The translations under genes were made by a program, and so were the position numbers. A stretch of DNA of 64,000 bases from Candidatus Dojkabacteria bacterium HGW-Dojkabacteria-1 (GTDB taxonomy: Bacteria > Patescibacteriota > Dojkabacteria > SC72). The notes below the pieces were generated by a model that saw only the letters and a program-made list of their open reading frames with translations, did not search any database and had not been told where the DNA came from. The stretch spans positions 168,647 to 232,646 of the forward strand of contig PHAO01000001.1 of the NCBI GenBank assembly GCA_002840365.1. Reading direction: 5' to 3'. Below, piece after piece: positions 1-64,000 of the stretch. Positions within the stretch are counted from its first letter, which is position 1. Every line of letters starts with the position of its first letter.

Positions 1-429
1 ATTGGAACTAATGATTTAACTGAGCAATACATTGATATAACTTCTAGATTAGAAAATCTTAAACAAGTAGAAGCCCAACTCGTAGAAATTCTTAAAAATG
101 CTTCCTCAGTACAAGACATCCTAGCGGTACAGAAAGAATTAAACACAGTAAGGGGAGACATTGAAAGCTATGAAGCGCAAAAGAGATACTTTGATAGTCA
201 GACAGACTATGCATACATATCAATTACATTCAGTATAGACAAGGAAGGATTAAATATTTCTGATGAACCATGGAAACCTTTGGGAGAGTTTAGAGCAGCT
301 CTTAATGCATTGGTATCTGTTTTGAGAGGATTAGTAAATGCAGGAATATGGTTACTTGTATTTTCACCTGTAGTTCTAATACCTGTAGGTATTGTCATAT
401 TCGTTACTAAGAAAAAGCAGGTAAAATAA
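1..429 (+). CDS. C-terminal fragment of a DUF4349-like protein (coiled-coil then a C-terminal TM helix); 5' end lies outside the window
   Basis: Frame 1 is open from nt 1 to TAA at 427-429. Translation ...LTEQYIDITSRLENLKQVEAQLVEILKNASSVQDILAVQKELNTVRGDIESYEAQKRYFDSQ...GIWLLVFSPVVLIPVGIVIFVTKKKQVK matches the DUF4349 architecture as I remember it. Confidence 0.5.
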   Translation: MGTNDLTEQYIDITSRLENLKQVEAQLVEILKNASSVQDILAVQKELNTVRGDIESYEAQKRYFDSQTDYAYISITFSIDKEGLNISDEPWKPLGEFRAALNALVSVLRGLVNAGIWLLVFSPVVLIPVGIVIFVTKKKQVK

Positions 430-452
430 AGGATAAAATGATATAATATATG

Positions 453-753
453 GCGTAAGTATCATATACGATCGCGCTAATTAATAATTAGTGAGGAAAG
501 TCCGGACTCCATGTAGCCTCTGACATATTGAGGTAAGTGCCAATGAAAATTGGGAGGGAGTGATCTTTCGGAGAAAAGGGCAACAGAAAGTTATACCGCC
601 TAAGTTTACTTAGGTAAGGGTGAAATGGTGGTGTAAGAGACCACCGGGTATTGCAGTAATGTAATATCGCGTGGCAACCCCCCTTGGAGCAAGGCTTAGC
701 CGCATAGATAGATGATCGTTTAATACAGAATCCGGCTTACTTGATACTTACGC
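453..753 (+). ncRNA. rnpB: RNase P RNA (bacterial type A, reduced size ~300 nt)
   Basis: Universal P4 motifs are present: GAGGAAAGUCCGGACUCC (487-504) and ACAGAAUCCGGCUUAC (725-740). P10-12 region AGGGUGAAAUGGUGGUGUAAGAGACCACC is present. The 5'/3' ends pair as P1 (gcgtaagtatca 453-464 with tgatacttacgc 743-753). Confidence 0.85.
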
Positions 754-778
754 ATTTAAATACAGTACACTAGAAAAC

Positions 779-1084
779 ATGAGTATAGAGGATGAGATAT
801 ATCAAGATTGTTTCGGCGATGATGATGATTTTGACAAGGAACTAGACCAAGAAGTAATTGAGGACTTAGCAATGGACTATATATGGGGTGAAGTGACAGA
901 TGATAACCCTTCAACCGCAAATGGCCTTTCAGGTCTAGAGCAAGTAATAGCATATGCATTTGATCTTGCCCAAGATGACAAGAAAACAATCAGAAAATTA
1001 AAGTATAGGGTATACGCTAGAGTTTCAGAACTTAATGGTGGATGTGATATGAGTAGTGCCGATTCTTTTTCTTTACAAGATTAA
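779..1084 (+). CDS. hypothetical small acidic protein (101 aa); its 3' end overlaps the fmt 3' end by 12 nt
   Basis: The ORF is intergenic relative to RNase P RNA and fmt. It is very acidic (DDDDFDKELDQEVIEDL) with no recognisable domain. Confidence 0.35.
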   Translation: MSIEDEIYQDCFGDDDDFDKELDQEVIEDLAMDYIWGEVTDDNPSTANGLSGLEQVIAYAFDLAQDDKKTIRKLKYRVYARVSELNGGCDMSSADSFSLQD

Positions 1085-2041
1085 ATCTTTTCCAATACCA
1101 TTAATAAAATCTTTTTCTTTCAACCTGTTTCTCCCCTCTATTTGTAAGTCCTTTATTCTTAAGGAAGTGTTTCTATCTTTTGTAGAAATTAGGAGACAGT
1201 CATTGCTTACATAAGGAGACCCAGGCTTCAAATTAGAATCTATATCGACAAGTTCAGCCTCATAAATCTTGACAATCTTACCCTGTAAGTTTCTTGTCTT
1301 ACCCTCTTGTATAACAAACCAAGCAACTGGCCAAGGAATCATAGCTCTAACTAGCCTTTCAATATATTTTGGGTCCATTTCATCCCACAATATCTCCGCT
1401 TTGTCTTTGGATATATCCTTTTGCCAACAGTAAGTAGCTTTAGAATCATCTTGTTTCTCAGGGGTAATATTTCCCTCTATCCAATCCTCCAAAATATCTC
1501 CAAGTACTTCCGCAGATTTCTTAACTAATCTTTCTCTTAAAGATTGGTTGGTATCATTTGGTAATATCGGTTCTCTGTAAATCTCTAAGACATCTCCCTC
1601 ATCCATTCCTTCTGACATTAACATTATGGAAATACCCGTCTCATTCTCACCATCCAATATTGCTTTTTGAATAGGGACAGCTCCTCTGTATTTAGGTAAT
1701 ATTGAAAAATGAACGTTAATTGCCTTGTATTTAGGATATTCCAAGAAAAACCCTGGCACTATCTCTCCAAAAGCTTTACATACAATTAGCTCCGGTTTAA
1801 AAAGTTCTAAAGCTTGTGCATATCTTTCTTCATTCTTCTCCGTATGAAAAACCTCTATACCATTTTCAAGAGCATAATCTTTGACTTTAGAAGGAGTTAA
1901 GATCTGTTTTCTACCAACCGGCTTATCTGTTGTAGTTATTACTCCTACGATATCAAACCTTTCATCAATATGTAGAGCCTTAAGTGTCTCGACTGATTCC
2001 CAGTCTGTTCCAAGAAAGAGAGTTTTAATTGATTCCACCAT
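1073..2041 (-). CDS. fmt: methionyl-tRNA formyltransferase
   Basis: N-terminal formyltransferase fold (FLGTDWESVETLKAL..., INVHFSILPKYRGAVPIQKAIL) with a C-terminal Fmt domain; 322 aa. Confidence 0.9.
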   Translation of the reverse strand: MVESIKTLFLGTDWESVETLKALHIDERFDIVGVITTTDKPVGRKQILTPSKVKDYALENGIEVFHTEKNEERYAQALELFKPELIVCKAFGEIVPGFFLEYPKYKAINVHFSILPKYRGAVPIQKAILDGENETGISIMLMSEGMDEGDVLEIYREPILPNDTNQSLRERLVKKSAEVLGDILEDWIEGNITPEKQDDSKATYCWQKDISKDKAEILWDEMDPKYIERLVRAMIPWPVAWFVIQEGKTRNLQGKIVKIYEAELVDIDSNLKPGSPYVSNDCLLISTKDRNTSLRIKDLQIEGRNRLKEKDFINGIGKDLIL

Positions 2042-2105
2042 GCTGTAATTTTACTGCAATAGCAAGAAAAATGCCATAAAATGTAATATAATAGCGATAC
2101 CAAGA

Positions 2106-3146
2106 ATGAAAATAGAAGAATTTAAGTACAACTTACCAGAGGAGTTAATAGCAAAATATCCTCCTAAGAAAAGAGGTACATCGAACTTGTTAGTACTTGA
2201 TAAAGAGAGTGGAGAAATCACTCATAGGAAATACTTTAACATACCAGAATATATCCAGAAAGGAGATATTGTTGTATTAAATGAAACTAAAGTAATAAAC
2301 AGTAGGACATTTTTCTTTACACCAAAAGGTAAGAGAGTGGAAGTACTCTTTTTGGAAAATATTGGTAACGACATATGGTATGTCCTCATCGGTAGAGCTA
2401 GAAATGTAGATATCGAAGATACATTAGTAAATGAAGAAGGTCAAGAAGTACAAATACAGATTAAAGAGAGAAAAGAGAATGGATTTGTAGTTCTGTTTAC
2501 TAAAGGTTCAAGTCATATCCTTTTTGAAAAGTATGGGCATACCCCTCTCCCCCCATATATGAAAAGAGAAGACGAGGAAAGTGATAAAGAGAGATACAAT
2601 ACAATATTTTCTAAAATACAAGGAGCTGTAGCAGCACCAACGGCAAGTCTTAATCTTACAGATGAAATATTAAAGGAAATTGAAAAGAGGGGAGCAAAAA
2701 TATTGAAGGTAGAATTAAGAGTAGGATGGGGAACATTTGCACCAATTAGAGAAGAAGATATTGAAAATCACAAAATTCATACGGAATATATAAATATATC
2801 TCAAGAGGTAGCAGAAGCAATTAACAACAGAAAAGGAAAAGTGTGGGCATTTGGAACAACAGTAGCAAGAACACTCGAAAGTGTTGCATATGAACAAAAT
2901 GGGAAATATTTGCTTAAATCATACTCCGGAGATACCTCCCTTTATATATACCCAGGATATAAATGGAAGATTGTAGATACTCTTGTTACAAACTTCCATA
3001 TGCCAGACTCCTCACTAATTCTTCTGGTTAGTTCTTTTGCAGGTAAGGAAAATATCAAACAGGCATATGAAGAAGCAGTAAGTAAAAAATACAAATTCCT
3101 TAGCTATGGGGACAGTATGTTAATTGGAAATAACTTAAGTAAATAG
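2106..3146 (+). CDS. queA: S-adenosylmethionine:tRNA ribosyltransferase-isomerase
   Basis: MKIEEFKYNLPEELIAKYPPKKRGTSNLLVL... and HTPLPPYMKRE match QueA signature regions; 346 aa. Confidence 0.9.
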   Translation: MKIEEFKYNLPEELIAKYPPKKRGTSNLLVLDKESGEITHRKYFNIPEYIQKGDIVVLNETKVINSRTFFFTPKGKRVEVLFLENIGNDIWYVLIGRARNVDIEDTLVNEEGQEVQIQIKERKENGFVVLFTKGSSHILFEKYGHTPLPPYMKREDEESDKERYNTIFSKIQGAVAAPTASLNLTDEILKEIEKRGAKILKVELRVGWGTFAPIREEDIENHKIHTEYINISQEVAEAINNRKGKVWAFGTTVARTLESVAYEQNGKYLLKSYSGDTSLYIYPGYKWKIVDTLVTNFHMPDSSLILLVSSFAGKENIKQAYEEAVSKKYKFLSYGDSMLIGNNLSK

Positions 3147-3150
3147 AAGG

Positions 3151-4170
3151 ATGAATTTAGAGACTCTTAAACAAAAATATTTCTTCATGCCAGATGCAAC
3201 TAGAGGAGCAGTAAGATACCTAACTACAAAACAACTTAAAGAAACAGGTACAGAGGCTATCGTTACAAATACACTACATCTACTTATACATCCTGGTCCT
3301 GATGTAATACAGGAGTTGGGAGGTATAAAGAAGATGATGGGATGGGATGGTATTGTTTTTACAGACTCTGGTGGTTTCCAGGTATTTTCTTTAATTCATT
3401 CTAAGAAATGGAAGGGTAAAGTACATGAAAATGGTGCTACTTTTAAATCTCCAAGAGAGGGAAATGTATATGAACTTACACCTGAATCTAGTATTGATAT
3501 ACAGATAAAGATTGGAAGTGATGTATTGGTGTGTTTAGATGATTGTAGAAAAACAGATTTAAATAGATATGAAGCAGAGCAATCTGTAGAGAGAACAATA
3601 AAGTGGGCAAAAAGATGTAAAGATCACTTTGAGAAAGAATATGGTGGAACAGCAAAAACTGGAAAACTTCTTACATGTGTTGTGCAAGGAGCCAATTTTC
3701 CAGACTTAAGAGAAAAGTGTGCAAAAGCATTAGTAGAAATAGGGTTTGATGGTTACAACTTCGGAGGATTTGTAGTAGACAGTGAGGGAAGGTTAGTGGA
3801 AGATGAAATGTCTGCAGTGATAGAGAATGTTCCGAAAGATACAATAAGGTATGCAATGGGAGTTGGTAAACCAGAAGATATTCTTAAAGCAGCGAAAATA
3901 GGTTTTAATCTCTTTGATACAGTACTTGTTACTCGTAATGCAAGACATGGAACACTGTATACATCAGAAGGAGAATTAAGGATGGGTAATAGTGAAATGG
4001 CTTTGGATAAAAGACCCGTAGATTCTAATTGTAATTGTGAATGTTGTTCTAATTATACTAGAGCATATATTCATCATATGATGAAAAATGGAGAAGCGAC
4101 TGCGCTTACTCTGGCAACTATCCACAATCTTACACACTACCAGTCTTTAATAAGTAAGCTAAATAGCTAG
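3151..4170 (+). CDS. tgt: queuine tRNA-ribosyltransferase
   Basis: FTDSGGFQVFSL, the LVCLDDC region, and the Zn-binding CNCECCSNYTRAYIHH near the C-terminus; 339 aa; directly follows queA. Confidence 0.9.
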   Translation: MNLETLKQKYFFMPDATRGAVRYLTTKQLKETGTEAIVTNTLHLLIHPGPDVIQELGGIKKMMGWDGIVFTDSGGFQVFSLIHSKKWKGKVHENGATFKSPREGNVYELTPESSIDIQIKIGSDVLVCLDDCRKTDLNRYEAEQSVERTIKWAKRCKDHFEKEYGGTAKTGKLLTCVVQGANFPDLREKCAKALVEIGFDGYNFGGFVVDSEGRLVEDEMSAVIENVPKDTIRYAMGVGKPEDILKAAKIGFNLFDTVLVTRNARHGTLYTSEGELRMGNSEMALDKRPVDSNCNCECCSNYTRAYIHHMMKNGEATALTLATIHNLTHYQSLISKLNS

Positions 4171-4387
4171 AAAGAAGACGCTAAAAATGATATCATTACT
4201 AAGTCCTTGATATAGCCATTTTTTAAGGCAGGGAAAGAAATATTGATATATTGAATTAATGAAATTTTTGAAGAATATATATATTAAAAGATATATACAA
4301 GAAGAATATTACAATCGGAATCTAGGTTAGATTCTGCTTTTTCTTTTCCCCAAAATAAGGATTGAATAAATTTTTAACAGTACTGTA

Positions 4388-5908
4388 ATGGACTTCATTA
4401 TTGGTCTCATTGCAACTCTACTGGGAAGTGCTCTCGCATTTTCTTACATTAAGTTTGTAAAAAAATGGGTAGACATAAAGAATATACCAGAAGAAGAAGT
4501 AGCAAGAGTTGCAGACAAAATAATCGGTGACAAAATAGAAAAAGCCGAAAAAGAAATAGAGGAAAACAAAAAGAGATCTGAGGATAGACTCAGGGAAATG
4601 AGGAAAGAAACTCAAGAGCATGAAGAGCTTCTCATAGATAGAGAGAAGAAGCTAAATGAGAGAACAAAGATGCTTGATCAGAAGAGTGAGGAATTGGAAG
4701 TATCTACTGAAAGTGTAAAGAAAATGCAAAGAGGTCTCGAGAAGACTAGAGCTCAACTTAAAGAAGAATTAGAAAGGATATCAGGTCTTACACAAGAAGA
4801 AGCAAGGCAAAAATTAATGAGCCAAGTAGATGAGGATATAAAAAACTATGAAGCAAAAAAGATTAGACAAGCAGAAAAGAAGGTAGAAGAAATTGCAGAA
4901 GAGAAAGCTAGAGAGATACTTGTAGAATCTATGCAAAGAATAGCTACTGACTATGTAGGAGAAACTACAACATCTACTATTAAAATTGAAGATGACAAAG
5001 TTAAGGGTAGAGTAATCGGTAAGGAAGGAAGAAACATTAGAGCATTTGAAAAACTAACAGGGGTAGATGTAATAGTGGATGAATCACCAAATACAATTGC
5101 TCTTTCATCCTTTGATCCACTTAGGAGAGAAATAGCTTCTGTCGCACTTACCAAACTTATCGGTGATGGAAGAATTCATCCAGGTTCAATTGAAGAAGCA
5201 ATTAGAAAAGCAAAGAATGAAATTTCGATAGAGATTAAAAAGAATGGTCAAATACTTGCTGAAGAGGCAGATTGGCCAGGAATAGACATAGGGTTGCTTA
5301 AACTCATTGGTAAGATGAAGTACAGAACAAGCTATGGACAATCACTCATGTCTCATACAATTGAGATGATGAGAATGGGAGAAGTATTAGCTGCTGAGGT
5401 AGGAGCTGATGTATCACTAGTAAAGAGAGCATGTCTTTTACATGATGTCGGTAAGGTTTTAACACACAAAATTGAAAGTCCTCATCATCATATATCTGGT
5501 CAAGTTGCTAGAAAGTATGGATTAGATGAGAAGTTAGTTAATGCAATAGAGTCACACCACTTAGATATTGAACCACAATCTGTAGAAGCAGTATTAGTAT
5601 ATATAGCAGATGCAATCTCTGGTGCAAGACCAGGTGCAAGAAAGGATAGCTATGAACAATATATTCAGAGAATTGAATCATTAGAGAATGTAGCTAAGGA
5701 ATTAGGTGGAGACAAGATAGAAGAGGTATTTGCAATTAAAGCAGGAAGAGAACTAAGAATAATTGTTAAACCTGCTTTGATATCCGATGATGAGATGACA
5801 GTACTTGCAAAGGATATTGCATCAAGTATTGAGAAGACTCAGAACTATCCAGGTAATGTAGAAGTAACCTTAATTAGAGAAACTAGAGCTGTAGAAGTAG
5901 CTAGATAG
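4388..5908 (+). CDS. rny: ribonuclease Y
   Basis: N-terminal TM helix, long coiled-coil, KH domain (GRVIGKEGRNIRAFEKLTGVDVIVDESPNTIALSSFDP) and HD domain (LLHDVGK...HH); 506 aa. Confidence 0.9.
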   Translation: MDFIIGLIATLLGSALAFSYIKFVKKWVDIKNIPEEEVARVADKIIGDKIEKAEKEIEENKKRSEDRLREMRKETQEHEELLIDREKKLNERTKMLDQKSEELEVSTESVKKMQRGLEKTRAQLKEELERISGLTQEEARQKLMSQVDEDIKNYEAKKIRQAEKKVEEIAEEKAREILVESMQRIATDYVGETTTSTIKIEDDKVKGRVIGKEGRNIRAFEKLTGVDVIVDESPNTIALSSFDPLRREIASVALTKLIGDGRIHPGSIEEAIRKAKNEISIEIKKNGQILAEEADWPGIDIGLLKLIGKMKYRTSYGQSLMSHTIEMMRMGEVLAAEVGADVSLVKRACLLHDVGKVLTHKIESPHHHISGQVARKYGLDEKLVNAIESHHLDIEPQSVEAVLVYIADAISGARPGARKDSYEQYIQRIESLENVAKELGGDKIEEVFAIKAGRELRIIVKPALISDDEMTVLAKDIASSIEKTQNYPGNVEVTLIRETRAVEVAR

Positions 5909-5959
5909 CGTAACTTCTAGTACACATTACTACAGGACCTAAATGCAACTAGGGTAAAA

Positions 5960-5990
5960 GAGGGGAGATAACTAATCTCCCCTTTTTGTT
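5960..5990 (+). terminator. rho-independent terminator after rny
   Basis: aggggagat(aacta)atctcccct followed by TTTTT. Confidence 0.7.
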
Positions 5991-6352
5991 TAAAAATCCT
6001 TTTATGTACACATTTTGTTTGTAAAACCTTTGGAAAGATCCTTATACAAAGATTTACTTAAACATGAAAGAATGCTTTTAAATAGTGACTTTTCAGGCAT
6101 GGGGATATGAAACAATATAGAAAAGAAAACATTTAAATAAATATTAATTTAAGATAATCAAATTATTTACTCAAAAGAAACATCATTTATCTTGACAAAT
6201 CAATACTTTTTAATACTACCTCTATAAAATCCTATAACAATAAGCTTCTTGCTGTAATCCTTTATTTACGCTATTTTATTGAAGTGGTAGCACGAATCGC
6301 ATGATATCAGGATTCGTGGCACCCATATCTCTAAGAAAGGAGGTTTAAACAC

Positions 6353-6625
6353 ATGTTAAAGAAAGATTTAATAGAGAGAGTTGCTAAAGCTGCTGGACTT
6401 ACAAAGAAGCAAGCAGGTGAGGCTGTAGATGCATTGTTTGATGCAATCACAGATTCACTTAAGTCTGGAGATCCTGTTTTACTAACAGGCTTCGGTAAGT
6501 TTGAAGTAAGAGAAAGAGCTGCTAGAACAGGTATCAATCCTAAGACTCTTGAGAAGATCAAGTTACCAGCATCTAAGGTTCCTGCCTTTAAAGCTGGAAA
6601 AGCACTTAAGGTTGCTGTTAAGTAA
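6353..6625 (+). CDS. hup: DNA-binding protein HU
   Basis: 90 aa; [32 protein letters not shown]...[20 protein letters not shown]; RBS AAAGGAGGT at 6335-6343. Confidence 0.9.
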
Positions 6626-6665
6626 GCAATTTCTGCCGGCATTTCTCTCTAGACGAGAGAATTAG

Positions 6666-6700
6666 AAAACCTGGGTTCCTGACCCAGGTTTTTCTTTTAC
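6666..6700. terminator. bidirectional rho-independent terminator between hup (+) and the flavodoxin-like gene (-)
   Basis: aacctgggtt-cctg-acccaggtt hairpin flanked by A-run and T-run. Confidence 0.7.
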
Positions 6701-6712
6701 ACAATCCAATGA

Positions 6713-7252
6713 TTATTTCTCTTGTTTGAAGAAGAATACTACAGAATTAGCTTTTTCTAAATCAACCATATCAGCTACCCCAAGTTTCTCTTTATTGTCT
6801 ATCATTTTGATAATGAATTTCTCAAAAAGATTCAATTTAGAAAAAACAACCCTACCAGGTAATTTAATATATTGAATCTTTTTCCTTATATGTACAGGAA
6901 TTTGTTTGTATGCATCCTTACTATTAGGATGATCCTCTGGTAGCATTCCAACTGCAAATACAAATACATTCTTGTTTTTTAATATACTCCAATTATTAAT
7001 TAAAAAGGAATTGTAAAAAGTCATACCAGCATATACAGAAGAACCTAATATTACATTCTTGTAAGAATTCAAATTTTTGATATCAAATTCTTCAACAGAG
7101 AATAGTTCGCTATCAGGAATATTCCTGTTTATATACTCTGCATACTCCTTTGTACTACCATATTTTGATTTATATATTATTACTGTATTCATTAATCTAG
7201 TTATCAAATTATACGCAATTATATATGAATTATTTTCAAAAGCGAACTTCAT
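6713..7252 (-). CDS. flavodoxin-like domain protein (true start probably at the internal Met, ~7192)
   Basis: MNTVIIYKSKYGSTKEYAEYI is a typical flavodoxin-fold N-terminus (FMN-binding loop). Confidence 0.55.
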   Translation of the reverse strand: MKFAFENNSYIIAYNLITRLMNTVIIYKSKYGSTKEYAEYINRNIPDSELFSVEEFDIKNLNSYKNVILGSSVYAGMTFYNSFLINNWSILKNKNVFVFAVGMLPEDHPNSKDAYKQIPVHIRKKIQYIKLPGRVVFSKLNLFEKFIIKMIDNKEKLGVADMVDLEKANSVVFFFKQEK

Positions 7253-7306
7253 ATTTAACCAATGACATGCTACTATGTATCAATAAATGATGTATAACTA
7301 CTGCTA

Positions 7307-8689
7307 GTGAGGAAATTCTTTATTCCAAGTAAAGACAATGATTACAAACCCTTCTTACTTAGGAGAGCTGCTCTCTCTGTATATACAATATTACTTCTTT
7401 TAGTTAACACCTTTGGTGGACTTGTAGGTATACCAGAAGTAATGGCAAGTTCTGTCACACCAAGTAATATAATAGGGCTTACAAATCAACAAAGAGCAGC
7501 AGCTGGACTAAATACTCTTAATGTTGATTCTAGGCTTACTGCAGCGGCTCAGGCGAAGGCAAACAACATGTTTTCAGAGCAGTATTGGGATCACTTTGGA
7601 CCAAATGGAGAGACTCCCTGGATGTTTATCTCACAAGCGGGATATCAGTATGTATATGCAGGTGAAAACTTAGCAAAAGGGTTTAGAACAGCAGAGGGTG
7701 TACATGAGGCATGGATGGCTAGTCCGACACATAGGGATAATATAATGAGTGGAAATTACAAAGATATTGGAGTTGCAGTAGTAGAGGGAGAACTTCTTGG
7801 AAAACAAACAACTCTTGTTGTTCAGATGTTTGGTAATTTAACATCTCAGACATTTAAAGCAGATGCACCTGTAAAATCAGAAACTACAAAACCAAAAGCA
7901 ACCATTGTAGAAAGTGGTCAGATTAAATCGATAAGTATAACTAGTCCTAAAGTTGGGGATTTAATAAAGGATGCTAATGTAAATATTAAGGGTATAACAA
8001 AAAATATTACAGGAAACTACTCTGTAGAAATTCTCAACAATGGTGAATATGTTGGAGAGGTTGAGAGTAGTTCCTCGCAGTGGGAATATGACAAAGGAAG
8101 TGACTGGGAAGAAGGAGAGAAAAGAATTATTGCTCAAGTAAAAGGGCAAGATATTAAATCAGAACAAGTAATCTTTACGATTGACTCCTCTCCACCAATA
8201 TTTTCCAAAGAAAGTATCGTAGTAAAGAGAACAGATACTGAATTTATAATTAGTTTTAAGGTACCTGTAGATGCTCAGTCAATACAATTTGTAACAGGTG
8301 ACAAGACCTTTGATTTAGAAGTAGATGAAGAAGGAAATGCAGTATTAGGAATCTCAAGAGAAGATATTGGGGGAAGGTCAATTATCATAATTGCAGATGC
8401 AGCAGGCAATATTTCGGAACATGATATATCGGAATATTTCTTAGACGGAGATGAAGTAACACAGGGAACTCCCAGTTTGATACTTTGGTTTAGAAATATT
8501 ATTGGTACAACAGATGGTATAAGCTTGGCAATTGTATCCTTTGTATTTATACTCTTATCGATAGAGGTATATGTATATTGGAAAAAAGGAATGTTAGGAA
8601 AGAGTGCTGGAGGATTGTTTACGATAGGGGCATGGTGGTTAATTATCTTAGTTGGTGTATTTAAAGGTTTCGGAGGAATTATTAATTAA
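7307..8689 (+). CDS. secreted/membrane-anchored CAP (SCP/PR-1-like, YkwD-type) domain protein with Ig-like middle region and C-terminal TM anchor; GTG start
   Basis: N-terminal signal/TM. CAP domain: LTNQQRAAAGLNTL...AAAQAKANNMFSEQYWDHFGPNGETPWM...AGENLAKGF...AWMASPTHRDNIMSGNYKDIGVAVV. Hydrophobic C-terminus. Confidence 0.7.
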   Translation: MRKFFIPSKDNDYKPFLLRRAALSVYTILLLLVNTFGGLVGIPEVMASSVTPSNIIGLTNQQRAAAGLNTLNVDSRLTAAAQAKANNMFSEQYWDHFGPNGETPWMFISQAGYQYVYAGENLAKGFRTAEGVHEAWMASPTHRDNIMSGNYKDIGVAVVEGELLGKQTTLVVQMFGNLTSQTFKADAPVKSETTKPKATIVESGQIKSISITSPKVGDLIKDANVNIKGITKNITGNYSVEILNNGEYVGEVESSSSQWEYDKGSDWEEGEKRIIAQVKGQDIKSEQVIFTIDSSPPIFSKESIVVKRTDTEFIISFKVPVDAQSIQFVTGDKTFDLEVDEEGNAVLGISREDIGGRSIIIIADAAGNISEHDISEYFLDGDEVTQGTPSLILWFRNIIGTTDGISLAIVSFVFILLSIEVYVYWKKGMLGKSAGGLFTIGAWWLIILVGVFKGFGGIIN

Positions 8690-8701
8690 AACTGCCTAAA
8701 A

Positions 8702-9493
8702 TTGAAAAAGAAAATAGAGATAAAAAATGAATTGCTTTACTTAGCATTGATTACACTTGTTACAGTGTACTTTTCATACACTACACATATTGCTGGATTA
8801 ATGTACTTAGTAACAGGTACTCTTGGTTTGTTACTCCTGCTTACTTGGTTTGTAAGAGCATTTGCACTCTACTCTGGAAGAAGAATATCTCAATATAGTG
8901 AAGTAATACAAAGGATATCGATAAGGGATAGATTCTTTTCTTACTTTGTATTACCATCCGTTTTCTACATCTCTCTACTTGCATATATATATTTTAATAC
9001 CTCTACAATAATGGATATGGTATTAATATTGGTTGCCTCAATACAGATATTAATACTCTTTCTAAACGTAAAAAGCTCTCTTAACAAGGTATATACAATT
9101 GCAGCACAAACAAGGGCTGTATTTGACTTCATATGTATATCTACATACTTCCTACTACTAAGTGTATTGATAAGGATGGGGTTAACAATCTTTCCATTTC
9201 TAGGATTAGTATTCCTTTCCTCGTTTATACTTTTCTGGTTCGATGTAAAAATACATAGTAGGGAAAGCCTTGTAGCATTTTTACTCTCCTTTGTATCAGC
9301 TATCTTTGTATCTCTCTTTGCATGTTTGTTCTTCTCTAGTAATATATTCATTATCCCAGCAGTAGGAACTTTGGCATTTTACTTAATTTTGTCGCTTTGG
9401 AATATACGTTTTGCAGGTAAAGTCCGATTGGTAGATTACCTTCTTCCTTTCCTGTACTCAATACTAGCATTAATATTAATCTTAAACCTATGA
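8702..9493 (+). CDS. polytopic integral membrane protein, hypothetical
   Basis: 263 aa with at least 7 hydrophobic helices; no recognisable motif; stop overlaps the next start (ATGA). Confidence 0.55.
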   Translation: MKKKIEIKNELLYLALITLVTVYFSYTTHIAGLMYLVTGTLGLLLLLTWFVRAFALYSGRRISQYSEVIQRISIRDRFFSYFVLPSVFYISLLAYIYFNTSTIMDMVLILVASIQILILFLNVKSSLNKVYTIAAQTRAVFDFICISTYFLLLSVLIRMGLTIFPFLGLVFLSSFILFWFDVKIHSRESLVAFLLSFVSAIFVSLFACLFFSSNIFIIPAVGTLAFYLILSLWNIRFAGKVRLVDYLLPFLYSILALILILNL

Positions 9494-10194
9494 AAAAGAG
9501 CATTGTATTAAAAGTTGGAGGATCAATTCTGTATGATCATTTACTTAATATCAATTTTGAACTCTTTCGAAGAGTAAAACTTTGGTACTGGGATGCAAAG
9601 AAAGAATATGAGAATATTGTTCTTGTAACAGGTGGGGGTGGCATATCCAGAAATATGCAGGAGAAAGTCTCTGAAAATATTGATGGGGAAGAAGATATTC
9701 ATAATATAGCAATGTCTTTAACACAAACGAATGCAACAATACTTGCTTCATATCTTGAAGATAAGGAAATATTTCTCCCCAAAAAGTTGGGTGATGCATA
9801 TGAATATCTACATATGTCTACAGGAAAATATATGGTAAGTGGTGGTTTGAAGGTAGGATGGAGTACAGATATGGATGCTGCGGTATTTGCAGATATATTA
9901 GGTGCAGACAGGGTGTTTAAAATATCAAATGTAGATGCAATATATGACAAAGATCCAAAAGAATACTTTGAAGCAAAACCTATAAGGGATATGTCTTGGG
10001 AAGAGTATTTTCAGATGTTTTCAATATTTCCAGGGCAAACACATACCCCAAATTCCCATATGCCAGTAGACTCACAATGCTCAATGTATTGTGAAAAGAA
10101 AGGTCTCTCATTTCATATAACTGGTGGGAAGCTATTAGATGAAAAACAAGATATAAAGGAAATCCTAAACGAGGGAACCTTTGTTCATCCGTAA
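9490..10194 (+). CDS. pyrH: amino-acid-kinase family protein, archaeal-type UMP kinase-like
   Basis: KVGGSIL N-terminus, LVTGGGG, and GGLKVGWSTDMDAAVFADILGADRVFKISNVDAIYDKDPK matching the archaeal UMPK block (GGTHPGHTTD...VDGVY..DP). Confidence 0.6.
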   Translation: MKKSIVLKVGGSILYDHLLNINFELFRRVKLWYWDAKKEYENIVLVTGGGGISRNMQEKVSENIDGEEDIHNIAMSLTQTNATILASYLEDKEIFLPKKLGDAYEYLHMSTGKYMVSGGLKVGWSTDMDAAVFADILGADRVFKISNVDAIYDKDPKEYFEAKPIRDMSWEEYFQMFSIFPGQTHTPNSHMPVDSQCSMYCEKKGLSFHITGGKLLDEKQDIKEILNEGTFVHP

Positions 10195-10196
10195 AT

Positions 10197-10667
10197 CTAC
10201 TCAATAGTAAGGATTGTACAGGCTGTTTCTCCAGCTGGAGTCTCTATAGACAATTTTGCACCCTTCTTCTTTCCCATAAGAGAGCTACCAATAGGGGATT
10301 TGTAAGAGATTTTCAGCTCTAGTGGGTTTGCCTCATTTATACCTACAATATCAAAAGTTTTTAATTGACCGCCCTGACACTCTATCGTTACCTTACTGCC
10401 TATATCTACAACATTTGTTTTCTTCTCTGTTACAATTTCTGATGTTTCTAATGTCTTTCGTATCTCAAGAATCTTCTCTTCGTTGTTTTGAAAATCTTCT
10501 ACAGCAAGAGAGTATCCATCGTTCTCTCTAAGGTCACCCTGCTTTCTCATTTGATTAAGTGTTTCTTGTAATTTTGTTCTAACCTTTCCTTCTCTTTTTT
10601 CTAGTTCTTTTTGAAGCTTTCTGTAACCTTCTTTTGTGAGCAGTACTTTATGTTTGTTAACTGCCAT
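10197..10667 (-). CDS. greA: transcription elongation factor GreA
   Basis: 156 aa. N-terminal coiled-coil (LTKEGYRKLQKELE...LRENDGY) and C-terminal FKBP-like domain (GSKVTIECQGGQLKTFDIVG). Confidence 0.85.
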   Translation of the reverse strand: MAVNKHKVLLTKEGYRKLQKELEKREGKVRTKLQETLNQMRKQGDLRENDGYSLAVEDFQNNEEKILEIRKTLETSEIVTEKKTNVVDIGSKVTIECQGGQLKTFDIVGINEANPLELKISYKSPIGSSLMGKKKGAKLSIETPAGETACTILTIE

Positions 10668-10781
10668 CTTAATGAATATATAAGTTATATTCGTGCAATC
10701 ATATTACCAATTATCCCCTTTGTCAATGAATTTTTTACATCAAAAAATATGGGTAAAAAGAAAGACCAAAAGCCATTTTTG

Positions 10782-10790
10782 TGGTAAAAT
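10782..10790 (+). promoter_or_regulatory. extended -10 element (TGgTAAAAT) positioned ~7 nt upstream of the tRNA-Glu 5' end
   Basis: tggtaaaat at 10782-10790; the tRNA starts at 10803. Confidence 0.4.
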
Positions 10791-10802
10791 GCTAGCCAAT
10801 AT

Positions 10803-10877
10803 GCCGCTATCGTCTAACGGTTAGGACACATGATTCTCAATCATGTAATCGGGGTTCGATTCCCCGTAGCGGTACCA
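10803..10877 (+). tRNA. tRNA-Glu (anticodon CUC), CCA encoded
   Basis: Cloverleaf fits: acceptor gccgcta/tagcggt (G1-U72 wobble), anticodon arm catga-TTCTCAA-tcatg, T-arm cgggg-ttcgatt-ccccg, discriminator A + CCA. Confidence 0.8.
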
Positions 10878-10886
10878 ATGACAAAT

Positions 10887-11564
10887 ATGATAAAGTTCGA
10901 TTTAATAACAATATTTCCTGATTCTTTACAAGCATATCTTGATAGCAGTATTTTGAAAAGAGCTCAAGAAAAAGGATTAGTAGAGATAAAGGTACACAAT
11001 CTAAGAGATTGGAGTAGTAGTAAACATAGAACTGTTGATGATACTCCATATGGAGGAGGTCCAGGTATGGTTTTCATGGTAGAGCCAATATACAATGCCC
11101 TTTGCGAATTAAGAAAAGAGAATACAAAGGTTTTCCTTACATCCCCAAAAGGTAAGAAGTTAGTACAGAGTACATTTGTAGAGCTATCTAATGATATCAA
11201 TGCTCACTACATTATTCTTTGTGGTCACTATGAAGGTTTTGATCAGAGGGTACATGACCATCTTGTAGATTATGAATTTTCAATAGGGGACTATGTTCTT
11301 TCTGGTGGAGAGCTGCCAGCTTTGGTATTAGTAGATGGAATTACAAGATTAATACCAGGTGTACTTGGAAATGAGCAATCCCTTGATATGGAGTCATTTA
11401 CTAATGATACGTTAGATTTCCCTCAATATACAAAACCATCAGAGTTTAATGGATGGAGTGTTCCTGAAGTTTTACTCTCTGGAAATCACAAGGAGATACA
11501 GAAATGGAGAGAGGAAAACTCAATACTAGAAACAAAAAACAAGAGACCAGATTTGAGCAAATAG
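10887..11564 (+). CDS. trmD: tRNA (guanine37-N1)-methyltransferase
   Basis: MIKFDLITIFPDSL...TPYGGGPGMV...SGGELPALVLVDG. The ORF-track start at 10830 overlaps the tRNA; 10887 (or 10878) is the plausible start. Confidence 0.9.
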   Translation: MIKFDLITIFPDSLQAYLDSSILKRAQEKGLVEIKVHNLRDWSSSKHRTVDDTPYGGGPGMVFMVEPIYNALCELRKENTKVFLTSPKGKKLVQSTFVELSNDINAHYIILCGHYEGFDQRVHDHLVDYEFSIGDYVLSGGELPALVLVDGITRLIPGVLGNEQSLDMESFTNDTLDFPQYTKPSEFNGWSVPEVLLSGNHKEIQKWREENSILETKNKRPDLSK

Positions 11565-11631
11565 TTTGACCTTGTTTAGATTGTCTAAATATTCTACAAT
11601 CATATTAGAAATATTTGAGTCTATCACCCTC

Positions 11632-12102
11632 ATGAAGAAAGAAACATACAGGATAACTGAGGAGAAAAAATTTGAGTTAATTGAAGAACTTAACAAGTTA
11701 CAGAACGAAGTTTTGAAACAAATAGCTGACAGACTTGAAGAAACGAGAAAAGAAGATTTAAGTGAAGATGATATACAGCTTGGAGAGATACTTGAAGAAA
11801 AAGAGGTGGTTGAAAGAAGAATAGATGAGATAAGTGATATTCTGGATAATTGTGAAATTATTATAGACAAAGATTACTGCGAACCCTTCACTGTTAATTT
11901 AGGTTCAACTGTAAAATTAAAGCAAGGTCGAAGAATATTTGATGTTAAATTAGTTTCCTCTCTTGAGGCTGATCCTGAAAAGAATTATATCTCTGACAAA
12001 TCTCCACTAGGGAAAGTATTGTTAAAGTCCAAATCAGGAGATATAGTAAATGTAAAGATAAGGGGAAATGTTACTGAATACAAGATCCTAGACGTATGTT
12101 AA
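11632..12102 (+). CDS. GreA/Gfh-family transcription factor paralog (start probably at MKKETYRITEEKKFEL)
   Basis: Coiled-coil N-terminus plus an FKBP-like C-terminus (TVNLGSTVKL...DVKLVSSLEADPEKNYISDKSPLGKVLLKSKSGDIVNV) typical of the Gre family. Confidence 0.6.
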   Translation: MKKETYRITEEKKFELIEELNKLQNEVLKQIADRLEETRKEDLSEDDIQLGEILEEKEVVERRIDEISDILDNCEIIIDKDYCEPFTVNLGSTVKLKQGRRIFDVKLVSSLEADPEKNYISDKSPLGKVLLKSKSGDIVNVKIRGNVTEYKILDVC

Positions 12103-12117
12103 TCTCTTTTGTTCGAC

Positions 12118-12158
12118 CGTAAAGAGGGGCATCCGTGGAGGGTCGGGTGCCCCTTTTT
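12118..12158. terminator. bidirectional terminator between the GreA paralog (+) and glyQS (-)
   Basis: ggggcatccg-tggagggt-cgggtgcccc followed by TTTTT. Confidence 0.6.
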
Positions 12159-12159
12159 G

Positions 12160-13452
12160 CTAACTAAGAATACTATCTAAGTCTTCAATATTGACCCTCT
12201 TCTGTTCCATTGTATCCCTATCTCTCACTGTTACACTATTGTTTTCTAATGTTTCGTAATCTATGGTTATACAGTAAGGTGTACCAATCTCATCTTGATA
12301 CCTATACCTTTTACCAATATTTCCTCTATCATCCCAAACAACTTTGTGTTTGTCAGAGAGTAAATCGAAGACCTCTCTAGCCTTTTTAGAGATATCTTCT
12401 TTGTTACCAACCAGTGGAAAGACTGCGGCCTTGTATGCAGCAATTTCAGGATGTATCTTAAGAACAGTTCTAATGTTTCCATCTCCTAAATCTTCCTCCT
12501 CATATGCATCAAAGAGTAACATTAGAAGAGTCCTATCTACACCACCTGAGGTCTCTACTATCCATGGAATATATTTCTCTCCGGTTTTTGGATCTGTATA
12601 TTTTAATTCTTTACCACTAAACTTACTATGCTGAGTTAGATCATAGTCACTTCTCCAATGTATACCCTCATTTTCTGCCCATCCCCATGGTGAAAGATAC
12701 TCGACATCAAAAGCTTTCTTTGCATAGAAGACAAGTTTGTCTTGAGGATGTTCGTAGAATCTGAGATTTTCTTGTTTTCTGTAAAGCTCTTTGTAGAATT
12801 TCATTCTTTCTTCTTTCCAATATTCAAACCACTTTTCCATATCATCAGGATGTACAAAGAACTGCAAATCCCACTGTTCAAACTCTCTACTTCTAAAGGT
12901 TAGCTTACCAGGAGTAACCTCATTTCTAAAAGCTTTACCAATCTGAGCAATACCAAAAGGAATTTGCTGTCTAGTGGAATCAACTACATTCATAAAGTCA
13001 AGGTATATGGTTTGACATGCTTCCCCTCTAAGATATGCATCCATTTTCTCTCCTTCAACAACACCTACCTCTGTTTTAAACAACATATTGTACTTTCTTG
13101 AATCTGTGAATTCTGTACTCCCACATTTTGGACATTTCTCTTGAATATCTTCTGGCCTAAATCTTTGATGACACTTCTTACATTCAACTACCTCATCAGA
13201 AAATCCTTGTACATGTCCAGAAGCTTCCCATACCTTAGGATGTGTGATAATGGTTCCATCAATACCTACAACATTTTCCCTTTTGTCTACCATATTTTTC
13301 CACCAATATCTTTTGAGATTGTTTTTCATCTCTACTCCTACGGGACCATAGTCATAGAAGCCTCCAATTCCCCCATATATTTCAGAATTTGGAAAAATTA
13401 TTCCTCTTCTTTTTGCTAAAGCCGTAATCTTTTGGAGTAAATCTTGTGACAT
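12160..13452 (-). CDS. glyQS: glycine--tRNA ligase (dimeric class II type)
   Basis: MSQDLLQKITALAKRRGIIFPNSEIYGGIGGFYDYGPVGVEMKNNLKRYWW; 430 aa. Confidence 0.9.
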   Translation of the reverse strand: MSQDLLQKITALAKRRGIIFPNSEIYGGIGGFYDYGPVGVEMKNNLKRYWWKNMVDKRENVVGIDGTIITHPKVWEASGHVQGFSDEVVECKKCHQRFRPEDIQEKCPKCGSTEFTDSRKYNMLFKTEVGVVEGEKMDAYLRGEACQTIYLDFMNVVDSTRQQIPFGIAQIGKAFRNEVTPGKLTFRSREFEQWDLQFFVHPDDMEKWFEYWKEERMKFYKELYRKQENLRFYEHPQDKLVFYAKKAFDVEYLSPWGWAENEGIHWRSDYDLTQHSKFSGKELKYTDPKTGEKYIPWIVETSGGVDRTLLMLLFDAYEEEDLGDGNIRTVLKIHPEIAAYKAAVFPLVGNKEDISKKAREVFDLLSDKHKVVWDDRGNIGKRYRYQDEIGTPYCITIDYETLENNSVTVRDRDTMEQKRVNIEDLDSILS

Positions 13453-13532
13453 ATCTTAATATTTATTATTTAAACGCCCAATTATACTATATTCTTTACC
13501 CATTAAGAAAATTTCTGCTATATTATATATAA

Positions 13533-14393
13533 ATGGAAAAGGGAAATATTACAAAACTTGTCCTCTTTGTAGATGTACAGCTTGCAATACTACTAGGTTT
13601 AGTAATATTCTTTGGTCTTTCAAATCTTAATACACAAAAAATTACAGACCAAGATGTACTTGGTGTAGATACTGCAGAGGCAAGTGGTGACTTCTCTGTA
13701 TCAGTTTGTTTAAGAGATGACTGTATATATATTCCTAATACTGCAGTAAGCAAAGAGGGAAGTATAGATGAGGGAATGGTATATCAAGAAGTTTTAGACA
13801 AAGTAGTATCACACTTTGAACGTACCTATGGTGGTAAATCTTTGGCAGCTAATGGTAATGGTTCCTTTGTATATTGGAAAGAGGATATTAGGCCTGATTT
13901 AACAAATATTTTCAAAGAGGTATATGTATCTTTTCTCTCTGGTTTAGATACAAATGTTGATATTGAAATGAAGGATATGCCAAGCACTGATGGTAAATAT
14001 GCAACTAAATATATTGAGGTAGATAACTCAAGACAAAAGTTGTATGTATGGCGAAATGGTCAGGTTGAAAGAGAGATCCTTCTGTCTGGTCCCAAAGAAG
14101 GGTATGAAGTATATGGAGTATTTCCAATCGTGGATAAAGGGTTGAATCCTAAAGCTCCAACAGGTTCATATATGCCATATTGGATGGCATTTCACTATGC
14201 AGGAGGACAGGAATCTTGGTATGGTCTACATGGACTAATATGGTGGTATGATTCTAATGGAAGAGCAATATATGAACCGGAGAGTAATATCGGTGTAAGA
14301 AGAAGTGGTGGGTGTATAAGGATGGTGGAGGAAGATGCCAAGTACTTGTATGAGAATTTTGACAAGGGAGATTTAATACTCATACATGAGTAA
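13533..14393 (+). CDS. L,D-transpeptidase (YkuD/ErfK family), membrane anchored
   Basis: N-terminal TM helix; catalytic block ...YGLHGL...GVRRSGGCIRM (His/Cys motif). Confidence 0.75.
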   Translation: MEKGNITKLVLFVDVQLAILLGLVIFFGLSNLNTQKITDQDVLGVDTAEASGDFSVSVCLRDDCIYIPNTAVSKEGSIDEGMVYQEVLDKVVSHFERTYGGKSLAANGNGSFVYWKEDIRPDLTNIFKEVYVSFLSGLDTNVDIEMKDMPSTDGKYATKYIEVDNSRQKLYVWRNGQVEREILLSGPKEGYEVYGVFPIVDKGLNPKAPTGSYMPYWMAFHYAGGQESWYGLHGLIWWYDSNGRAIYEPESNIGVRRSGGCIRMVEEDAKYLYENFDKGDLILIHE

Positions 14394-14464
14394 TACACAA
14401 AAACCTTTTTCTTTCCCCTTTGTATTGATATAATCGCAATATATTAAATTGTATTTTACTCCTC

Positions 14465-16015
14465 ATGGAAGAGTCCCAAAGAAGTGACTTAGTCGGACAA
14501 AGAAAAGTAAGATTAGAGAAAATAGAGAAACTTAAGAAGTTAGGTATAAATGCATATCCTGCAAAATCCAATAGGGAGTATGAAATAGGGAAAGTTTTAA
14601 ATGAATTTGATTCCTTTGATGGTAAGCAAGTATGTCTTGCTGGAAGAGTTATGGCATGGAGAACACATGGTAAATTACTCTTCTTAGATATTAAAGATCA
14701 AACTGGAACAATACAGGTCATGGTAAAGAAGGATTCTTTGGAGGGAGATTTAAAGAAGGAGTATTTAGATTGGGATAACTTAGAGCTTCTAGATTTAGCA
14801 GATTTTGTAGAAGTAGTGGGAGAGATTGGAAAAAGTAAAACAGGTCAAATTAGTATATTTACTAAAAAGATAAGGTTACTTACAAAATCTCTTCGCCCTA
14901 TTCCACGCAAATTAAATAGTAAAGAACAAATATTCAGAAGAAGATATCTAGATTTGATAATTAATGAAGATAGGGTAAGAATGTTTGAGAGAAAAGCAAA
15001 GTTCTGGGAAGTACAAAGAGAATTTCTTAAAAAAGAAGGCTTTATAGAAGTTGAAGTACCTATATTAGAGCCTGTAACAGGAGGGGCAGATGCTAAGCCA
15101 TTCATTACTCATCATAACGCTCTAGATCAAGATTTCTTCTTAAGAATCTCTACAGAGTTGTATCAGAAGAGATTAATAGGGGGAGGGTATGAGAAAGTAT
15201 ATACATTAGGACCAAACTTTAGAAACGAAGGAATGGATGACGAACATCTACAAGAGTATTATCAATTAGAGTGGTACTGGGCATATGCCAACTTTAGAGA
15301 CAATATGGATTTAGTTAAGAGAATATTTTTAGAGATTGCAGAGAAGGTATATGGAAATACTAAATTCACTACAAGAGGTCACACCTTTGATTTAGCAGAC
15401 GATTGGAAAGAAATAGATTACACACAGGTAATTAAAGATACTTTTGATGTAGATATCTTTAATGACAGTGATGAGAAGATATTAGAAGTTGTAAAGAAAA
15501 ACAATATTGAATTAGATGGGGATATTAACAGGAATAGGTTAATTGATAATCTATGGAAAGTTATTAGAGCAGGTATATCAGGACCAGCATTTTTAATTAA
15601 TCAACCAAAATTCATTTCTCCTTTAGCAAAATCTCATGCAGAGAATCCAGAATTAACAGAAAGATTTCAAGTTATCATAGCAGGAAGTGAACTAGGAAAT
15701 GGTTACTCCGAGATAAATGATCCAGTAGACCAATTAGAAAGATTCCTTGAACAACAAGATTTAAGAGACTCTGGAGATGATGAGGCACAAATGTTAGATA
15801 TAGACTTTGTAGAAATGTTGGAGTATGGTATGCCTCCTACAAGTGGATATGGTCAAAGTGAAAGAATATTCTGGTTTTTGGAAGATGTATCTGGTAGAGA
15901 AGGTACATTCTTCCCACAGATGAGAGTAGAAATTGATAGTACTACTAAAAAGGTTTACAAAGAGAAGTTGGCTAAATATCTCACACCAAAGAAAAAAGTA
16001 GTTTCTAAAAAGTAG
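14465..16015 (+). CDS. lysS: lysine--tRNA ligase (class II) with K-rich C-terminal tail
   Basis: OB-fold N-terminus, class II motifs (FRNEGMDDEHLQEYYQLEWYWAY, GGADAKPF); 516 aa. Confidence 0.9.
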   Translation: MEESQRSDLVGQRKVRLEKIEKLKKLGINAYPAKSNREYEIGKVLNEFDSFDGKQVCLAGRVMAWRTHGKLLFLDIKDQTGTIQVMVKKDSLEGDLKKEYLDWDNLELLDLADFVEVVGEIGKSKTGQISIFTKKIRLLTKSLRPIPRKLNSKEQIFRRRYLDLIINEDRVRMFERKAKFWEVQREFLKKEGFIEVEVPILEPVTGGADAKPFITHHNALDQDFFLRISTELYQKRLIGGGYEKVYTLGPNFRNEGMDDEHLQEYYQLEWYWAYANFRDNMDLVKRIFLEIAEKVYGNTKFTTRGHTFDLADDWKEIDYTQVIKDTFDVDIFNDSDEKILEVVKKNNIELDGDINRNRLIDNLWKVIRAGISGPAFLINQPKFISPLAKSHAENPELTERFQVIIAGSELGNGYSEINDPVDQLERFLEQQDLRDSGDDEAQMLDIDFVEMLEYGMPPTSGYGQSERIFWFLEDVSGREGTFFPQMRVEIDSTTKKVYKEKLAKYLTPKKKVVSKK

Positions 16016-16050
16016 ATCTTTCCTTGATATAAATTCTTTTTTGAGAATAG

Positions 16051-16410
16051 GTGGACTCTATCAAAGACATATTAAAAAATCTCAATCAAGAAGAAAAAGG
16101 AGACGAACCACAGGGTGAACTTTTTGATACATCATCTCTTTCCAAGAGAAAGGTAGTCATAAATGATAAGCATAAGTATATATCCAAGGAGTATCAATTC
16201 TATGGTTTGAGACTTGCAGGTAAGTTGGGGGACAGTAAAAGAGTAACTATGTATATTAAATGGGCAAAAGAAAAACCCAGAGCAATACTCGAGCAAGCGT
16301 ACAGTTTCGCTATTGATTACCCAAGTGCAAAAGATAGAAGTCGTATCTTTATGTGGAAAGTAAAAGAACTAGAGAATGAATACAAAGCTAAGAAGAAAGA
16401 GAACTCTTAA
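16051..16410 (+). CDS. hypothetical protein (119 aa, basic)
   Basis: No recognisable motif; 3' end overlaps nrnA 3' end. Confidence 0.45.
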   Translation: MDSIKDILKNLNQEEKGDEPQGELFDTSSLSKRKVVINDKHKYISKEYQFYGLRLAGKLGDSKRVTMYIKWAKEKPRAILEQAYSFAIDYPSAKDRSRIFMWKVKELENEYKAKKKENS

Positions 16411-17386
16411 TGGCATCTAACACAATACTCACAGCTTCTTTTGCATCTACTGCCTCTACTCTTGCAGCAGCAGAATACTCATGTCCACCACCACCAAGTA
16501 ATTCTGCAATCTTGTCTACTTTCTGATATCCCTTTGTACCCCTGAAAGATATTTGCCAGATATTTTCCTTGTAATACGAAGGCTTCACTACAAATCCCCA
16601 ATGTACACCCTGTATATGTCTGATAATCCTGTCTCTTACATGTTGCTGTGCATTATTGACCGCTGTTTTAGTTAACTCATATTTCTCTATCTGTTTTTTG
16701 GTAATATATGTATATGCCATATCTCCCTCAACTTTCACATTCTTTATATATATCCTCAAAGGTTGTAGTGTCTCATATGGGAATTTACTGTTCTTGTAAG
16801 TAAAGTCCTCAATATCAAGATTAAATACCCTCCTTAATTTCCCCATCATCTCATACGTATTTGGAGTAGCATTCTCATACAAAAATCGACCTGTATCTGA
16901 GATAATTCCAATCTGTCCAAGCTTAGATATTTCTTCTGTAATCTTGTATCTACTTCCCTCAATATCCATACAAAGAGTAAGTACCTGTTCTGTAGCAGAG
17001 CTCATATTGTTGTTTACACTCAAATCTGTCTGCTCTGTAGCAGTATCATGGTGATCGATAATGATTAATTTCGCTGTACTGTTTTGAATACTGTCATGAT
17101 GTGTGACACACATATCCATATTTCCAGAATCAGTCAATATTATTAAATCCTCGTCCCCCATATCCAAATGTTCAACAATTTGAATATCCTGCATAAAAGG
17201 TATATTTTGTGTAGGCATTTGTCTTGCCTTAAATACAACGTTCTTTTTTTTGTAAAAAGTACGAATATATTCTAAAAGTATTAATGCACTACAAAAGGCA
17301 TCAAAGTCCGGTCCCTTGTGAGTAAGTATTAATATATTCTTTGCTTTTGATATTAGTTTCTTTAGTTCCTTGGATTCTTTTTTCAT
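16388..17386 (-). CDS. nrnA: DHH/DHHA1 phosphoesterase, NrnA-like oligoribonuclease/pAp phosphatase
   Basis: DHH motifs (ILTHKGPDFDAF, IIIDHHD) and DHHA1 GGGGHEYSAAARVE. Confidence 0.8.
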   Translation of the reverse strand: MKKESKELKKLISKAKNILILTHKGPDFDAFCSALILLEYIRTFYKKKNVVFKARQMPTQNIPFMQDIQIVEHLDMGDEDLIILTDSGNMDMCVTHHDSIQNSTAKLIIIDHHDTATEQTDLSVNNNMSSATEQVLTLCMDIEGSRYKITEEISKLGQIGIISDTGRFLYENATPNTYEMMGKLRRVFNLDIEDFTYKNSKFPYETLQPLRIYIKNVKVEGDMAYTYITKKQIEKYELTKTAVNNAQQHVRDRIIRHIQGVHWGFVVKPSYYKENIWQISFRGTKGYQKVDKIAELLGGGGHEYSAAARVEAVDAKEAVSIVLDAIKSSLSS

Positions 17387-17569
17387 TAGCGTAAGTATAT
17401 CAGATATTGAATATGCTTGATAATGAATAGTAGGGGTAATATAATCGGAATATGTATATTAAAAGAGTATTTTTTAATTCAAGTTCGATTTTCTCATCTG
17501 TCCACTTAGGTGGACATATATATTTTAAACACAATTAGTAATATCAATTTAAATTAGTAAAAAGAAAAA

Positions 17570-18841
17570 ATGTTAGATATAAAGAAAATAGTAGAAGAAA
17601 AAGATATTGTAGAAAAGGCATTACTTAAAAGAATGAATAAAGAGGAGCTTGATTTAGATATCATCGTAGATTTGTATAACAAGAAGAAAGAAATACTTAA
17701 AGAATTCGAAGAGAAGAGAGCAGGTCAGAACAGTTTTAATACTAAAATGGCACAAGTAGAGAAAGGTTCAGAAGAATTTCTTAAGCTTGTAAAAGAACTT
17801 AAAGAGTTGGCTAATGAGGTAAAAGAGTTAGATGAGAAGCTAAGAAAGATAGAGGAGGAATTAACAGAAAAACTTGAGGTTCTTCCAAATATTCCTGATG
17901 ATGATGTAGTAGCTGGTGGAAAAGAGAGTAATGAGATAGTGAAAACAAGTGGAGAAAAGCCACTCTTTGATTTTGAAATTAAAGATCATGTTCAATTAGG
18001 TGAGGAGCTTCAACTCTTTGATTTTGAAAGAGCATCTAAAATGTCTGGTTCAAACTTCTCAATGTACAAAGGAATGGGAGCAAGATTGGAGTGGGCACTC
18101 ATTAACTACTTTGTTGATGAACATATAAAGGATGGGTATGAGATGATAATACCTCCACATATTGTAGGAGAACAATCTGGTTACTGTGCTGGCCAGCTTC
18201 CAAAATTTAAAAACGATGTATATTGGCTTGAGGATGAAGATCAGTTCTTAATTCCTACTGCTGAGACTGTACTTACGAATATTTATAGAGATGAAATTCT
18301 TAATGAGGAAGATTTACCAAAGAAGTTCTTTGCATATACACCTTGTTACAGAAAAGAGGCAGGTAGTTACAGAGCTAATGAAAGAGGTTTAATTCGTGTT
18401 CATCAGTTTAACAAAGTAGAGATGTACCAATTTGTTAAAGCTCAAGATTCTGAAAAGGCATTAGAGGAGTTAGTTACTAAAGCAGAAAAGCTTGTTGCGG
18501 GATTAGGTCTTCACTATCAAGTAAGCAAATTAGCGGCAGGTGATTGTTCTGCTGGTGCGGCAAAGACATATGATGTCGAGGTATGGCTTCCTGCGATTGG
18601 TCAATACTACGAAGTAAGCTCTATATCCAATGTCCGTGAATATCAATCAAGAAGAGGAAATATGCGTTACAAATCAAAAGAAGATGGTAAGAATATGTTC
18701 GTTCATACTCTTAATGCATCAGGTTTGGCAACAAGTAGACTTATGGTAGCAATCGTAGAAACATATCAACAAAAAGATGGAAGTCTTGTAGTTCCAGAGA
18801 TATTAAGAAAGTATATTGGAGTAGATAAAATTGAGAAGTAG
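17570..18841 (+). CDS. serS: serine--tRNA ligase
   Basis: N-terminal coiled-coil arm plus class II core (FAYTPCYRKEAGSYRANERGLIRVHQFNKVEMYQF; GLATSRLMVAIVE); 423 aa. Confidence 0.9.
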   Translation: MLDIKKIVEEKDIVEKALLKRMNKEELDLDIIVDLYNKKKEILKEFEEKRAGQNSFNTKMAQVEKGSEEFLKLVKELKELANEVKELDEKLRKIEEELTEKLEVLPNIPDDDVVAGGKESNEIVKTSGEKPLFDFEIKDHVQLGEELQLFDFERASKMSGSNFSMYKGMGARLEWALINYFVDEHIKDGYEMIIPPHIVGEQSGYCAGQLPKFKNDVYWLEDEDQFLIPTAETVLTNIYRDEILNEEDLPKKFFAYTPCYRKEAGSYRANERGLIRVHQFNKVEMYQFVKAQDSEKALEELVTKAEKLVAGLGLHYQVSKLAAGDCSAGAAKTYDVEVWLPAIGQYYEVSSISNVREYQSRRGNMRYKSKEDGKNMFVHTLNASGLATSRLMVAIVETYQQKDGSLVVPEILRKYIGVDKIEK

Positions 18842-18846
18842 TAAAT

Positions 18847-19422
18847 ATGAGCTACTTTTTAGGTTTCTTTCCTGATCAGAAAGCTAACTACAAAATTCGA
18901 AAGGTTGTAGGAGAGGTAGGAAGAATATTCAGGGATTTTGATATTCCTGTTAGATGGGTTAAACCTGAAACATTCCATATATCTCTCTATATCCTAGGTG
19001 ACCATTTCAACATTATCCAAAGGTTTCTTCTCTCTAGAAAAATACAGAGAATTTCTTTTGAACCATTCACAATATCTCTTGGGAAGATAAAGTTAGGAAT
19101 ATCAAGAAAATACAAAGAACTAGTATATTTAGATATAAATGAGGGTGGAGAAGAATTAAGAGAGTTGTTGCATATTGTTAGGAAAGAAATACCTGGTAAA
19201 GACAGTAGTACATTTGTTCCTCACTTAACAATTGGTAGGGTAAGTAAGGACTTATCAGAAGAGGAATACAGAAATTTAGTAAAGGATATTCACAATATTT
19301 CTAAATCTTTAAATATTGAAGAGATATCTTTCACTGTTAATGAAATGTATTTAGTAAAAAGTAAGCAAGGAGTCTACTCCTTGGTAATGAAATTTGATGC
19401 TAAATCTAATATGTTGTCGTAA
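18847..19422 (+). CDS. 2H phosphoesterase (LigT/2'-5' RNA ligase-like)
   Basis: Two H-x-T/S-x motifs (HISLYILG, HLTIGRV). Confidence 0.65.
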   Translation: MSYFLGFFPDQKANYKIRKVVGEVGRIFRDFDIPVRWVKPETFHISLYILGDHFNIIQRFLLSRKIQRISFEPFTISLGKIKLGISRKYKELVYLDINEGGEELRELLHIVRKEIPGKDSSTFVPHLTIGRVSKDLSEEEYRNLVKDIHNISKSLNIEEISFTVNEMYLVKSKQGVYSLVMKFDAKSNMLS

Positions 19423-20237
19423 TTGTTTGTCCAAATTGCATTCTTGTTTCTTCTAAACCAAGTTCTTTGTCTTTTGGCATATGAGTATGTGTTTCTTTTG
19501 ATATTTTCCTTTACCTCATCTAAGGTAATTTGCTTTTCAAAATACTCCTTAAATTCCTTGTATCCAATACTATTCATCCCTTTATCTTCATAGGTATATC
19601 CCATTGAAAGTAGTTTCTTATTTTCTTCAAGTAATCCATCCTCAAACATCCTCTCTATTCTTTCATCTATTCTTTCTCTTAACTCTTCTTTAGGAATATC
19701 TATTACAAAATATATATGATTTAAATCCTTTCCTTTTTTCTTTCCTAATCCTTCTCTTTGTATTACACGTATTAATCTATGTTTGTTCTGCCTATCACTT
19801 TCAGTCATTTCCGGAAGATATTCCTTTGCCATTTGTTGTAATTGCTCTAATGAAAGAGAAGAGATATCCTCTTTAATGTTGTTTTCAGAGAGATCGTAGT
19901 TGAATACAATACTATCAATATACAGACCAGTTCCTCCCGTAAGTATTGGTATTGAGTTTTGTGTATCTAATATACTTTGGACTCTCTTTTGATATTCAAA
20001 AAGAGTAAAGTGTTCCTTCGGATCTACAAAATCATACAGAAAGTGGTCTACACATGTGTCCTCTATTTCTTTCTTTGTAGGCTTAGCAGTACCAATATCT
20101 AGATGTTTGTAAATCTGTCTTGAATCACCATTAAGGATATATCCATCGATATCTTTTGCTAACTTAGTAGCAATATCTGATTTCCCTGAAGCAGTAGGAC
20201 CTGCAATTACAATTATCTTTCCTTTGTAGTTAATCAT
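19374..20237 (-). CDS. miaA: tRNA dimethylallyltransferase
   Basis: IIVIAGPTASGKSDIATKLAK...ILNGDSRQIYKHLDIGTAKPT. Confidence 0.9.
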   Translation of the reverse strand: MINYKGKIIVIAGPTASGKSDIATKLAKDIDGYILNGDSRQIYKHLDIGTAKPTKKEIEDTCVDHFLYDFVDPKEHFTLFEYQKRVQSILDTQNSIPILTGGTGLYIDSIVFNYDLSENNIKEDISSLSLEQLQQMAKEYLPEMTESDRQNKHRLIRVIQREGLGKKKGKDLNHIYFVIDIPKEELRERIDERIERMFEDGLLEENKKLLSMGYTYEDKGMNSIGYKEFKEYFEKQITLDEVKENIKRNTYSYAKRQRTWFRRNKNAIWTNNYDNILDLASNFITKE

Positions 20238-20746
20238 TTAAGGAGATGTTTTGAAAACCAGTATATACTCCATATACTTCCTACACATGAGAGTATGCTA
20301 ATTACTAGTATCACCTGTGTTTGAATTGATACAAAAAGGAAGATGGAGCTGCCTAGGAGTATTAAAAATATCGTTTGTTTAGATGTGTCCATGAAGTACT
20401 CTAATCTAATATTTTCAATACTAAATCCTTTTTTGTGTCTTTTGTGTACATAGTAACCAATTAATATACCTAAGTTACTAATTAAAAGAATGGATGTAAG
20501 TATTGGTACTAATCTGAAGACTTCCGTTATTTGTATATCAAGAAGTACACTTGCTAAATACAATCCAATTACATTAAGTACTGCAGATATTGAGAAACCA
20601 ATTGAGGAAAGTAAAAGGAATCTAGTTTCCTTTGAAATGAGATATATTGCTATTAAAGAAATTAAAAGTATTCCAAACAGAAGTATACCTTCTTGTGTTT
20701 TCTCAAATGTACTCCAACCATACCAAAGGTTTGTAACTATATTCAT
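20234..20746 (-). CDS. hypothetical integral membrane protein (170 aa, ~5 TM helices)
   Basis: Hydrophobicity pattern only; translationally coupled to the upstream gene. Confidence 0.45.
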   Translation of the reverse strand: MNIVTNLWYGWSTFEKTQEGILLFGILLISLIAIYLISKETRFLLLSSIGFSISAVLNVIGLYLASVLLDIQITEVFRLVPILTSILLISNLGILIGYYVHKRHKKGFSIENIRLEYFMDTSKQTIFLILLGSSIFLFVSIQTQVILVISILSCVGSIWSIYWFSKHLLK

Positions 20747-21996
20747 AGTCTTAACAGTTTTCTTACTTTAAATGTATAGAAGCGAGCTATCTGTTCTGCA
20801 ATGTTTCCTAGTATTAGTAATACAAATAGATTTGATGCAAATATCTTTGCATACCCAGTTCCCAATATTGCTACCAAAGAAGCAATCAGTGCGAGTAAAA
20901 CTGTAACAATTATTCTAGATTCAGTATTTTCTGTAGTTATACGAAGTATTGCAACCATGACAATAACTTCGATAGCTAGGAGGAAAATATCTACAGGAAT
21001 TACTGCAATTTTAAGATATGCTATCCAAATTGATATTGTAATTATGGTTGTAAGTGCAGAGACTATTAAAGTCTTTTTCTCTGTCTTATCTATTAGTAAC
21101 AAATACGCATATATTACAACTACTGCAATAATTATGCCTTGAATGAGCTTTATGTAATCAGCTTCTACATTCTCTATTGGTACTTCCTGTTGATCTACAA
21201 GAGAATATGTAAATGGTACTATTCCAGAGTTGTACAAAATACTTATCAACTCTGCCTCCTCTCTCTCAAGAGTAGAGACAGGTAGTGCAAACAGTATTGG
21301 TTCAGTCGCAGGTACTTGTATAGGGGTTACAAATCCATCTATTGATACCCCAACCTCTTGGCCTTTGTAGAGGTTCATAAAGTCATTCCATTCACTATCC
21401 CATGGCCATGTTTTGTAAAGAGCAAAATATGAGTATTCGTTGGAAGCATTTTTTAATTTCGTTATATATATATTCCTAAACGATTCTCTAGTGAATCCTG
21501 TTGGCAGGTAGTTCTCTGCAAGATATATTGCATATGGGTTTTCGGGATCTTCAAAATCAATATCAGGATTCTTTGTTACAACTTCTAAAAGAAATGGACT
21601 CCTTATCAATTCATCTACAAACATCTGTGTAAGGGATGATTGTACATGGATTAATATGTACTCTTTCTCATTCTCGGAGTAGTTGGCCATATCTACTTTC
21701 TCTACACCTAACTTGCTTAATCTTCTGTAAAGAACTGATTTAATACCATCAATTTGTTTGTTTTTCTCTCTTGCATCTGAGTTATCTATTTCTAAGAGAT
21801 ACTCTTTTGCCCAATACATTTCACTCTTTGTTTTAAGATCGTATGTAACATTAGAGGAAACTGTTTCAGTTAAAGGCAGGGCTATCAATATACAAACAAG
21901 TACAAAGGAAGTAAGTAGTATGACTAGGAAATAGTTGAGTAAATATTTAAAATCTATTTTTCCAGCCTTTATCTTAGGGAGTTTGAAATTTTTCAT
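20743..21996 (-). CDS. hypothetical membrane protein with large extracytoplasmic domain and C-terminal multi-TM bundle
   Basis: N-terminal TM, ~250-aa soluble region, then 4-5 TM helices; no confident family. Confidence 0.5.
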   Translation of the reverse strand: MKNFKLPKIKAGKIDFKYLLNYFLVILLTSFVLVCILIALPLTETVSSNVTYDLKTKSEMYWAKEYLLEIDNSDAREKNKQIDGIKSVLYRRLSKLGVEKVDMANYSENEKEYILIHVQSSLTQMFVDELIRSPFLLEVVTKNPDIDFEDPENPYAIYLAENYLPTGFTRESFRNIYITKLKNASNEYSYFALYKTWPWDSEWNDFMNLYKGQEVGVSIDGFVTPIQVPATEPILFALPVSTLEREEAELISILYNSGIVPFTYSLVDQQEVPIENVEADYIKLIQGIIIAVVVIYAYLLLIDKTEKKTLIVSALTTIITISIWIAYLKIAVIPVDIFLLAIEVIVMVAILRITTENTESRIIVTVLLALIASLVAILGTGYAKIFASNLFVLLILGNIAEQIARFYTFKVRKLLRL

Positions 21997-21998
21997 CT

Positions 21999-22571
21999 TT
22001 ATATCAAGTCAGTATCTTTTCCAATTATTATTATCTTATCCTTAAGAAGAGCGTTCATTAAGATGGGGTCTTTCTTTCTTCTTCCAAATTCATAATCTTC
22101 TGGTTTCATAACGGCATACTTAATTACTCTGCCTAGTTCCTTCTCTATTCCATTCATTGCACTTGTTAATTCCCTTATTTTCATTTCACCGATAAAGAGC
22201 ATATCGATATCGGAAGGATCATCATGTTTGTTTTTAAGAAATGCCTCTGTAACAATTGCTACTTTTACTCCCTCTACAGGAGAAAGTGAAGAAAGTAGTA
22301 ATCTACCAGCATCTGAATCTTTGAAAAATATAGTTCTTAATTCCCAAAGTATTGGGCAATTCTTGTTAAGTGTATATACAATCTTGTTTCCCTCTTTTAC
22401 TGATTTAAGAATACCAGCATCTTTTAGATTAAGTAATTCTCTTCTTACAGCATTTATTTCCTCACCTAACTCTCTTACTAATCCTCTTACATGATATGTA
22501 GCCTTAACATTAAGCATGTACTTTTCAAGTATCCTTAATCTTACTTTTGAGATAAAAAGGTTTTTTAGCAT
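21999..22571 (-). CDS. putative winged-helix transcriptional regulator with C-terminal nucleotidyltransferase-like region
   Basis: wHTH-like N-terminus (VRLRILEKY...HVRGLVRELGEEINAVRRELLNLKDAGIL); C-terminal hint DIDMLFIG. Confidence 0.4.
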   Translation of the reverse strand: MLKNLFISKVRLRILEKYMLNVKATYHVRGLVRELGEEINAVRRELLNLKDAGILKSVKEGNKIVYTLNKNCPILWELRTIFFKDSDAGRLLLSSLSPVEGVKVAIVTEAFLKNKHDDPSDIDMLFIGEMKIRELTSAMNGIEKELGRVIKYAVMKPEDYEFGRRKKDPILMNALLKDKIIIIGKDTDLI

Positions 22572-22632
22572 AGCCCTTTAATATATACATATTAGATAGG
22601 CCTAGTTATATACACTAGGTCCATGGGGCATT

Positions 22633-23991
22633 TTATTGTTCAATTATAGCAAATTTTCCTTCAGAGCGAGATAGGGCATTAATCCATATTCTTCCTCTAT
22701 TGAATTGTACCTCATTTCCATCGCTATAGTAATACACAGTTCTGTCTAATCTACTAATTTTTTTCCATGTTCCCTCTAATATTTTCCCATCTATAAGGAA
22801 TACTGCTTTACCTTCTCCTATCGTATCTTGAATAATTCTTCCACTGTCATCATATGATGGCATCATACTTACTTCTTGTATTACTACATTTTTTGCAAAT
22901 ACCTGTGTATTAGTTTCTTGATCTAATGATGCCTGCTTTCCTGTTTGTAATAGGTAGCTATTTGTCTTAGGGTCATATGTCCACACTGTATCGTACAATC
23001 CGTTGTTGTTTATCCTTTGATGGAAGGTAATATTTATTTTGGTCTTTGTACCTCTTTCACTTACTACTGCATCATTTTTAAATTTCCATGCTTTAACAGT
23101 AGGAAATGAATCCCAATTCATCTTCTGTCCATACTCCCAAGCATTAGTAATTGATGAATATTCGTTGTGTGGGGCATATCTTCTACCATCATTCCATCTC
23201 CATGCACCAATAGTTGCAATTTTTTTAATATTGTAAGAAGAAATATTACCACAAGCATCAGTCTTAGGGTTATCTGTATCTGCGCACCCATCATAGATAA
23301 AGAGGGGGTCATATGGGCTTAGCCATTCTAAGTAATACTGTCTTGCACTTCTAATGGGTCCAACTTTTGCTGGGGCTTCACTCCAAAAAATACCTAAATA
23401 TCTTGTGATACCAGATTCTGCCAATGTCTCATACACGATATCTGCACTGTTAAGACCTGATTGTGGTCTTGCTTCTGCATGATTGTTAATCATTACTGCA
23501 ACAGGTCTCCTACCTTTTAATTTGTTCATCTCTGTTTTTGTAAACAGTAACCCATTAATTGGACTGACCTCTGTCCTTGGTTCTTGTGGTATTACAGAAG
23601 GGAGGTTAGTAAGTGAACTTGCAACTGCTTGAGATATTAGATATTCACTGTTTAGATTAATAATTTCTGAGGGGTTCTTGAATGGCTTTGCTTTGTAAAT
23701 GCCAAAGTAGTAAAAAGCAGCTATCCCAAACACAAGTAATACAGCTGAAGTAATTAACAATAGTTTTACTGTTTTAGGAGAGAGTTGTATTTTCTTCTTC
23801 ACTTTCTTGGTTTCTAACGTCGGATTAACCTCTTTCCCTATTTCATTTGTTTGTACTGCTTCCACTTCTACATTTAAATTCTCTTTAACAGGAGGAGATT
23901 CTACTACCTTACCTTTTGATATATTTAGTTCTTTTACCATATATATGGACAGTATTTTAGATATATATAATGTACCACTTGCTGTATACAA
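22633..23991 (-). CDS. DUF3048 (YerB-like) domain protein, membrane anchored
   Basis: RPVAVMINNHAEARPQSGLNSADIVYETLAESGITRYLGIF is the hallmark DUF3048 block; N-terminal TM helix. Confidence 0.7.
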   Translation of the reverse strand: MYTASGTLYISKILSIYMVKELNISKGKVVESPPVKENLNVEVEAVQTNEIGKEVNPTLETKKVKKKIQLSPKTVKLLLITSAVLLVFGIAAFYYFGIYKAKPFKNPSEIINLNSEYLISQAVASSLTNLPSVIPQEPRTEVSPINGLLFTKTEMNKLKGRRPVAVMINNHAEARPQSGLNSADIVYETLAESGITRYLGIFWSEAPAKVGPIRSARQYYLEWLSPYDPLFIYDGCADTDNPKTDACGNISSYNIKKIATIGAWRWNDGRRYAPHNEYSSITNAWEYGQKMNWDSFPTVKAWKFKNDAVVSERGTKTKINITFHQRINNNGLYDTVWTYDPKTNSYLLQTGKQASLDQETNTQVFAKNVVIQEVSMMPSYDDSGRIIQDTIGEGKAVFLIDGKILEGTWKKISRLDRTVYYYSDGNEVQFNRGRIWINALSRSEGKFAIIEQ

Positions 23992-24045
23992 TGTTAATTC
24001 CTTCTGTGTTAATATTTACATATATTAATATTATGCTAAAAAGAG

Positions 24046-25062
24046 ATGAAAAAGAGACTGTTTTTGTATATACCTTTGATACTTCTGTGTAGTATTCTTT
24101 TGACGGGCTGTACTAAAAAGGATGATGAATATGGAGACAAAATAAAGATTGTAGATTCTGAAAATGAAAAAAAGGAGACAGAATCTAAAGAAGAACCTAA
24201 AAAAGATAGTAGTGATTTAGGGTATCTTTCCAACCCTGATGAATATGCAAAAAGTAAGAAAAGTATTGGTGAATTAACTGATGCGGAATATACATTAGAC
24301 TCTTTAGAAGATTCTCAATCAAATGGATATCATGCATTTAATTTTAATATTTCTACCTCTACAGAAGGAGCAGGGCTTCCCTCGTTTACAGTAGAGCCTG
24401 TACTTGATAAAGGGGTGTATAGGGTAACGATAAGGAATGTAGGAAAGGATAATAGTGGTATTGCATATCAACAAAGTAGAGTTGTAGACAAGGGTGCTGT
24501 AACTGGAATATATCGTGCCGTTACTTCTACTCCTAAAACTGCAGTATATGAGATAGGGTTTTTAGGTAATAATCCATTTAAGCTAGATTACATTGAAACA
24601 GATGTAAATAGTTGGAATATATCTGTAAAGGTTGCATATGATTTAAAATATTCTCCTCCTACAATAGATTTCGGTAGTACAGAATTTAGTAATACATTGC
24701 AAAGTATAAAAGGTATGAGTGCTAGTGATGGTGCAAGAATATCGTCATACTCATACAGTGTAACAGGGGGAGTTCTTAAATTTGTATTCTCAGTAGCAAG
24801 TGGAACCTCAAACCCTATTCCAAGTGTAGAAGCACAGTATGACGAAATGAACATATTAGACGTTAGGTTTACCTCTCTTCAATCAGACAAGGTATCTACA
24901 TGGGGTAGTTCAATCACTCTACCAGCAGGTATTGTAGTTAATGTCTCAAGAGCTGGAGAGGTAAGTAGTTATAGATTTGGTGGTATAGGGGGAGCAAAAC
25001 CATTTAAACTAAGTGCTTCACAGAGTCCTAACCAAGTAGTAGTTGAGATAAAGACAAACTAG
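24046..25062 (+). CDS. lipoprotein, hypothetical
   Basis: Signal peptide with lipobox LLTGC; beta-rich body. Confidence 0.6.
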   Translation: MKKRLFLYIPLILLCSILLTGCTKKDDEYGDKIKIVDSENEKKETESKEEPKKDSSDLGYLSNPDEYAKSKKSIGELTDAEYTLDSLEDSQSNGYHAFNFNISTSTEGAGLPSFTVEPVLDKGVYRVTIRNVGKDNSGIAYQQSRVVDKGAVTGIYRAVTSTPKTAVYEIGFLGNNPFKLDYIETDVNSWNISVKVAYDLKYSPPTIDFGSTEFSNTLQSIKGMSASDGARISSYSYSVTGGVLKFVFSVASGTSNPIPSVEAQYDEMNILDVRFTSLQSDKVSTWGSSITLPAGIVVNVSRAGEVSSYRFGGIGGAKPFKLSASQSPNQVVVEIKTN

Positions 25063-25064
25063 TT

Positions 25065-25472
25065 ATGAAGGATATCGCTCTTGTATGGGATTTAAATGGG
25101 GTTCTTTTTAAGAACTTGGTAATTGACTTGAATACACTAAATATTGTTGAACAATTAAATGCTAAAGGTCTTTCCCAATATATTTGTACAAATACTCTTA
25201 CTTGGAAATTAGATGAATGGAGAGAAGAATATTCGTTAGAGAAATATTTCAAGAAAATATTTTCAATTAATGAGTTAGGTCTTTTAAAGAATGACCCTAA
25301 AGTATATGAATATATACAAAAAGAAATTCCTGAGAAGAATATATATTTTATTGATGATTCTCTTCATAATCTTAAGGCAGCAGAAACTATTGGTATAATT
25401 GGAATACAATATATTTCTGATAAGCAAATTAAAAAGGAACTTAAGTTGTTAAATATATATAATGATAACTAG
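25065..25472 (+). CDS. small HAD-like hydrolase domain protein
   Basis: N-terminal VWDLNGVLF resembles HAD motif I (DxDG[TV]L); C-terminal FIDDS resembles motif IV. Confidence 0.45.
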   Translation: MKDIALVWDLNGVLFKNLVIDLNTLNIVEQLNAKGLSQYICTNTLTWKLDEWREEYSLEKYFKKIFSINELGLLKNDPKVYEYIQKEIPEKNIYFIDDSLHNLKAAETIGIIGIQYISDKQIKKELKLLNIYNDN

Positions 25473-26043
25473 AGATAAAGCTCAAGAACTTTTAGAAAAG
25501 TATGTTACTACGCCATGGTTAAAATTACATATGAGAGAAACAGAAGTAATACTAAGAGGTTTAGCAAGAGAATTAGGTGAGAATGAAGATGAGTGGGGTA
25601 TTGCAGGTTTACTTCATGATTTAGATTTTGATTATGTAAACAAAGATCCTCAAAGGCATGTAATTGAATTAGACAAGATATTGGAAATTGAAGGTATAAA
25701 GATTGGAGAAGATATTACAGAGGATATGTATCATGCAATTAAGTCTCACTATGAGGATCATCCTGATATTACCCAAAAGAGAGAATCCAACTTTGACTAC
25801 GCACTTGCAGCAGCAGAAAACCTTAGTGGCTTTTTAGTTGCTTGTGCATTAGTTATGCCAGACAAGAAGATATCTAGTGTACAAGTTGAGAGTGTAATAA
25901 AAAAGTTTAAGAAGAAAGATTTTGCAAAGGCTGTTAACAGAGAATATATGTATGATATTGAGAAAACAGGAATCACTCTAGAAAGATTTGTAGAGATAGC
26001 ACTAGAGGAAATGAATAGTATTGCTGATGAAATAGGGCTTTAG
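25462..26043 (+). CDS. HD-domain phosphohydrolase
   Basis: WGIAGLLHDLDF (HD motif) and further His residues. Confidence 0.65.
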   Translation: MITRDKAQELLEKYVTTPWLKLHMRETEVILRGLARELGENEDEWGIAGLLHDLDFDYVNKDPQRHVIELDKILEIEGIKIGEDITEDMYHAIKSHYEDHPDITQKRESNFDYALAAAENLSGFLVACALVMPDKKISSVQVESVIKKFKKKDFAKAVNREYMYDIEKTGITLERFVEIALEEMNSIADEIGL

Positions 26044-26056
26044 TATAATGCTTTTA

Positions 26057-26132
26057 CGGGGTGTAGTTCAGATGGCTAGAACGCTTGCATGGGGTGCAAG
26101 AGGTCGCACGTTCAAGTCGTGTCACCCCGACC
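26057..26132 (+). tRNA. tRNA-Pro (anticodon GGG), CCA encoded
   Basis: Acceptor cggggtg/caccccg with C1:G72 (bacterial tRNA-Pro hallmark), anticodon arm cttgc-aUGGGGu-gcaag (U33, G37), T-arm gcacg-ttcaagt-cgtgt, discriminator A + CCA. Confidence 0.8.
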
Positions 26133-26342
26133 AGTTAAGACGAGACCCTCCCGAAACATTGATACATAGGCATTATCAGCGTGATACATGCCATTTATCA
26201 AAATTATCCAGATTCTACTAAATCTGTATAAAGTCCCTTTGTACAAGCATAATCACCGTTCAAGTCCTGTCAGGTCTTTAGCTATATTCCGCTCGTAAAA
26301 ATCGATATCATTTTATTCATATTATTTTTTACTAATATTTAT

Positions 26343-26585
26343 ATGGATAAAATGGATTTAATAGATTCAGATGTAACACTGGATGAGTTATTTGAGTGGT
26401 TGAAGGATGAGATTGAAAAAGGGAATTTTCCACAGTTTCAGGATAAATCAGATGAAGAATTGCTTGAACTTGTTAAGGTTGCAAAGCCATTAATTGAGAT
26501 CGAGCTAAGGTTAGCCAATGCATTTGCATGGGAGCAGGTAAATTCGATTAAGAAAAAGGGTAAGATTCTTCAAAGAAAGGCATGA
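26343..26585 (+). CDS. hypothetical small acidic protein (80 aa), same strand as the OLD-family gene 66 bp downstream
   Basis: ORF only; acidic helical N-terminal part and basic tail (KKKGKILQRKA). Confidence 0.4.
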   Translation: MDKMDLIDSDVTLDELFEWLKDEIEKGNFPQFQDKSDEELLELVKVAKPLIEIELRLANAFAWEQVNSIKKKGKILQRKA

Positions 26586-26651
26586 TCAGTATTATTTTTT
26601 TACTGAAATTGCGAAATGGAATATAATTAACTATACATTGAAGAAAACTAT

Positions 26652-28394
26652 ATGAAGATAAAGAGCGTTACAATTGAGAATTTCCGTTGCTTCGATACCC
26701 CTTTGGTAGTCAACTTTGAGAACTATTCTGGGCTAGTCGGAAAGAATGGAACTGGAAAAACATCTGTATTAGAAGCCATCAACTTAGCTACTTCTCAATA
26801 TTACGTTAGTTCTCGTATAAATGAATCTGATTTTAATAACGAAGAGAATATAAGGATTATAGTAGAATTTGATAAGTGCTTTGTCATGCTCATTCCTGAT
26901 GGTTTTGCTTCCCAATATGTACCTTCAAATAGAATCTATCTAGCAATCTCACGAAGATCAAAGGCCGCTGCCGGTAAGGCTTTAAATGACGGATATACAA
27001 TTAATCATTTTGCAATCCCATATACATATTCAAGTAGCACAGAGCTATCTGATGTATTAGAAGATAGTATGCTAAATGGTCAAGAATCGTTGGATAAGCT
27101 CCCTAATTCAGTACTCCTTAATGGTGACGAAGATGAATACAAGTATAAGATCACCAGGAAGAGTGGTACGGTAAAATACGCAGATTCAAGAAGTCTACAA
27201 CTTTCGAATAACATGATTGGATTCCCAAATGTCTTTTATTTTGATAAAGATCGTGAAGGAGAAACAAGTAAGAAATTCAACAATCTTATGTCTAGGATTT
27301 TAGATGATCTGAATTGGAGATACCTTTCAAAAACAAGCGATGAGACTGAAATACTCCAGTCGGAGGAATCCGAAGGCGAGGCTGTTATGGGAACAGCTAT
27401 TCTAGAGCAACTAATTCTAGATGTATGGGAAGAATATTACAATAAGGTAATTGGTACTGTTGAGAAAGAAAAATCAAAGAGAATTATTTATCCCTTAAAG
27501 AAGAAAATGAAAGACTTCTGGGGTGAGATGTATGAGGATCTAGAACTATCAGTTCTTGATCTTACAAGTCCATTTTCTTCAGGATTCTTCTCTCTAAGGA
27601 AACAGAAGAAATCAAAGCAGATTAAAGTAAACAACTTAGGATCTGGAGAGTCAATGATATTAGCCTATTTCCTCTTGCAAACAATCAGTAAATTATCGAA
27701 AGAGAGGGTAATATATCTTATAGATGAGCCAGAAATGCACTTGCATCCACAGGCGCAGGTTAAGTTATTCGATGAGATACAGAAGTCCAAGAACCAGGTG
27801 ATTTATACAACGCATTCGGATATGTTCGTTGATATTGGGGCTTGGAAATCTATTTTAAGGTTTTCACCAGAAGAGGTCTACCCAACAGAAGAAATTCTGA
27901 ATGACAAGAGCATTGAGGATAAGGCCATTAGTGAGCATCTTGAGGAGATTAAACAGTTCCACCAAGATAAAACAATCTTTGTGAGGGAAAATAATGAAAT
28001 ATTCTTTGCCGATAAGTGTTTGCTAGTTGAAGGTCCTATAGATAAGTATGGAAATGCGATTCTTGCTAAGAAATTATCGAAGGAATTTCAAAACACAACG
28101 ATTGTTAGCTGTACTGGCAAGACAAAAATACTTTATTATGTTCTGCTATGTAAAGCCTTTGGTATCCCTTATTTTGTGATCTATGATCAAGACGAAGAGG
28201 GTAAATATACACTTCTTGAAGATAATTCTGATAATATAGAATCATACACAACATCATTCGAGAAGGTTTTTGAGCAAGGCGAAGAAGCAAGAAGAAACGA
28301 TATTCTTACATATATAATTAATCTTGATAAGGAGAACATTCCAGAGGAAGTTGTGAATATAATTCAAACTATAAGTACTTGGTCAGACGAATAA
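26652..28394 (+). CDS. OLD-family nuclease: single-chain ABC-type ATPase plus C-terminal TOPRIM domain (class-1 OLD / GajA-like)
   Basis: KIKSVTIENFRCF N-terminus; Walker A GKNGTGKTS (26739-26765); ABC-signature-like LGSGES; Walker B/H-loop VIYLIDEPEMHLHP (~27716-27752); TOPRIM Glu LLVEGPID (~28021-28044) and DxD IYDQDEEG (~28181-28204); 580 aa. Confidence 0.8.
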   Translation: MKIKSVTIENFRCFDTPLVVNFENYSGLVGKNGTGKTSVLEAINLATSQYYVSSRINESDFNNEENIRIIVEFDKCFVMLIPDGFASQYVPSNRIYLAISRRSKAAAGKALNDGYTINHFAIPYTYSSSTELSDVLEDSMLNGQESLDKLPNSVLLNGDEDEYKYKITRKSGTVKYADSRSLQLSNNMIGFPNVFYFDKDREGETSKKFNNLMSRILDDLNWRYLSKTSDETEILQSEESEGEAVMGTAILEQLILDVWEEYYNKVIGTVEKEKSKRIIYPLKKKMKDFWGEMYEDLELSVLDLTSPFSSGFFSLRKQKKSKQIKVNNLGSGESMILAYFLLQTISKLSKERVIYLIDEPEMHLHPQAQVKLFDEIQKSKNQVIYTTHSDMFVDIGAWKSILRFSPEEVYPTEEILNDKSIEDKAISEHLEEIKQFHQDKTIFVRENNEIFFADKCLLVEGPIDKYGNAILAKKLSKEFQNTTIVSCTGKTKILYYVLLCKAFGIPYFVIYDQDEEGKYTLLEDNSDNIESYTTSFEKVFEQGEEARRNDILTYIINLDKENIPEEVVNIIQTISTWSDE

Positions 28395-28401
28395 ACTGAT
28401 A

Positions 28402-29556
28402 TTACTTGGGATTAATAATAGTGACTATATTAAGGTTATCCTTACTCATACTGTTTAAATCATTCTCCAATCCTGCAGGGTTACCGATCCTGCCTTCTGG
28501 ATCATAGATAAAACAAATCAAATTTTTACAATCAGGGTGTTTCGAATATCTAGCGATATCAATGATAATCTGTTCTCCAATTTCCTTATCTTCCAAGCCC
28601 TTCCTTGTCTTCTTCACCTCTATAACGGTTTCAATTTCCTTTATCAAGAAATCACTTCGGGATGAGCTTCCTGCGTAGCTTGGGTTCCACTCCTCTTTGC
28701 GAACATCCTCAAATTTTATGTGCAATAACGCATATAATAAATCTTGTACGTCATATTCATCTTCTACCTGAATTGTATCCCGACCGTCATAACGATCCTT
28801 AACTTTTCTAGCAAATCTATGGAAGCCGTTGCACAAATCGAGAACATCCTGTATTTCAGATGTTCTTCCCGTACCCTGCTTAAAATACTTTGACTTGATA
28901 TCAATTTGTTTCAATACGTTACGTGACAAGCGTATTAGCTCCAACATTTTACTAGCTAATAATGTAGTAGAGAGCAGTTCTGAATGGAACTGTATGTGTG
29001 GTGGAACTTTGAATCCTTCAGAAACGGCTCTAGAATCTCTTGATATAGCATTTGAGGGCTGCTGGTATCTGATAAGATCTCTCGTTTGATGGTGTAATTC
29101 CAGATCTTCAATCTTCTTTAGCTCAGCCTGTTGAGTTGAATACTCGTCACTGTCTTTGATAAATGCAAGAGTATTAACAATATCATCTCTAAGTTTCTTA
29201 GCACTTTCAGCAATTTGATTTATCTTGCCACAAAGATCATCTATTTCTTTCAGCTTGTGACTTTCTCCGATCTTACTCTTTACGTCCTCATATGTTTTTT
29301 CGTTCCATCCTGCGGGTATTCCATGATAACCTGCTCCTCCCCATTCAATGTTAAATTTACTTCCAGGAGGTGGTTTCTGAAAATCGCTAAAATATAGGTA
29401 AGCATGGTATCCTAACCAGGAGCCACTCCAAGATTCCTCTAATTTGCTAACGACATCGGCGACATCATCTATCTCCTTAGAATATTTCTTTATATCTGAA
29501 CTATTCTCCTTGTCGAATTTATCTATTTTTTTCTTGAGTTCTTCTAGTTCTTTCAT
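28402..29556 (-). CDS. hypothetical protein: N-terminal alpha-helical domain of unknown family plus C-terminal PD-(D/E)xK nuclease-like domain
   Basis: C-terminal ...EDEYDVQDLLYALLHIKFEDV...SSSRSDFLIKEIETVIEVKK...GEQIIIDIARY fits the E...hhD...ExK...Q..Y pattern of restriction-endonuclease-fold nucleases (motif DNA ~28605-28670). Convergent with the OLD gene (3' ends 8 bp apart); co-directional with the TA pair upstream. Confidence 0.5.
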   Translation of the reverse strand: MKELEELKKKIDKFDKENSSDIKKYSKEIDDVADVVSKLEESWSGSWLGYHAYLYFSDFQKPPPGSKFNIEWGGAGYHGIPAGWNEKTYEDVKSKIGESHKLKEIDDLCGKINQIAESAKKLRDDIVNTLAFIKDSDEYSTQQAELKKIEDLELHHQTRDLIRYQQPSNAISRDSRAVSEGFKVPPHIQFHSELLSTTLLASKMLELIRLSRNVLKQIDIKSKYFKQGTGRTSEIQDVLDLCNGFHRFARKVKDRYDGRDTIQVEDEYDVQDLLYALLHIKFEDVRKEEWNPSYAGSSSRSDFLIKEIETVIEVKKTRKGLEDKEIGEQIIIDIARYSKHPDCKNLICFIYDPEGRIGNPAGLENDLNSMSKDNLNIVTIINPK

Positions 29557-29622
29557 ATGGTAATTATATTAAACCGTAATACATTTGTCGTTTATAAAGT
29601 AATTAGTTGATCTCTTATACTA

Positions 29623-29997
29623 TCAAAGAAATGTTTTGTAGTAGTATTCTAACCTTTCTTTATCTTCATTAGCCTTGTTTCCTTTGTAATATATTTCAAC
29701 CAAAATCACTTTTATATCTTTCTTGATGAAAATATAAATAAGTCTAAGACCTGATTTTGCCCCCTTTCCTTTGAATGATTTTGAAGCGAATTTCTTGACT
29801 TTGCACGAAATAATATCGTCATTGCTGAAGCCCGGTATTGGAAATATTGAATTGTTATCAATGCTGTTGAGATGATATAGACTTATAGCAGCCTTTTTAA
29901 CCACTTCTAAGTCTTCAGGAAGCGTTTTATACTTCTTGCAAAGTTTTTTTAGGTCTTTGTCAAATTCAGATGTTGTTTCAAAGCTAATTTTCCCCAT
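29623..29997 (-). CDS. RelE/YafQ-superfamily type II toxin-like protein
   Basis: 124 aa. FDKDLKKLCKKYKTLPEDLEVVKKAAISL...GLRLIYIFIKKDIKVILVEIYYKG matches the RelE/YafQ/Gp49 layout. Overlaps the upstream HTH-Panacea gene by 14 nt. Confidence 0.55.
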   Translation of the reverse strand: MGKISFETTSEFDKDLKKLCKKYKTLPEDLEVVKKAAISLYHLNSIDNNSIFPIPGFSNDDIISCKVKKFASKSFKGKGAKSGLRLIYIFIKKDIKVILVEIYYKGNKANEDKERLEYYYKTFL

Positions 29998-30766
29998 AAT
30001 TTCTCACTGATGTCTTAGGTGTTCGATAAAATACAGTTTCGTAATCAATGGGTTTCGTGTCTTCGGTAACAATCCAAGGAACATCTTGATGAGAATATTC
30101 GCTTAGCTCACTTGCATTTTTATCTGATAATCTTGCAAGAACTTCATCTATATGACGTAATTCTTGTGCGCTAAGAAGTTTTGATAAATCGGGTTCCCTT
30201 ACAGCTAAATATTTTTTTTGGTCATAGTTAAAGTATTTATTTTTCACTATAACTAACTCTTCTTTTGCAACCATTTCCTCAACAAGCTTTTTAAATTCAA
30301 CCGGTGTTGGTCCATGATGATTTTTTATATATGTTGCTCCTATGAGTTGCTCTTCGTATTTTTCGTAGTAATCAAAATCAATAAAATAAAGTAACTTGTA
30401 TAGTACTGTTTCACCGACATTTGGTTTGGCACCTGCCTTGGTCAGAATATATAAGAAAATTTCACGAAATTTATTGAAATTTTTCTGAGGGATACTAATC
30501 CTTAGATTTTCCTCTTGGTTATCGTTATTGTTCTTCATCTTTTCTATGATATCAATCTTAATCCTATCAACAGGCTTTTGGTTAAGTAGGTCATCGATTG
30601 ACATATTTAACAATTTCGCAAGTTTCTGTAGTTCAGTAAGTGAGAGATCTCTAGTCCCTTGCTCAATATTTATATACGTTGGGCGAGATATCCCTAATTT
30701 CTGGGCAACATAATTTTGGGAGTAATTTAATTTCTCTCTTTGTTTTTGTATATATTTTCCAATCAT
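29984..30766 (-). CDS. XRE-family HTH plus Panacea (DUF4065/SocA-like) domain protein, putative antitoxin
   Basis: N-terminal Cro/C1 HTH (LNYSQNYVAQKLGISRPTYINIEQGTRDLSLTELQKLAKLL). Central VLYKLLYFIDFDYYEKYEEQLIGATYIKNHHGPTPVEF matches the Panacea LxKLLYxxD...GPv core (DNA ~30290-30420). Confidence 0.65.
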   Translation of the reverse strand: MIGKYIQKQREKLNYSQNYVAQKLGISRPTYINIEQGTRDLSLTELQKLAKLLNMSIDDLLNQKPVDRIKIDIIEKMKNNNDNQEENLRISIPQKNFNKFREIFLYILTKAGAKPNVGETVLYKLLYFIDFDYYEKYEEQLIGATYIKNHHGPTPVEFKKLVEEMVAKEELVIVKNKYFNYDQKKYLAVREPDLSKLLSAQELRHIDEVLARLSDKNASELSEYSHQDVPWIVTEDTKPIDYETVFYRTPKTSVRNYGEN

Positions 30767-30791
30767 AGTATTTTGGCAGTTAAATTAAATA

Positions 30792-30932
30792 CTATTTAGT
30801 TCTTTTTTTTCTTTTTTCTCTTTGTGACAACGCACTTCCTGCGACAGATTTTGTTTTTTTTGTGGTTCTCTTATTTCTAAGCAGTGAAGATGCTTTCTTT
30901 GCAACTTTCTTACTGGTTACTTTTCTAGCCAT
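30792..30932 (-). CDS. very small, extremely basic ORF (46 aa: MARKVTSKKVAKKASSLLRNKRTTKKTKSVAGSALSQREKRKKRTK) immediately upstream of the HTH-Panacea gene; speculative
   Basis: Found by hand translation (below the ORF-track size cutoff). A sigma70-like -35/-10 (TTGACA ...15 nt... TATAAT on minus strand, plus coords 30951-30977) lies just upstream. No RBS. Confidence 0.2.
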   Translation of the reverse strand: MARKVTSKKVAKKASSLLRNKRTTKKTKSVAGSALSQREKRKKRTK

Positions 30933-31243
30933 ATCTATGATTCAAATAAAATTATATTTAGATTTTACCGGTGTCAAATATATTTGTCAATACATATGTA
31001 AAGAATGTTGACTTTCATTTATACTTATATGTTTAAATAAGGAAGCTCAAAAAGGAACTTCCACTTATACTCAAACTCTTTAACAAATGAAATAATGCTA
31101 TCAATGAAAGGGAGAATCCGTTCGTACATAGTACGATCACCCCGACCATTTCCATTACTAAGGGTCTAGGAATATATTTCACAATGTTTTGTATCTTTGA
31201 TATTGTAGAACTTGTCTTCTCTTAATTTCAGTACTACCAGAAT

Positions 31244-31426
31244 ATGAAAAAAGACTTCAATGACAAAGTTTTAGAATACCTTTTAATATTTTCCATATGT
31301 TTTGTATTAATTACTCTCTTCTTTGTTCTTTTTGATTTAAACAAGGGAGTAGAGAGTGTGAAGGGTGTTATGAAAAGAGTAGTGTTAAATATCGAAGGAA
31401 CAAAAAGTTCAGAAGAAGGAATATAG
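31244..31426 (+). CDS. hypothetical small membrane protein (60 aa)
   Basis: Single TM helix; ORF only. Confidence 0.3.
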   Translation: MKKDFNDKVLEYLLIFSICFVLITLFFVLFDLNKGVESVKGVMKRVVLNIEGTKSSEEGI

Positions 31427-31442
31427 GTGATATAATTGGGGC

Positions 31443-32069
31443 ATGTCAGATTTACAAGATCCAATACAATCACAACTTTGGGATAGGGTTCAAGAAATAA
31501 AAAGAGATGTTTACGAGGGAAAGACTAACTCCCCAGAAGAAAGGGCTATTGCTTGGAGAGTAGCAGAAAGTGAAGGAGATAGTTTTGTTGTAGAGAAAAT
31601 AAAGGGGGATGTACGTTTGCCAAAAGATAGGTTTGAGTTGGCTGATAAGTTTCTTTCAGAAGCAAAAGAAACCGAAGATGAACTAGCACAGGAGGGTATT
31701 GAATTAAGACCTGTTTCTAGAGACACAAAAGAGTACATGATAGAGGGTTTATTAATGGGTATTACTGAGTATAAGGAAAATAATAATCCTCATGAATTAG
31801 CACATAGACTTTCTACTATTCTAAGTATTGTTTCTCGAGCTGCAGAAGGAGTAGGTTTTGGCAACTATGCTAGCGATTATGGTGATTTAGGTGCTACATA
31901 TCTCTCAAAGAGACAAGTGAAAGAGCTTTGTGAACAAGTAAACTTTATAGCACTCTTTGGTTTTGTACATGTTATGAACAAAGGTTCTGAAGAAAATATT
32001 TCTGTGTATGAGGAACAAAAAGCAACTCTTAAAGCAATAAACTCTGTTTCTGAGAGTATAGTTTTGTAA
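31443..32069 (+). CDS. hypothetical protein (208 aa), composition slightly GC-richer than backbone
   Basis: No recognised motif; clean ORF ending at a long hairpin. Confidence 0.5.
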   Translation: MSDLQDPIQSQLWDRVQEIKRDVYEGKTNSPEERAIAWRVAESEGDSFVVEKIKGDVRLPKDRFELADKFLSEAKETEDELAQEGIELRPVSRDTKEYMIEGLLMGITEYKENNNPHELAHRLSTILSIVSRAAEGVGFGNYASDYGDLGATYLSKRQVKELCEQVNFIALFGFVHVMNKGSEENISVYEEQKATLKAINSVSESIVL

Positions 32070-32092
32070 GAAATTTCATTTGTAAATATGTT

Positions 32093-32160
32093 GTTGACTC
32101 CCACCCCTTGTTTTGTCTTCTACCTAGATTCAGGTAAACAAGAGGTGGGAGTGTCTGACA
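32093..32160. terminator. long inverted repeat (~15-bp stem, ~25-nt loop) between convergent genes; bidirectional terminator candidate
   Basis: gactcccaccccttgtt ... aacaagaggtgggagtgtc. Confidence 0.5.
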
Positions 32161-32184
32161 ACACACCGATAGGTTAATTAGGCT

Positions 32185-33099
32185 CTACGGGGCTAATAAC
32201 TGGAATGGTGGGGTGAACGAGTCACATCCAACGGGGTCAATAGTGTACCCTTTTCCAGCTAAGTCCTTGGGGACATTTCTCATGGTCTCGAACGACTTGC
32301 CACCGTAGCCATAGGCTTCGGGGCCTGACGGACCAAATTGCCACCAACTAAGGTTCCCGCGAGGGATCCCCGTTGCACTGTAATTTGTACCAGCCCATAC
32401 TAAATATCGGAGAACTTGATTCCCACTCTTAAGTGCATAGCATACCACTTTCTTAATGGGGTCTTGCTCGTTAGGATCTGGCGGCCACCGGTTTTTCAAG
32501 TCAGCAAACACCTGTGTTGCTACATTCGAGCTTCCTGCAACAACGGTATGTGCTTCCTTGTGTTCTGGGCTTACCGGTATATACCCTAGCACTGATGCCC
32601 ATAAGGCCAAGGCGGCACTCAGGTCCATTGGATTATCGTAATATATTGCACCAACAGGTACATTTGCAGTATATACGACATACCCAACGGTTAGGGTTCC
32701 CCAGACAATAAGGGCCAAGACATCGGCTGGACCAGGGGCAGGACTATCCATTACACCAACGGCAGCACCGATGGGCATGACAGCGATTCCTGCTTCTTGC
32801 CAGTTGATGGGCTTGTATAGATAGTACACTTGCAGTCCATCAACGTCTTCTTGCAGTGTTGGGGGAGTTTGAATCCTAACAGGAGTGGGAGTAGTAATAA
32901 CCTTCCCTTCACTTGTAGTTATCGATCCCCCCGCAGGAACAATTGTTGCCTCGGCACTTGCCTGTGCTAGAGGCTGGTTTGAACTATCCGGAATTGCAAC
33001 AGGTTGCGCAACCGGTTGAGTATTCACCCCAGAGGGTGGCGTCGAGCAAGCAGCAAGCATTGCAACGACAAGGACATAAACTACCAGCTTTCTAAACAT
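32185..33099 (-). CDS. lipoprotein of foreign origin (GC ~50% vs ~33% backbone), hypothetical
   Basis: Signal peptide plus lipobox LAACS, a Pro/Thr/Gln-rich linker, then a globular C-terminal domain. Codon usage is strongly GC3-rich, unlike all neighbours. Confidence 0.65.
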   Translation of the reverse strand: MFRKLVVYVLVVAMLAACSTPPSGVNTQPVAQPVAIPDSSNQPLAQASAEATIVPAGGSITTSEGKVITTPTPVRIQTPPTLQEDVDGLQVYYLYKPINWQEAGIAVMPIGAAVGVMDSPAPGPADVLALIVWGTLTVGYVVYTANVPVGAIYYDNPMDLSAALALWASVLGYIPVSPEHKEAHTVVAGSSNVATQVFADLKNRWPPDPNEQDPIKKVVCYALKSGNQVLRYLVWAGTNYSATGIPRGNLSWWQFGPSGPEAYGYGGKSFETMRNVPKDLAGKGYTIDPVGCDSFTPPFQLLAP

Positions 33100-33364
33100 G
33101 GATACTCCTTATTTGAACGATAGTGTGTGTTGTCAAAGAACAGAAATCATTATACTATAGGTTGGTACGATTCTCAATTGTTAATATATCTAAATATCTA
33201 TAGTTTTGAATACTCTTCTATCAGCTTATAGTCCTAAGTGCTAAATTAGAATTTCGCCTTGTTAAAGGTTTGTAGTTGATATCAATGAATCAATATAGCT
33301 TATCTATAACTTAAAAATGCTAGGAATATACACTTAATGTATATATCATATAGTTATAAATAAA

Positions 33365-33787
33365 TTGTCATGTATTACTAATATGACAAACAAAGAAAGA
33401 GTAGTTATGCTCTCAATTTTCATTTCAGTATTTGGGTTTTCGCTTTTTAATGCCTTTAATCCTTTACAACAGGAAGTAGGTGTACCTAAGTTTGTTGTAG
33501 CATCAGAATATATCACTAAAGTACCTCTTTCAGAAGAAGAGTATGTATATGATTACAATTTTGATGTAGATAGGCAGTACAGTAGATTTGATTCAAACAA
33601 ATCTAAGATGGTTAATATGTTAAGTATTACACTGGGAATACCAACGGATGAAGTACAGGAAGCATTGGATGGAGGAGTAAGGCCAGGCGAGATGTTAGCA
33701 AGTAATGGTATTTTACTTTCTGACTTAGCTGAGGATTTCAACTTTGAAATCATTGGTGAAAGAGGATTAGTAAGGTTTCTTAGTTGA
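33365..33787 (+). CDS. hypothetical membrane-anchored protein (140 aa)
   Basis: N-terminal TM helix; no motif. Confidence 0.45.
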   Translation: MSCITNMTNKERVVMLSIFISVFGFSLFNAFNPLQQEVGVPKFVVASEYITKVPLSEEEYVYDYNFDVDRQYSRFDSNKSKMVNMLSITLGIPTDEVQEALDGGVRPGEMLASNGILLSDLAEDFNFEIIGERGLVRFLS

Positions 33788-33848
33788 GTAAATTAGTGAT
33801 ATTTGGTATAAATAGAGAGTAATAACGCCTTGCGTCATACGACGAATT

Positions 33849-33878
33849 AAAACCGGCCAACTAGGTCGGTTTTTTGTT
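33849..33878 (+). terminator. rho-independent terminator after 33365..33787
   Basis: aaccggcc-aacta-ggtcggtt followed by TTTTT. Confidence 0.55.
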
Positions 33879-33897
33879 AAATCGACCAACAACCTTT

Positions 33898-34027
33898 GTA
33901 CTAGTGAATCGCTAGTACGAAGTACTAAAGAAAAGACGTTTTCTTTAGTCAAACAACTGGTCGGGCAGTGTGAAGGTAACTTCCACTGATATGGAATACG
34001 TAGCAAGAACGGATTCCATTTCCCGAC
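33898..34027 (+). promoter_or_regulatory. candidate structured leader RNA upstream of the ferredoxin gene: two perfect hairpins plus a three-stem junction
   Basis: H1 gtactag-tgaatcg-ctagtac (33898-33918). H2 actaaagaaaa-gacg-ttttctttagt (33924-33949, 11 bp perfect). 3-way junction 33960-34027: P1 gtcggg/cccgac; P2 cagtg-u-gaag-GUAA-cttc-cactg (GNRA loop); P3 uggaau-15 nt-auucca. Confidence 0.3.
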
Positions 34028-34085
34028 GGTTGATATATTCTCTGATTTTTGAAAAAATGGGATATATAAATTAAGAAACTAGAAT

Positions 34086-34289
34086 ATGAAAGTTTCAATA
34101 GACCCAACAAAGTGTATCGCATGTGGTTCATGTGTCGCTATCTGTCCTGAAGTATTTGAAATGAAAGAGGATGGAACCGTAGATGTGAAATCAGAGTGGA
34201 AGGGAAAGGATATTCCTGAAGAATTAAGAGCAAAGGTTATAGAAGCACATGATATGTGTCCTGTAACTGCCATCGTTATTGAAGATTAA
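34086..34289 (+). CDS. small [4Fe-4S]/[3Fe-4S] ferredoxin
   Basis: CIACGSCVAICP ... DMCPV cysteine pattern; 67 aa. Confidence 0.8.
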   Translation: MKVSIDPTKCIACGSCVAICPEVFEMKEDGTVDVKSEWKGKDIPEELRAKVIEAHDMCPVTAIVIED

Positions 34290-34293
34290 ATAT

Positions 34294-34884
34294 ATGTCTA
34301 AACATCAAGAGAAGATTCTCTGTATACAAAGTGACAAGCTTTTTTCGCTTGGGAAGTGGAATGGTCTTCAGACAGAGAATTTAGATAAATATCTAGAGAT
34401 TCTGAAAGAAGAAAGTGAATTCAGAGTAAGGGCCGAATTAGAAGAAGACCCTTCATACAAGCAGGTTATTGCACAGGTAGTACTTAGATACAAAGACAAG
34501 TACTTTTTACACAAACAGGTAAACAGAACAGAAGAAAGACTAAACTCTCTTTGTCCACTACCACTGGGAGGACATATAGAGGAGTTTGATATTGTAAAAG
34601 GTAAGGATATTTTTGAGATAGCGTTGGATAGGGAATTACATGAAGAAGCTGATGTTAAGTCTAAAATTGTTAAGAAAGATTTTCTTGGTCTTGTATATAT
34701 TGAGGATGAAAATCCTGTTAACCATGTTCATGTAGGATTGTTCTACATATATGATTTAGATGGTAGCGATGTACATATTAGAGAAGAGGGTTTAGAAGAT
34801 ATTGGGTTTGTAAGTTTAGAATATCTTAAAACTAACAAAGAGACTTTAACCTTTTGGAGTAGAGTAGTAATATATCATCTTTAA
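34294..34884 (+). CDS. Nudix hydrolase-like protein (start taken at MSKHQEK; ORF track starts at 34279)
   Basis: Nudix-box-like GGHIEEFDIVKGKDIFEIALDRELHEEADV (Gx5Ex7REUxEExGU with G to D substitution). Confidence 0.5.
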   Translation: MSKHQEKILCIQSDKLFSLGKWNGLQTENLDKYLEILKEESEFRVRAELEEDPSYKQVIAQVVLRYKDKYFLHKQVNRTEERLNSLCPLPLGGHIEEFDIVKGKDIFEIALDRELHEEADVKSKIVKKDFLGLVYIEDENPVNHVHVGLFYIYDLDGSDVHIREEGLEDIGFVSLEYLKTNKETLTFWSRVVIYHL

Positions 34885-34888
34885 AACA

Positions 34889-35302
34889 ATGGAAGATTGT
34901 ATATTTTGTAAAATAGTGAGGGAAGAAATACCTTGTTACAAGACATATGAGGATGAGAATGTAATAGCTTTTTTGGATATATTACCCTTGAGTAAGGGTC
35001 ATACATTAGTAGTACCCAAAAAACACTTCAAAGATATACTTGAAATATCAGATGAAGAGTTGTGTACTACTATGAAAGCATTGAAAAAGATAACGGACCA
35101 TATACAGAGGATTTATAAGCCGGAGGGAATTGTTATTAGACAAAACAATGGAGAAAAGGCAGGACAGTCAGTATTTCATATCCATTTTCATATTAAGCCA
35201 GTATACAATGGTACGACAGTAGTCTCTGAGGTTAATCATAGGAGGGAATATTCGAAAGAAGAGATGGAAAGTATAGTAAAGGATTTAAATATGCTTAATT
35301 AG
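34889..35302 (+). CDS. HIT-family (histidine triad) nucleotide hydrolase
   Basis: CIFCKIV N-terminus, HTLVVPKKH, and HIHFHIKP triad. Confidence 0.85.
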   Translation: MEDCIFCKIVREEIPCYKTYEDENVIAFLDILPLSKGHTLVVPKKHFKDILEISDEELCTTMKALKKITDHIQRIYKPEGIVIRQNNGEKAGQSVFHIHFHIKPVYNGTTVVSEVNHRREYSKEEMESIVKDLNMLN

Positions 35303-36137
35303 AGAAAAAATCTAATATATCTTCCATATACTGCGTATCAACATCCCAATGGGTTTTACCTTGTAAGGTAACAAGCGTTATTTCTTTTCCAAACCTATTC
35401 ATCGTATTTACAAAATTAACAGAGGTGGAATATGGAACATTTATATCTGCATTACCATGCCATATCTTTATCTCTATCCCTTTAATCTTGTCTACTCTAG
35501 CCTGATTCCATTCAGAAGCTCTAGTTGTTGGAGCAAGTAGGGCTATCTTTGATACCATCTCAGGATTCTCAGAGGCAAAATTCATTGTAGGTAGACCTCC
35601 CATACTAAAACCAATCAAATATATGTTAGGTTTAATATCATAGTTTTGCATTACCCACTGTTTTAGATTGAGAGTATCTCTTACAGAAGCTTGATTACCC
35701 CAGTTAACTCCATGTTGATTTGATGCTGCAAAGATATAGTTATGTTGAGTAAAGAAGATACCATATTCAAGAAGATCTTTCATAAATTGATCTTCCATAT
35801 TCTGTGTTACATTGGTATTTGAACCATGGCTGTATATTATCAATGTTGGAGGATTTTTTGAATCAATCTTTGTTGGTACAACTACATATGCCTGTTCGTT
35901 ATCGATAATGGGGAAAAATTCCTCATACAGAGGTCCTTTTGCAATATCTTCTTCTACAAGATTCTCCTGCTCTACTTCAATATTTTCCGTTTGTGGAGAT
36001 TCCTCATTTGCTTTTGTATCTACAAGGAATACCTTGTAACAAAGGTAGGCTGGTATGGCAAGTAGAAGTACAAGTACTATGAAGAGTAGTATGTTTATTA
36101 AAACATCTTTTATCTTGTTATCCATATATTGCCCCAC
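35295..36137 (-). CDS. membrane-anchored alpha/beta-hydrolase (esterase/lipase fold)
   Basis: N-terminal TM; nucleophile elbow GFSMGG; HG oxyanion region YSHGS. Confidence 0.65.
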   Translation of the reverse strand: MGQYMDNKIKDVLINILLFIVLVLLLAIPAYLCYKVFLVDTKANEESPQTENIEVEQENLVEEDIAKGPLYEEFFPIIDNEQAYVVVPTKIDSKNPPTLIIYSHGSNTNVTQNMEDQFMKDLLEYGIFFTQHNYIFAASNQHGVNWGNQASVRDTLNLKQWVMQNYDIKPNIYLIGFSMGGLPTMNFASENPEMVSKIALLAPTTRASEWNQARVDKIKGIEIKIWHGNADINVPYSTSVNFVNTMNRFGKEITLVTLQGKTHWDVDTQYMEDILDFFSN

Positions 36138-36240
36138 CTACTTTAGTATATCATACACTTCAAGAATTGACATACTTAGGTAATTGAAATATCATAATAT
36201 TCAATTGCCCTCGAATTAATATATTAAACGTTTTCCAATT

Positions 36241-36993
36241 ATGCCTAAAGAGAAGAAGCAAAAAGCACAAGAGAGTGATGAAATTGTACTTAATTTAGAC
36301 TCTTTTGTAGTACCTCTCTCAATTGTTCTTGCAGGTATTATCATTGCAGCTGCAATCTTTTTCACTAACAACAAGAGTGGTAATCCAAGTGTAGATGGAA
36401 ACAACAACCCAAGTAATCCTGCACAAGAAGAATTTCCTGCTGCTGAGACAACAATTAGTGATGCACCTTTCCTTGGTGACAAAAGTAAAGCAAAGGTAGC
36501 AATTGTAGAATTTACAGACTATCAATGTCCTTACTGTCAAAGACATGATCAAGAAACTAAGAGTCAATTGATACAGGAGTATGTAGATACAGGAAAAGCA
36601 ATATATGTATTTAGAGAATTTCCATTGGATTTCCATGGTCAATTAGCAATTGATAGTGCAAATGCAGCACTTTGTGTAAATGAGATTGGTGGAATAAGTA
36701 AATTTGTTGAATATCACTCTAAGGCCTTTATGGTTGCGGATACAGATGCTTTAAGCAAAGCAGCTCAAGACATGGGAATAGATATGAATAAATATAATAC
36801 ATGTATGGCAGAGAACAGGTATAAGGATAAGATAGACCAAGGTCTTTCAGATGGTATGAAAGCTGGTGTACAAGGTACTCCAGGATTTGTAATAGGTGTA
36901 TTGGATAAAGATGGGAATGTTAAAGGTAAGTTAATTGCTGGAGCATATCCATTTGCATCATTTGATGAGATTCTTAAAGAATATCTTAAGTAA
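36241..36993 (+). CDS. DsbA-like thiol:disulfide oxidoreductase, membrane anchored
   Basis: TM helix then thioredoxin fold with CPYC active site (FTDYQCPYCQRH). Confidence 0.8.
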   Translation: MPKEKKQKAQESDEIVLNLDSFVVPLSIVLAGIIIAAAIFFTNNKSGNPSVDGNNNPSNPAQEEFPAAETTISDAPFLGDKSKAKVAIVEFTDYQCPYCQRHDQETKSQLIQEYVDTGKAIYVFREFPLDFHGQLAIDSANAALCVNEIGGISKFVEYHSKAFMVADTDALSKAAQDMGIDMNKYNTCMAENRYKDKIDQGLSDGMKAGVQGTPGFVIGVLDKDGNVKGKLIAGAYPFASFDEILKEYLK

Positions 36994-37007
36994 GATATAT
37001 TTAGAGA

Positions 37008-37040
37008 TTAAAAAAGGGAGCGTAAGCTCCCTTTTCTTTT
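37008..37040. terminator. bidirectional terminator between the dsbA-like (+) and bactofilin-like (-) genes
   Basis: aaaaagggagc-gtaa-gctcccttttctttt. Confidence 0.7.
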
Positions 37041-37054
37041 TACATATTCCTTAG

Positions 37055-38176
37055 TTATTTCTTCTTCTTTACATCCTTACAAGCTTGGAAAGCATCATAT
37101 TTCATTCTAACTACAGCTCCTACAGTAACCATACTCAAAGTTAATGAGTAAAGTCCTCCAATAAATGGAATTAGTTTAATAATGACGGTTATCAATCTCC
37201 CTACAAGAAGTGAAAGGAACCTCCTCTCATCTTTCTGCTTTGCTAAAGTAAGTACTTTGTGACCTACTGCTGTTTCTGTCCAAAGAGTACCAAATGTTAC
37301 TAAAAATACTAAGATTGCTGTAATTAAGAATGCTAATGGTGCTCCTACAAGTGTTAGAACTAAGATGAATAGTGGGAGTGGTATTGCAAAGAGTACTACT
37401 AATCCAATCGCAAAACTCTTAAGTAAATCTTCCCATGATGTTGTAATCTTTCTCTCTATCGCTAATGTCTTTACTGGTGCTGCATAGATAAGGAGTAAAC
37501 CTACAATATACATTCCTACAAAGCCTACCATTGCTAATCCTAAGTTAAATCCTAGGAAGTCACCTTTTCTAAATTCAAACTTTGGTGCATCTATTACCTT
37601 ACTTTCTTTTGTTGAAACTACTAACTCTCCAGTTACCTTCTCTTCTGCAATGTTAAAGCTTTCACTTGAGATTAAGAAATCACCAGCTACAGAAGCATCA
37701 GAAGAAAGCTGACCTGTTGTTACTCTTACATCGTCTCCAACACTCCCAGCTATCTTTGTTGTACCAGAGGCAATATTAAGGTCTTTACCAATATTTGCAT
37801 CAATATCTACCATCATACTTCCTACATATACATTCTGTCCTAGTGTTCCTTTAAGGCTTACATTTGAACCAAATGCAAATACATTTCCATATATACTACC
37901 TGCAATGCTTACGGTATTACCAAATGCATACAAATCCCCTGTGACCGTTCCATCTACTGTTACATTTTGACCAAAGATAACTAAATCTCCATCTACTACT
38001 CCTCTTACCATTACATTGTCTCCTGCTACATACAAATCATCCTCAACAATGGATTCTGTTTCTAATATGTAATCTCCTTTTTCAAACTGTGCAGCATATG
38101 CACCAAAAGGAAATACAGCCGCAAGAAGTATTGCTAAGAGAGGAAGTAAAAGTAACTTACCCTTTAATTTAAACAT
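37055..38176 (-). CDS. bactofilin-like (polymer-forming cytoskeletal repeat) protein fused to a C-terminal multi-TM region
   Basis: Signal/TM, then tandem beta-helical repeats (VRGVVDGDLVIFGQNVTVDGTVTGDLYAFGNTVSIAGSIYGNVFAFGSNVSLKG...), then 4 hydrophobic helices. Confidence 0.55.
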   Translation of the reverse strand: MFKLKGKLLLLPLLAILLAAVFPFGAYAAQFEKGDYILETESIVEDDLYVAGDNVMVRGVVDGDLVIFGQNVTVDGTVTGDLYAFGNTVSIAGSIYGNVFAFGSNVSLKGTLGQNVYVGSMMVDIDANIGKDLNIASGTTKIAGSVGDDVRVTTGQLSSDASVAGDFLISSESFNIAEEKVTGELVVSTKESKVIDAPKFEFRKGDFLGFNLGLAMVGFVGMYIVGLLLIYAAPVKTLAIERKITTSWEDLLKSFAIGLVVLFAIPLPLFILVLTLVGAPLAFLITAILVFLVTFGTLWTETAVGHKVLTLAKQKDERRFLSLLVGRLITVIIKLIPFIGGLYSLTLSMVTVGAVVRMKYDAFQACKDVKKKK

Positions 38177-38294
38177 TGCTCTTTGTCCTTAAAGTTATAT
38201 CTACTTCTAATATATCACAATGGAAAAGAGGAGTGTATATATTTTGGATTACTTTTTGGGGTATAATGGGGGCGTAAATTTACTTGTATTAGAG

Positions 38295-39242
38295 ATGAAA
38301 TTAATCATATATATGCCTGCTTTAAATGAACAGGAGGGTATTGCAGAAGTAATCAAATCATTACCAAAAGAGATAGAGGGTATAGAGGAGATTAAGGTAT
38401 TAGTTGTAGATGATGGTAGTACAGATGATACAGCAAAGATTGCAAAAGAAAGTGGTGCAGAGGTAGTAAGTCATGCTGTTAACAAGGGTGTAGGAAGAGC
38501 ATTTCAAAGTGCAGTACAGTATGCACTAGAAAAAGGTGGAGATATATTGGTAAGTATTGATGCTGATAGGCAGTTTAATAGTGAGCAAATACCTCATATC
38601 ATCCAACCTATACTTAACAACAAAGCAGATATGGTTACTGGTAATAGGTTTGAGAAGGGTATTCCTTTGAATATGCCAAAGAGTAAGTATTGGGGTAATG
38701 CTCAGATGTCTAAACTAATATCTTTAATTACTGGTCAAAGGTTTAGGGATGTGTCTTGTGGTTTTAGAGCATACAACAGAGAAGCATTACTTAGGTTAAA
38801 TCTTTTTGGTGCTTTTACATATACACAGGAGAGTATATTAGATATGGTATTTAAGGGTTTAAGGGTAGTAGAATTTCCAGTAGAGGTTATATATTTCCCA
38901 CAGAGGAAATCTAGGGTAGCTGGTAGTATTGTTAGGTACGCTTTTGGTACCTTAAATATTATTTTAAGTACATTAAGAGATTACAAGCCTATGGTTTTCT
39001 TCGGTGGTATTGGTGGTATATTAATATTCATTGGTTTAGTTATGGAGATTTTTTTAGGTATTCACTTTTTACTATCTGGAGATTTTACTCCTTTTAAGTT
39101 TGTTGGTTTTACTGGGTTTGCATTTTTAGTATTTGGATTACTTTTAGTAATAGTTGGAATGTTAGCAAATATGTTTAACAGAGTAAGAGTAAATCAAGAA
39201 AAGATACTGTATGAGTTAAAGAAAGAGAGGTATGAGGATTGA
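38295..39242 (+). CDS. GT2 glycosyltransferase, Dpm1/GtrB-like polyprenyl-phosphate sugar transferase with C-terminal TM helices (ORF track starts at 38220)
   Basis: MKLIIYMPALNEQEGI...VLVVDDGSTDDTAKIA...two C-terminal TM helices. Confidence 0.75.
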   Translation: MKLIIYMPALNEQEGIAEVIKSLPKEIEGIEEIKVLVVDDGSTDDTAKIAKESGAEVVSHAVNKGVGRAFQSAVQYALEKGGDILVSIDADRQFNSEQIPHIIQPILNNKADMVTGNRFEKGIPLNMPKSKYWGNAQMSKLISLITGQRFRDVSCGFRAYNREALLRLNLFGAFTYTQESILDMVFKGLRVVEFPVEVIYFPQRKSRVAGSIVRYAFGTLNIILSTLRDYKPMVFFGGIGGILIFIGLVMEIFLGIHFLLSGDFTPFKFVGFTGFAFLVFGLLLVIVGMLANMFNRVRVNQEKILYELKKERYED

Positions 39243-39307
39243 AAAGAGGAGATTACTGATATATAGTATCGGATAAGCTAAATAATATTACTAAATAATA
39301 ATTATTC

Positions 39308-40324
39308 ATGGATAAAGATCAGAAAAACATTTTTAAGGATAAGATTTTACTTATCACTGGAGGTACAGGCTCTTTTGGCAATAAAGTTCTTAAGAGATTT
39401 CTAGATTCTGATATAAAAGAAATTAGAATTTTCTCAAGAGACGAGAAAAAACAGGATGATATGAGGAGAAAGTATATGAATGATAAGATTAAATTCTATA
39501 TTGGAGATGTTAGAGATCTTGCCTCCGTAGATAATGCCATGGATGATGTTAATTTTGTATTTCAAGCAGCAGCATTAAAACAGGTTCCTTCTTGTGAATT
39601 CTTTCCTCTAGAAGCTGTTCGTACAAATATCTTAGGTACCGACAATGTAGTTAATTCAGCAATAAATCATGGAGTTGAGAAAGTTATATGTTTAAGTACA
39701 GATAAAGCAGCATATCCAATTAATGCAATGGGAATGAGTAAAGCCTTAATGGAGAAGGCAGCTATTGCTAGAGCTCGTACAGAAAGTACTAAGACAAAAA
39801 TTTGTGTAACAAGATATGGAAATGTAATGGGTTCAAGAGGTTCTGTTATTCCTCTTTTCTATAAGTTAATAGAAGAGGGTTCACCTTTGACTTTAACTAA
39901 CCCTGAAATGACAAGATTTATGATGACTCTTGAAGATGCCGTAGATTTAGTACTTTTTGCATTTGAGCATGGTAATACTGGAGATCTGTTTGTTCAGAAA
40001 GCTCCTGCTGCAACCATAGATATACTTGCACAGGCAGTCTGTAAGCACAGAGGTGTTCCTGTTAATACCAAGGTAATAGGTACAAGGCATGGAGAGAAGC
40101 AAGATGAGACTTTAGTTACTAGGGAGGAAATGATGAAATCTGAGGATTTAGGTAATTACTTTAGGATTAGTATGGATGATAGGAATTTAAACTATGGTAA
40201 GTACTTTGAAAAAGGTAAAAAAGAAGTTGTGAAGATTACAGAATATTCCTCAGATAATACAGAAAGACTTGATTTAGAAGGTATGATGAAACTCTTAGTT
40301 AAAATGGGAGAAATAGAAGAATGA
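39308..40324 (+). CDS. UDP-N-acetylglucosamine 4,6-dehydratase (CapE/FnlA/WbvB type)
   Basis: N-terminus KILLITGGTGSFGNKVLKRFLDSDIKEIRIFSRDEKKQDDMRRKY..KFYIGDVRD is almost identical in pattern to S. aureus Cap5E/Cap8E as I recall it; 338 aa. Confidence 0.85.
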   Translation: MDKDQKNIFKDKILLITGGTGSFGNKVLKRFLDSDIKEIRIFSRDEKKQDDMRRKYMNDKIKFYIGDVRDLASVDNAMDDVNFVFQAAALKQVPSCEFFPLEAVRTNILGTDNVVNSAINHGVEKVICLSTDKAAYPINAMGMSKALMEKAAIARARTESTKTKICVTRYGNVMGSRGSVIPLFYKLIEEGSPLTLTNPEMTRFMMTLEDAVDLVLFAFEHGNTGDLFVQKAPAATIDILAQAVCKHRGVPVNTKVIGTRHGEKQDETLVTREEMMKSEDLGNYFRISMDDRNLNYGKYFEKGKKEVVKITEYSSDNTERLDLEGMMKLLVKMGEIEE

Positions 40325-41187
40325 AAATATTACTCTTAGGATCTGATGGAATGCTTGGTCATGTAGTAAAGACCTATTTCGAAGAAAAAGGACATGAGGT
40401 AGTTTGTACAACGAGAAGAGATAAAGACTCGAAGTTGTATTTTGAAATAAAAGATTCTCTTGATGGTCTTGAAGGAGTAATAAAAGAAGTTAAGCCTGGG
40501 ATAGTTATAAACTGTATTGGAATACTTAACAAAGCAGCTGAAGATTACAAAGCTTTAGCAGTATTAATTAATAGCTATTTGCCCCATTATTTAGATGAAC
40601 TTTCTGAAACCTATAAATACAAATTTATACATGTAAGTACTGATTGTGTATTTGATGGAAAAGAGGGTAACTATAATGAAGATAGCGTGCCTAATGAAAT
40701 AAGCTTCTATGGAAGATCTAAAGCTCTAGGTGAAGTAATTAATGATAGGAGTGTAACATTAAGAACCTCTATTGTAGGTCCTGATATCAATGAAAAAGGT
40801 ATTGGTCTTTTCAAATGGTTTATGGACCAAGAAGGAGAGGTTGGTGGTTATGATAAAGTGCTATGGACAGGAGTTACCACTATCTGGTTTGCAAAATGTA
40901 TGGAGATTGCAATAGAGAAAAAGCTTACTGGATTACATCACTGTGTAAATAACGAAACGATAAGTAAATATGACCTTCTAGATTTGTTTAAGAAATATTT
41001 TGATAAAGATATCACAATAAATCATAACCCGGATGTAGTAAGTGAAAAGACACTTGTTAGAACAGAGAAGAGTTTTGATTTCGGTATTCCTAGCTATGAT
41101 CAAATGGTAAAAGAAATGAGAGAGTGGGTGTTAAATCACAAAGAAATGTACCCTGATTTAATACAGGGAATTGAAGTAAAAAATTAA
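40321..41187 (+). CDS. RmlD-like NAD(P)H-dependent 4-reductase (short WbvR-like form, no cupin domain)
   Basis: MKILLLGSDGMLGHVV Rossmann N-terminus; 288 aa; translationally coupled to the dehydratase. Confidence 0.7.
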   Translation: MKILLLGSDGMLGHVVKTYFEEKGHEVVCTTRRDKDSKLYFEIKDSLDGLEGVIKEVKPGIVINCIGILNKAAEDYKALAVLINSYLPHYLDELSETYKYKFIHVSTDCVFDGKEGNYNEDSVPNEISFYGRSKALGEVINDRSVTLRTSIVGPDINEKGIGLFKWFMDQEGEVGGYDKVLWTGVTTIWFAKCMEIAIEKKLTGLHHCVNNETISKYDLLDLFKKYFDKDITINHNPDVVSEKTLVRTEKSFDFGIPSYDQMVKEMREWVLNHKEMYPDLIQGIEVKN

Positions 41188-41205
41188 TATTAAACAATAT
41201 CTCAT

Positions 41206-42315
41206 ATGAAAGTAATGACTATAGTTGGTACAAGACCAGAAATTATTAAACTTTCTACAGTTATTCCTGAGTTAGACAAATTTACAGAACATATTCTTGT
41301 TCATACAGGACAAAACTATGACTATGAATTAAATGAGATATTTTTTGAGGGTATGGGTATTAGAAAACCTGATATTTTTATGAATGCTGCTGGAGAAACT
41401 CCTGCTGAAACAATAGGGAATGTTATTAAAATTTCTGATGAACTTTTTAAAGAGCACAAGCCAGATGCATTACTTCTATATGGTGATACAAACTCTTGTT
41501 TAGCTGTGATATCTGCAAAGAGAAACAAGATTCCTGTATTTCATATGGAAGCAGGTAATAGATGTTTTGATCAAAGAGTACCAGAGGAAATTAATAGAAA
41601 GATTGTTGACCATTTGAGTGATATTAATATGACTATCACAGAGCATGCTAGAAAGTATTTAGTTGCAGAGGGTATTCCTGCAGAGACAGTTATTAAAGTC
41701 GGTTCTAGTATGAAGGAGGTTCTAGAGAAGAACAAGGAGAGTATAGAGAGTAGTGATGTCTTAAATAGGTTGGATGTTAGAGAGAAAGATTATTTTGTTT
41801 TAAGTGTTCATAGGGAAGAGAATTTAGATGATCCTAAAAATCTACAAGCTTTAGTAGATTCAATCAATGCAGTTGCAGAGAGATTTGGTAAACCTATTAT
41901 CTTCTCTACACATCCTAGAACACAAAAGAAGATTGAAGCTGGTGATATTGTATTTAATCCTTTGGTTAGAATAATGAAGCCTTTGGGTTTTGCTGATTAT
42001 ATTAAATTACAGAAGAATGCTTTTTGTGTTATTTCTGATAGTGGAACAATAGCAGAGGAGTCATCATTATTAGGATTTCCTGCAATTACTGTAAGACAAG
42101 CACATGAGAGACCTGAGGGTATGGATGAGGGTACTGTTATCATGAGTAACTTAGATAAAGAAAGTGTTGTTAATTCAATAAGGGTAGTTACAGAACAGGG
42201 AATAAGGATGAGGGTAGTAGATGATTATAATAATGATATATTAGCTGCAAAGGTTGTAAGAATAATATTAAGTTACACAGGGTATATTAATAGGACTGTA
42301 TGGAAGAGGTATTAA
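41206..42315 (+). CDS. UDP-N-acetylglucosamine 2-epimerase (non-hydrolysing; CapG/FnlC/WbvD-like)
   Basis: MKVMTIVGTRPEIIKLSTVI...HTGQNYDYELNEIFF...DSGTIAEESS; 369 aa. Confidence 0.85.
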   Translation: MKVMTIVGTRPEIIKLSTVIPELDKFTEHILVHTGQNYDYELNEIFFEGMGIRKPDIFMNAAGETPAETIGNVIKISDELFKEHKPDALLLYGDTNSCLAVISAKRNKIPVFHMEAGNRCFDQRVPEEINRKIVDHLSDINMTITEHARKYLVAEGIPAETVIKVGSSMKEVLEKNKESIESSDVLNRLDVREKDYFVLSVHREENLDDPKNLQALVDSINAVAERFGKPIIFSTHPRTQKKIEAGDIVFNPLVRIMKPLGFADYIKLQKNAFCVISDSGTIAEESSLLGFPAITVRQAHERPEGMDEGTVIMSNLDKESVVNSIRVVTEQGIRMRVVDDYNNDILAAKVVRIILSYTGYINRTVWKRY

Positions 42316-42566
42316 AGAAACAAATGGAAATCAAAGAAAAGGATAGAAAATATGATTACACATCATTGGAATCCCAGTTGTTACTGCAAGAAACGACCCA
42401 GATAATTGCAGAAGTTACAAAATATTGTAGAGATCTTGAATGGAAGATTACATCTCTGGAAATGGAGCTGGAAAAACACGGGAGAATAAGATTTATGGTT
42501 AAGAAGATTTTCTCTAAGTTATTCACTTCTTTAAAAATAAATATTTTAAAACTTGTGGGAAAGTAG
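42300..42566 (+). CDS. hypothetical small coiled-coil protein (88 aa)
   Basis: ORF only. Confidence 0.3.
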   Translation: MEEVLKKQMEIKEKDRKYDYTSLESQLLLQETTQIIAEVTKYCRDLEWKITSLEMELEKHGRIRFMVKKIFSKLFTSLKINILKLVGK

Positions 42567-42599
42567 TTGAAAGCAATTAACATAAAAATGTTTCTTTAA

Positions 42600-43850
42600 A
42601 TGAGAATTTTGCAAGTTAACGAGATAGACCTCCCAGGTAGAAGATTTAATGGTTATGATCTTCAGTTAATGCTGAATAAGAAAGGATATGAAGCAAAACA
42701 ACTTGTTTGCAATAAGATGAGTCGAGATAAAAATGTAATCTCTTTTCTTCCTACTCAATCAGATTTTTTTATTAGAGAACTCTGCAAAAGATTTGAAGAA
42801 AAAGTCTCACTTCAATCTGTTATTTATCCATATGGAGAATTAATGAAGGATATGGATGAATTCAAGGAGGCAGATATCGTTCACTACCATCTGATATTCA
42901 ATCATTTTATGTCAATGTATTCTTTTAAGGATTTGGTACAAACTAAGCCTAGTGTATGGACTTTGCATGACCCTTGGGCATTAACGGGACATTGTGTTCA
43001 TCCCATTGATTGTGACGGATGGTTGACAGGGTGTCACAATTGTAAGCATTTAGAGAGATATTCACCTTTAACAAGAAACTCAGCTCATAGCATTTGGGAG
43101 ATAAAGCGTCAAATTTATAGCCAAATAGATTTAGATATTGTTGTAGCCTCAAATTGGATGTTGGATTTAGTAAAACGTAGTCCATTAACTTCTCATTTTA
43201 AAAATATTCATCTAATACCTTTTGGTATAGACACGAATATTTTCAAGAAAAAGAATAATGTAGAAGAACTAAGAAAAAAGGAGGAAATATCAAAGGATAG
43301 TTTTGTGATCATGTTTAGGCAAGATGATCAAGAATGGAAAGGATTGTCATATATTAAAGAGGTGCTTTCTAATATGAAGAAGTCAGAAAAAATTGTATTC
43401 ATTACTGTTGGAAAAACTGGTTTGTTGGATGAATATAAAGACAAATTTAAAATCATTGAACATAGTTGGATTAATAATCCTGAAGAGATGGTCAAATTGT
43501 ATTCTATTTCGGATTTGTTTCTTATGCCTTCAGTTGCAGAATCCTTTGGTTTAATGGCTGTAGAAGCAATGTCATGTTCACTCCCTGTAATTGTATCTGA
43601 AGGAACAGCTTTACCTGGAGTTACCTTTGCTCCAGATTGCGGTATTGAGTTAAAGAAAGGTGACACCAAGGAATTTATTGAAACGATTCTTAGACTGATC
43701 TCTTCACCAGAGGAATGTACAAGTAGGGGAAAAAGGAGTAGAAAGTTGGTGGAAAAACACTATAATATAGAGAGATATAATAAAGATTTGATAAATTTAT
43801 ATAAAGAAATACTCAAAAGAAATAAATCTAATTCAAAAAGAATAAAATGA
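42600..43850 (+). CDS. GT4-family glycosyltransferase
   Basis: ESFGLMAVEAMSCSLPVIVSEGTALP (EX7E motif). Confidence 0.8.
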   Translation: MRILQVNEIDLPGRRFNGYDLQLMLNKKGYEAKQLVCNKMSRDKNVISFLPTQSDFFIRELCKRFEEKVSLQSVIYPYGELMKDMDEFKEADIVHYHLIFNHFMSMYSFKDLVQTKPSVWTLHDPWALTGHCVHPIDCDGWLTGCHNCKHLERYSPLTRNSAHSIWEIKRQIYSQIDLDIVVASNWMLDLVKRSPLTSHFKNIHLIPFGIDTNIFKKKNNVEELRKKEEISKDSFVIMFRQDDQEWKGLSYIKEVLSNMKKSEKIVFITVGKTGLLDEYKDKFKIIEHSWINNPEEMVKLYSISDLFLMPSVAESFGLMAVEAMSCSLPVIVSEGTALPGVTFAPDCGIELKKGDTKEFIETILRLISSPEECTSRGKRSRKLVEKHYNIERYNKDLINLYKEILKRNKSNSKRIK

Positions 43851-44845
43851 GTGTAAAAAAGAAAGAATACAAAATCTCAGTTATTATTCCTTGCTACAAT
43901 CAGGGGAAGTTTGTTGACGATGCCGTGGATTCTGTACTGAAGCAAACATATCAGAATTTCGAAATTATAATAATTAATGATGGATCTACAGACGAATTTA
44001 CAAACAATTTACTAAAAAATTATAATAAACCTAATACGGAGGTTTACCACACGAAGAATCAGGGACTAGCAAGTACAAGAAATTATGGTTTCCAGCTATC
44101 TACTGGCGATTTAATACAATTTCTAGATGCTGATGATTTTTTGGATGAGAGGAAATTTGAAGTACAGATTAAAGAATTCCAAGAGGATGATTCACTAGAT
44201 GTTTCCTATACAAATTACCAATATTTTTATGATGCGTCTGAAAAATATTCGGAGTCTCAGATGGAGGATAAATTAGGTAGTAATCCTTTTGATGATTTTA
44301 TATATAAATGGCAGAGAGGTTTGAGTATCCCAATACATTGTGGATTATTTAAAAAGTCTATTTTTGGTAAATCAGATCCTTTCATTGGAGGATTTAAGGC
44401 TATTGAGGACTGGATTATGTGGGTTATGATTGCAAAGAAAGGTTGTAGATTTAAATATTTAGAGAAAAGCTTAGCGTTTTACAGAATTCAATCTGGAAAT
44501 ATGACTAAGAATAAAGAATTTATGTTCTATTGGGTTGCTAGGGCTGTCGCTTATATCGCAGAGAATTTTATAGAGACGGAAGATTCAGAAAAATTCAATT
44601 CACAACAAGAGAAGTATTTGAAGCAGCTTGTTGAATCCTTTTATATTTCGAATATAGAAAATGAATTTTCTAAAAGAAAGGAAGAAATACTTAAGATTCA
44701 TTTAGAGGAGGAGGAAAGATTGAACAATCTCTTACAAGAATCAGAATTAAGATATCATAAGTTAATTACCTCCAGGACATATAGGTTTGGAGAAAAATTA
44801 TTATGGTTACCCAAGAAAATAAGAAGCTTGATATCACACCAATAA
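43847..44845 (+). CDS. GT2-family glycosyltransferase
   Basis: ISVIIPCYNQGKFVDDAVDSVLKQTYQNFEIIIINDGSTD...DADD. Confidence 0.8.
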   Translation: MSVKKKEYKISVIIPCYNQGKFVDDAVDSVLKQTYQNFEIIIINDGSTDEFTNNLLKNYNKPNTEVYHTKNQGLASTRNYGFQLSTGDLIQFLDADDFLDERKFEVQIKEFQEDDSLDVSYTNYQYFYDASEKYSESQMEDKLGSNPFDDFIYKWQRGLSIPIHCGLFKKSIFGKSDPFIGGFKAIEDWIMWVMIAKKGCRFKYLEKSLAFYRIQSGNMTKNKEFMFYWVARAVAYIAENFIETEDSEKFNSQQEKYLKQLVESFYISNIENEFSKRKEEILKIHLEEEERLNNLLQESELRYHKLITSRTYRFGEKLLWLPKKIRSLISHQ

Positions 44846-44863
44846 TATTTATATGTTATTTAA

Positions 44864-45556
44864 ATGTTCGGATTATTTAGAAAAAGGGAAAAAATACTAT
44901 TATACACCGACAGTAGAGGTGACAATATTCCGGGGCAATTAGATTATGATCACTATGGTGTCTTGCTTTCGAAGAGATATAAAGTAGAAAAATATCTTTG
45001 TCCTGAGAAATGGACAACAACATTGGATTTTTTGGATCTTGTTCAGAAAAAAGATTTAAATAAATATGATTTTGTCATACTTCATACTGGAATTGTTGAT
45101 CATTCTCCTAGACATCAAAAAATAGCTAATGAAAATATCTATCCTGATAAAAAGCAGATATTCGATAAAATCTTTGGTGAAGAGATAATAAAGGGGTATT
45201 TGTCTAAAGACTTCGGCTTGGAATACGAAGGTGATAAGACTATAAATTTATATTCACTCGATATGGCAGAGCGATATTTGATTCCGGAATTAAATAAAAT
45301 TCCCAATTTAATATGGATAAGTAGTAACAAGATAGTACCCAACTGGAATGGTAATTATTGGAAAGAAAGACCGAAAAATATCCGTCTCATTGAGGAATAC
45401 TCGAATTTATTTATTTCTAAATTAGGTGGAGAAAAAGTAATAAATCTAATGACTTGGAGTGAAGAGGAAATTAAGAAATACACTTTTGATAATATGCATC
45501 CAAACAAAGCGGGCAGTGATTATATACTTAGACAGATTGAGAAAAAGATAAATTAA
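44864..45556 (+). CDS. SGNH/GDSL-like hydrolase (possible glycan O-acetylesterase/acyltransferase)
   Basis: N-terminal LYTDSRG (block I-like) and C-terminal DNMHPNKAG (DxxH block V). Confidence 0.45.
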   Translation: MFGLFRKREKILLYTDSRGDNIPGQLDYDHYGVLLSKRYKVEKYLCPEKWTTTLDFLDLVQKKDLNKYDFVILHTGIVDHSPRHQKIANENIYPDKKQIFDKIFGEEIIKGYLSKDFGLEYEGDKTINLYSLDMAERYLIPELNKIPNLIWISSNKIVPNWNGNYWKERPKNIRLIEEYSNLFISKLGGEKVINLMTWSEEEIKKYTFDNMHPNKAGSDYILRQIEKKIN

Positions 45557-45567
45557 CGACATCTATC

Positions 45568-46488
45568 GTGTCACTTATAACATTAAAAAATTTCCTATTA
45601 TCAAAAGATCTTGGATTAATAAAAAAGATTAATGTTCTTAGATTCTTTGGATTTGATAGTTCCTTCTTTTATAAACTAAATATAGAAATAGTCTCCCTGT
45701 ATAATTCGTGTAAAGAAAATAACATAAAATATCTATCTCATAATCAGAAGGAAGGGAAAATATACTTTAGATATAATGAAAAATATATATTAGTTTCGGA
45801 TTATTCTGTTGCAACTATTGTTCAGATTTTTGCTTATAGAAACTATGACTTTGCTTTCCCAGAAAGCGATAATGGTTATTTAGTCTTCGATATTGGTATG
45901 AACAAGGGTTATTCTAGTATGTGGTTTGCAATGCAACCGAATATAAAGAAGGTAATAGGATATGAGGTAAATGAGGAATTAAGTGAATATATTGATGAGA
46001 ATAGGAAGCTGAACAAGCAACTATTCAAAAAGATAAAATCAAATACATTTGGTTTGGCAGGTAAGTCGAAGGAAACAACATTGCGATATCTGAAAAATGA
46101 TGACGGGGTTAGTACTATTAGGGAAGACTTCTATCTAAAATATTGGTCAGAGGATAGAAAGAATGGAGTTAAGGAGAAAAAAGTGAAAGTTAAAGAAGCA
46201 AGTAGTGAAATTAATAAATATTTAAAAGAGTTCCCCAACAGTAATTATATTTTAAAAATAGATGTAGAGGGGTCCGAATATGAAATAATTTCGAATTTAG
46301 CAAAAAAAGAGTTGTTGAACAAATTTGATATAATCGTTGGAGAAACTCATTCAGGATTTAAAGATATTGAAAGGCATCTAAATTGTTTTACTATCGAAAA
46401 TTTGGAAAATTTTGCAGGAGACTTAAATACTTTTGTAGCATTTAATAAAAAATATAAAAAAGGAAAATATAATGAAAAAATTTCTTAA
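45568..46488 (+). CDS. FkbM-family methyltransferase
   Basis: ILKIDVEGSEYEI hallmark; VFDIGMNKGYSS SAM-binding region. Confidence 0.7.
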   Translation: MSLITLKNFLLSKDLGLIKKINVLRFFGFDSSFFYKLNIEIVSLYNSCKENNIKYLSHNQKEGKIYFRYNEKYILVSDYSVATIVQIFAYRNYDFAFPESDNGYLVFDIGMNKGYSSMWFAMQPNIKKVIGYEVNEELSEYIDENRKLNKQLFKKIKSNTFGLAGKSKETTLRYLKNDDGVSTIREDFYLKYWSEDRKNGVKEKKVKVKEASSEINKYLKEFPNSNYILKIDVEGSEYEIISNLAKKELLNKFDIIVGETHSGFKDIERHLNCFTIENLENFAGDLNTFVAFNKKYKKGKYNEKIS

Positions 46489-47254
46489 TAGCAGATTATT
46501 ATCTAGCAATTTATTGTTGAAAAGGGAAGAGAAAAAGAAAAAGCCCTTATTTATACTCGGATCTGGACCTTCTTTGAGTAGTTGTGATGTTACAAAGTTA
46601 AAAAAATGCTATACAATGTCTTTCAATCGATCCTATATAGCTTTTGATGACTGGGGTTTTGAACCTACATATTTTGTTGGTTTAGACCATGTTGTGAATA
46701 ATGATAATAAAGAAGAGTATAAAAATCTTATTGATAACTCTAGTATCAAGAGATTTTTTTTCTCAGCAGATGAGATGTCTAGAAAATACCTTAAATCAAA
46801 GAAAACCTCAATTATTAAGATTAAGGAAGATACTCCGAAGGAACCGGATTTAAATTTTTTGGGAAAATTGGCAGTATCTAACTCAGGGTTATTTGGGCTG
46901 CAGGTTGCGATTGGTCTTTTGGGATTTAAAAAGATTTATTTGCTTGGTTGTGATGCAAATTACGAGGAAAAGGTCCAAGGTACTGAATTAGTAAATGGAC
47001 AGCTAGTGTCAAATAGTGATAATGATCCTAATCATTTTAGAAAAGATTACTACGGTAAGGGTACAACATACAACAAGCCAGGTGCTTTGACATGGCATCT
47101 ACCTGCATGGAGATGGTTTTATGATAAATATGTTAAGAGTAATAAAAATGGTCTTAAAGTATATAATTGTTCGAAGACTGGAAAATTACAATTTTTCGAC
47201 TTTAAGGATTTTGATGAAATTATAAATGAGATTTCTGATTATGAAGTTAAATAA
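46472..47254 (+). CDS. DUF115/GT42-like (sialyltransferase-fold, Maf/Cst-like) glycosyltransferase
   Basis: FILGSGPSL N-terminus and GLFGLQVAIGLLGFKKIYLLGCD parallel the Cst-II blocks (IIAGNGPSL; GVYMCAVAIALGYKEIYLSGID). Confidence 0.5.
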   Translation: MKKFLNSRLLSSNLLLKREEKKKKPLFILGSGPSLSSCDVTKLKKCYTMSFNRSYIAFDDWGFEPTYFVGLDHVVNNDNKEEYKNLIDNSSIKRFFFSADEMSRKYLKSKKTSIIKIKEDTPKEPDLNFLGKLAVSNSGLFGLQVAIGLLGFKKIYLLGCDANYEEKVQGTELVNGQLVSNSDNDPNHFRKDYYGKGTTYNKPGALTWHLPAWRWFYDKYVKSNKNGLKVYNCSKTGKLQFFDFKDFDEIINEISDYEVK

Positions 47255-47280
47255 ATATCTATTTATATAAGTGATTTATA

Positions 47281-49572
47281 ATGAATAGTCTCTTTCATCC
47301 AAAAGTTTCAATAGTAATCCCAGTTTACAACGGTAGTAACTATGTAAAAGAAGCTATAGACAGTGCTTTATCTCAAACCTATGACAATGTAGAGGTAATA
47401 GTAGTAAATGATGGTAGTACAGATGGAGGTAAGACAGATGAGATATGTAAGAGCTATGGAGATAGAATACGCTACTTCTTAAAAGAGAATGGAGGAGTAG
47501 CTAGTGCATTGAATATGGGAATAGGGAAGATGGAAGGAGAATATTTCTCATGGTTAAGTCATGATGATGTCTATTACCCAGAGAAGGTAGAGAGACAGAT
47601 AGAGGCTTTATCAAAGTTAAATAATAAGGAAACTGTTATCTATTCAAAATACGAAATTATAAATTCTTTTGGAGAAAAGATAGAAGATGCTAATTTCGAA
47701 AAAGGATATGACTTAGAATCTCTTAATAAACCGTTATTCCCTTTTTTTCATTTACTACTAAATGGTTGTACAATGCTTGTTCATAAAACACATTTTGAAA
47801 GAGTTGGAACTTTTAATAAAGATCTCCCTACAACACAAGACTATGATTTATGGTTTCGTATACTTAAAAATGCAGAGATACACTACGAAGGAAGTATAAT
47901 ATTGAAATCTAGGGCACACCCCGATCAAGAAAGTAGAGCAAACATAGATAAACATATAGAAGAATGCGATTTATTCTGGAGGAAGAGCGTAGAAAATACT
48001 CCTGATCAAATGAAAATCTCTTTGTCTGGTGATGTAATAGAGTTTTACAAAGATTTGTATAAATCATTTAAATCAAAAACTCTATACCATGGATTTATTC
48101 TGTATTTAAAAAGTAAAATACTCGATGAATATAGCAATCTATATAGAACGAGCAAATCGGAAGATATTCTAGAAAAAATATCTGAATACATATATGAAGA
48201 AAACCCCTCAATTCAACTCTTAGAAAATATTCTTAAAATTGATTTAAAAAGGAAACCTAGAATAGTGTTCTTTACAGGAAATTGGTATGACAGAGGAGGT
48301 ATGAATAGGGTTATATCTACTATTACTTCACTACTCTCAGAAAAGTACGATGTAGTTCTATGTACAGTAAAAGAGGGAGGAAATGAACAGGGATATAAAC
48401 TTGGAGAGAAAGTAAGGTACATTGAAATAGAAGAGTATGATTTCCCAATAATTCCAGAATTGCTTAGATTGCTTGATGCAGACATCTTTGTTGGTAGTAA
48501 TAATTGCTTTGTTCCACTTCTTAATCTTTATGAGAAGATAGAAAAACTTGGAACAAAAGTAATAATGTGGAATCATGAAAACTATTTCCTACCACTTTAT
48601 GATTTAGAATTAAAAGAAGTTAATAAAGTAAGAAAAGAAATATATCAAAAAGTATCTGCCGTTATTTGGTTATCGCATCTAAGTGCAATGGTATGCTCTG
48701 CATTCTCTAGCAATGTTTTTCATATTAATAATCCAGTATCTATAAATTCACCAATAAAGTTAAAAGAGAAAGGTAGAGTCATCAATTTATTATCTGTTGG
48801 TAGATTTAATTCAGAACAAAAACGTATTGATCGATTACTTGAAGTTTTTGTAAAAGTATTGAAGAAAAGCCCTAGCACTAAACTTTATATTGTTGGTCCT
48901 TACAATTTAAATATGAAAGTCCCAACTGGAGAGATTGTAAATGATTTGATAAAGAGGTTAGAAATACCAGAAAAGAATCTTGTGTTAACAGGAGAAGTAA
49001 AAGATATTGAAAAATACTATGAAGAAAGCTCTCTTAATCTTGTAACTTCTGAAAGAGAAGGTTTTGGATTGTCTGTGATAGAAGCAGCTACATTTGGAGT
49101 TCCTTCTGTAGTATTTGATGATGGTGGACCTGGAGAAATTGTTGATGATGGTGTAAATGGTTATGTAATTAAAGCAGGTGATATTAATTTAATGGCTGAA
49201 CAAGTTTTAGAGCTAATTAAAGATGAGAATAAATACAGGTCCTTTAGTAGAGCATCTTTGAAAATGGCTGAGAATTACAGTACTGAGAAAATACTTTCTA
49301 AGTGGGAGAGCTTAATAGAGAGGGTATTAAAATCAGAGGAAATTGAAGCAGAAACAGTAGATTTTAATGAAGAAACTAAAAAAATCGTCATGATGTATGA
49401 AAATGCAATTGAGAAGCAAATGGAAGATATTCAGAAAGGGATTCAAAGCTCTCTGTTATGGAGAATCACTAATCCTCTGAGAATAGTTAAGAGCAAGCTT
49501 ATGGTAGTTAAGAGGCAAGGGGTTTTACTTACAACAAAGAATTTAATTGTTAAACTAATGGAAAAACTGTAA
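47281..49572 (+). CDS. bifunctional glycosyltransferase: N-terminal GT2 plus C-terminal GT4
   Basis: VSIVIPVYNGSNYVKEAIDSALSQTYDNVEVIVVNDGSTD...HDD (GT2); EREGFGLSVIEAATFGVPSVVFDDGGPGEIV (GT4); 763 aa. Confidence 0.8.
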   Translation: MNSLFHPKVSIVIPVYNGSNYVKEAIDSALSQTYDNVEVIVVNDGSTDGGKTDEICKSYGDRIRYFLKENGGVASALNMGIGKMEGEYFSWLSHDDVYYPEKVERQIEALSKLNNKETVIYSKYEIINSFGEKIEDANFEKGYDLESLNKPLFPFFHLLLNGCTMLVHKTHFERVGTFNKDLPTTQDYDLWFRILKNAEIHYEGSIILKSRAHPDQESRANIDKHIEECDLFWRKSVENTPDQMKISLSGDVIEFYKDLYKSFKSKTLYHGFILYLKSKILDEYSNLYRTSKSEDILEKISEYIYEENPSIQLLENILKIDLKRKPRIVFFTGNWYDRGGMNRVISTITSLLSEKYDVVLCTVKEGGNEQGYKLGEKVRYIEIEEYDFPIIPELLRLLDADIFVGSNNCFVPLLNLYEKIEKLGTKVIMWNHENYFLPLYDLELKEVNKVRKEIYQKVSAVIWLSHLSAMVCSAFSSNVFHINNPVSINSPIKLKEKGRVINLLSVGRFNSEQKRIDRLLEVFVKVLKKSPSTKLYIVGPYNLNMKVPTGEIVNDLIKRLEIPEKNLVLTGEVKDIEKYYEESSLNLVTSEREGFGLSVIEAATFGVPSVVFDDGGPGEIVDDGVNGYVIKAGDINLMAEQVLELIKDENKYRSFSRASLKMAENYSTEKILSKWESLIERVLKSEEIEAETVDFNEETKKIVMMYENAIEKQMEDIQKGIQSSLLWRITNPLRIVKSKLMVVKRQGVLLTTKNLIVKLMEKL
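47296..47600 (+). repeat. copy A of a ~305-bp near-identical (~93-95%) direct repeat encoding the GT2 N-terminal module
   Basis: Aligned by eye with 49636-49940; long runs of identity (e.g. tcccagtttacaacggtagtaactatgtaaaag; aatgatggtagtacagatggaggtaagacagatgagatatg). Confidence 0.85.
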
Positions 49573-49620
49573 TTTCTGTGTGATATAATTCTATAAAATA
49601 CTTTTTATCTTCAATAATTA

Positions 49621-51420
49621 ATGTCTAATCAATTTCATCCTAAAGTCAGTATCGTAATCCCAGTTTACAACGGTAGTAACTATGTAAAAGAGGCTATAGA
49701 CAGTGCTCTTTCTCAAACCTATGACAATGTAGAAGTAATCGTAGTAAATGATGGTAGTACAGATGGAGGTAAGACAGATGAGATATGCAAGAGCTATGGA
49801 AAGAAGATACAATATTTTTTAAAAGAGAATGGAGGAGTGGCTAGTGCATTGAATATGGGAATAGAGAAGATGGAAGGAGAATATTTTTCATGGTTGAGTC
49901 ATGATGATGTCTATTATCCAGAGAAAGTAGAAAAACAGATTCAATATTTAAAGAAGTTAGGAAAAAAGAATGTAATTCTATATGCTGATTATGAATTAAT
50001 AGATCCTGATTCTAAATTCATCTCGAAAGTTATTCTTGACCATGAAATGTTAATTGAAAAACCTGAATATGCACTACTAAGAGGTTCTGTTAATGGAATT
50101 ACTTTATTAATACCTAAAGCAGCTTTTGATAAGCATGGAGAGTTCGATTTAGAACTTAAATGTACTCAAGATTATGATATGTGGAAGAGGTTCCTCAATG
50201 ATTATGAATTTGTTCATATGAAAGAAATATTCACTAAGACAAGAATACATCCGCTACAAGATTCAAACAAGCACCCCAATGTTACAACAGAGGGAAATCC
50301 TTTGTGGATAGAGATGATGGAGAGTATACCTAAAGAAAGAAAAGAAGAATTAGAGGGGAGTGAGTATAATTTTTATAGAGAGATGAAGAATTTTTTAATT
50401 GAGGGTTCTCCTTACGAAGAGGCAGCACTTTTTGCAGAGAAGAAATTGGAAAAGATTCTAAAAAATGCAAGAGATTCTCTCTCAGGAGAAAAGATTACTA
50501 TAATTATTCCGTTCTACAATAGAGTCTCTGCATTATTGAAGACAATAGACTCAGTTAAAAAACAATCTTATCAAAATCTAGAGGTATTGTTAATAAACGA
50601 TGGTTCAAAGGAAGATCTTTTGGCTGTTAAGAAGTCTGTAAAAGACGATAAAAGATTTAAGATATTAAGCTTAGAAAAAAATTCTGGTCCAGCAAAGGCA
50701 CGTAATTTAGGGATAGAAAAAGCATCTGGAGAATATTTGGCATTTCTTGATTCAGATGATGAATTTTTACCAGAGAAGATTAAGGAGCAGTATGTGCAAA
50801 TGGTTCTGACTGGTTGTGATGTAAGTCACACTTCGTATATTAGGAGAAATGGTAGAAGGGATGAGGTAAAGAATGTTGGGACTTTAAATGGGTTTGTAAT
50901 ACCCAAAATTATATCCAGCTGTCCAATAGCAACTCCTACTGTAATGATTAGAGTGGACTTTTTAAAAATTAACAAGTTTAGGTTTAGGGAAGATTTTAGG
51001 ATAGGTGAAGACACATGTTTCTGGTTAAATATCTTAAGAGAAACTAAACTTCTAGGAATTGAAAATCCATTGACTATTGTGAATGTTAATGAAAATAGTG
51101 CTGCGAATGATTCAAAGAAGCATTTACAAGGATTAACCAATATTCTAGGATATTTGTTAACAGATAAGGATTTCTCTCAATATCATGCTTACATATCAAA
51201 ACTTGCTGAGGCTTATATAGAAATAAGTAAAACTGTTTTATCCGGTGAGGAATCTGCATATATAAGGTCTGAGCGTCTTGCTTCCATGAATAAATTTAAA
51301 AAGATGATATATCTCTTTAGATACCAAGGTGTTATCTTGACAACTAAAAAGGTTTTAAGAAAATATGTCCCTAAGTTAGTAAATAAGATAAGGAATATAA
51401 TTGGTGGAAGCAAAGAATAA
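49621..51420 (+). CDS. tandem GT2-GT2 glycosyltransferase
   Basis: First GT2 is nearly identical to the N-terminus of 47281..49572. Second GT2 at ITIIIPFYNRVSALLKTIDSVKKQSYQNLEVLLINDGS...DSDD. Confidence 0.8.
   Translation: MSNQFHPKVSIVIPVYNGSNYVKEAIDSALSQTYDNVEVIVVNDGSTDGGKTDEICKSYGKKIQYFLKENGGVASALNMGIEKMEGEYFSWLSHDDVYYPEKVEKQIQYLKKLGKKNVILYADYELIDPDSKFISKVILDHEMLIEKPEYALLRGSVNGITLLIPKAAFDKHGEFDLELKCTQDYDMWKRFLNDYEFVHMKEIFTKTRIHPLQDSNKHPNVTTEGNPLWIEMMESIPKERKEELEGSEYNFYREMKNFLIEGSPYEEAALFAEKKLEKILKNARDSLSGEKITIIIPFYNRVSALLKTIDSVKKQSYQNLEVLLINDGSKEDLLAVKKSVKDDKRFKILSLEKNSGPAKARNLGIEKASGEYLAFLDSDDEFLPEKIKEQYVQMVLTGCDVSHTSYIRRNGRRDEVKNVGTLNGFVIPKIISSCPIATPTVMIRVDFLKINKFRFREDFRIGEDTCFWLNILRETKLLGIENPLTIVNVNENSAANDSKKHLQGLTNILGYLLTDKDFSQYHAYISKLAEAYIEISKTVLSGEESAYIRSERLASMNKFKKMIYLFRYQGVILTTKKVLRKYVPKLVNKIRNIIGGSKE
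49636..49940 (+). repeat. copy B of the GT2-module direct repeat
   Basis: See copy A. Confidence 0.85.
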
Positions 51421-52486
51421 TAGTAAAAACGAAATGATTCAGAAGTTGAGATTAATTGAACCTCTAGATGTTCCTAGGGAAAAGGAAGCAGTATTTCTTT
51501 TATTATCAAGTGATGCAAACTATGAAGCTCATTTATGGGTAAATATTGCTTCTTTAATTGAAAATGCAAAATCGGATAACAACTATTACATATATATCCT
51601 TGATGGAGGTATTCGTTATAAAGAAAATTTTTATGATTTAGTTAAAAAAGATAATCGCTTTCATATTGAATTTATAGATATGAGAGATCAATTTGTATTT
51701 GTATATGAGTCTAGGCATATAAGTAGGGCAGGATATTACCGTTTAGCAATATTTAGACTATTTAGGAATTTCCCAAAGATAATATATATAGATGCTGATT
51801 CTTATATATTAGGTGATGTTGCAGAGCTATATAACTTACCAATGGGAGAAAAATTAATAGCAGGTGCTCCTGATTCAATTACTTATGAAATTCCTTGGAG
51901 AGAGAAATATATTAGCTATCCTCACTATTCTGGTAAGGCAAAAGATTACTTTATAGAGTACCTTAAGCTCTCTAAGGAAAAGTTTAACAGTTATTTTAGC
52001 TCTGGTGTTCTAATGTTCAATTTAGAGAAAATAGATAAAAATGAAAAAAACAAATCATTAGAGAAATTGTTAAATAGAGAATTTTACTGCCTTGATCAAG
52101 ATGTTATGAATCTCCTTTTTTCTGCAGAAGAAACATACAAACTACCAAGAGAATGGAACTATTTTAATAGTGCACCTGTTTTAAAGGAAGAGGATTTCTT
52201 CGTTAAAGAGGAAAGGGATAACTACTTACATGGTAAAATTTCTCCAAAAATTATTTCATATGTTCTTAAACCTTGGGAGAAAGAGCATATTAATGCTCCA
52301 TATGCAGATGTATATTGGGAAAAAATAGAGAAATCACCTTATTATGAAGAAATACTAGAAATTTCAAAAAAGAATAATAAATTAGAAAGGTTTAAGAAAT
52401 TATCTCTACCTCAAAAAATAAAATTCCTTACTAGCAGAGAAGCTTTTGTAAAGTATAGAAGTATGGTAAGAAGTCTGTTAAAATGA
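51401..52486 (+). CDS. GT8-family glycosyltransferase
   Basis: YIDADSYILGDVAELYN (DxD) and the GT8 layout. Confidence 0.7.
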   Translation: MVEAKNNSKNEMIQKLRLIEPLDVPREKEAVFLLLSSDANYEAHLWVNIASLIENAKSDNNYYIYILDGGIRYKENFYDLVKKDNRFHIEFIDMRDQFVFVYESRHISRAGYYRLAIFRLFRNFPKIIYIDADSYILGDVAELYNLPMGEKLIAGAPDSITYEIPWREKYISYPHYSGKAKDYFIEYLKLSKEKFNSYFSSGVLMFNLEKIDKNEKNKSLEKLLNREFYCLDQDVMNLLFSAEETYKLPREWNYFNSAPVLKEEDFFVKEERDNYLHGKISPKIISYVLKPWEKEHINAPYADVYWEKIEKSPYYEEILEISKKNNKLERFKKLSLPQKIKFLTSREAFVKYRSMVRSLLK

Positions 52487-52522
52487 TTCGTCCTAGAAGA
52501 GCATAATATATGATAAGATGAT

Positions 52523-53293
52523 TTGAACATGTCGAACTATTTAGAATTACTCAAAGAATTTATTAAAACAGACTTCCAGCTTAGGTATAAAAACTCCTAT
52601 CTTGGTCTTATATGGATTGTATTGAAACCTCTTGCTCTTTTTGGTGTTATATACACAGTCTTTTCAAATATTATGTCTATGGATGATGACTATATGATGA
52701 GTCTTCTGTTGGGTATTATGTTTATCACTTTCTTTAGTGAAGGAGTTATGATGGGCTTGGGTTCCCTTATGGCAAAGTCTGGAATTATATTAAAGATAAA
52801 ATTTCCAAGAGAGATAGTAGTATTTAGTTCTGTTACAATTGCATTCATAGATTTCTTATTCAATATGATTGTATTTGCAATCTTTACAATCTTTACTCCA
52901 GTAGTAATAACATTACCAAGCATACTTTTATTTATAGCTGCTATCTTTTCTCTTTACTTTTTGATTATGGGTGCAGCTCTATTTCTTAGTGTAATTTTTA
53001 TTAAGCTACGTGATATCCATAATTTAATGCAAGTTGTTCTACAGCTTTTCTTTTGGGCTACACCAATTTACTATAAATTAGAAATGCTTCCAGAGAGATT
53101 ACAAAATATTATTTTATTAAATCCTCTCACAAGAATCCTAATTGCTGTAAGGCATGGTTTGATAACTGGTGGTGATGTTGGAGTCGAAGATTTCCTCAAA
53201 TTAGCTCCGATTTCACTTTTCTGTTTAATATTTTTATTGTTTGGAATTCTTTTCTTTAGAAATAGAGTTACTAAGATAGCTGAATACTTCTAA
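52523..53293 (+). CDS. wzm: ABC-2 type polysaccharide exporter permease
   Basis: FQLRYKNSYLGLIWIVLKPL entry motif plus 6 TM helices. Confidence 0.8.
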   Translation: MNMSNYLELLKEFIKTDFQLRYKNSYLGLIWIVLKPLALFGVIYTVFSNIMSMDDDYMMSLLLGIMFITFFSEGVMMGLGSLMAKSGIILKIKFPREIVVFSSVTIAFIDFLFNMIVFAIFTIFTPVVITLPSILLFIAAIFSLYFLIMGAALFLSVIFIKLRDIHNLMQVVLQLFFWATPIYYKLEMLPERLQNIILLNPLTRILIAVRHGLITGGDVGVEDFLKLAPISLFCLIFLLFGILFFRNRVTKIAEYF

Positions 53294-53294
53294 T

Positions 53295-54032
53295 ATGGAA
53301 CAAAAACCAATAATACAAGTTAGAAATTTGAAAAAATCATTCTTTTTACCACATCAAAGGCACGATTCATTGGTTGAATTCCTTTCAAACCCTTTAAGAA
53401 TATTTAAACCTGGAGGTGAGCAATTCACTGTTCTTAAAGATATTGATTTAGATATTCATCAGGGAGAATTTGTTGGAATAATGGGTAGAAATGGATCTGG
53501 TAAATCTACATTGCTTAAGATTATGGCAGGAATATATACACCTACGAGTGGCTCTGTGAAAGTAACAGGTAAAATGGTTCCTTTCCTAGAACTCGGTGTT
53601 GGTTTTAATCCTGAGTTAACAGGTAGAGAGAATATATATCTTAATGGAATTATTCTTGGTATGCCTAAAGATTTCCTAAAGAAGAAGTATGAAGAGATTG
53701 TAGAATTTTCTGAATTAGAGAAATTTATGGATATGCCTTTAAAGAACTACTCTTCAGGTATGCAAGTAAGGTTAGCATTCTCTATTGCTATCATGGCTGA
53801 TGCTGATATTTATATATTAGATGAGGTATTAGCTGTTGGTGATTTAGCATTCCAAAAGAAGTGTTTTGATGTTTTTAGGAACTATAAAGAGCAGAAGAAA
53901 ACTGTTGTATTAGTTACACATGCCCCTGGATCAGTTAGAGATTTTTGTGATAGGGCAGTATTTCTAAAGGATGGTGTGTTGCAGATAAATGGGTCTGTAG
54001 AGGAAGTTATAAAGGCTTATGAACAAGGGTAA
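53295..54032 (+). CDS. wzt: ABC polysaccharide exporter ATP-binding protein
   Basis: Walker A GRNGSGKST, signature YSSGMQVRLAF, Walker B ILDEVLAVGD; 245 aa (no C-terminal carbohydrate-binding domain). Confidence 0.85.
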   Translation: MEQKPIIQVRNLKKSFFLPHQRHDSLVEFLSNPLRIFKPGGEQFTVLKDIDLDIHQGEFVGIMGRNGSGKSTLLKIMAGIYTPTSGSVKVTGKMVPFLELGVGFNPELTGRENIYLNGIILGMPKDFLKKKYEEIVEFSELEKFMDMPLKNYSSGMQVRLAFSIAIMADADIYILDEVLAVGDLAFQKKCFDVFRNYKEQKKTVVLVTHAPGSVRDFCDRAVFLKDGVLQINGSVEEVIKAYEQG

Positions 54033-54036
54033 TACT

Positions 54037-56019
54037 TTACTCTCTTTGGATGCTTAATAATTTCAGATTTCCATTCTTATCTTTTGTTACTTGATAAAGA
54101 GAATCATCCCTGATCTCATCAAAAAATTGTCCATAAAGATTTATGAAATTTTCATCATGTTCGAAGATATATACTAATTCATAGTTTTCCAATACGTACT
54201 TTTCCCAATCTTCTGGACTAATAATTTTGGTCCAAGGGTACTCGGGGTAATAATGTTGAGTTGACACAGAATAGTCCGTAATCCATTCCATTTCTGTTGG
54301 TATAAGATTATAAATTGTCACTAATTTTACGAATCCCTTGTCTGCCTGTGCAATAATATAAAGTTCTCCTTCTTTTTCCTCCGGTATATATTTTGTCCAA
54401 CTGATTATTCCGCCGTAGTCTTCGCGCGTAGCAATTGATGAATGTACTGATTCTCTTGCGTTCAAAAAATGCGTATTTATACTCCCTCTTGTATTAAATA
54501 TCAAAAGGAAATAAAGAGAGAAGGTTAGAAAATATTTAATAATGGTCGAGGATTCCTTTAAAAATGGGGAGAATCGATTTTGATCTAATTCGTCTTTCGG
54601 TTCAAGAATAATGAATATTGAGTATGCAAAAAAGATCCCTACAAAATAGGACATTATATATCTTCCAAAACTCGCCAAGGTAAGAGCTTCGTATTCTGTG
54701 AAGATAAACAAATAAGTTATGAGGATAACGAAAACAACAGACAGACTTCCAAGGGTCAAAACTATAAAATTGACAATTATTCTTTTAATATTAAGATCCT
54801 TTTTTGTGTACAACAATGAGAGAGCAATTGAAACAATAATTGTTCCGATGAATAAATGTATATAGGAGAAATAAAAAGAGAAAATAGGCTTGTTTATAAG
54901 CGCATCTTGGACTGTATTAATAATATTTAATTGAGACGATTGTAAATTCCCATTTATCATCTGAACAATATTTTCAGAGACGAGTTGTAGACCCTTTGTT
55001 ACAACAGTTTCTCCTGCATCTGTATTTGTAAAACGAATATTTAATTTCCAAAAGAGTGTAATGAGAAAAGTCACAAGAACGGGTGAAAATAAGAGTAGCA
55101 AGAGCTTAGATTTCTGAAGAGAAGATTTTCTCCCAGCGAAGAAGATCCTAAGATAATCTTTCTTAAAAAGTAAGAAATCTACGGAGAAAAGAGAAATTAG
55201 AACTACAGAGTATACAAAGCCCATGTCTTTAACTAAGGTTAAAACAGAAATTGTTGCTAAAACTATTATTACTCCGAAAAGAGAATTTTCATATTTGTAA
55301 TAGTGATAATATATAAATGCTGCACCAAAGAGCAACCCAATTATACAATCGACATATAAAGAGCTATAGAAATTACCTTCCATTAAAAGAGGAATTAATA
55401 TTGCTGTGAATAGGAACAAGATATTTCGAAAGTTATATTTTTTAATAAAAGAGCATATTATTGAGAAGTACAAAATATTTGAAGCAAGATATGCAGGATA
55501 TTCTGTATACTGTGCAAACGGTCTCATCCAAAAATATTGAAATAGGGATGACCCTTCAAGATATGTTTGGACTACATGCCCACTTGTTTCCTTGAATGTA
55601 CCTAATGCATCTAAGTTATACATATTTTTTAAGATAGAGCCCCAATGGCTAAACTCATCCCAACTTATAAACATTCTTCTGTAATTAAGAAAAAGTGAAA
55701 GACTGAAAAAGAGAGCTAATATTATGAGACCTTGTATTAGCCAGATGTCTTTGATAATTGCTCTATTTCTTAGATATTTTTTAATAGAATAAATTAAGGA
55801 GAAAAGAGAGAATGAAAGGAGAATCGAGTACCCTAATATTAATGAACCTTTGAAATTTAACAAACCTGTTAAAAATAATACTACTATTACTGTTGCAGTT
55901 GAAAGAAAATATGTTTCTGTAATTCTTTTCTTAAATAGTATCGCGTAAAAGAGAGCTATTAATACAAAAGATAGGCCTGGAATAATTAATGGAACTAGAG
56001 TATATATATAATTACTCAT
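54037..56019 (-). CDS. large polytopic membrane protein (~15 TM), hypothetical; possible GT-C-type glycosyltransferase or polymerase
   Basis: 660 aa; hydrophobicity only; location inside the glycan locus. Confidence 0.5.
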   Translation of the reverse strand: MSNYIYTLVPLIIPGLSFVLIALFYAILFKKRITETYFLSTATVIVVLFLTGLLNFKGSLILGYSILLSFSLFSLIYSIKKYLRNRAIIKDIWLIQGLIILALFFSLSLFLNYRRMFISWDEFSHWGSILKNMYNLDALGTFKETSGHVVQTYLEGSSLFQYFWMRPFAQYTEYPAYLASNILYFSIICSFIKKYNFRNILFLFTAILIPLLMEGNFYSSLYVDCIIGLLFGAAFIYYHYYKYENSLFGVIIVLATISVLTLVKDMGFVYSVVLISLFSVDFLLFKKDYLRIFFAGRKSSLQKSKLLLLLFSPVLVTFLITLFWKLNIRFTNTDAGETVVTKGLQLVSENIVQMINGNLQSSQLNIINTVQDALINKPIFSFYFSYIHLFIGTIIVSIALSLLYTKKDLNIKRIIVNFIVLTLGSLSVVFVILITYLFIFTEYEALTLASFGRYIMSYFVGIFFAYSIFIILEPKDELDQNRFSPFLKESSTIIKYFLTFSLYFLLIFNTRGSINTHFLNARESVHSSIATREDYGGIISWTKYIPEEKEGELYIIAQADKGFVKLVTIYNLIPTEMEWITDYSVSTQHYYPEYPWTKIISPEDWEKYVLENYELVYIFEHDENFINLYGQFFDEIRDDSLYQVTKDKNGNLKLLSIQRE

Positions 56020-56728
56020 TAACAGTTTTTTTAAATATTAACGTTCTGTATGTTTTTGCTACAATCGTGTATTGTTTCTTTTTTAAGAAAAGATATATAG
56101 GATTTTTGATTATACTCTCTATATCATCTCCAATACTTTCTACAAGTATATAGCTCGGAAGATATTTCCCCCAATCATTAGATTTTAAAACCATTAAATC
56201 CAAACCTTCTACATCTATACTCATGAAATCAATTTTTTGATTCTCAGGTAAGTATTCATCTAATATCTTTGATAGAGGGGATGTTTTTATCTTCCTCTCT
56301 TCCAATATCTCAAAATTAGAATTTTCATCTCTCTCTTTTGACAAATCCTTCGAAAAACCATTTAAAGCAAAATCATCAAACATGTAGTATGTCATTTCTC
56401 CTTCCTTTCCTGATACTCCCACTTCTAGATTAATATCCCTAGGTCTTTTTCGATTGAAAGCTTTCATAGAATCAGGCATTGCGTCGAGATTGAGACCTCT
56501 CCAACCTCTTTTGTAAAACATATATGTATTAGAAAATCTCATTGGATGATGTGCACCTATATCTACATAAAAACCATCTGTTTGGGTTGGAAAGAATTCA
56601 CTAAGAATAATGTCCTCACCTTCTTGTGAATATATCTTTGTTGCAAAGCCGCCTATAAATTCCTTCTTAAGCATATATAGCTTAAGAGCGAGTTTTTTCC
56701 CCAGGATCTTTTTTATTAATTCTTTCAT
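56012..56728 (-). CDS. FkbM-family methyltransferase
   Basis: FMSIDVEGLDLMVL hallmark; VDIGAHH SAM-binding region. Confidence 0.7.
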   Translation of the reverse strand: MKELIKKILGKKLALKLYMLKKEFIGGFATKIYSQEGEDIILSEFFPTQTDGFYVDIGAHHPMRFSNTYMFYKRGWRGLNLDAMPDSMKAFNRKRPRDINLEVGVSGKEGEMTYYMFDDFALNGFSKDLSKERDENSNFEILEERKIKTSPLSKILDEYLPENQKIDFMSIDVEGLDLMVLKSNDWGKYLPSYILVESIGDDIESIIKNPIYLFLKKKQYTIVAKTYRTLIFKKTVNE

Positions 56729-57849
56729 TTATTTAAATCTTTATATATAGCAATAATCTTTTTAGCAGCTATTTGCCAACTAAACAACTTTAACCGATCT
56801 TTTCCATTCGTAATCATCTCTTTTTTTAAATTCGCATCTCCTACAACTTTCTTAACTGCACTATATATGGATTTTTTACTGTTAGGATTAAAATATTCTA
56901 CTGCATTACCACCTACCTCGGGTAAAGAACTAATATTACTAATGATAGCAGGACAATTACAAGCAAAAGACTCTAATACGGGTATACCAAAACCTTCATA
57001 AAGAGAAGGGAATACAAAACATATAGCTTTACTGTATATATATGCAAGTTCATTATCATCCTTAAACCTAATATGCTTAACTTTATTTGTAACTCCTAAC
57101 CCATTAAACATCTCTATCTCTTTTTCACTAAACTTACTACTACCAGCACATAATAGAGATAGGTCTTTATTTTCTTTCAGGAGTTTTGCTATAGATTTGA
57201 AGAAAAGTTCAAAATTCTTATATGTATTCCTATTCCCTACAAAAAGAATATACCTCTTAGGTAAGTCAATATTTAAATCTGTGTTAGAAATTTTTAAAGA
57301 GGTTGCCCAATATACAACGTCTATCTTTTTCTCATTTATATCGTAAAATTTAACAATATCTTTCTTTGTATTCTCAGATATTGCAATTATTCTTTCAGCC
57401 CTATGAACCAATTTCTCCTTCCATTCAATAGTCTTATCTCTACTAGATACCGTCTCTGGAAATATCTCATGAGTCATGTCATGTATAACTAGTACAAAAG
57501 ATTTCTTCTTTAGGAATGGTAGGAAATATGGATCATAGTAAGTAGGTTGGAATATTTCAAAATCTCCCTTAAGAAGAAAAAAGGTTGAATATATTCTGTT
57601 AACTACATAATAGAAGAGTTTCTTTGCAAACGATTTGTTGTAAGGAAATATAGACCATACCTTCTTTATCTCCCCAATATATTCGTTATCGGAGAGTAAA
57701 ATTGGGAGTATAGGTTCCACATTAGGATCTCTTTCGAACTGCTTATATAACTCTGTAAATACTCTAGATATTCCACCATAGTTTTGCATTGTAAATATTT
57801 GGTGGTCGATAAAGACTCGTAGTTTCTTTTGCATACGCAGATAATACAA
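56725..57849 (-). CDS. GT4-family glycosyltransferase
   Basis: FVFPSLYEGFGIPVLESFACNCPAIISNISSLPEV. Confidence 0.8.
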   Translation of the reverse strand: MYYLRMQKKLRVFIDHQIFTMQNYGGISRVFTELYKQFERDPNVEPILPILLSDNEYIGEIKKVWSIFPYNKSFAKKLFYYVVNRIYSTFFLLKGDFEIFQPTYYDPYFLPFLKKKSFVLVIHDMTHEIFPETVSSRDKTIEWKEKLVHRAERIIAISENTKKDIVKFYDINEKKIDVVYWATSLKISNTDLNIDLPKRYILFVGNRNTYKNFELFFKSIAKLLKENKDLSLLCAGSSKFSEKEIEMFNGLGVTNKVKHIRFKDDNELAYIYSKAICFVFPSLYEGFGIPVLESFACNCPAIISNISSLPEVGGNAVEYFNPNSKKSIYSAVKKVVGDANLKKEMITNGKDRLKLFSWQIAAKKIIAIYKDLNK

Positions 57850-57900
57850 TAGCTAATGAGTATAGTCTATAAGTTTCAAAATACGGTATAATCACAACAT

Positions 57901-58596
57901 ATGAAAACCTACATAATACTCCCTGCCTACTGTGAAGGTAAGGTAATAAAAGAAGTAATAGCTTCAATAAAGAAAGAAGGATATAAAAATATCATTGTTG
58001 TAGATGATGGAAGTAGTGATAATACATATGAAGAAGCTAAAAGTACTGGAGTAATTACAATCAGTCATCCAATAAACAGAGGAAAAGGAGCAGCTACACA
58101 AACAGGAATAGATGCTGCTAAATTACTAAATGCAGATGTCATAGTAACAATGGACTCTGATGGACAACATGATCCTAAAGATATTAAGAAATTAGTAAAG
58201 CCAATCATTGATCAAAAAGCTGATGTAGTAATAGGTAGTAGAATGATAAATAACAAAGATATGCCTCAATCAAGGATACTAATGAACAAGATAGCTAATA
58301 TTGTTACATATATATTCTTTGGAATAATGGTAAGTGATAGTCAATCAGGTTTAAGAGCATATTCTAAGAAAGCATATAACTCTGTATATACATATATGGA
58401 TAGATATGAATTTGAATCAGAGATGTTAGGACAGATTAAAGATGCAAATTTAAGGATAAAGGAAGTACCAATTAAAGTAATATATACAGATTACTCTAAG
58501 AGCAAGTACAAACATATGAGTAAGTTCTCACCACAAGGATTAACGAATGGTATTAAGATGGTAGTAAGATTAATAGAGAATTCTTTAATTAAGTAA
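57901..58596 (+). CDS. GT2 glycosyltransferase (Dpm1-like)
   Basis: YIILPAYCEGKVIKEVI...IIVVDDGSSDNT...TMDSDGQHD. Confidence 0.8.
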   Translation: MKTYIILPAYCEGKVIKEVIASIKKEGYKNIIVVDDGSSDNTYEEAKSTGVITISHPINRGKGAATQTGIDAAKLLNADVIVTMDSDGQHDPKDIKKLVKPIIDQKADVVIGSRMINNKDMPQSRILMNKIANIVTYIFFGIMVSDSQSGLRAYSKKAYNSVYTYMDRYEFESEMLGQIKDANLRIKEVPIKVIYTDYSKSKYKHMSKFSPQGLTNGIKMVVRLIENSLIK

Positions 58597-58606
58597 ATAC
58601 ATAAAT

Positions 58607-58945
58607 ATGGTTATACAAATAGTAGTTACATTAGGAGTATTAGTATTAGTAATACCTAGTATATATTCTTCATACAAGAAGAAATCTATGACACCATTTG
58701 GTGCATTCCTTTGGATACTGTTTTGGATAGCAGGTTTAATATTAATATGGTTTCCTCATCTAATAGATGTAATAGGTAGTGGTCTAGGTGTAGGAAGAAG
58801 TATAGATGCTTTTGTATATATTGGTATTGTATATCTTCTTTATGTATCTCTTAATCAAAAGATTAAGTTAAATGAAATAAAGAGAGAAATAACCTTGTTA
58901 AATAGGAAGTTAGCTTTAAGAGATGTAGAAGAAGAAAAGAAGTAA
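58607..58945 (+). CDS. small membrane protein, DUF2304-like companion of Dpm1-type GT2
   Basis: Two TM helices plus C-terminal coiled-coil; typical gene order after a Dpm1-like GT2. Confidence 0.45.
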   Translation: MVIQIVVTLGVLVLVIPSIYSSYKKKSMTPFGAFLWILFWIAGLILIWFPHLIDVIGSGLGVGRSIDAFVYIGIVYLLYVSLNQKIKLNEIKREITLLNRKLALRDVEEEKK

Positions 58946-58946
58946 C

Positions 58947-59732
58947 CTACTTTTTAATAATTTTCAATACAGGGTCTAAATATTTATAAACAAATATCCT
59001 CTTTAAATTACTCAACCACTGTTTTCTCAGTACCCATTTATTGTCTGTATACCTTTCTGCAACCAATTTTGATTCCCTTAATGTTTTATGTACACTAGAA
59101 CCTGTCTTAGTATCAGATGTAAATCTAAATTCTGCTAAATATTCCCTTATTAAATGTAATTTATACTTACTTGCAAACCTTGCCCATAAATCTTGATCCA
59201 TTGCAAAGTGTAAGCTCTCATCTATATATCCAAATTCTTCATGTAATTTTCTTCTCCAAAAGGTTGCTGGTTGAGGTATTGAATCTTCAATTAGGAGTCT
59301 TTCAAAGGTAAATCTTTTTAATTGATGGTTTTTATACTTGGTTATATATTTCTTTATCTCTTTATCATTCTCATCAATAATTCTGCAATATCCCGTCAAC
59401 CACATACAATCAGGATTCTCTTTAAAATATCTAACTACTTTATCTAATGTACCTTCTGTATATACATCATCTGAATTAAGGAATGCTACTATATCTCCTG
59501 TAGCCATCTTTAATCCTTTATTTATTCCATCTGATTGTCCTTTATCTTTCTCTGATATGTATTTAAGTTTATCTTTATACTTCTTAATTATTTCTAAACT
59601 ATTATCAGTAGATGCTCCATCAGTAATTATATATTCTAATTCAAAGTCTCCTTTTTGATTAAGTACACTTTTGATAGTTCTTTCTAGGTATTTATCGGTA
59701 TTATAGTTTGTTGTTATTATTGAGATTTTCAT
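58947..59732 (-). CDS. GT2-family glycosyltransferase
   Basis: ISIITTNYNTDKYLERTIKSVLNQ...ITDGASTD...NSDD. Confidence 0.8.
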   Translation of the reverse strand: MKISIITTNYNTDKYLERTIKSVLNQKGDFELEYIITDGASTDNSLEIIKKYKDKLKYISEKDKGQSDGINKGLKMATGDIVAFLNSDDVYTEGTLDKVVRYFKENPDCMWLTGYCRIIDENDKEIKKYITKYKNHQLKRFTFERLLIEDSIPQPATFWRRKLHEEFGYIDESLHFAMDQDLWARFASKYKLHLIREYLAEFRFTSDTKTGSSVHKTLRESKLVAERYTDNKWVLRKQWLSNLKRIFVYKYLDPVLKIIKK

Positions 59733-59736
59733 ATTG

Positions 59737-60690
59737 TTAGCTAATCTTCAAAAACTTTTTAAATTCAAATATAGCCTTGTTGAAGGCCAAACGGACAAAT
59801 TTTGTTGGAGTCATCTCAAATACTCTTTTATACTTATTAACAAGGTACCCATCAAGAAATACATCTTTTGGTAGTGAAAGATTAGTTTTCATGTTAAGTT
59901 TACTGTTTACAAACGACGAACTTATCCCACAATGAATCCCTGTACCATCATGTCCAATATTTTCTACATAGGAGATAGTAGGGTAGATTGTTAGTCTATT
60001 TTTTTTAAAATTGTGATATGACCATTGAATATCCCACGTATCTATACCCTTCTCAACCTGTTTGATTAACATTCCTGACAAATCCTTGCCGCCTTTATTG
60101 AAATTGTACTGTTCGTTTTTATCTTTTCTGAACTTCTCGATATTACTGACATTCCAATCCACATCTTCCCATCTGTCTCGCCATGTTGCCCATCCCCAGG
60201 AGGAAGTCCTTGGTACAAAGAAGATATCATATTCATAAGAATCAGGAATTTGCATAATCTCTCTTGAGTGAGTATATCCTGAGATAGAACCTATCCTTTT
60301 ATCATCTTTGTATTTACTGAGCATAGTAGTCATAAAATTCAAAAATGCGGGTGAAGTGCGAATATCATCCTCAATTACTATTACAGCCGAGTATTTTTTC
60401 AAGGCTTCTGTGATTCCTGAGATAATTGATTTCTCCAATCCAAGATTATTAGTTCTTTGTTTTATTTCTATATTCTTATGATTCTTCCTAAAATCTTTAA
60501 GGAAATTTCTGACCGAGAGAACTTTCTCTTCGTGTCCAGCTTTTGGGCCATCAGAATAGACTATTACTGGATGATTCTTAAACCCTCTGTTTGATGCAAG
60601 TGATTCCAATGTAATTTTGGTATGATCTAATCTCCCATATGTAAAAACTATTATTGCAACATCTTTTAGTTCCACTCGTGTTACTTTCAA
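59737..60690 (-). CDS. GT2-like glycosyltransferase
   Basis: VAIIVFTYGRLDHTKITLESL...VIEDD; GT-A-fold pattern. Confidence 0.55.
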   Translation of the reverse strand: MKVTRVELKDVAIIVFTYGRLDHTKITLESLASNRGFKNHPVIVYSDGPKAGHEEKVLSVRNFLKDFRKNHKNIEIKQRTNNLGLEKSIISGITEALKKYSAVIVIEDDIRTSPAFLNFMTTMLSKYKDDKRIGSISGYTHSREIMQIPDSYEYDIFFVPRTSSWGWATWRDRWEDVDWNVSNIEKFRKDKNEQYNFNKGGKDLSGMLIKQVEKGIDTWDIQWSYHNFKKNRLTIYPTISYVENIGHDGTGIHCGISSSFVNSKLNMKTNLSLPKDVFLDGYLVNKYKRVFEMTPTKFVRLAFNKAIFEFKKFLKIS

Positions 60691-60775
60691 TATTAATACA
60701 CTGAGTTTAATTTATTTATTTAGATTTGTACAATATAATGAGAGTATTCAAATAATCAACAAAAGAGCAATAAAA

Positions 60776-61537
60776 ATGAAATGTAAGATATGTAATTCTG
60801 ATACTACTCCTATCTTTAAAGCAAAGATTATTAATAAATATGACGTACAGTATTATGAATGTCCTAGATGCTTGTTCATACAAACAGAGAAAGAATATTG
60901 GTTAAAGGAAGCTTACCAATCATCAATGAATATAAGTGATACGGGCGTTTTAACAAGAAATATATTACTGGGACTCAAAACTTCTTTAATTATTCAATTC
61001 CTGTTTAATCGTAAAGGTAAATTTTTAGATTACGCAGGAGGGTGGGGGATTTTTACTAGATTAATGAGAGATATAGGTTTTGATTTTTACTGGTTTGATC
61101 CTTACACAAGTAACGAGCTTGCCAGAGGTTTTGAAGCTGATTTAAGTGAGAGATATGAAGCACTTACAATTTTTGAAGGTTTTGAACATTTCCAAAATCC
61201 TTATGAAGATTTAGAAAAAATGTTTAAGCTTTCAGATACTATCATTTTCTCTACAACGTTAGTACCAAAACCAACTCCTCAACCTAAGGATTGGTGGTAT
61301 TACGGATTAGAGCATGGGCAACATGTTGCACTGTATTCGAAAGAGAGTTTTGAGTTCATAGCTAAAAAATATAATTGCAACTACTATACCGATGGAAAAT
61401 ATATGCATATGTTTACAAGAAGAAAAATTTCGAAGCTACTTTTTTTCTTCTTAACCTCTTTCTTCGGATTTCTACTAATTCCTTTAGTATTGGTAACTAA
61501 TAAATCTAAAACAATAACAGATAGTAAAAGTTTTTAA
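60776..61537 (+). CDS. putative class I SAM-dependent methyltransferase with N-terminal Zn-ribbon and C-terminal TM helix
   Basis: CKICNS...CPRC Zn-ribbon; FLDYAGGWGIF resembles SAM motif I. Confidence 0.45.
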   Translation: MKCKICNSDTTPIFKAKIINKYDVQYYECPRCLFIQTEKEYWLKEAYQSSMNISDTGVLTRNILLGLKTSLIIQFLFNRKGKFLDYAGGWGIFTRLMRDIGFDFYWFDPYTSNELARGFEADLSERYEALTIFEGFEHFQNPYEDLEKMFKLSDTIIFSTTLVPKPTPQPKDWWYYGLEHGQHVALYSKESFEFIAKKYNCNYYTDGKYMHMFTRRKISKLLFFFLTSFFGFLLIPLVLVTNKSKTITDSKSF

Positions 61538-61547
61538 TTTTTATCTT

Positions 61548-62042
61548 TTGAAAAGAATAATGCTCGACATCATTCTGTACACAATTCTAGCTTTACTAAG
61601 TATCTCTGGAGTAATATTAACTGTCCTAACTCTTCCAGGAGTATGGTTAGTATATATAGCTGTATTCATATTAGCTTGGATGGGATCATTTGAAATCATT
61701 ACTCCCTTAATATTAGTAATACTCTTTGTACTCTCTGTATTCTCTACAATAGCAGATAATATTGTAATGGCTTTAGGTGCTAAGAAGTTAGGAGGAAGTA
61801 ATTGGGGTATGTTAGGTGCAATACTAGGTGGTATTGTTGGCTTAATGGTTGGTAATATACTAGGTATGTTTGTAGGTCCAATAGTGGGAGCTACACTGTT
61901 TGAATTAATATTTGCTCGTAAGGACTTTAAGAGTAGTTTTAAAGCAGGAATAGGGTCTTTCATTGGTTTGTTTCTTGGTATTGTACTTAAAGTAGGTTTC
62001 ACTATCGGAATGATTGTATATGTACTTTCGCTAGTAATATAA
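61548..62042 (+). CDS. DUF456-like small integral membrane protein
   Basis: 4 TM helices with Gly-rich GxxxG packing motifs. Confidence 0.45.
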   Translation: MKRIMLDIILYTILALLSISGVILTVLTLPGVWLVYIAVFILAWMGSFEIITPLILVILFVLSVFSTIADNIVMALGAKKLGGSNWGMLGAILGGIVGLMVGNILGMFVGPIVGATLFELIFARKDFKSSFKAGIGSFIGLFLGIVLKVGFTIGMIVYVLSLVI

Positions 62043-62081
62043 CTGTTATGTAAATTCCTTTAACATCTGCTAATATATACC

Positions 62082-63260
62082 ATGCATTTAATAATTGATT
62101 GTACAACCACTCAAAATCAACTTAAATACAATGGAATAGGACAATATACTAAACATATTGTAAGTAGAATATTAGAAAAGAAAGAGATAGATATAACATT
62201 ACTAATGTTTGATGGAGAATCTACACTAGATCCATACCTTAAAGGAAGAAATATTCATATACACAGATTAGGAAAAGTAAGACCATCTGATTACAAAAAT
62301 TTTCTCACATATATATTTAAAATACTCCCCGCTATTAAACAGTACAAAAAAGAAGACAGTATATATTTCTGTCCTTATTTCTGGATAGGGATACCATCAT
62401 TACATATACCTACTGTACTAATGGTACATGACTTCATACTGCCCATATACAACATATATTCAGAACAAAGTATATTCCACAATATATTTAGAGGCATACA
62501 GTACTGGATAGAGATGTACAAAGCAAGATATTGTAAAGCTGTTATTACAAATTCCAAATGTACAGCAAAAGACTTTAGAAGATACTTCTCTAGATACCCT
62601 AAAGAAAACATATACCCCATATATCTTGATGGAGAAGTACAAGATTCTAAAGATATTCAGGGGTGGGATTCTTCCTTACCAAAAGATTACAAAGAAAGAG
62701 GATATTTCATATACATGGGAGGAACACCAGGCTCTAACAAAAATTCTGAAGGAGTAGTAAAAGGATACAGAGAATTTCTTACTAAGGTAAAACATGATAG
62801 TAGGGCACCATACCTGGTAATTGCAGGAAAGAACTTTACTAAAGAAATTGATAAAAGGGTAGTAAAGTTTAGAGACAAGATTGAATGTTTAGGACTAAAA
62901 GAAAATGTAATCTTTACTGGTTTCTATGAAGATTCTCATGTAAAACCACTACTTAGTAACTCAATCTCTTTCATACATCTTTCATTGTATGAAGGATTTG
63001 GTATTGCATTAGTAGAAGCAATGAAATCAGGTACCCCAGTTATTGCTCACAATGGTTCTTGTTATCCAGAGGTACTTGAAGATGCAGGAATACTAGTTGA
63101 TGGTCTTAACTCTAAAGAAGTAGGAGAGTGCATGTACAAGATATACAAAGACAAGAAACTAAGGGATGAATTAATACAAAAAGGTTTGCAAAGAGGTAAA
63201 GAATTCTCTTGGAGAAATACCACTGATATGACAGTGGAGGTTTTCAAATCTGTAGTATAA
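62082..63260 (+). CDS. GT4-family glycosyltransferase
   Basis: IHLSLYEGFGIALVEAMKSGTPVIAHNGSCYPEVLEDAG. Confidence 0.8.
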   Translation: MHLIIDCTTTQNQLKYNGIGQYTKHIVSRILEKKEIDITLLMFDGESTLDPYLKGRNIHIHRLGKVRPSDYKNFLTYIFKILPAIKQYKKEDSIYFCPYFWIGIPSLHIPTVLMVHDFILPIYNIYSEQSIFHNIFRGIQYWIEMYKARYCKAVITNSKCTAKDFRRYFSRYPKENIYPIYLDGEVQDSKDIQGWDSSLPKDYKERGYFIYMGGTPGSNKNSEGVVKGYREFLTKVKHDSRAPYLVIAGKNFTKEIDKRVVKFRDKIECLGLKENVIFTGFYEDSHVKPLLSNSISFIHLSLYEGFGIALVEAMKSGTPVIAHNGSCYPEVLEDAGILVDGLNSKEVGECMYKIYKDKKLRDELIQKGLQRGKEFSWRNTTDMTVEVFKSVV

Positions 63261-63321
63261 CTGTATACATAGGGGATAGAATAAAGTAAAATACAGAACA
63301 ATAACTTAATGAATTAGATAT

Positions 63322-64000
63322 ATGGAGAAAGAAATATATCAATCGGATGACCCAAAAGATGCCCAAGGAACAACAGTAAGATTAGAAAAGCAAGAATTTG
63401 AGTCAGGATATTCAAGCTATGTTGTCAGAGTAAACCCAGAATTTACTCAAATGTGTTATGAACATGACAAACCATGGGATGAAGACTTTAGAAGAAATAT
63501 CGGTCCTAACTACCCATATACAATGTCTCCTAAAACTTCAGAATTAATCGCAACAACGTCTACAGAGTTAAAGAAAGAAATGTCTAGGGTTGGATTTCAA
63601 ATAGATCCATGGAAAGTAGGAGCAGACGATGAACCATATGTAATGGGTGTCTTAAGAAGAGTTATGGTTACAGACACTATTGAACCAATACTCTCATATA
63701 CTGATGAAGTTGCATCTCATCTAAAGGGGCTTAAAGAGAAAGATCCATCAAAAGTATTAAACATTAGATCTTTTTTCTGTGGTGCAGCAGTTGCAGACAA
63801 AAGTTTAATTTCAAGGCTATATGAATCTGGGGTATCTGCTAATTTAATAGCAACAGATATTGCCGCCGATTCTATTGCAATAGCGGCTCTTAATTTTTCG
63901 GTATGGAATGAGTTACTACCTGAGAGTGATAGATATGAAATACATATTGTAAAAGGATCAATCCCAAGAGAATTATATGGAAGAGACAAAACTATTGTGC
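63322..64000 (+). CDS. hypothetical protein, 3' end outside window
   Basis: Open frame from ATG 63322 to the end of the window (MEKEIYQSDDPKDAQGTTVRLEK...); no stop. Confidence 0.45.
   Translation, partial: MEKEIYQSDDPKDAQGTTVRLEKQEFESGYSSYVVRVNPEFTQMCYEHDKPWDEDFRRNIGPNYPYTMSPKTSELIATTSTELKKEMSRVGFQIDPWKVGADDEPYVMGVLRRVMVTDTIEPILSYTDEVASHLKGLKEKDPSKVLNIRSFFCGAAVADKSLISRLYESGVSANLIATDIAADSIAIAALNFSVWNELLPESDRYEIHIVKGSIPRELYGRDKTIV

Follow-up and report, generated by a model that had tools for sequence, protein, structure and literature searches.

A composite accessory islet beside tRNA-Pro(GGG) in a Dojkabacteria genome

Introduction

Among the ICEs and IMEs of Streptococcus, CIMEs are integrative elements that occupy the 3' end of a tRNA gene, are bounded by attL and attR repeats, have lost their integration genes and take part in tandem accretion, in which related elements stack at the regenerated site (PMC5704250). 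The ssrA-specific islands of Dehalococcoides likewise lie at a single RNA gene, that for tmRNA, in small genomes, and bring in strain-variable, horizontally acquired cargo (PMC3146451).

Several genes of the locus described here have relatives in characterised systems. Class 1 OLD proteins, such as P2 Old and the Thermus scotoductus OLD (PMC7049728), combine an N-terminal ABC ATPase with a C-terminal TOPRIM domain and have no partner gene, and a Class 1 OLD of Vibrio cholerae acts in phage defence (PMC12392090). In PanA-PanT pairs, an antitoxin with HTH and Panacea domains is encoded directly upstream of, and overlapping, a small toxin gene; the two are kept as a unit across genomes, and partners of the RelE/ParE superfamily (ParE) are known (PMC8832971). 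The nuclease bAgaN is the effector of the long-B Argonaute system BPAN (PMC10620215, PMC13535254).

The window analysed here is a stretch of 64 kb from a Dojkabacteria genome, in which an initial annotation had marked an accessory islet of ~7.8 kb next to tRNA-Pro(GGG). The islet is real and accessory, but composite, with two layers in place of one insertion. The explanation that we consider probable is an integrase-less element at tRNA-Pro together with an older resident module whose lipoprotein gene has been swapped.

Results

Extent of the islet and its flanks

The tRNA-Pro(GGG) gene, the integration target, was located at 26057-26133 on the plus strand by ARAGORN (Rfam tRNA, 58.5 bits). 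In 30 of 31 relatives a tRNA-Pro(GGG) is likewise close to the HD gene, immediately 3' of it in most; in the window the genes on the 5' side of the tRNA are HD, HAD and lipoprotein. Accessory DNA follows the tRNA, as had been proposed, and spans 26134 to ~33130. Its length is ~7.0 kb, shorter than first proposed, since the 140-aa gene o140 (33365-33787) adjoins ferredoxin in ~12 relatives and is therefore core, outside the islet; the conserved right flank starts with the o140 upstream region (33128-33787 with the gene, plus strand). The ferredoxin, Nudix and HIT genes expected on the right are found past o140. The spacer before them (33788-34085), described as structured and GC-rich, is indeed strongly structured (z = -6.6), but its GC content is only ~37%.

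The flanks of the islet are syntenic across 30 Dojkabacteria loci (individual loci are given below by L numbers), and the gap after tRNA-Pro ranges in these from 272 nt to ~10 kb with differing cargo. The interval is a lineage-wide variable hotspot in Dojkabacteria. Empty sites with the 272-nt gap are present in L008, L009 and L024, and in L003, the closest relative, the stretch from 26134 to ~31200 is missing; the gene content next to tRNA-Pro is not conserved in distant relatives, in agreement with the accessory status first assigned. Homology with nearly all relatives breaks off on the left at 26130-26136. On the right it restarts at 33128 in L015, at 33150 in L004 and L005, and at 33258-33360 in others. 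The suggestion of a defence hotspot needs refinement: in relatives the hotspot is not defence-specific, and its cargo there is mostly metabolic.

The resident lipoprotein module

The right part of the islet, from 31149 to ~33130, is an older resident module that is not part of the integrated element. It begins with o60, a small membrane protein, and o208 (31244-32069, plus strand), homologues of which occupy the equivalent position in L015 (42-52% amino acid identity), L071 and L073. These are followed by the gene for a 304-aa lipoprotein (32185-33099, minus strand) with a signal peptide and a lipobox ending in MLAAC, for which only 10 homologues were found among 5.8 billion proteins.

The lipoprotein gene is GC-rich in a low-GC setting, as initially observed (50.2% versus 33.2% GC in the window), with a GC3 of 0.44 against a background of 0.25 +/- 0.023. 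The reading of this gene as a foreign import was not borne out, and import across phyla was rejected: it is a locus-resident, hypervariable and allele-swapped Dojkabacteria gene. Compared with L071, the window is 99-100% identical on both sides and 56-68% identical across 32121-33120, and the GC3 of other alleles runs from 0.27 to 0.47. The gene for this surface protein is exchanged as whole alleles, through homologous recombination in identical flanks.

Integration site and direct repeats

The left part of the islet, 26134-31148, is an integrative element of 5,015 bp that is CIME-like and non-autonomous. The 3'-terminal 12 nt of tRNA-Pro (26122-26133), TCACCCCGACCA, form the attL copy of a direct repeat, and the attR copy with the same letters lies at 31137-31148 on the plus strand. 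This is the longest word common to both boundary regions; exactly two copies occur in the 64-kb window, and at least two copies were obtained in 0 of 100 shuffles. The tRNA gene stands intact beside the element, having been regenerated at insertion, and homology among all copies of the right arm stops exactly after CCCCGA.

Precise empty sites are seen in two comparisons. In L003 the tRNA core leads straight into sequence that aligns with the window from 31153 onwards, beyond attR, with an imperfect match in the 8 nt 3' of the attR core (CCATTTCC in the window versus TTATGTTA in L003). In the second, the tRNA of L017 is followed by an ORF of 88 aa that recurs, 100% identical, after the second right arm of L061, and both places have the same six bases, CTCCTA, next to the core. 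Moreover, L033, L030 and L061 carry CCA at attL and keep native non-CCA bases at attR. We propose that the element entered the tRNA gene site-specifically at its 3' end, with strand exchange inside the common core TCACCCCGA by a tyrosine recombinase of the kind found in the L056 element (see below). Such an exchange would have rebuilt the tRNA at attL and deposited the 12-bp copy at attR.

Element arms and the missing integrase

The left or P' arm (26134-26342, ~200 nt) was recognised by alignment with the sequence that follows the core in L033, L025, L061, L062 and L056, and contains the invariant motif CGTTCAAGTCCTGT at 26255-26268. The right or P arm (31025-31136, minus strand) is 94% identical to that of L033, compared with 77% for the neighbouring core genes, and is found also in L025 and L030. 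The nhmmer profile gives this arm as ~112 nt from 31034, and the span listed here begins at the stop codon of orf34, at 31025. In round figures the conserved P arm is ~115 nt long, and the P-core-P' junction units measure 330 nt. A pattern scan of metagenomes returned 15 P-arm matches at 14 loci, to which nhmmer added one for a total of 16 copies; a search for RNA structure in the arm gave nothing significant. Together the P and P' arms are conserved in ~20 copies with unrelated cargo, and stand in tandem in L061 and L065. An integron was considered and rejected, as the genes upstream do not include intI and the junctions are P-core-P' units and not attC hairpins.

A single integrase-bearing member of the family was found, L056, the left neighbour of which is not readable. 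Here the core and P' arm are directly abutted by the gene for a 270-aa tyrosine integrase (Phage_integrase, 9.4e-43) with its RKHRHY residues intact. The element closes 8.5 kb further on with orf48, a P arm and a second core, and the locus contains only these two cores. In the window no recombinase was detected, either in the element or in the remainder of the 64 kb, by Pfam on the called genes or by six-frame phmmer, in line with the original remark that an integrase is absent. The window copy has kept its arms and lacks an integrase, which makes it a non-autonomous, CIME-like element, and it would move only if another element provided the integrase in trans or if it travelled within a larger tandem. 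The initial guess of an old or degraded insertion was therefore essentially right for the left 5 kb, with its att repeats, arms and missing integrase, and does not extend to the right part, which is separate. No relaxase or conjugation genes were seen in any family member. Neither an excised circle nor an empty site from the same population was observed, and it is from genome comparisons that we infer mobility of the window element. L030 has the toxin-antitoxin module and P arm without a P' arm, and given this two units may have been fused in the window element.

It is unlikely, in our judgement, that homologous recombination alone drives the hotspot through the flanks HD-tRNA and o140-ferredoxin, for example after DNA uptake, with no site-specific step. 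On that account the 12-bp repeat would be conserved as a ribosome-binding site: read on the minus strand, the core (GGGGTGA) resembles a Shine-Dalgarno sequence, with the ATG of orf34 9 nt further on, and such a role could add to core conservation in any case. The swap of lipoprotein alleles between identical flanks demonstrates homologous replacement at this very locus, and an integrase was found neither in the window nor in six complete elements. Recombination in the flanks does not, however, lead one to expect that breakpoints in many independent genomes coincide precisely with the 3' end of the tRNA or with the core, that CCA is exchanged between attL and attR as strand exchange predicts, that P-core-P' junctions are intact in tandem arrays, or that an integrase adjoins the arm in L056. 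These features argue for site-specific entry.

Cargo of the element

The OLD-family nuclease named in the initial annotation was confirmed at 26652-28394 (plus strand; Pfam AAA_15 1.4e-32, OLD-like_TOPRIM 1.1e-13; PADLOC 'Old' 2.2e-35). Its single chain of 580 aa contains AAA_15 at residues 1-393 and the OLD-like TOPRIM domain at 451-514. The best solved relative is the OLD-family endonuclease 6p74, which we take to be the T. scotoductus OLD; the similarity is moderate (E = 6.3e-26 over residues 257-514). The neighbours of the gene are o80 and a convergent REase-domain gene, and no UvrD/PcrA helicase, retron reverse transcriptase or AriB is adjacent. The protein is stand-alone and therefore Class-1-like, with a predicted ATP-dependent nuclease activity and a predicted role in phage defence.

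The convergent gene (28402-29556, minus strand) encodes a bAgaN-like nuclease of 384 aa (Pfam PF18742 1.5e-54; PADLOC Aga_Helical-REase 6.5e-32), in which an N-terminal domain of ~235 aa, helical in the AF2 prediction (pLDDT 87), precedes a C-terminal PD-(D/E)xK domain of the DpnII-MboI family. The motif D301...E312-V-K314 was identified, and 38 homologues show no variation at D301, E312 or K314. Full-length homologues number more than 3286, and the best of these is only 46% identical. Sequence matching to bAgaN is confined to the nuclease domain, with both the PADLOC profile and the PDB sequence (EcbAgaN, 23wq, 3.8e-4, C-terminal domain only). Foldseek returned no match at E <= 0.001, and 23wq was not in its output from a PDB copy (entries to April 2026) that may or may not include it. 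There is no Argonaute gene among the called genes of the window or beside three of the bAgaN-like homologues, and the contexts of homologues reveal no conserved partner. A type II restriction-modification system of the DpnII/MboI type was rejected, since the cognate methylase is absent from 26-34 kb; GATC is depleted in the window (O/E 0.55), yet 120 sites are left in the 64 kb.

The initial annotation had joined this nuclease to the HTH-Panacea and RelE-like genes in a three-gene unit. All three are present, but the nuclease is independent, and the other two form a putative two-gene PanA-PanT type II toxin-antitoxin pair. The predicted antitoxin PanA (29984-30766, minus strand) combines an Xre-type HTH with a Panacea/SocA domain (SocA_Panacea, PF13274, 1e-17; HTH_3, 2.4e-16), and its gene overlaps by 14 nt that of a 124-aa protein (29623-29997, minus strand), the putative PanT partner, which has a profile match to HigB-2 structures (1.5e-4). 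The AF2 model of this protein (pLDDT 87.9) places it in the RelE-type microbial RNase fold, with predicted toxicity. The top 50 Foldseek matches in the PDB are RelE, HigB, YafQ, YoeB and related toxins of the RelE/ParE superfamily, with target-normalised TM values reaching 0.70 and one ribosome-bound Cami1 chain as the sole exception, and some homologues bear the JGI names RelE or YafQ. L030 and L071 have both genes of the pair; in L030 the pair abuts the tRNA of that genome directly.

Small ORFs make up the backbone of the element. The 80-aa orphan o80 (26343-26585, plus strand) sits where L056 has its integrase, and copies immediately 3' of the P' arm in L033 and L061 are 89% and 83% identical, respectively. 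A search across 1.84 billion proteins gave just 18 cluster representatives for o80, which has no match in Pfam, PADLOC, NCBIfam or PHROG. Within the P arm lies orf34 (31025-31129, minus strand), a probable micro-ORF of 34 aa in which variation is highest at third codon positions (0.112, versus 0.052 and 0.073); stop codons interrupt it in two of 17 copies. The status of o46 as a gene is doubtful. This Lys/Arg-rich ORF of 46 aa upstream of PanA (30792-30932, minus strand) is a called gene in the source contigs, and its counterpart in L030 is interrupted after ~16 codons. A sigma70-like promoter match (11/12) lies at 30990-30962 on the minus strand.

This cargo is best read as a set of conflict genes that are each complete in themselves: an OLD nuclease driven by ATP, a bAgaN-like nuclease that is probably autoinhibited through its helical domain, and a toxin-antitoxin pair in which PanA is expected to bind and neutralise an mRNA-cleaving toxin and to repress its own operon. 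Judged from homology, these genes together most likely provide phage or plasmid defence and stabilise the element.

The same genes bear on two further readings of the islet. That the segment is ancestral, a decaying vertical remnant deleted from the relatives that lack it, is very improbable. The o60-o208-lipoprotein module, common to several related genomes at the same place, would fit such a history; the element would not. Its OLD and bAgaN-like genes are singletons among all relatives, the toxin-antitoxin pair is 85-87% identical to that of the distant L030, where the HD gene reaches 61%, the GC3 of the cargo (0.33-0.35) is 3-4 SD above a background of 0.25 +/- 0.02, a foreign signature, and direct repeats and conserved arms surround unrelated cargo elsewhere. 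We give still less credence to a phage origin, whether as the remnant of a prophage or as a phage satellite inserted at the tRNA. Although prophages classically integrate at tRNA 3' ends and Old is a protein of P2, structural, replication and packaging genes are absent, there is no match to a PHROG family of known function, and the P arm, P' arm motif, o80 and L056 integrase are unmatched in 2.9 million viral contigs. The abrupt GC jump from 33% to 50% might suggest a chimera made in assembly or binning, limited to the GC-rich gene or extending to the islet as a whole, but this can practically be dismissed, as the same arrangement appears on five contigs and in NCBI's HGW-Dojkabacteria-1, and the independent assemblies L071, L015 and L073 hold homologous genes at the same position.

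Discussion

Comparison with known systems

The integrated layer resembles CIMEs in its site, its repeats, its loss of integration genes and the tandem stacking of related elements at a regenerated site. In contrast to these, the family members seen here carry no conjugation or relaxase genes, the host belongs to the CPR, and integrase-less copies have a common micro-ORF backbone (o80, orf34 and orf48). This backbone points to a non-autonomous lineage that has been maintained, and not to copies that decayed independently. It is conceivable, if somewhat doubtful, that there is a dedicated lineage of miniature integrase-less cassettes, defined by the arms and these three ORFs, which a small XerC-like integrase would serve in trans and stack in tandem at tRNA-Pro. 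Such a lineage would amount to an integron-like platform for the capture and shuffling of accessory and defence genes in genome-reduced CPR bacteria, and expression of orf34 and orf48 from a leftward promoter in the P' arm would then depend on the joining of P to P', which occurs in a circle or a tandem.

The Dehalococcoides islands reportedly lie in tandem between direct repeats of the target 3' end, each with its own integrase. Most copies of the present family are without one, and the target is tRNA-Pro instead of the tmRNA gene; small genomes, a single RNA-gene target and strain-variable cargo are common to both.

The cargo shows a similar mixture of likeness and difference. The OLD nuclease has the domain order of Class 1 OLD proteins and, like these, no partner gene. 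The toxin-antitoxin pair matches PanA-PanT in domain content, gene order, overlap and retention as a unit, but differs in that Pfam lacks a model for its toxin family, which resembles HigB2 only remotely; PanA is predicted to neutralise the toxin. The bAgaN-like nuclease is close to bAgaN in size (about 385-390 aa; PMC10620215, PMC13535254), whereas there is no Argonaute gene nearby, similarity in sequence is detectable in the nuclease domain only, and its homologues stand alone beside unrelated defence or mobile genes. Overall the islet is a well-explained island of an already known kind, the classical genomic island, here in an unusual lineage, a tiny-genome CPR bacterium of the Dojkabacteria.

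Gene content of the tRNA-Pro locus

The tRNA-Pro(GGG) gene was located at 26057–26133 with ARAGORN and with a sensitive Rfam run (58.5 bits), its omission from the fast whole-window Rfam run (default gathering) being a filter artefact; class A RNase P RNA is found at 455–755 (160.8 bits). The window is part of a 547-kb metagenome contig and encodes proteins identical to those of Candidatus Dojkabacteria bacterium HGW-Dojkabacteria-1. The ORFs and domains identified 3' of the tRNA bear out those listed in the initial annotation. They begin with an 80 aa ORF (o80, 26343–26585) and a 580 aa protein with AAA_15 and OLD-like TOPRIM domains (26652–28394), followed on the strand opposite to the OLD gene by genes for a 384 aa protein with a C-terminal REase_DpnII-MboI domain (28402–29556), a 124 aa protein (29623–29997) and an HTH_3 and SocA_Panacea protein (29984–30766), the last two overlapping by 14 nt. 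Further to the right in the window come ORFs of 46, 60 and 208 aa (the latter two hereafter o60 and o208) and then a 304 aa lipoprotein gene (32185–33099); GC climbs to 0.50 at 32250–33000, against 0.33 for the window overall. A 140 aa ORF (o140) comes next, and then the ferredoxin, Nudix and HIT genes. Across the window, GATC is the rarest 4-bp palindrome relative to expectation (120 observed, 218 expected, O/E 0.55).

The absence of an integrase, remarked on at the outset, holds for the 64-kb window by two approaches: no recombinase domain was found among the called genes, and six-frame phmmer searches with lambda Int, XerC and a serine recombinase as queries returned no match. The g338 gene upstream of the tRNA was considered as an integron-type integrase and rejected, as it encodes a lipoprotein with no recombinase signal.

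An integrated element bounded by copies of the tRNA 3' end

A noncoding block of approximately 105 nt (31041–31148) is 94% identical to that of the comparison locus L033, in which the HD gene, to the left of tRNA-Pro, reaches only 77% DNA identity; loci L025 and L030 have the block too. It terminates in TCACCCCGACCA, corresponding to the last 12 nt of tRNA-Pro, and this core occurs exactly twice in the window, at 26122–26133 (attL) and 31137–31148 (attR), with none of 100 shuffles having two matches. In metagenomes, this right arm of the element (P arm) was recovered in 14 further loci by pattern scan and in 16 copies in total with nhmmer, and similarity among all of them breaks off exactly after CCCCGA. 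Tandem P-arm pairs are present in L061 and L065. A second conserved arm (P') comprises the 200 nt after the tRNA (26134–26342); it likewise follows the tRNA in L033 and L025, and in L061, L062 and L056 it follows P-arm cores. A T-arm-like motif at 26258–26272 was evaluated as the remnant of an old att site and discarded, being an invariant part of the P' arm and not a separate scar.

The closest relative, L003 (HD 96% identical), has the tRNA core followed by 8 differing bases and then by the sequence found after the window attR. The 8 nt following the core are CCATTTCC at the window attR and TTATGTTA in L003 (window 31137–31160 versus L003 1715–1745), a difference that may be the scar of an earlier integration or reflect a crossover beyond the core. 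L017 has CTCCTA as the six bases behind its core and, close downstream, an 88 aa ORF; both are found again behind the second P arm of L061, the ORF being 100% identical between the two loci. In L033, L030 and L061, attL bears CCA and attR the native non-CCA trinucleotide, as expected if an attP with CCCCGACCA had crossed over within the core.

The P arm includes a 34 aa ORF on its minus strand (orf34), for which variation at third codon positions is roughly twice that at first and 1.5 times that at second positions, with stop codons in 2 of 17 copies. Most copies also have a membrane micro-ORF of 46–50 aa (orf48), which the window copy lacks. A structured RNA was rejected for the P arm, given single-sequence folds of z = −1.1 and −0.6 and an RNAalifold covariation term near 0; a recombination arm combined with a micro-ORF is more likely. 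One might speculate, from matches to promoter consensus sequences, that the P' arm harbours a leftward promoter, which would drive the micro-ORFs in the joined state only.

Related elements and a candidate integrase

None of six complete elements (those of the window, L033, L025, L030 and L065, and the second of L061) encodes a recombinase. In the cargo of relatives, approximately 50 ORFs were inspected individually by Pfam and 112 in a family census; both revealed metabolic or defence genes only. An integrase surfaced instead in L056 by six-frame phmmer search. There, the core and P' arm are followed immediately by a 270 aa tyrosine recombinase (PF00589, 9.4e-43) that keeps the R-K-H-R-H-Y residues, and the right end of the element, 8.5 kb downstream, consists of orf48, the P arm and the core, the locus having two cores only. 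The place of this integrase is occupied in the window, L033 and L061 by o80, an orphan protein for which a set of 1.84 billion proteins yields 18 cluster representatives.

Immediately after a P-arm core in L055, the opposite strand encodes a large serine recombinase in truncated form (460–1698; Resolvase, Recombinase and Zn-ribbon domains), which suggests that a different element type uses the tRNA-Pro site too. Defence-type cargo was seen in further members of the family (L061 1836–11212, L059 1384–3157, L058 5707–7997 and L064 5918–8860), for example type III restriction-modification with a HerA-like ATPase, an SMODS cyclase, a NucS/DUF5655 nuclease with DUF2130, and a PHP-SMC ATPase. These modules are common to several loci at 93–100% identity and in varying combinations.

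The tRNA-Pro site across Dojkabacteria

A scan with the HD protein, taking one genome per species, yielded 31 Dojkabacteria loci. The order conserved on the left is g190-DUF3048-g338-(HAD)-HD-tRNA-Pro, and on the right (o140)-ferredoxin-Nudix-HIT-hydrolase-DsbA; the gap between them ranges from 272 nt (L008, L009) and 290 nt (L024) up to approximately 10 kb. Nucleotide homology ends at 26130–26136, the tRNA 3' end, for almost all relatives and restarts at 33128 (L015), 33150 (L004, L005) or 33258–33360, so that the accessory stretch extends from 26134 to approximately 33130. This portion of the islet initially drawn at 26057–33900 is upheld; the 140 aa gene falls outside it and is core.

The cargo of relatives is mixed and includes methyltransferases, cytochrome b5, ABC/MacB transporters, glutamine synthetase, an epimerase, RuBisCO, a queuosine salvage protein and HigB-type toxin-antitoxin pairs. 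The suggestion of a defence hotspot was not borne out; the site is a general plasticity hotspot rather than a dedicated defence island.

A second insertion point lies between HD and tRNA-Pro in L012, L023, L027, L030 and L031, where the insert is a pair of ORFs of approximately 98 and 108 aa, 49–87% identical between genomes. By family counts, the Gp49/HigB-like (4 ORFs) and HTH_3 (6 ORFs) families of the cargo census probably represent this pair, which is absent from the window. The right flank too is occasionally interrupted: in L006, a 2.2-kb insert (13931–16142) with a GT2 glycosyltransferase and a 218 aa ORF separates o140 from ferredoxin.

The spacer between o140 and ferredoxin (33788–34085) harbours a conserved, strongly structured noncoding element (33880–34040). 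The minimum free energy of the spacer is −92 kcal/mol (shuffles −59 ± 5; z = −6.6), and its length is approximately 290–325 nt in 8 relatives. In the consensus, 49 pairs (98% of cells paired) make up two hairpins and a three-way junction, with compensatory changes at 9 pairs versus 4.0 ± 1.4 in shuffles, 0 of 500 reaching 9. Rfam returned no match at E <= 1 for the spacer, and the element may be an ncRNA specific to Dojkabacteria or a leader of fdx.

A resident module with an exchangeable lipoprotein

The o60, o208 and lipoprotein genes recur at the same position in L015, L071 and L073 and constitute an older resident module outside the direct repeats. At 0.44, the GC3 of the lipoprotein gene lies approximately 8 SD above background, so the high GC of this gene is not merely a result of Ala/Pro/Gly-rich composition. 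It had been taken for a foreign gene; a cross-phylum origin was rejected, as 5.8 billion proteins include no more than 10 homologues and every readable context is this same Dojkabacteria locus.

L071 is 99–100% identical to the window over 29621–32120 and 33121–34330, but only 56–68% identical across 32121–33120, which is exactly the lipoprotein gene. Divergence of the gene between identical flanks indicates that it is swapped as whole alleles between near-identical strains. The alleles range in GC3 from 0.27 (L015) to 0.47 (L071), and the gene encodes a hypervariable surface protein and is not an isolated acquisition from a foreign source. The high GC3 could possibly stem from a higher-GC donor pool or from GC-biased gene conversion. 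Mutagenesis of the DGR type was rejected, with no reverse transcriptase or template repeat and with divergence spread over the whole gene. Homologous recombination accounts for the swap; a hotspot run purely by that process, however, would leave the core-exact breakpoints, the exchange of CCA, the tandem junctions and the L056 integrase unaccounted for.

Cargo of the integrated element

The OLD protein combines ATPase and TOPRIM in a single chain, with 'Old' as its best PADLOC model and the OLD-family protein 6p74 as its best solved relative (6e-26). No helicase, reverse transcriptase or AriB gene adjoins it, which fits Class 1 as defined previously (PMC7049728). One Class 1 enzyme is an established defence factor of Vibrio cholerae (PMC12392090).

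The family of the 384 aa nuclease numbers more than 3286 proteins, approximately 385 aa long and spread over many phyla, the best only 46% identical; D301, E312 and K314 are invariant in 38 homologues. The N-terminal domain of the window protein is predicted to be helical, and matches to PADLOC Aga_Helical-REase (6.5e-32) and EcbAgaN (3.8e-4) fall in its nuclease domain; no significant fold match to solved structures was returned. EcbAgaN, a PD-(D/E)xK nuclease whose motif is D298/E309/V310/K311, is autoinhibited until a long-B Argonaute activates it (PMC13535254, PMC10620215); there is no Argonaute at the window nuclease. No methylase adjoins it either, and three homologues are adjacent, respectively, to a serine recombinase, an AIPR gene and a type I restriction subunit. 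The protein is read here as a stand-alone, probably autoinhibited effector nuclease.

The profile of the 124 aa protein matches HigB-2 (1.5e-4). Its AF2 model (pLDDT 87.9) has a RelE-type fold, the best 50 fold matches being RelE, HigB, YafQ, YoeB and related toxins of the RelE/ParE superfamily, with the single exception of a ribosome-bound Cami1 chain. Together with the HTH-Panacea protein it fits the PanA-PanT scheme, for which HTH extensions and ParE-superfamily partners are reported (PMC8832971). The pair is 85–87% identical in L030, where the HD gene is only 61% identical and the pair abuts the tRNA with no nuclease gene beside it; this recurrence marks it as a mobile two-gene unit. The three-gene PanA/RelE/REase unit proposed initially was rejected, nuclease homologues too occurring in other contexts.

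GC3 of the cargo is 0.33–0.35, 3–4 SD over the background of 0.25 ± 0.023. These values, the singleton cargo and the incongruent identities contradict an accessory segment that was ancestral and lost in relatives.

Nature of the island

A prophage or satellite origin is disfavoured, as there is no viral or PHROG evidence and viral contigs have no match to the P arm, the P' motif, o80 or the L056 integrase; an assembly chimera is excluded by independent assemblies. The viral contigs that share the tRNA 3' end, L077–L083 of IMG/VR (GC approximately 0.40–0.43), carry phage tRNA arrays; their tRNA-Pro(TGG) and the Dojkabacteria tRNA-Pro(GGG) have identical T-arms and acceptor 3' ends, and these contigs may come from phages of this lineage.

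The islet is real and its initial interpretation was largely right: the locus is a composite tRNA-adjacent island, the mobile part of which is an integrase-less integrative element with three self-contained conflict modules. Genomes of CPR bacteria are tiny, and few mobile elements or defence systems have been recognised in them. The island is of a known kind; what makes it noteworthy is that its host is a CPR bacterium, that the elements form an interchangeable family and that the lipoprotein is swapped by allele. It shows one route by which a CPR lineage acquires and exchanges accessory genes, namely a single tRNA-Pro site. Approximately 20 related elements carry interchangeable cargo there (restriction-modification, an SMODS-domain (CBASS-type) gene, OLD, toxin-antitoxin and metabolic enzymes). 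The defined att site and candidate integrase might serve as a genetic tool in organisms that now have none. The stand-alone bAgaN-like family, with more than 3000 members, raises the question of activation without Argonaute, and the surface lipoprotein, which differs by whole-allele replacement among strains that are identical elsewhere, may help to determine interactions with hosts or phages.

The segment 26134–31148 is a non-autonomous member of a family of tRNA-Pro-targeting integrative elements that probably use a tyrosine recombinase. By the published definition of a cis-mobilizable element (CIME), it is CIME-like (PMC5704250).

Follow-up and report, generated by a model that had tools for sequence, protein, structure and literature searches.

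Does an OLD family nuclease encoded in the genome of a small-genome bacterium act together with the small acidic protein encoded immediately upstream, or are the two genes neighbors that belong to different units? The question is raised by a stretch of 64,000 nucleotides (hereafter the window, meaning the whole stretch of DNA that was analyzed) that originates from Candidatus Dojkabacteria HGW-Dojkabacteria-1. In this window an 80-aa ORF (26343-26585) and a 580-aa ORF (26652-28394) lie on the forward strand and are separated by 66 bp, as confirmed by the ORF list. The original prediction, which was made from the sequence letters, took the larger product for a stand-alone OLD family ATPase/Toprim nuclease and the smaller one for its possible regulator, DNA mimic or immunity factor. 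The analysis outlined here supports the first of these proposals and argues against the second. With a probability of roughly 0.8, the 580-aa gene is a single-gene Class 1 OLD nuclease carried in exchangeable cargo linked to a tRNA-Pro gene, and the small protein is not an OLD-specific partner.

Identity and domain organization of the OLD protein

The features of the OLD gene and its product are the following:

26652-28394, forward strand: OLD family nuclease, Class 1, 580 aa (Pfam, PADLOC, structure searches, AF2 and alignment)
residues 1-200 and 297-400 of this protein: ABC ATPase, interrupted by a predicted helical insertion (about 205-296)
residues from about 445 to 540: Toprim region of the C-terminal half, followed by a short C-terminal helical tail
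28002-28271, forward strand: Toprim domain, residues 451-540 (Pfam PF20469 at 451-514, 6P74 alignment and column counts)

The 580-aa protein matches the Pfam families AAA_15 (1.4e-32) and OLD-like_TOPRIM (PF20469; 1.1e-13). A comparison with OLD, GajA and AriA models, which had been proposed as a check, gives PADLOC 'Old' as the best match (2.2e-35), followed by the AriA ATPase (2.1e-34) and GajA (8.9e-28). All motifs that had been claimed for this protein can be read in its sequence, the signature being a degenerate one: the Walker A motif GKNGTGKT (K36), the signature LGSGES, the Walker B motif LIDEPE (D358/E359), the H-loop TTHS (H388), and the Toprim motifs LLVEGPID (E460, D464), TGK (K490), DQD (D512/D514) and SFE (S535/E537). 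In an alignment of 35 OLD members, K36, D358, E359, E460, K490, D512, D514 and E537 are invariant (35/35), all 35 sequences have D or E at position 464, S535 is found in 33/35, and the H388 column contains H or Q. The Toprim acidic residues, whose non-conservation had been named as grounds for abandoning the prediction, are hence conserved (33-35 of 35 members across the Toprim positions). When aligned to the ligands of the Thermus scotoductus enzyme (Ts OLD), E460/D512/D514 constitute the predicted metal site A, and D464/S535/E537 the predicted site B.

The AF2 model of the protein (pLDDT 82.6, pTM 0.81) places three helices (212-234, 244-269 and 272-296) between strands of the ATPase, as in the Ts OLD structure 6P74, with a pLDDT below 50 for residues 204-242. 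About 17 residues lead from the DxD strand (strand 3, 507-512) to strand 4 (529-532), and the C-terminal tail past the Toprim domain comprises about 40 aa. From this short gap and this short tail, the protein is predicted to lack both the Class 2 Toprim insert and the large C-terminal helical domain of Class 2 enzymes. The best solved relative is 6P74, for which the family profile gives E 2.3e-57 and the sequence alone 6.3e-26, compared with only 8e-21 for GajA. Foldseek of the AF2 model likewise returns 6P74 as top match (E 5.1e-25, TMt 0.62), above all GajA chains (9e-17). The exact protein is found only in assemblies of the source species. Its nearest relative is 51% identical, and identity to the solved homologue is about 19%.

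Partner genes of the other OLD classes were searched for in the Pfam annotation of the 10 kb on each side of the gene, and neither a helicase, a DUF4435/AriB protein, a reverse transcriptase nor an integrase was found; Rfam detected no retron-like RNA near the OLD gene. The earlier claim that GajB, AriB and retron partners are missing holds within this range, which also extends beyond the islet, where a helicase gene had been considered as the finding that would change the picture. Gabija can be ruled out by the lack of a GajB UvrD-like helicase in the Pfam-annotated neighborhood and among the islet proteins, PARIS by the fusion of the Toprim domain to the ATPase and the lack of an AriB-like neighbor, and a retron-associated (Class 3) OLD by the lack of a reverse transcriptase within 10 kb and of an Rfam retron RNA.

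The small acidic gene and the tRNA-Pro frame

The OLD gene is located between two conserved flanks. These flanks and the gap directly upstream of OLD contain the following features:

26057-26133, forward strand: tRNA-Pro(GGG) (ARAGORN; Rfam tRNA, 58.5 bits)
26134-26342, forward strand: conserved non-coding spacer ('post') of 209 nt, 72-80% identical in nucleotides at twelve other loci
26343-26585, forward strand: 80-aa acidic helical protein, conserved first gene of a variable array (orthologues, third-position bias, AF2 and junction alignment)
26599-26627, forward strand: promoter-like site TTTACT-17-TATAAT (consensus scan, 10/12 matches; a consensus match and not a proof)
31041-31148, forward strand: conserved element of about 105 bp that closes the cargo, 85-94% identical to copies at three other loci

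The small protein is acidic, as originally described: it has 18 D/E versus 13 K/R, and its pI of 4.72 drops to 4.09 once the basic tail is removed. Doubt on whether it is a protein at all came from the conservation of its block, which exceeds that of its neighbors (89% identity for the small protein versus 58-81% for the neighbors). However, differences from its orthologues fall mainly at third codon positions (e.g., 5/3/21), and this bias, together with conservative replacements, excludes a spurious ORF in a conserved non-coding block and shows that the small ORF is a real coding sequence. AF2 models the protein as a two-helix hairpin (pLDDT 84.5). No family was found for it in Pfam, PADLOC, NCBIfam or PHROGs, Foldseek found no match to this confident model in the PDB (best E 6), and a profile search of 1.84 billion representatives retrieved only 23 relatives. 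The gene is a genuine lineage-restricted orphan, with homologues that are 74-89% identical.

These homologues are found in at least seven further Dojkabacteria contexts, where the following gene encodes a 141-aa, a 168-aa PNPOx-like, a 152-aa, a 104/110-aa or another protein, and in none an OLD. Identity to other Dojkabacteria is 82-84% over positions 26057-26558 of the window, after which no homology is seen until 31041. In the junction alignment this break at 26558 lies 27 nt short of the stop of the small gene, and the last nine codons of the gene (from 26559) are specific to the window. The break falls inside the small gene, and therefore the OLD segment was attached to an already existing gene by cargo replacement. 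The sequence evidence thus places the small acidic gene, in all probability, in the conserved frame of the tRNA-Pro slot and not in the OLD cargo. The candidate promoter in the 66-bp gap suggests that OLD could be transcribed independently. As no terminator was predicted between the two genes, read-through co-transcription, and hence an incidental functional link, is possible.

The segment is bounded by a 12-nt direct repeat. Its left copy, TCACCCCGACCA (26122-26133), is the 3' end of the tRNA-Pro and its right copy, TCACCCCGACCA, lies at 31137-31148; the exact 12-mer is found only twice in the window, with 0.09 occurrences expected. A T-arm-like fragment is present within the spacer near 26255-26280. 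The right copy terminates the element of about 105 bp, which ends with the invariant palindrome TCGTACATAGTACGA followed by TCACCCCGACCA. The element is also present at 16 further metagenome loci, and in an alignment of 23 copies homology ends after CCCCGA(CCA). In other Dojkabacteria the spacer follows either the tRNA-Pro or a copy of the element. The order tRNA-Pro, spacer, small ORF, cargo and element is repeated at four other loci, and also at a fifth (L003), where the contig starts at the spacer; L005, L056 and L058 contain tandem junctions in which the element is directly followed by the spacer. The element has no Rfam match, folding of either strand gives no long hairpin and no fold better than those of shuffled sequences (z -1.2 to -1.8), and the 23-copy alignment contains neither compensatory changes nor covariation. 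An integron attC-like site was ruled out because there is no long hairpin, no covariation and no integrase within 10 kb, and a structured RNA because there is no Rfam match, no fold above shuffles and no compensatory changes.

A possible interpretation is that the frame represents a previously undescribed, integrase-less cargo-exchange locus of Dojkabacteria, in which modules composed of spacer, small ORF (coding for the highly conserved acidic protein of 75-80 aa), cargo and element integrate or stack at CCCCGA(CCA) by means of a recombinase acting in trans. The tandem junctions fit this idea; the interpretation as a whole is considered unlikely. If it were true, the small protein would be a module-maintenance or regulatory factor and OLD one of many alternative cargos.

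The cargo and the contexts of OLD relatives

The cargo occupies about 4.5 kb (approximately 26559-31040) and combines OLD with a DpnII/MboI-fold nuclease and a Panacea toxin-antitoxin pair, encoded by the following genes:

28402-29556, reverse strand: 384-aa protein whose N-terminal part is helical and whose C-terminal part has a DpnII/MboI-type restriction-endonuclease fold (Pfam PF18742, 1.5e-54; PADLOC Aga_Helical-REase, 6.5e-32)
29623-29997, reverse strand: 124-aa putative toxin (no family match; 14-nt overlap with the antitoxin gene)
29984-30766, reverse strand: 260-aa antitoxin with HTH_3 and SocA/Panacea domains (Pfam PF01381, 2.4e-16; PF13274, 1e-17)

The toxin assignment of the 124-aa protein is inferred from its position beside the Panacea antitoxin. 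The 384-aa gene converges on OLD, with 7 bp between their ends, and is a cargo gene in its own right. No methyltransferase is encoded in the islet.

A scan of contigs with the OLD alignment mostly picked up generic P-loop and Walker B patterns and returned 31 distant ABC-ATPase loci with 25-51% local identity; the contexts of OLD relatives were therefore taken from look-ups of exact proteins. None of the five independent contexts obtained in this way contains a small acidic ORF upstream of the OLD relative (L006, L009, L041, L043 and L046), and the neighborhoods differ from each other without a common neighbor. Homologues of the 384-aa protein, the 124-aa toxin and the small protein were not found by tblastn at the loci of OLD relatives. 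Of the five relatives, three are solo. The one in L009 is located inside a type I restriction-modification operon and overlaps the end of hsdS, and the one in L006 overlaps the last part of a GmrSD/SLFN gene, itself located after an MmeI-like methyltransferase gene. This translational coupling to restriction-modification genes in two of the five contexts indicates that some members of this OLD clade may not act alone.

Alternative explanations

The original proposal amounts to a two-gene system in which the 80-aa acidic protein restrains OLD until infection as a regulator, DNA mimic or immunity factor. The co-orientation of the two genes at a distance of 66 bp with no predicted terminator in between, the acidity of the small protein with or without its basic tail, and a 14-15-nt motif, TATTATTTTTT(T)ACT, that precedes both genes are all consistent with such a system. 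However, gene context has already largely refuted it: the small gene is followed by genes other than OLD in at least seven contexts and is absent next to OLD relatives in five of five, the two proteins are unequally conserved (74-89% identity for the small one, no more than 51% for OLD), homology breaks off at 26558 within the small gene, and a promoter-like site is present in the gap. A role of the small protein as partner, regulator or immunity factor of OLD is thus extremely improbable.

Joint action of OLD and the convergent 384-aa protein, as a restriction-like or composite system, would agree with the 7 bp that separate the ends of the two genes and with the overlap of OLD relatives with hsdS and GmrSD/SLFN genes in L009 and L006. 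It is nonetheless an improbable explanation: the convergent orientation means that the two genes are not co-transcribed, no locus of an OLD relative contains a homologue of the 384-aa protein (tblastn), three of five relatives are solo, and the islet has no methyltransferase. Comparably little weight is given to the idea that OLD is a selfish or stabilizing passenger or a decaying remnant with no current defense role, for example an addiction-like nuclease that stabilizes the islet together with the toxin-antitoxin pair. The presence of this pair in the same cargo, the restriction of the exact protein to assemblies of the source species, and the toxicity that OLD enzymes can have, as exemplified by the killing of recBC cells by P2 Old (PMC7049728), are compatible with a passenger. 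A full-length ORF with all catalytic residues intact, however, argues against decay, and the Class 1 OLDs that have been tested act against phages (PMC12392090, PMC13261556).

Proposed function and significance

As a single-gene Class 1 OLD nuclease, the 580-aa protein combines an ABC ATPase, which contains a predicted helical insertion, with a Toprim domain, both predicted metal-binding triads being intact, and its gene has no dedicated partner. Judging from its homologues Ts OLD, P2 Old and Vibrio cholerae Vc OLD, it would dimerize through the helical insertion, and ATP binding and hydrolysis would license the Toprim two-metal site. Phage infection would then lead OLD to nick or degrade DNA, thereby blocking phage replication. 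The cargo that bears OLD sits in a variable slot kept by Dojkabacteria downstream of tRNA-Pro, with a frame formed on the left by the tRNA-Pro, the spacer and the small ORF and on the right by the element of about 105 bp ending in the copy of the tRNA 3' end.

With this protein, a family already recognized for single-gene defense against phages gains a divergent Class 1 member found in the candidate phyla radiation, and small-genome Dojkabacteria would carry such defenses as exchangeable cargo. The understanding of OLD enzymes is not changed by this member. The locus also provides a useful negative, in that adjacency misled: the small acidic gene is part of the insertion site and does not go with the defense gene. 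The tRNA-linked frame, whose 105-bp element exists in multiple copies, is more curious than the OLD gene itself and may provide a path for gene flux in these reduced genomes.

Comparison with known OLD systems

The description of Class 1 OLDs as poorly characterized, which accompanied the original prediction, is now only partly true, as there are studies of P2 Old, Ts OLD, Vc OLD and YbjD (PMC7049728, PMC12392090, PMC13261556). For P2 Old, Ts OLD and Vc OLD, ATP-dependent nuclease activity and phage protection are established (PMC7049728, PMC12392090). The closest solved enzyme, Ts OLD (Class 1; PDB 6P74), has the layout of ABC ATPase, helical insertion and Toprim domain that is predicted for the window protein, although identity over the structural alignment is only about 19%. 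Its metal ligands E377/D431/D433 and D381/S478/E480 (PMC7049728) align to E460/D512/D514 and D464/S535/E537, respectively, its residues K34, E276 and H310 to K36, the Walker B acidic residues and H388, and its H283 to the D-loop histidine H365. The two enzymes differ in the Walker B motif, which has the canonical Asp-Glu (D358/E359) in the window protein and a Glu in place of the Asp in Ts OLD (PMC7049728), and in length, the window protein being about 50 aa longer, with extra residues in the predicted helical insertion and in the region that precedes it. P2 Old and Vc OLD, likened here by description, are also single-gene ATPase-Toprim nucleases on mobile or variable DNA near defense genes, and Vc OLD adjoins DarTG (PMC12392090). 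Vc OLD has an Asn in the metal B site where the window protein has Ser535 (PMC12392090). The triggers of known Class 1 OLDs include the loss of RecBCD for P2 Old and replication for Vc OLD.

Similarity to the other classes is partial. Gabija GajA (Class 2) is homologous in its ATPase and Toprim domains (PADLOC GajA models, 1e-17 to 9e-28; Foldseek, 9e-17), but scores far below Class 1, and the window OLD differs from it in lacking a GajB/UvrD-like helicase within 10 kb and, according to the model, the Toprim insert and C-terminal helical domain of Class 2. The AriA model of PARIS (Class 4) hits the ATPase half (2.1e-34), whereas PARIS carries the Toprim domain on the separate AriB and the window OLD contains it fused in a single 580-aa protein. 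The match to the retron Eco8 OLD (Class 3) is weak (NCBIfam retron_eff_Eco8, 57 bits versus a cut-off of 250).

The frame can in turn be compared with variable defense hotspots and tRNA-linked islets, which likewise contain alternative cargo between conserved flanks, as exemplified by the position of P2 old, known to hold alternative defense systems (PMC10568477). As in tRNA-linked genomic islets, the window segment is bounded by a direct repeat of the tRNA 3' end. It is unlike known hotspots in that no integrase is found in it or nearby and its right border is a highly conserved multi-copy element of about 105 bp and, unlike in defense hotspots, much of the cargo that the frame carries in other genomes looks metabolic instead of defensive.

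Class and active sites of the OLD protein

In the ORF list, the gene for a 580-aa OLD protein follows a small ORF on the same strand after a gap of 66 bp. Candidatus Dojkabacteria bacterium HGW-Dojkabacteria-1, a member of the candidate phyla radiation, is the source given for an identical database protein, annotated "hypothetical protein". The features of the locus are as follows:

26057-26133: tRNA-Pro
26343-26585 (+): small ORF, acidic protein of 80 aa
26652-28394 (+): OLD gene, 580 aa
28402-29556 (-): 384-aa protein, helical at its N terminus and with a DpnII/MboI REase fold at its C terminus (Pfam 1.5e-54), convergent with OLD
29623-30766 (-): toxin-antitoxin-like pair, a 124-aa putative toxin overlapping a 260-aa HTH_3 and SocA/Panacea antitoxin
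31041-31148: window copy of an element of about 105 bp

Every ATPase and Toprim motif attributed to the protein in the original prediction is present in its sequence, which contains Walker A (GKNGTGKT), a degenerate signature (LGSGES), Walker B (LIDEPE), the H-loop (TTHS) and the Toprim motifs LLVEGPID, TGK, DQD and SFE. Its designation as an OLD nuclease is borne out by Pfam (AAA_15, 1.4e-32; OLD-like_TOPRIM, 1.1e-13) and by PADLOC, in which 'Old' is the top model (2.2e-35), with AriA ATPase and then GajA models behind it. With a profile of 35 relatives, by far the closest solved structure is the Class 1 OLD of Thermus scotoductus (Ts OLD; 6P74), matched from end to end (E 2.3e-57), GajA reaching 8e-21 and PtuA, AriA and retron effectors being weaker still; a single-sequence search leaves this ranking unchanged.

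In Ts OLD, metal A is bound by E377, D431 and D433, and metal B by D381, S478 and E480 (Schiltz et al., PMC7049728). HMMER alignments place these ligands at E460, D512 and D514, and at D464, S535 and E537, respectively. The Toprim acidic residues thus prove conserved on proper alignment: E460, D512, D514 and E537, like K490, K36, D358 and E359, are found in 35/35 relatives, position 464 is Asp or Glu in all 35, and S535 is kept in 33. A confident AlphaFold2 model based on the alignment of the 35 relatives (pLDDT 82.6, pTM 0.81) has a helical insertion within the ATPase at about 205-296 (residues 204-242 with low confidence), a compact Toprim domain and a 40-residue tail, and lacks the Class 2 helical insert; Foldseek against the PDB ranks 6P74 first (E 5.1e-25, TMt 0.62), with GajA behind. 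The absence of a GajB-like helicase, an AriB-like Toprim protein and a retron also holds, since Pfam annotation of the 10 kb on each side shows no gene for a helicase, a stand-alone Toprim protein, a reverse transcriptase or an integrase, and an Rfam scan found no retron RNA. By the published criteria for OLD classes (PMC10568477), the protein is very probably a Class 1 OLD.

The small gene and its tRNA-Pro-linked frame

Judged by its sequence, the small ORF is a real gene, intact in 24 homologue clusters with conservative replacements, and with nucleotide differences between orthologues mainly at third codon positions (e.g., 5/3/21). Its product (18 D/E vs 13 K/R; pI 4.72) is modelled by AlphaFold2 as a two-helix hairpin (pLDDT 84.5) with no match in the PDB and no family in four libraries, and a profile search among 1.84 billion representatives returned only 23 relatives. 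The block that runs from tRNA-Pro across a 209-nt spacer into the small ORF (26057-26558) is 82-84% identical in nucleotides between Dojkabacteria, whereas neighbouring core genes are less conserved (72-77% nt; 58-81% aa, vs 89% aa for the small protein), a pattern compatible with strong constraint as well as with recombinational homogenisation. Upstream, synteny with L001 (L-numbers denote comparison loci from other genomes and metagenomes) is clear from miaA through an HD-domain gene. Within the spacer, a T-arm-like fragment (CACCGTTCAAGTCCTGTCAGGTC, about 26255-26280) receives no ARAGORN tRNA call; it may have been left behind by an earlier attachment site.

On the right, homology to other genomes restarts at 31041 with the element, which is present in all inspected Dojkabacteria loci of sufficient extent, as well as in 16 metagenome contigs. 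Copies lie in L001 (11548-11652), L003 (5423-5528), L005 (three copies), L049-L064 and L067 (7312-7416). Its sequence is nearly invariant, with a 20-nt core (CGTTCGTACATAGTACGATC), and in 23 aligned copies homology terminates exactly after CCCCGA(CCA). The 3' end of the window copy, TCACCCCGACCA (31137-31148), exactly repeats that of tRNA-Pro (26122-26133), and this 12-mer occurs at only those two sites in the window (0.09 matches expected). The element always lies 3' of tRNA-Pro, co-oriented with it, and closes variable gene arrays; the order tRNA-Pro, spacer, small ORF, cargo, element recurs in the window, L001, L005, L067 and L071, and in L003, whose contig starts at the spacer. Element copies run directly into spacer copies in L005 (11125-11399), L056 (11391-11922, continuing into the small ORF) and L058 (5850-6154), junctions whose sequence suggests modules in tandem or accretion, site by site-specific joining, at the tRNA core. 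Pfam annotation shows no integrase within 10 kb. The frame could be an integrase-less cargo-exchange locus, although this is rather unlikely. The element has no Rfam family, and an integron attC site was rejected, the element lacking an attC-like fold and its 23-copy alignment showing no covariation. In L005, single genes (acetyltransferase; CTP_transf_like) are each capped by an element copy. IS1595-family transposase genes in several tRNA-Pro-linked arrays (L050 3939-4607 and 5621-6289; L067 5816-6484; L070 6899-7534) may contribute to cargo turnover.

The window cargo (about 26559-31040) is a mini defence islet of four genes: OLD, the 384-aa protein, the 124-aa putative toxin, which has no family match, and the antitoxin. 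The top PADLOC model for the 384-aa protein is 'Aga_Helical-REase'; since neither a methyltransferase nor an Argonaute gene lies within 10 kb, this protein may act on its own as an effector-type nuclease. Beyond the element, a 304-aa ORF (32185-33099, -) has a lipoprotein-like signal peptide and no family match, and its segment (48% GC vs about 33% in the rest of the window) is probably foreign DNA. An ordinary housekeeping RNA, bacterial class A RNase P RNA, lies at 455-755 (+; Rfam 160.8 bits).

Proposed function and alternative explanations

The analysis establishes the domain architecture, the intact ATPase and two-metal Toprim sites, the lack of a conserved partner and the cargo status of OLD. 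By analogy with Ts OLD, P2 Old and Vc OLD (PMC7049728, PMC12392090), the protein would dimerize through its helical insertion and require ATP binding and hydrolysis in vivo; once infection is sensed, its Toprim site would nick or degrade DNA, blocking phage replication. A role in defence is likely. As a whole, we consider it about 80% probable that the locus holds a Class 1 OLD nuclease without a dedicated partner, carried as cargo in a tRNA-Pro-linked slot.

The original prediction instead saw the small acidic protein as a partner of OLD (a possible regulator, DNA mimic or immunity factor), a proposal that gene context contradicts. In the other Dojkabacteria loci inspected, the small gene is never followed by OLD: in L001 it precedes a 141-aa gene with genes of nucleotide metabolism, in L003, L005 and L070 a 168-aa PNPOx-like gene with dehydrogenases or hydrolases, in L071 a 152-aa gene with a similar dehydrogenase/hydrolase set, in L067-L069 a 104/110-aa gene with an IS1595 transposase, and in L056 a 211-aa gene. 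Conversely, OLD relatives occupy five mutually different contexts, preceded by an MmeI-like methyltransferase and a GmrSD/SLFN gene (L006), within a type I R-M operon (L009), alone with methyltransferases alongside (L041), adjoining a serine recombinase (L043) or followed by a 469-aa gene of no assigned family (L046); no small acidic ORF lies upstream of any of the five, and their loci contain no homologue of the small protein, of the 384-aa protein or of the toxin. Identity to the nearest OLD relative is just 51%, vs 74-89% for small-protein homologues. Moreover, nucleotide homology from the tRNA into the small ORF ends at 26558, 27 nt short of the stop codon in the window, and other genomes share a common ...AAGAAAAGTTGATATAAT ending past that point; OLD-bearing DNA was thus joined onto a pre-existing gene, altering its last nine codons. 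The 66-bp gap also contains a predicted promoter-like site (TTTACT-17-TATAAT). On these sequence comparisons, the small protein is not a partner of OLD, and a dedicated pair is highly improbable. A near-identical A/T-rich motif, TATTATTTTTT(T)ACT, lies closely 5' of both the small ORF (26320-26333) and OLD (26590-26604), a good -10 box following only the OLD-side copy.

Cooperation of OLD with a restriction-type nuclease draws on two relatives embedded in R-M loci, one translationally coupled to hsdS by overlapping stop/start codons (L009 6802-9668) and one coupled by the same kind of overlap to the GmrSD_N/SLFN gene behind the MmeI-like methyltransferase (L006 5875-9668), and some members of the clade may be R-M accessories. 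In the window, however, OLD and the 384-aa gene are convergent, and they do not co-occur elsewhere (0/5 OLD-relative loci), which makes such cooperation improbable here. That OLD is a selfish or decaying passenger is equally improbable given its intact residues.

Relation to known OLD systems

Separate from the OLD finding, what is least ordinary about the locus is its tRNA-Pro-linked frame, which combines a multi-copy element with an unusually conserved small gene. Class 1 OLDs are already established single-gene defences, P2 Old, Ts OLD, Vc OLD and YbjD all having been studied, and the protein described here adds a divergent Class 1 OLD from a CPR lineage.

Follow-up and report, generated by a model that had tools for sequence, protein, structure and literature searches.

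A widespread, undescribed N-terminal domain ahead of a PF18742 nuclease in Candidatus Dojkabacteria: a candidate single-protein sensor-effector of the abortive-infection type

The new part of the 384-aa protein analyzed in the present study is its N-terminal ~235 residues, an undescribed but widespread domain that precedes a C-terminal nuclease; the latter, as judged from its sequence, belongs to a known family, and there is nothing new in the nuclease itself. The gene is located in a 64,000-nt stretch of DNA (hereafter, the window) from the ~734-kb genome of Candidatus Dojkabacteria HGW-Dojkabacteria-1 (CPR), where it lies in a small tRNA-flanked islet alongside other defense-type genes (Table 1). 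The explanation that we consider probable is that the protein works autonomously as both sensor and effector, in the manner of abortive-infection (Abi) proteins, and is not a part of the neighboring toxin-antitoxin pair.

Table 1 Features of the gene, its product and the surrounding islet (positions are those of the window)
Feature	Position	Strand	Details
Whole gene: N-terminal sensor/regulatory domain (putative) + PF18742 nuclease	28402..29556	(-)	384 aa + stop; ORF, full-length homologues, AF2 model
N-terminal domain, four-helix bundle with inserted head	28861..29556	(-)	residues 1-232 (~235); helices 2-42, 102-133, 186-226 and following
Head motif 1, SWSGSWLGYHAYLYFSDFQKPPPGSKFNIEWGGAGYHGIPAGW	29305..29433	(-)	residues 42-84, translation
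Head motif 2, RDSRAVSEGFKVPPH	28996..29040	(-)	residues 173-187, translation
PD-(D/E)xK nuclease domain, Pfam PF18742 REase_DpnII-MboI	28405..28842	(-)	residues 239-384 (last ~145)
Catalytic D302 ... E313-V-K315, DFLIKEIETVIEVK	28612..28653	(-)	translation; aligned with EcbAgaN D298/E309/K311
Promoter-like site ACGACA-17-TATAAT, possible own promoter	29563..29591	(-)	10/12 matches; ends 7 nt before the nuclease ATG
Toxin-antitoxin pair	29623..30766	(-)	antitoxin 29984-30766, HTH_3 + SocA_Panacea; toxin 29623-29997, RelE/HigB-like, 124 aa
OLD-family nuclease, AAA_15 + OLD-like TOPRIM	26652..28394	(+)	convergent; its stop codon and that of the focal gene 7 nt apart
tRNA-Pro 3' end, left copy of the 12-nt direct repeat TCACCCCGACCA	26122..26133	(+)	tRNA-Pro gene spans 26057-26133
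Right copy of the 12-nt repeat	31137..31148	(+)	with the left copy bounds the ~5-kb islet containing the gene

The initial annotation of this DNA had proposed a 384-aa ORF, and it coincided exactly with an uninterrupted reading frame of 384 codons at 28402..29556 of the minus strand. A search of 5.8 billion proteins provided 2,560 homologues, the best of which were ~385 aa long and aligned with 96–100% query coverage and 40–46% identity (E down to 7e-111). The existence of full-length homologues with identities of 35–46% indicates that the ORF is a real gene. The AF2 model of the full-length protein reached a pLDDT of 87.9 and a pTM of only 0.63, so the arrangement of the two domains relative to each other in this model is uncertain. 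NCBIfam assigned the protein to no family, and Foldseek comparison of the full-length model with the PDB resulted in a best E of 0.39; PDB entry 23wq was not among the matches, probably due to its absence from the copy of the PDB searched.

The C-terminal half was recognized by PF18742 (REase_DpnII-MboI) with 184.1 bits and E = 1.5e-54, from position 4 to position 150 of the 150-position profile, where the gathering score is 27 bits and a match over the whole profile was required. The PADLOC Aga_Helical-REase profile (E = 6.5e-32) and phrog_29450 (E = 2.3e-57) matched the same half, and no assignment of the protein to a non-nuclease family was obtained. The PD-(D/E)xK C-terminus of the initial annotation was therefore confirmed, and all of the motifs that it had listed are present at residues 265–337: the acidic helix EDEYDVQDLLYALL (residues 265–278, with EDEYDVQDLL at 265–274), SDFLI, which contains D302, IEVKK, which contains E313 and K315, and the downstream Q329...Y337 motif. 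So, the acidic helix and the D...ExK motif on a restriction-endonuclease fold, as expected for a PF18742 member, were found together. D302 and K315 are invariant in the alignment of 50 homologues, and E313 is conserved in at least 90% of them. The sole solved relative detected by sequence is EcbAgaN (PDB 23wq; E = 4e-4), on whose D298, E309 and K311 the three residues fall in the alignment; according to precomputed annotation, 98–131-aa fragments close to the EcbAgaN nuclease are also PF18742. The D298A and E309A/K311A mutants of EcbAgaN have lost its Mn2+-dependent, non-specific DNase activity (PMC10620215), and by this analogy the 384-aa protein would be expected to act as a DNase. At the same time, the “novel effector” of the initial annotation did not stand as far as the nuclease is concerned. 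This nuclease type has already been described as the effector domain of the long-B pAgo BPAN systems (PMC10620215, PMC13535254), and in Detocs, the response-regulator effector can alternatively have a PF18742 REase as its output, which replaces PNP in some operons (bioRxiv 10.1101/2023.01.24.525353, Fig. S8).

The resemblance to bAgaN is considerable in the nuclease half. EcbAgaN has 390 aa against 384 aa here, it combines a helical N-domain with a C-terminal PF18742 PD-(D/E)xK domain, and its D...EVK motif can be aligned residue for residue with that of the 384-aa protein. However, the three PADLOC Aga_Helical-REase profiles align by their C-terminal parts only, covering residues 235–381 here, and the N-domain profile did not match EcbAgaN among the PDB sequences even at E ≤ 10. 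No long-B pAgo gene adjoins the Dojkabacteria gene or occurs among the recurrent neighbors of the 83 homologous loci considered below, where no large neighbor recurs. In the window, the nearest ORFs of more than 590 aa are at least 17 kb away from the gene, two of them encoding glycosyltransferases and the third having no Pfam match. According to the NAR paper, the N-domain of bAgaN seems to have arisen specifically in the long-B pAgo systems, and the N-domain described here serves many effector types. Membership in bAgaN/BPAN was rejected because of the different N-domain and the absence of a pAgo. Detocs DtcC in its REase variant also uses PF18742 as an interchangeable killing output behind a regulatory N-domain, an example being the protein encoded at locus L068, but the 384-aa protein gave no Response_reg match, and the scanned ORFs of the window include neither a DtcA kinase nor DtcB; identity with DtcC was rejected for lack of a REC domain and a kinase.

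The Pfam name REase_DpnII-MboI and the PADLOC Aga_Helical-REase matches could be taken as a sign of an orphan type II restriction endonuclease akin to DpnII/MboI, or of an effector belonging to bAgaN or Detocs. We regard this as extremely unlikely: the PADLOC Aga profiles cover the nuclease half only, neither the islet nor the window ORFs scanned with Pfam contain a methyltransferase, a pAgo, a REC domain or a histidine kinase (a cyclase was likewise not found among these ORFs), and an N-domain that is also joined to TIR, PNP and transmembrane effectors cannot be reconciled with a role in DNA sequence recognition. The type II enzyme in particular does not appear likely, since the 5-kb islet has no methyltransferase, the 83 loci have no conserved neighbor, and the N-domain is shared with effectors that do not act on DNA. 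In the paper from which the Pfam name derives, a DpnII/MboI-NTD of ~100 aa is described in fusion with “a novel REase” (PMC3710099), and so the name of PF18742 may denote association with this NTD instead of GATC-specific enzymes.

In contrast to the nuclease half, residues 1–235 matched nothing in Pfam, NCBIfam, PADLOC or PHROGs, and comparison of the N-domain profile with the PDB sequences gave noise only (best E = 0.096), in agreement with the initial view of an unrecognized N-terminus. The model of residues 1–258, which is confident (pLDDT 88.6, pTM 0.78), contains long helices at residues 2–42, 102–133, 186–226 and 229–253, which form a bundle, and a head composed of residues 42–88 and 150–187, in which short strands occur and helix is mostly absent. 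The N-terminus had been described as helical and free of motifs; the first part of this description was correct for the long four-helix bundle and incorrect for the head, which is non-helical and carries the conserved, aromatic-rich motifs SWSGSW.G.H..LY...F..P, F..EWG, W84 and RDS.A..(Q/E)G...PPH. S44 is invariant both in the 50-sequence alignment and in the N-domain alignment, H187 is invariant in the former, and Y55 and W84 are invariant among the 21 sequences of the N-domain alignment and conserved in at least 90% of the 50 sequences. The same positions are retained when the N-domain is fused to something other than a nuclease: S44 in 92% of such proteins, S46 in 97%, Y55 and P62 in 98%, W84 in 99%, R173 in 89%, D174 in 93%, A177 within 89–93%, G181 in 92%, P185 within 83–86% and H187 in 86%. 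Conservation of the head motifs in the non-nuclease members thus amounts to 83–99% regardless of the effector. With its conserved Ser, His, Asp and Arg, the head could also belong to an enzyme instead of a sensor.

An exhaustive HMMER search of 1.84 billion cluster representatives (50% identity clusters) with the N-domain profile detected at least 1,076 clusters at E ≤ 1e-3, of which 732 remained at a cutoff of 1e-10; an earlier word-index search with the N-domain had yielded 9 proteins only. The hosts extend from CPR bacteria, Cyanobacteria, Acidobacteriota, Bacteroidota and Firmicutes to methanogens, Thermoplasmatota and Promethearchaeota. The C-termini were surveyed in 116 proteins, namely those of at least 280 aa among the best 150 of the 1,076 matches. 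PF18742 was present in 37 of them, the CAP12/Pycsar TIR (PF10137) in 13 and Hypoth_Ymh (PF09509) in 8, followed by PNP_UDP_1 and TIR_2 (2 each), TIR (1) and DUF4145 (1); Ymh and DUF4145 are HEPN families (PMC3710099). Individual examples of these fusions were also confirmed. Additionally, a group of 12 members carries a C-terminus in which an Rx4H motif (RAIIDH) occurs in at least two members, and many other proteins end in a short tail for which one or two transmembrane helices are predicted. The partners of the N-domain therefore comprise PF18742 nucleases, three TIR families, HEPN proteins, PNP nucleosidases and transmembrane tails. When these fusion proteins were compared with the PADLOC models, the effector halves were matched and the N-domain never was.

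The nuclease domain is exchangeable as well. At 50–64% identity to that of the 384-aa protein, it recurs in many phyla in ~255–275-aa proteins with other N-termini. The N-termini encountered ahead of this nuclease include REC (the L068 protein mentioned above), AbiTii (locus L055) and ~110-aa types. The initial proposal of a variable regulatory domain coupled to a nuclease effector was well founded in this respect, and the logic proved to work in both directions, the N-domain itself being placed ahead of TIR, HEPN, PNP and transmembrane effectors. What was found, a regulatory domain with several unrelated cell-killing effectors in a solitary gene, corresponds to the architecture of Abi-type sensor-effectors. 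Combination of Abi N-terminal domains with interchangeable HEPN, REase and TIR effectors was described by Anantharaman et al. 2013 (PMC3710099), and the proteins with AbiJ-NTD1-5, AbiTii, DpnII/MboI-NTD and HEPN/Toprim-NTD1 share with the present family the single N-terminal domain, the swapped effectors and the solitary genes. Nevertheless, none of the Pfam models of those NTDs matched the 384-aa protein at E ≤ 1, and the N-domain found here is larger (~235 aa), has its own set of motifs and is not in the 2013 list (PMC3710099). The Shedu protein SduA (DUF4263), to which the gene product had been likened initially, also has variable N-terminal regulatory domains ahead of a PD-(D/E)xK domain in one protein, but its nuclease is of a different family, and neither DUF4263 (PF14082) in Pfam nor SduA in PADLOC gave a match; Shedu identity was rejected for this reason, and only the functional analogy is left. 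With somewhat less than even confidence, we extend the sensor-effector reading to the whole family: the N-domain may represent a family of immune sensors consisting of one protein each, widespread and so far undescribed; its head would read a cue common to bacterial and archaeal viruses, and it would be connected to at least five effector classes (DNase, TIR, HEPN RNase, PNP nucleosidase and membrane-spanning tails).

The same set of nuclease, TIR, HEPN, PNP and transmembrane effectors is that of signal-driven systems, and this brings in the alternative that the N-domain receives its input from a system encoded elsewhere, by binding either a small molecule that serves as the signal or a partner protein, in the manner of CBASS, Pycsar and type III CRISPR effectors or of bAgaN awaiting its pAgo. 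The conserved aromatic-rich head resembles a ligand pocket, and EcbAgaN is indeed activated through its N-domain by a partner protein. Such a receiver is nonetheless unlikely, since no cyclase, pAgo, kinase or other recurrent partner was found beside the 83 homologous loci or beside the TIR, Ymh and PNP variants, and in the ~734-kb genome, none of such genes is among the scanned ORFs of the 64-kb window. To our knowledge, signal-driven effectors are nearly always encoded in an operon with the signal generator, and this also counts against a distant source of the signal.

The neighborhood comparison included 83 homologous loci, 80 from species-representative genomes and 3 from metagenomes, in which ORFs were called and the neighbors clustered. 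No conserved neighboring gene was revealed among these loci, and the TIR, Ymh and PNP variants of the N-domain family had no evident partner gene either, the contig of the PNP variant consisting of that gene alone. Some full-length homologues directly adjoin AIPR, SIR2-HerA or Shedu SduA genes (the last as a separate gene at locus L016), and ResIII helicase and PLD+SNF2 genes are located within a few genes of others. At the same time, only 1 of 10 sampled immediate neighbors had a PADLOC match, and some of the loci are surrounded by housekeeping genes, so enrichment in defense islands is only suggestive; defense-type surroundings were observed in a minority of the homologous loci.

The commonest neighbors were tyrosine integrases (12 of the 83 loci), followed by unrelated histidine kinases, and serine recombinases were present too. 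Short-form PF18742 proteins were detected on 213 plasmids, mostly conjugative, in one case with the gene adjoining repE on an IncF plasmid. Together with the location of the Dojkabacteria gene within a tRNA-flanked islet, these data would suit a non-defense role linked to mobile elements, such as addiction or stabilization of the islet, competition between elements, or DNA processing in transfer. We consider such a role quite improbable. Mobile elements carry defense genes as well, swapping to TIR, PNP, HEPN and transmembrane modules suits cell killing and not DNA processing, and the long form, with the N-domain joined to PF18742, was absent from the plasmid and phage collections searched, where the plasmids provided short forms only and the phage collection one weak match.

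The islet itself is bounded by two copies of the 12-mer at the tRNA-Pro 3' end. This 12-mer has exactly 2 matches in the window against 0.09 expected, and 2 matches were reached in 0 of 100 shuffles; with this exception, the direct-repeat and promoter scans gave results near chance levels. The islet contains an 80-aa ORF, the OLD-family nuclease gene, the focal gene, the genes of the RelE/HigB-like toxin and the HTH-Panacea antitoxin, and, upstream of the antitoxin gene, a 46-aa lysine-rich ORF; no integrase ORF is evident within its ~5 kb. The orientation reported initially was accurate, as the focal gene is co-oriented with the toxin-antitoxin pair and lies 66 bp downstream of it. The 66-bp gap between the toxin and nuclease genes has no terminator-like site, and the same five-gene arrangement is repeated in independent assemblies of the HGW-Dojkabacteria-1 organism. 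These features could be ascribed to a functional unit in which the nuclease is the third member beside the Panacea-type toxin-antitoxin pair, as had been proposed, or a partner of the convergent OLD nuclease, and in Citrobacter (locus L080), a gene of the OLD family does adjoin one for a short-form PF18742 protein. However, this is the only one of the 83 loci with an OLD-family gene. When the toxin and antitoxin of the window were compared with all neighbors of the 83 loci by phmmer, only self-hits were obtained, and a conserved three-gene linkage with a PanA-type pair was not found across these loci. Co-transcription of the nuclease gene with the pair may occur in this genome, but as a feature it is not conserved. 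A promoter-like site also precedes the nuclease ATG, although the region shows no enrichment of such sites (27 against 21 expected). The convergent orientation of the OLD gene means that it is not co-transcribed with the nuclease gene. In the Panacea antitoxin study, each antitoxin reportedly pairs one-to-one with a toxin, which also speaks against a unit of three genes. A functional unit with either the toxin-antitoxin pair or the OLD nuclease is very improbable, and the three-gene unit of the initial annotation was not sustained.

For an autonomous sensor-effector, the best available model of action is provided by bAgaN, the full-length form of which is autoinhibited, the C-domain alone toxic, and the activation dependent on assembly. 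Little cytotoxicity is seen with full-length EcbAgaN, and the C-terminal domain by itself is toxic (PMC13535254); the protein is switched on when pAgo-guide-target complexes attach to its N-domain and the nuclease domains assemble into an octamer (PMC13535254). Autoinhibition and oligomerization of the 384-aa protein may be supposed from this example, the N-domain of which has no detectable similarity to the N-domain considered here. In the resting state, the N-terminal domain would hold the nuclease inactive. Its conserved aromatic-rich head would read an infection cue, and the cue would relieve the inhibition, probably via higher-order assembly of the nuclease domains. The released PF18742 PD-(D/E)xK domain would then act as a non-specific DNase, leading to DNA degradation. 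Because the N-domain family occurs in bacteria and archaea, the cue should be widely shared; one may speculate that it is a small molecule, a feature of nucleic acid, or a conserved virion or packaging protein. An anti-phage role would be in line with EcbAgaN and with the general behavior of such architectures (PMC3710099; PMC13535254).

Should the N-domain really sense infection, it would be a compact, portable input module wired, in bacteria and archaea alike, to DNases, NADase-type TIRs, RNases, ATP-nucleosidase-type PNPs and membrane effectors. Its trigger, if found, would constitute a new sensing principle for prokaryotic immunity and would also open the question of how PF18742 nucleases are switched on without a pAgo or a two-component kinase. 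It is the N-domain family, and not the ordinary nuclease, that provides a candidate for a new immune sensor, one that is both concrete and testable. It should also be mentioned that a CPR genome of ~734 kb devotes ~5 kb to a defense islet. The NCBI annotation of the gene is truncated to 150 aa, and plasmid homologues carry “malate dehydrogenase” labels; if the protein turned out to be ordinary, the practical gain would be the smaller one of correcting both.

The genes of the ~5-kb islet that carries the focal PF18742 nuclease gene are of defence or addiction type only. The 3' 12-mer of the bordering tRNA-Pro, TCACCCCGACCA, recurs as a direct repeat (26122-26133 and 31137-31148; 0.09 such occurrences expected by chance). 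This restricted gene content and the lack of an evident integrase ORF give the islet the look of an integrative element that has decayed or is mobilised in trans.

Features of the islet, its surroundings and a plasmid relative (window coordinates unless a locus is named)
Feature	Position	Strand	Remark
Islet, ~5 kb	26057-31148		bordered by tRNA-Pro and direct repeat of tRNA 3' 12-mer
OLD-family nuclease	26652-28394	+	AAA_15 and OLD-like TOPRIM; top PADLOC match 'Old'
Loop PSYAGSSS	28660-28683		focal protein residues 292-299
46-aa lysine-rich ORF	30792-30932	-	MARKVTSKKVAKK...
304-aa ORF	32185-33099	-	inside 1-kb block of 47.7% G+C
Short-form PF18742 gene, example	L089 4686-5477		E. coli IncF plasmid NZ_CP134363.1

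The public NCBI entry for the focal gene, which occupies 28402-29556 on the minus strand (PKN03110.1, CVU76_01040), comprises the last 150 residues only; its start lies inside the full-length ORF, at the codon that reads Ile235 in the window, and the deposited protein therefore lacks the N-domain. Within the nuclease domain, the PSYAGSSS loop is strongly conserved (P292 invariant; S293, Y294 and G296 at least 90%), and despite this conservation it is the sole segment of the AF2 model with pLDDT below 50. The loop may become ordered only upon DNA binding or oligomerisation.

The OLD-family gene, which is convergent with the focal gene (stop-to-stop gap, 7 nt), has no UvrD/GajB or AriB partner. 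In Citrobacter amalonaticus (L080), a related OLD gene (5415-7235) is located upstream of a gene for a short-form PF18742 protein. Such ~260-aa proteins are frequent on conjugative enterobacterial plasmids (213 plasmid records, most of them of conjugative plasmids), where the example gene of L089 adjoins repE, and their repeated labelling as 'malate dehydrogenase' looks like an annotation error. Full-length homologues also have defence genes as neighbours: in a Bacteroidales MAG (L016 9258-10427) the directly adjoining gene encodes Shedu SduA (E=3.7e-165), and in a Terriglobales MAG (L013 4213-7769) one homologue adjoins a SIR2_2 and HerA pair.

The 46-aa ORF, likewise predicted by gene callers in another assembly (L090 1625-1765), is placed between the antitoxin gene and the best-scoring promoter-like site of the region (30990..30962). 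The 304-aa ORF has no Pfam match and a signal/lipoprotein-like N-terminus; the block that holds it, with 47.7% G+C against ~33% for the genome, is probably foreign DNA immediately outside the islet.
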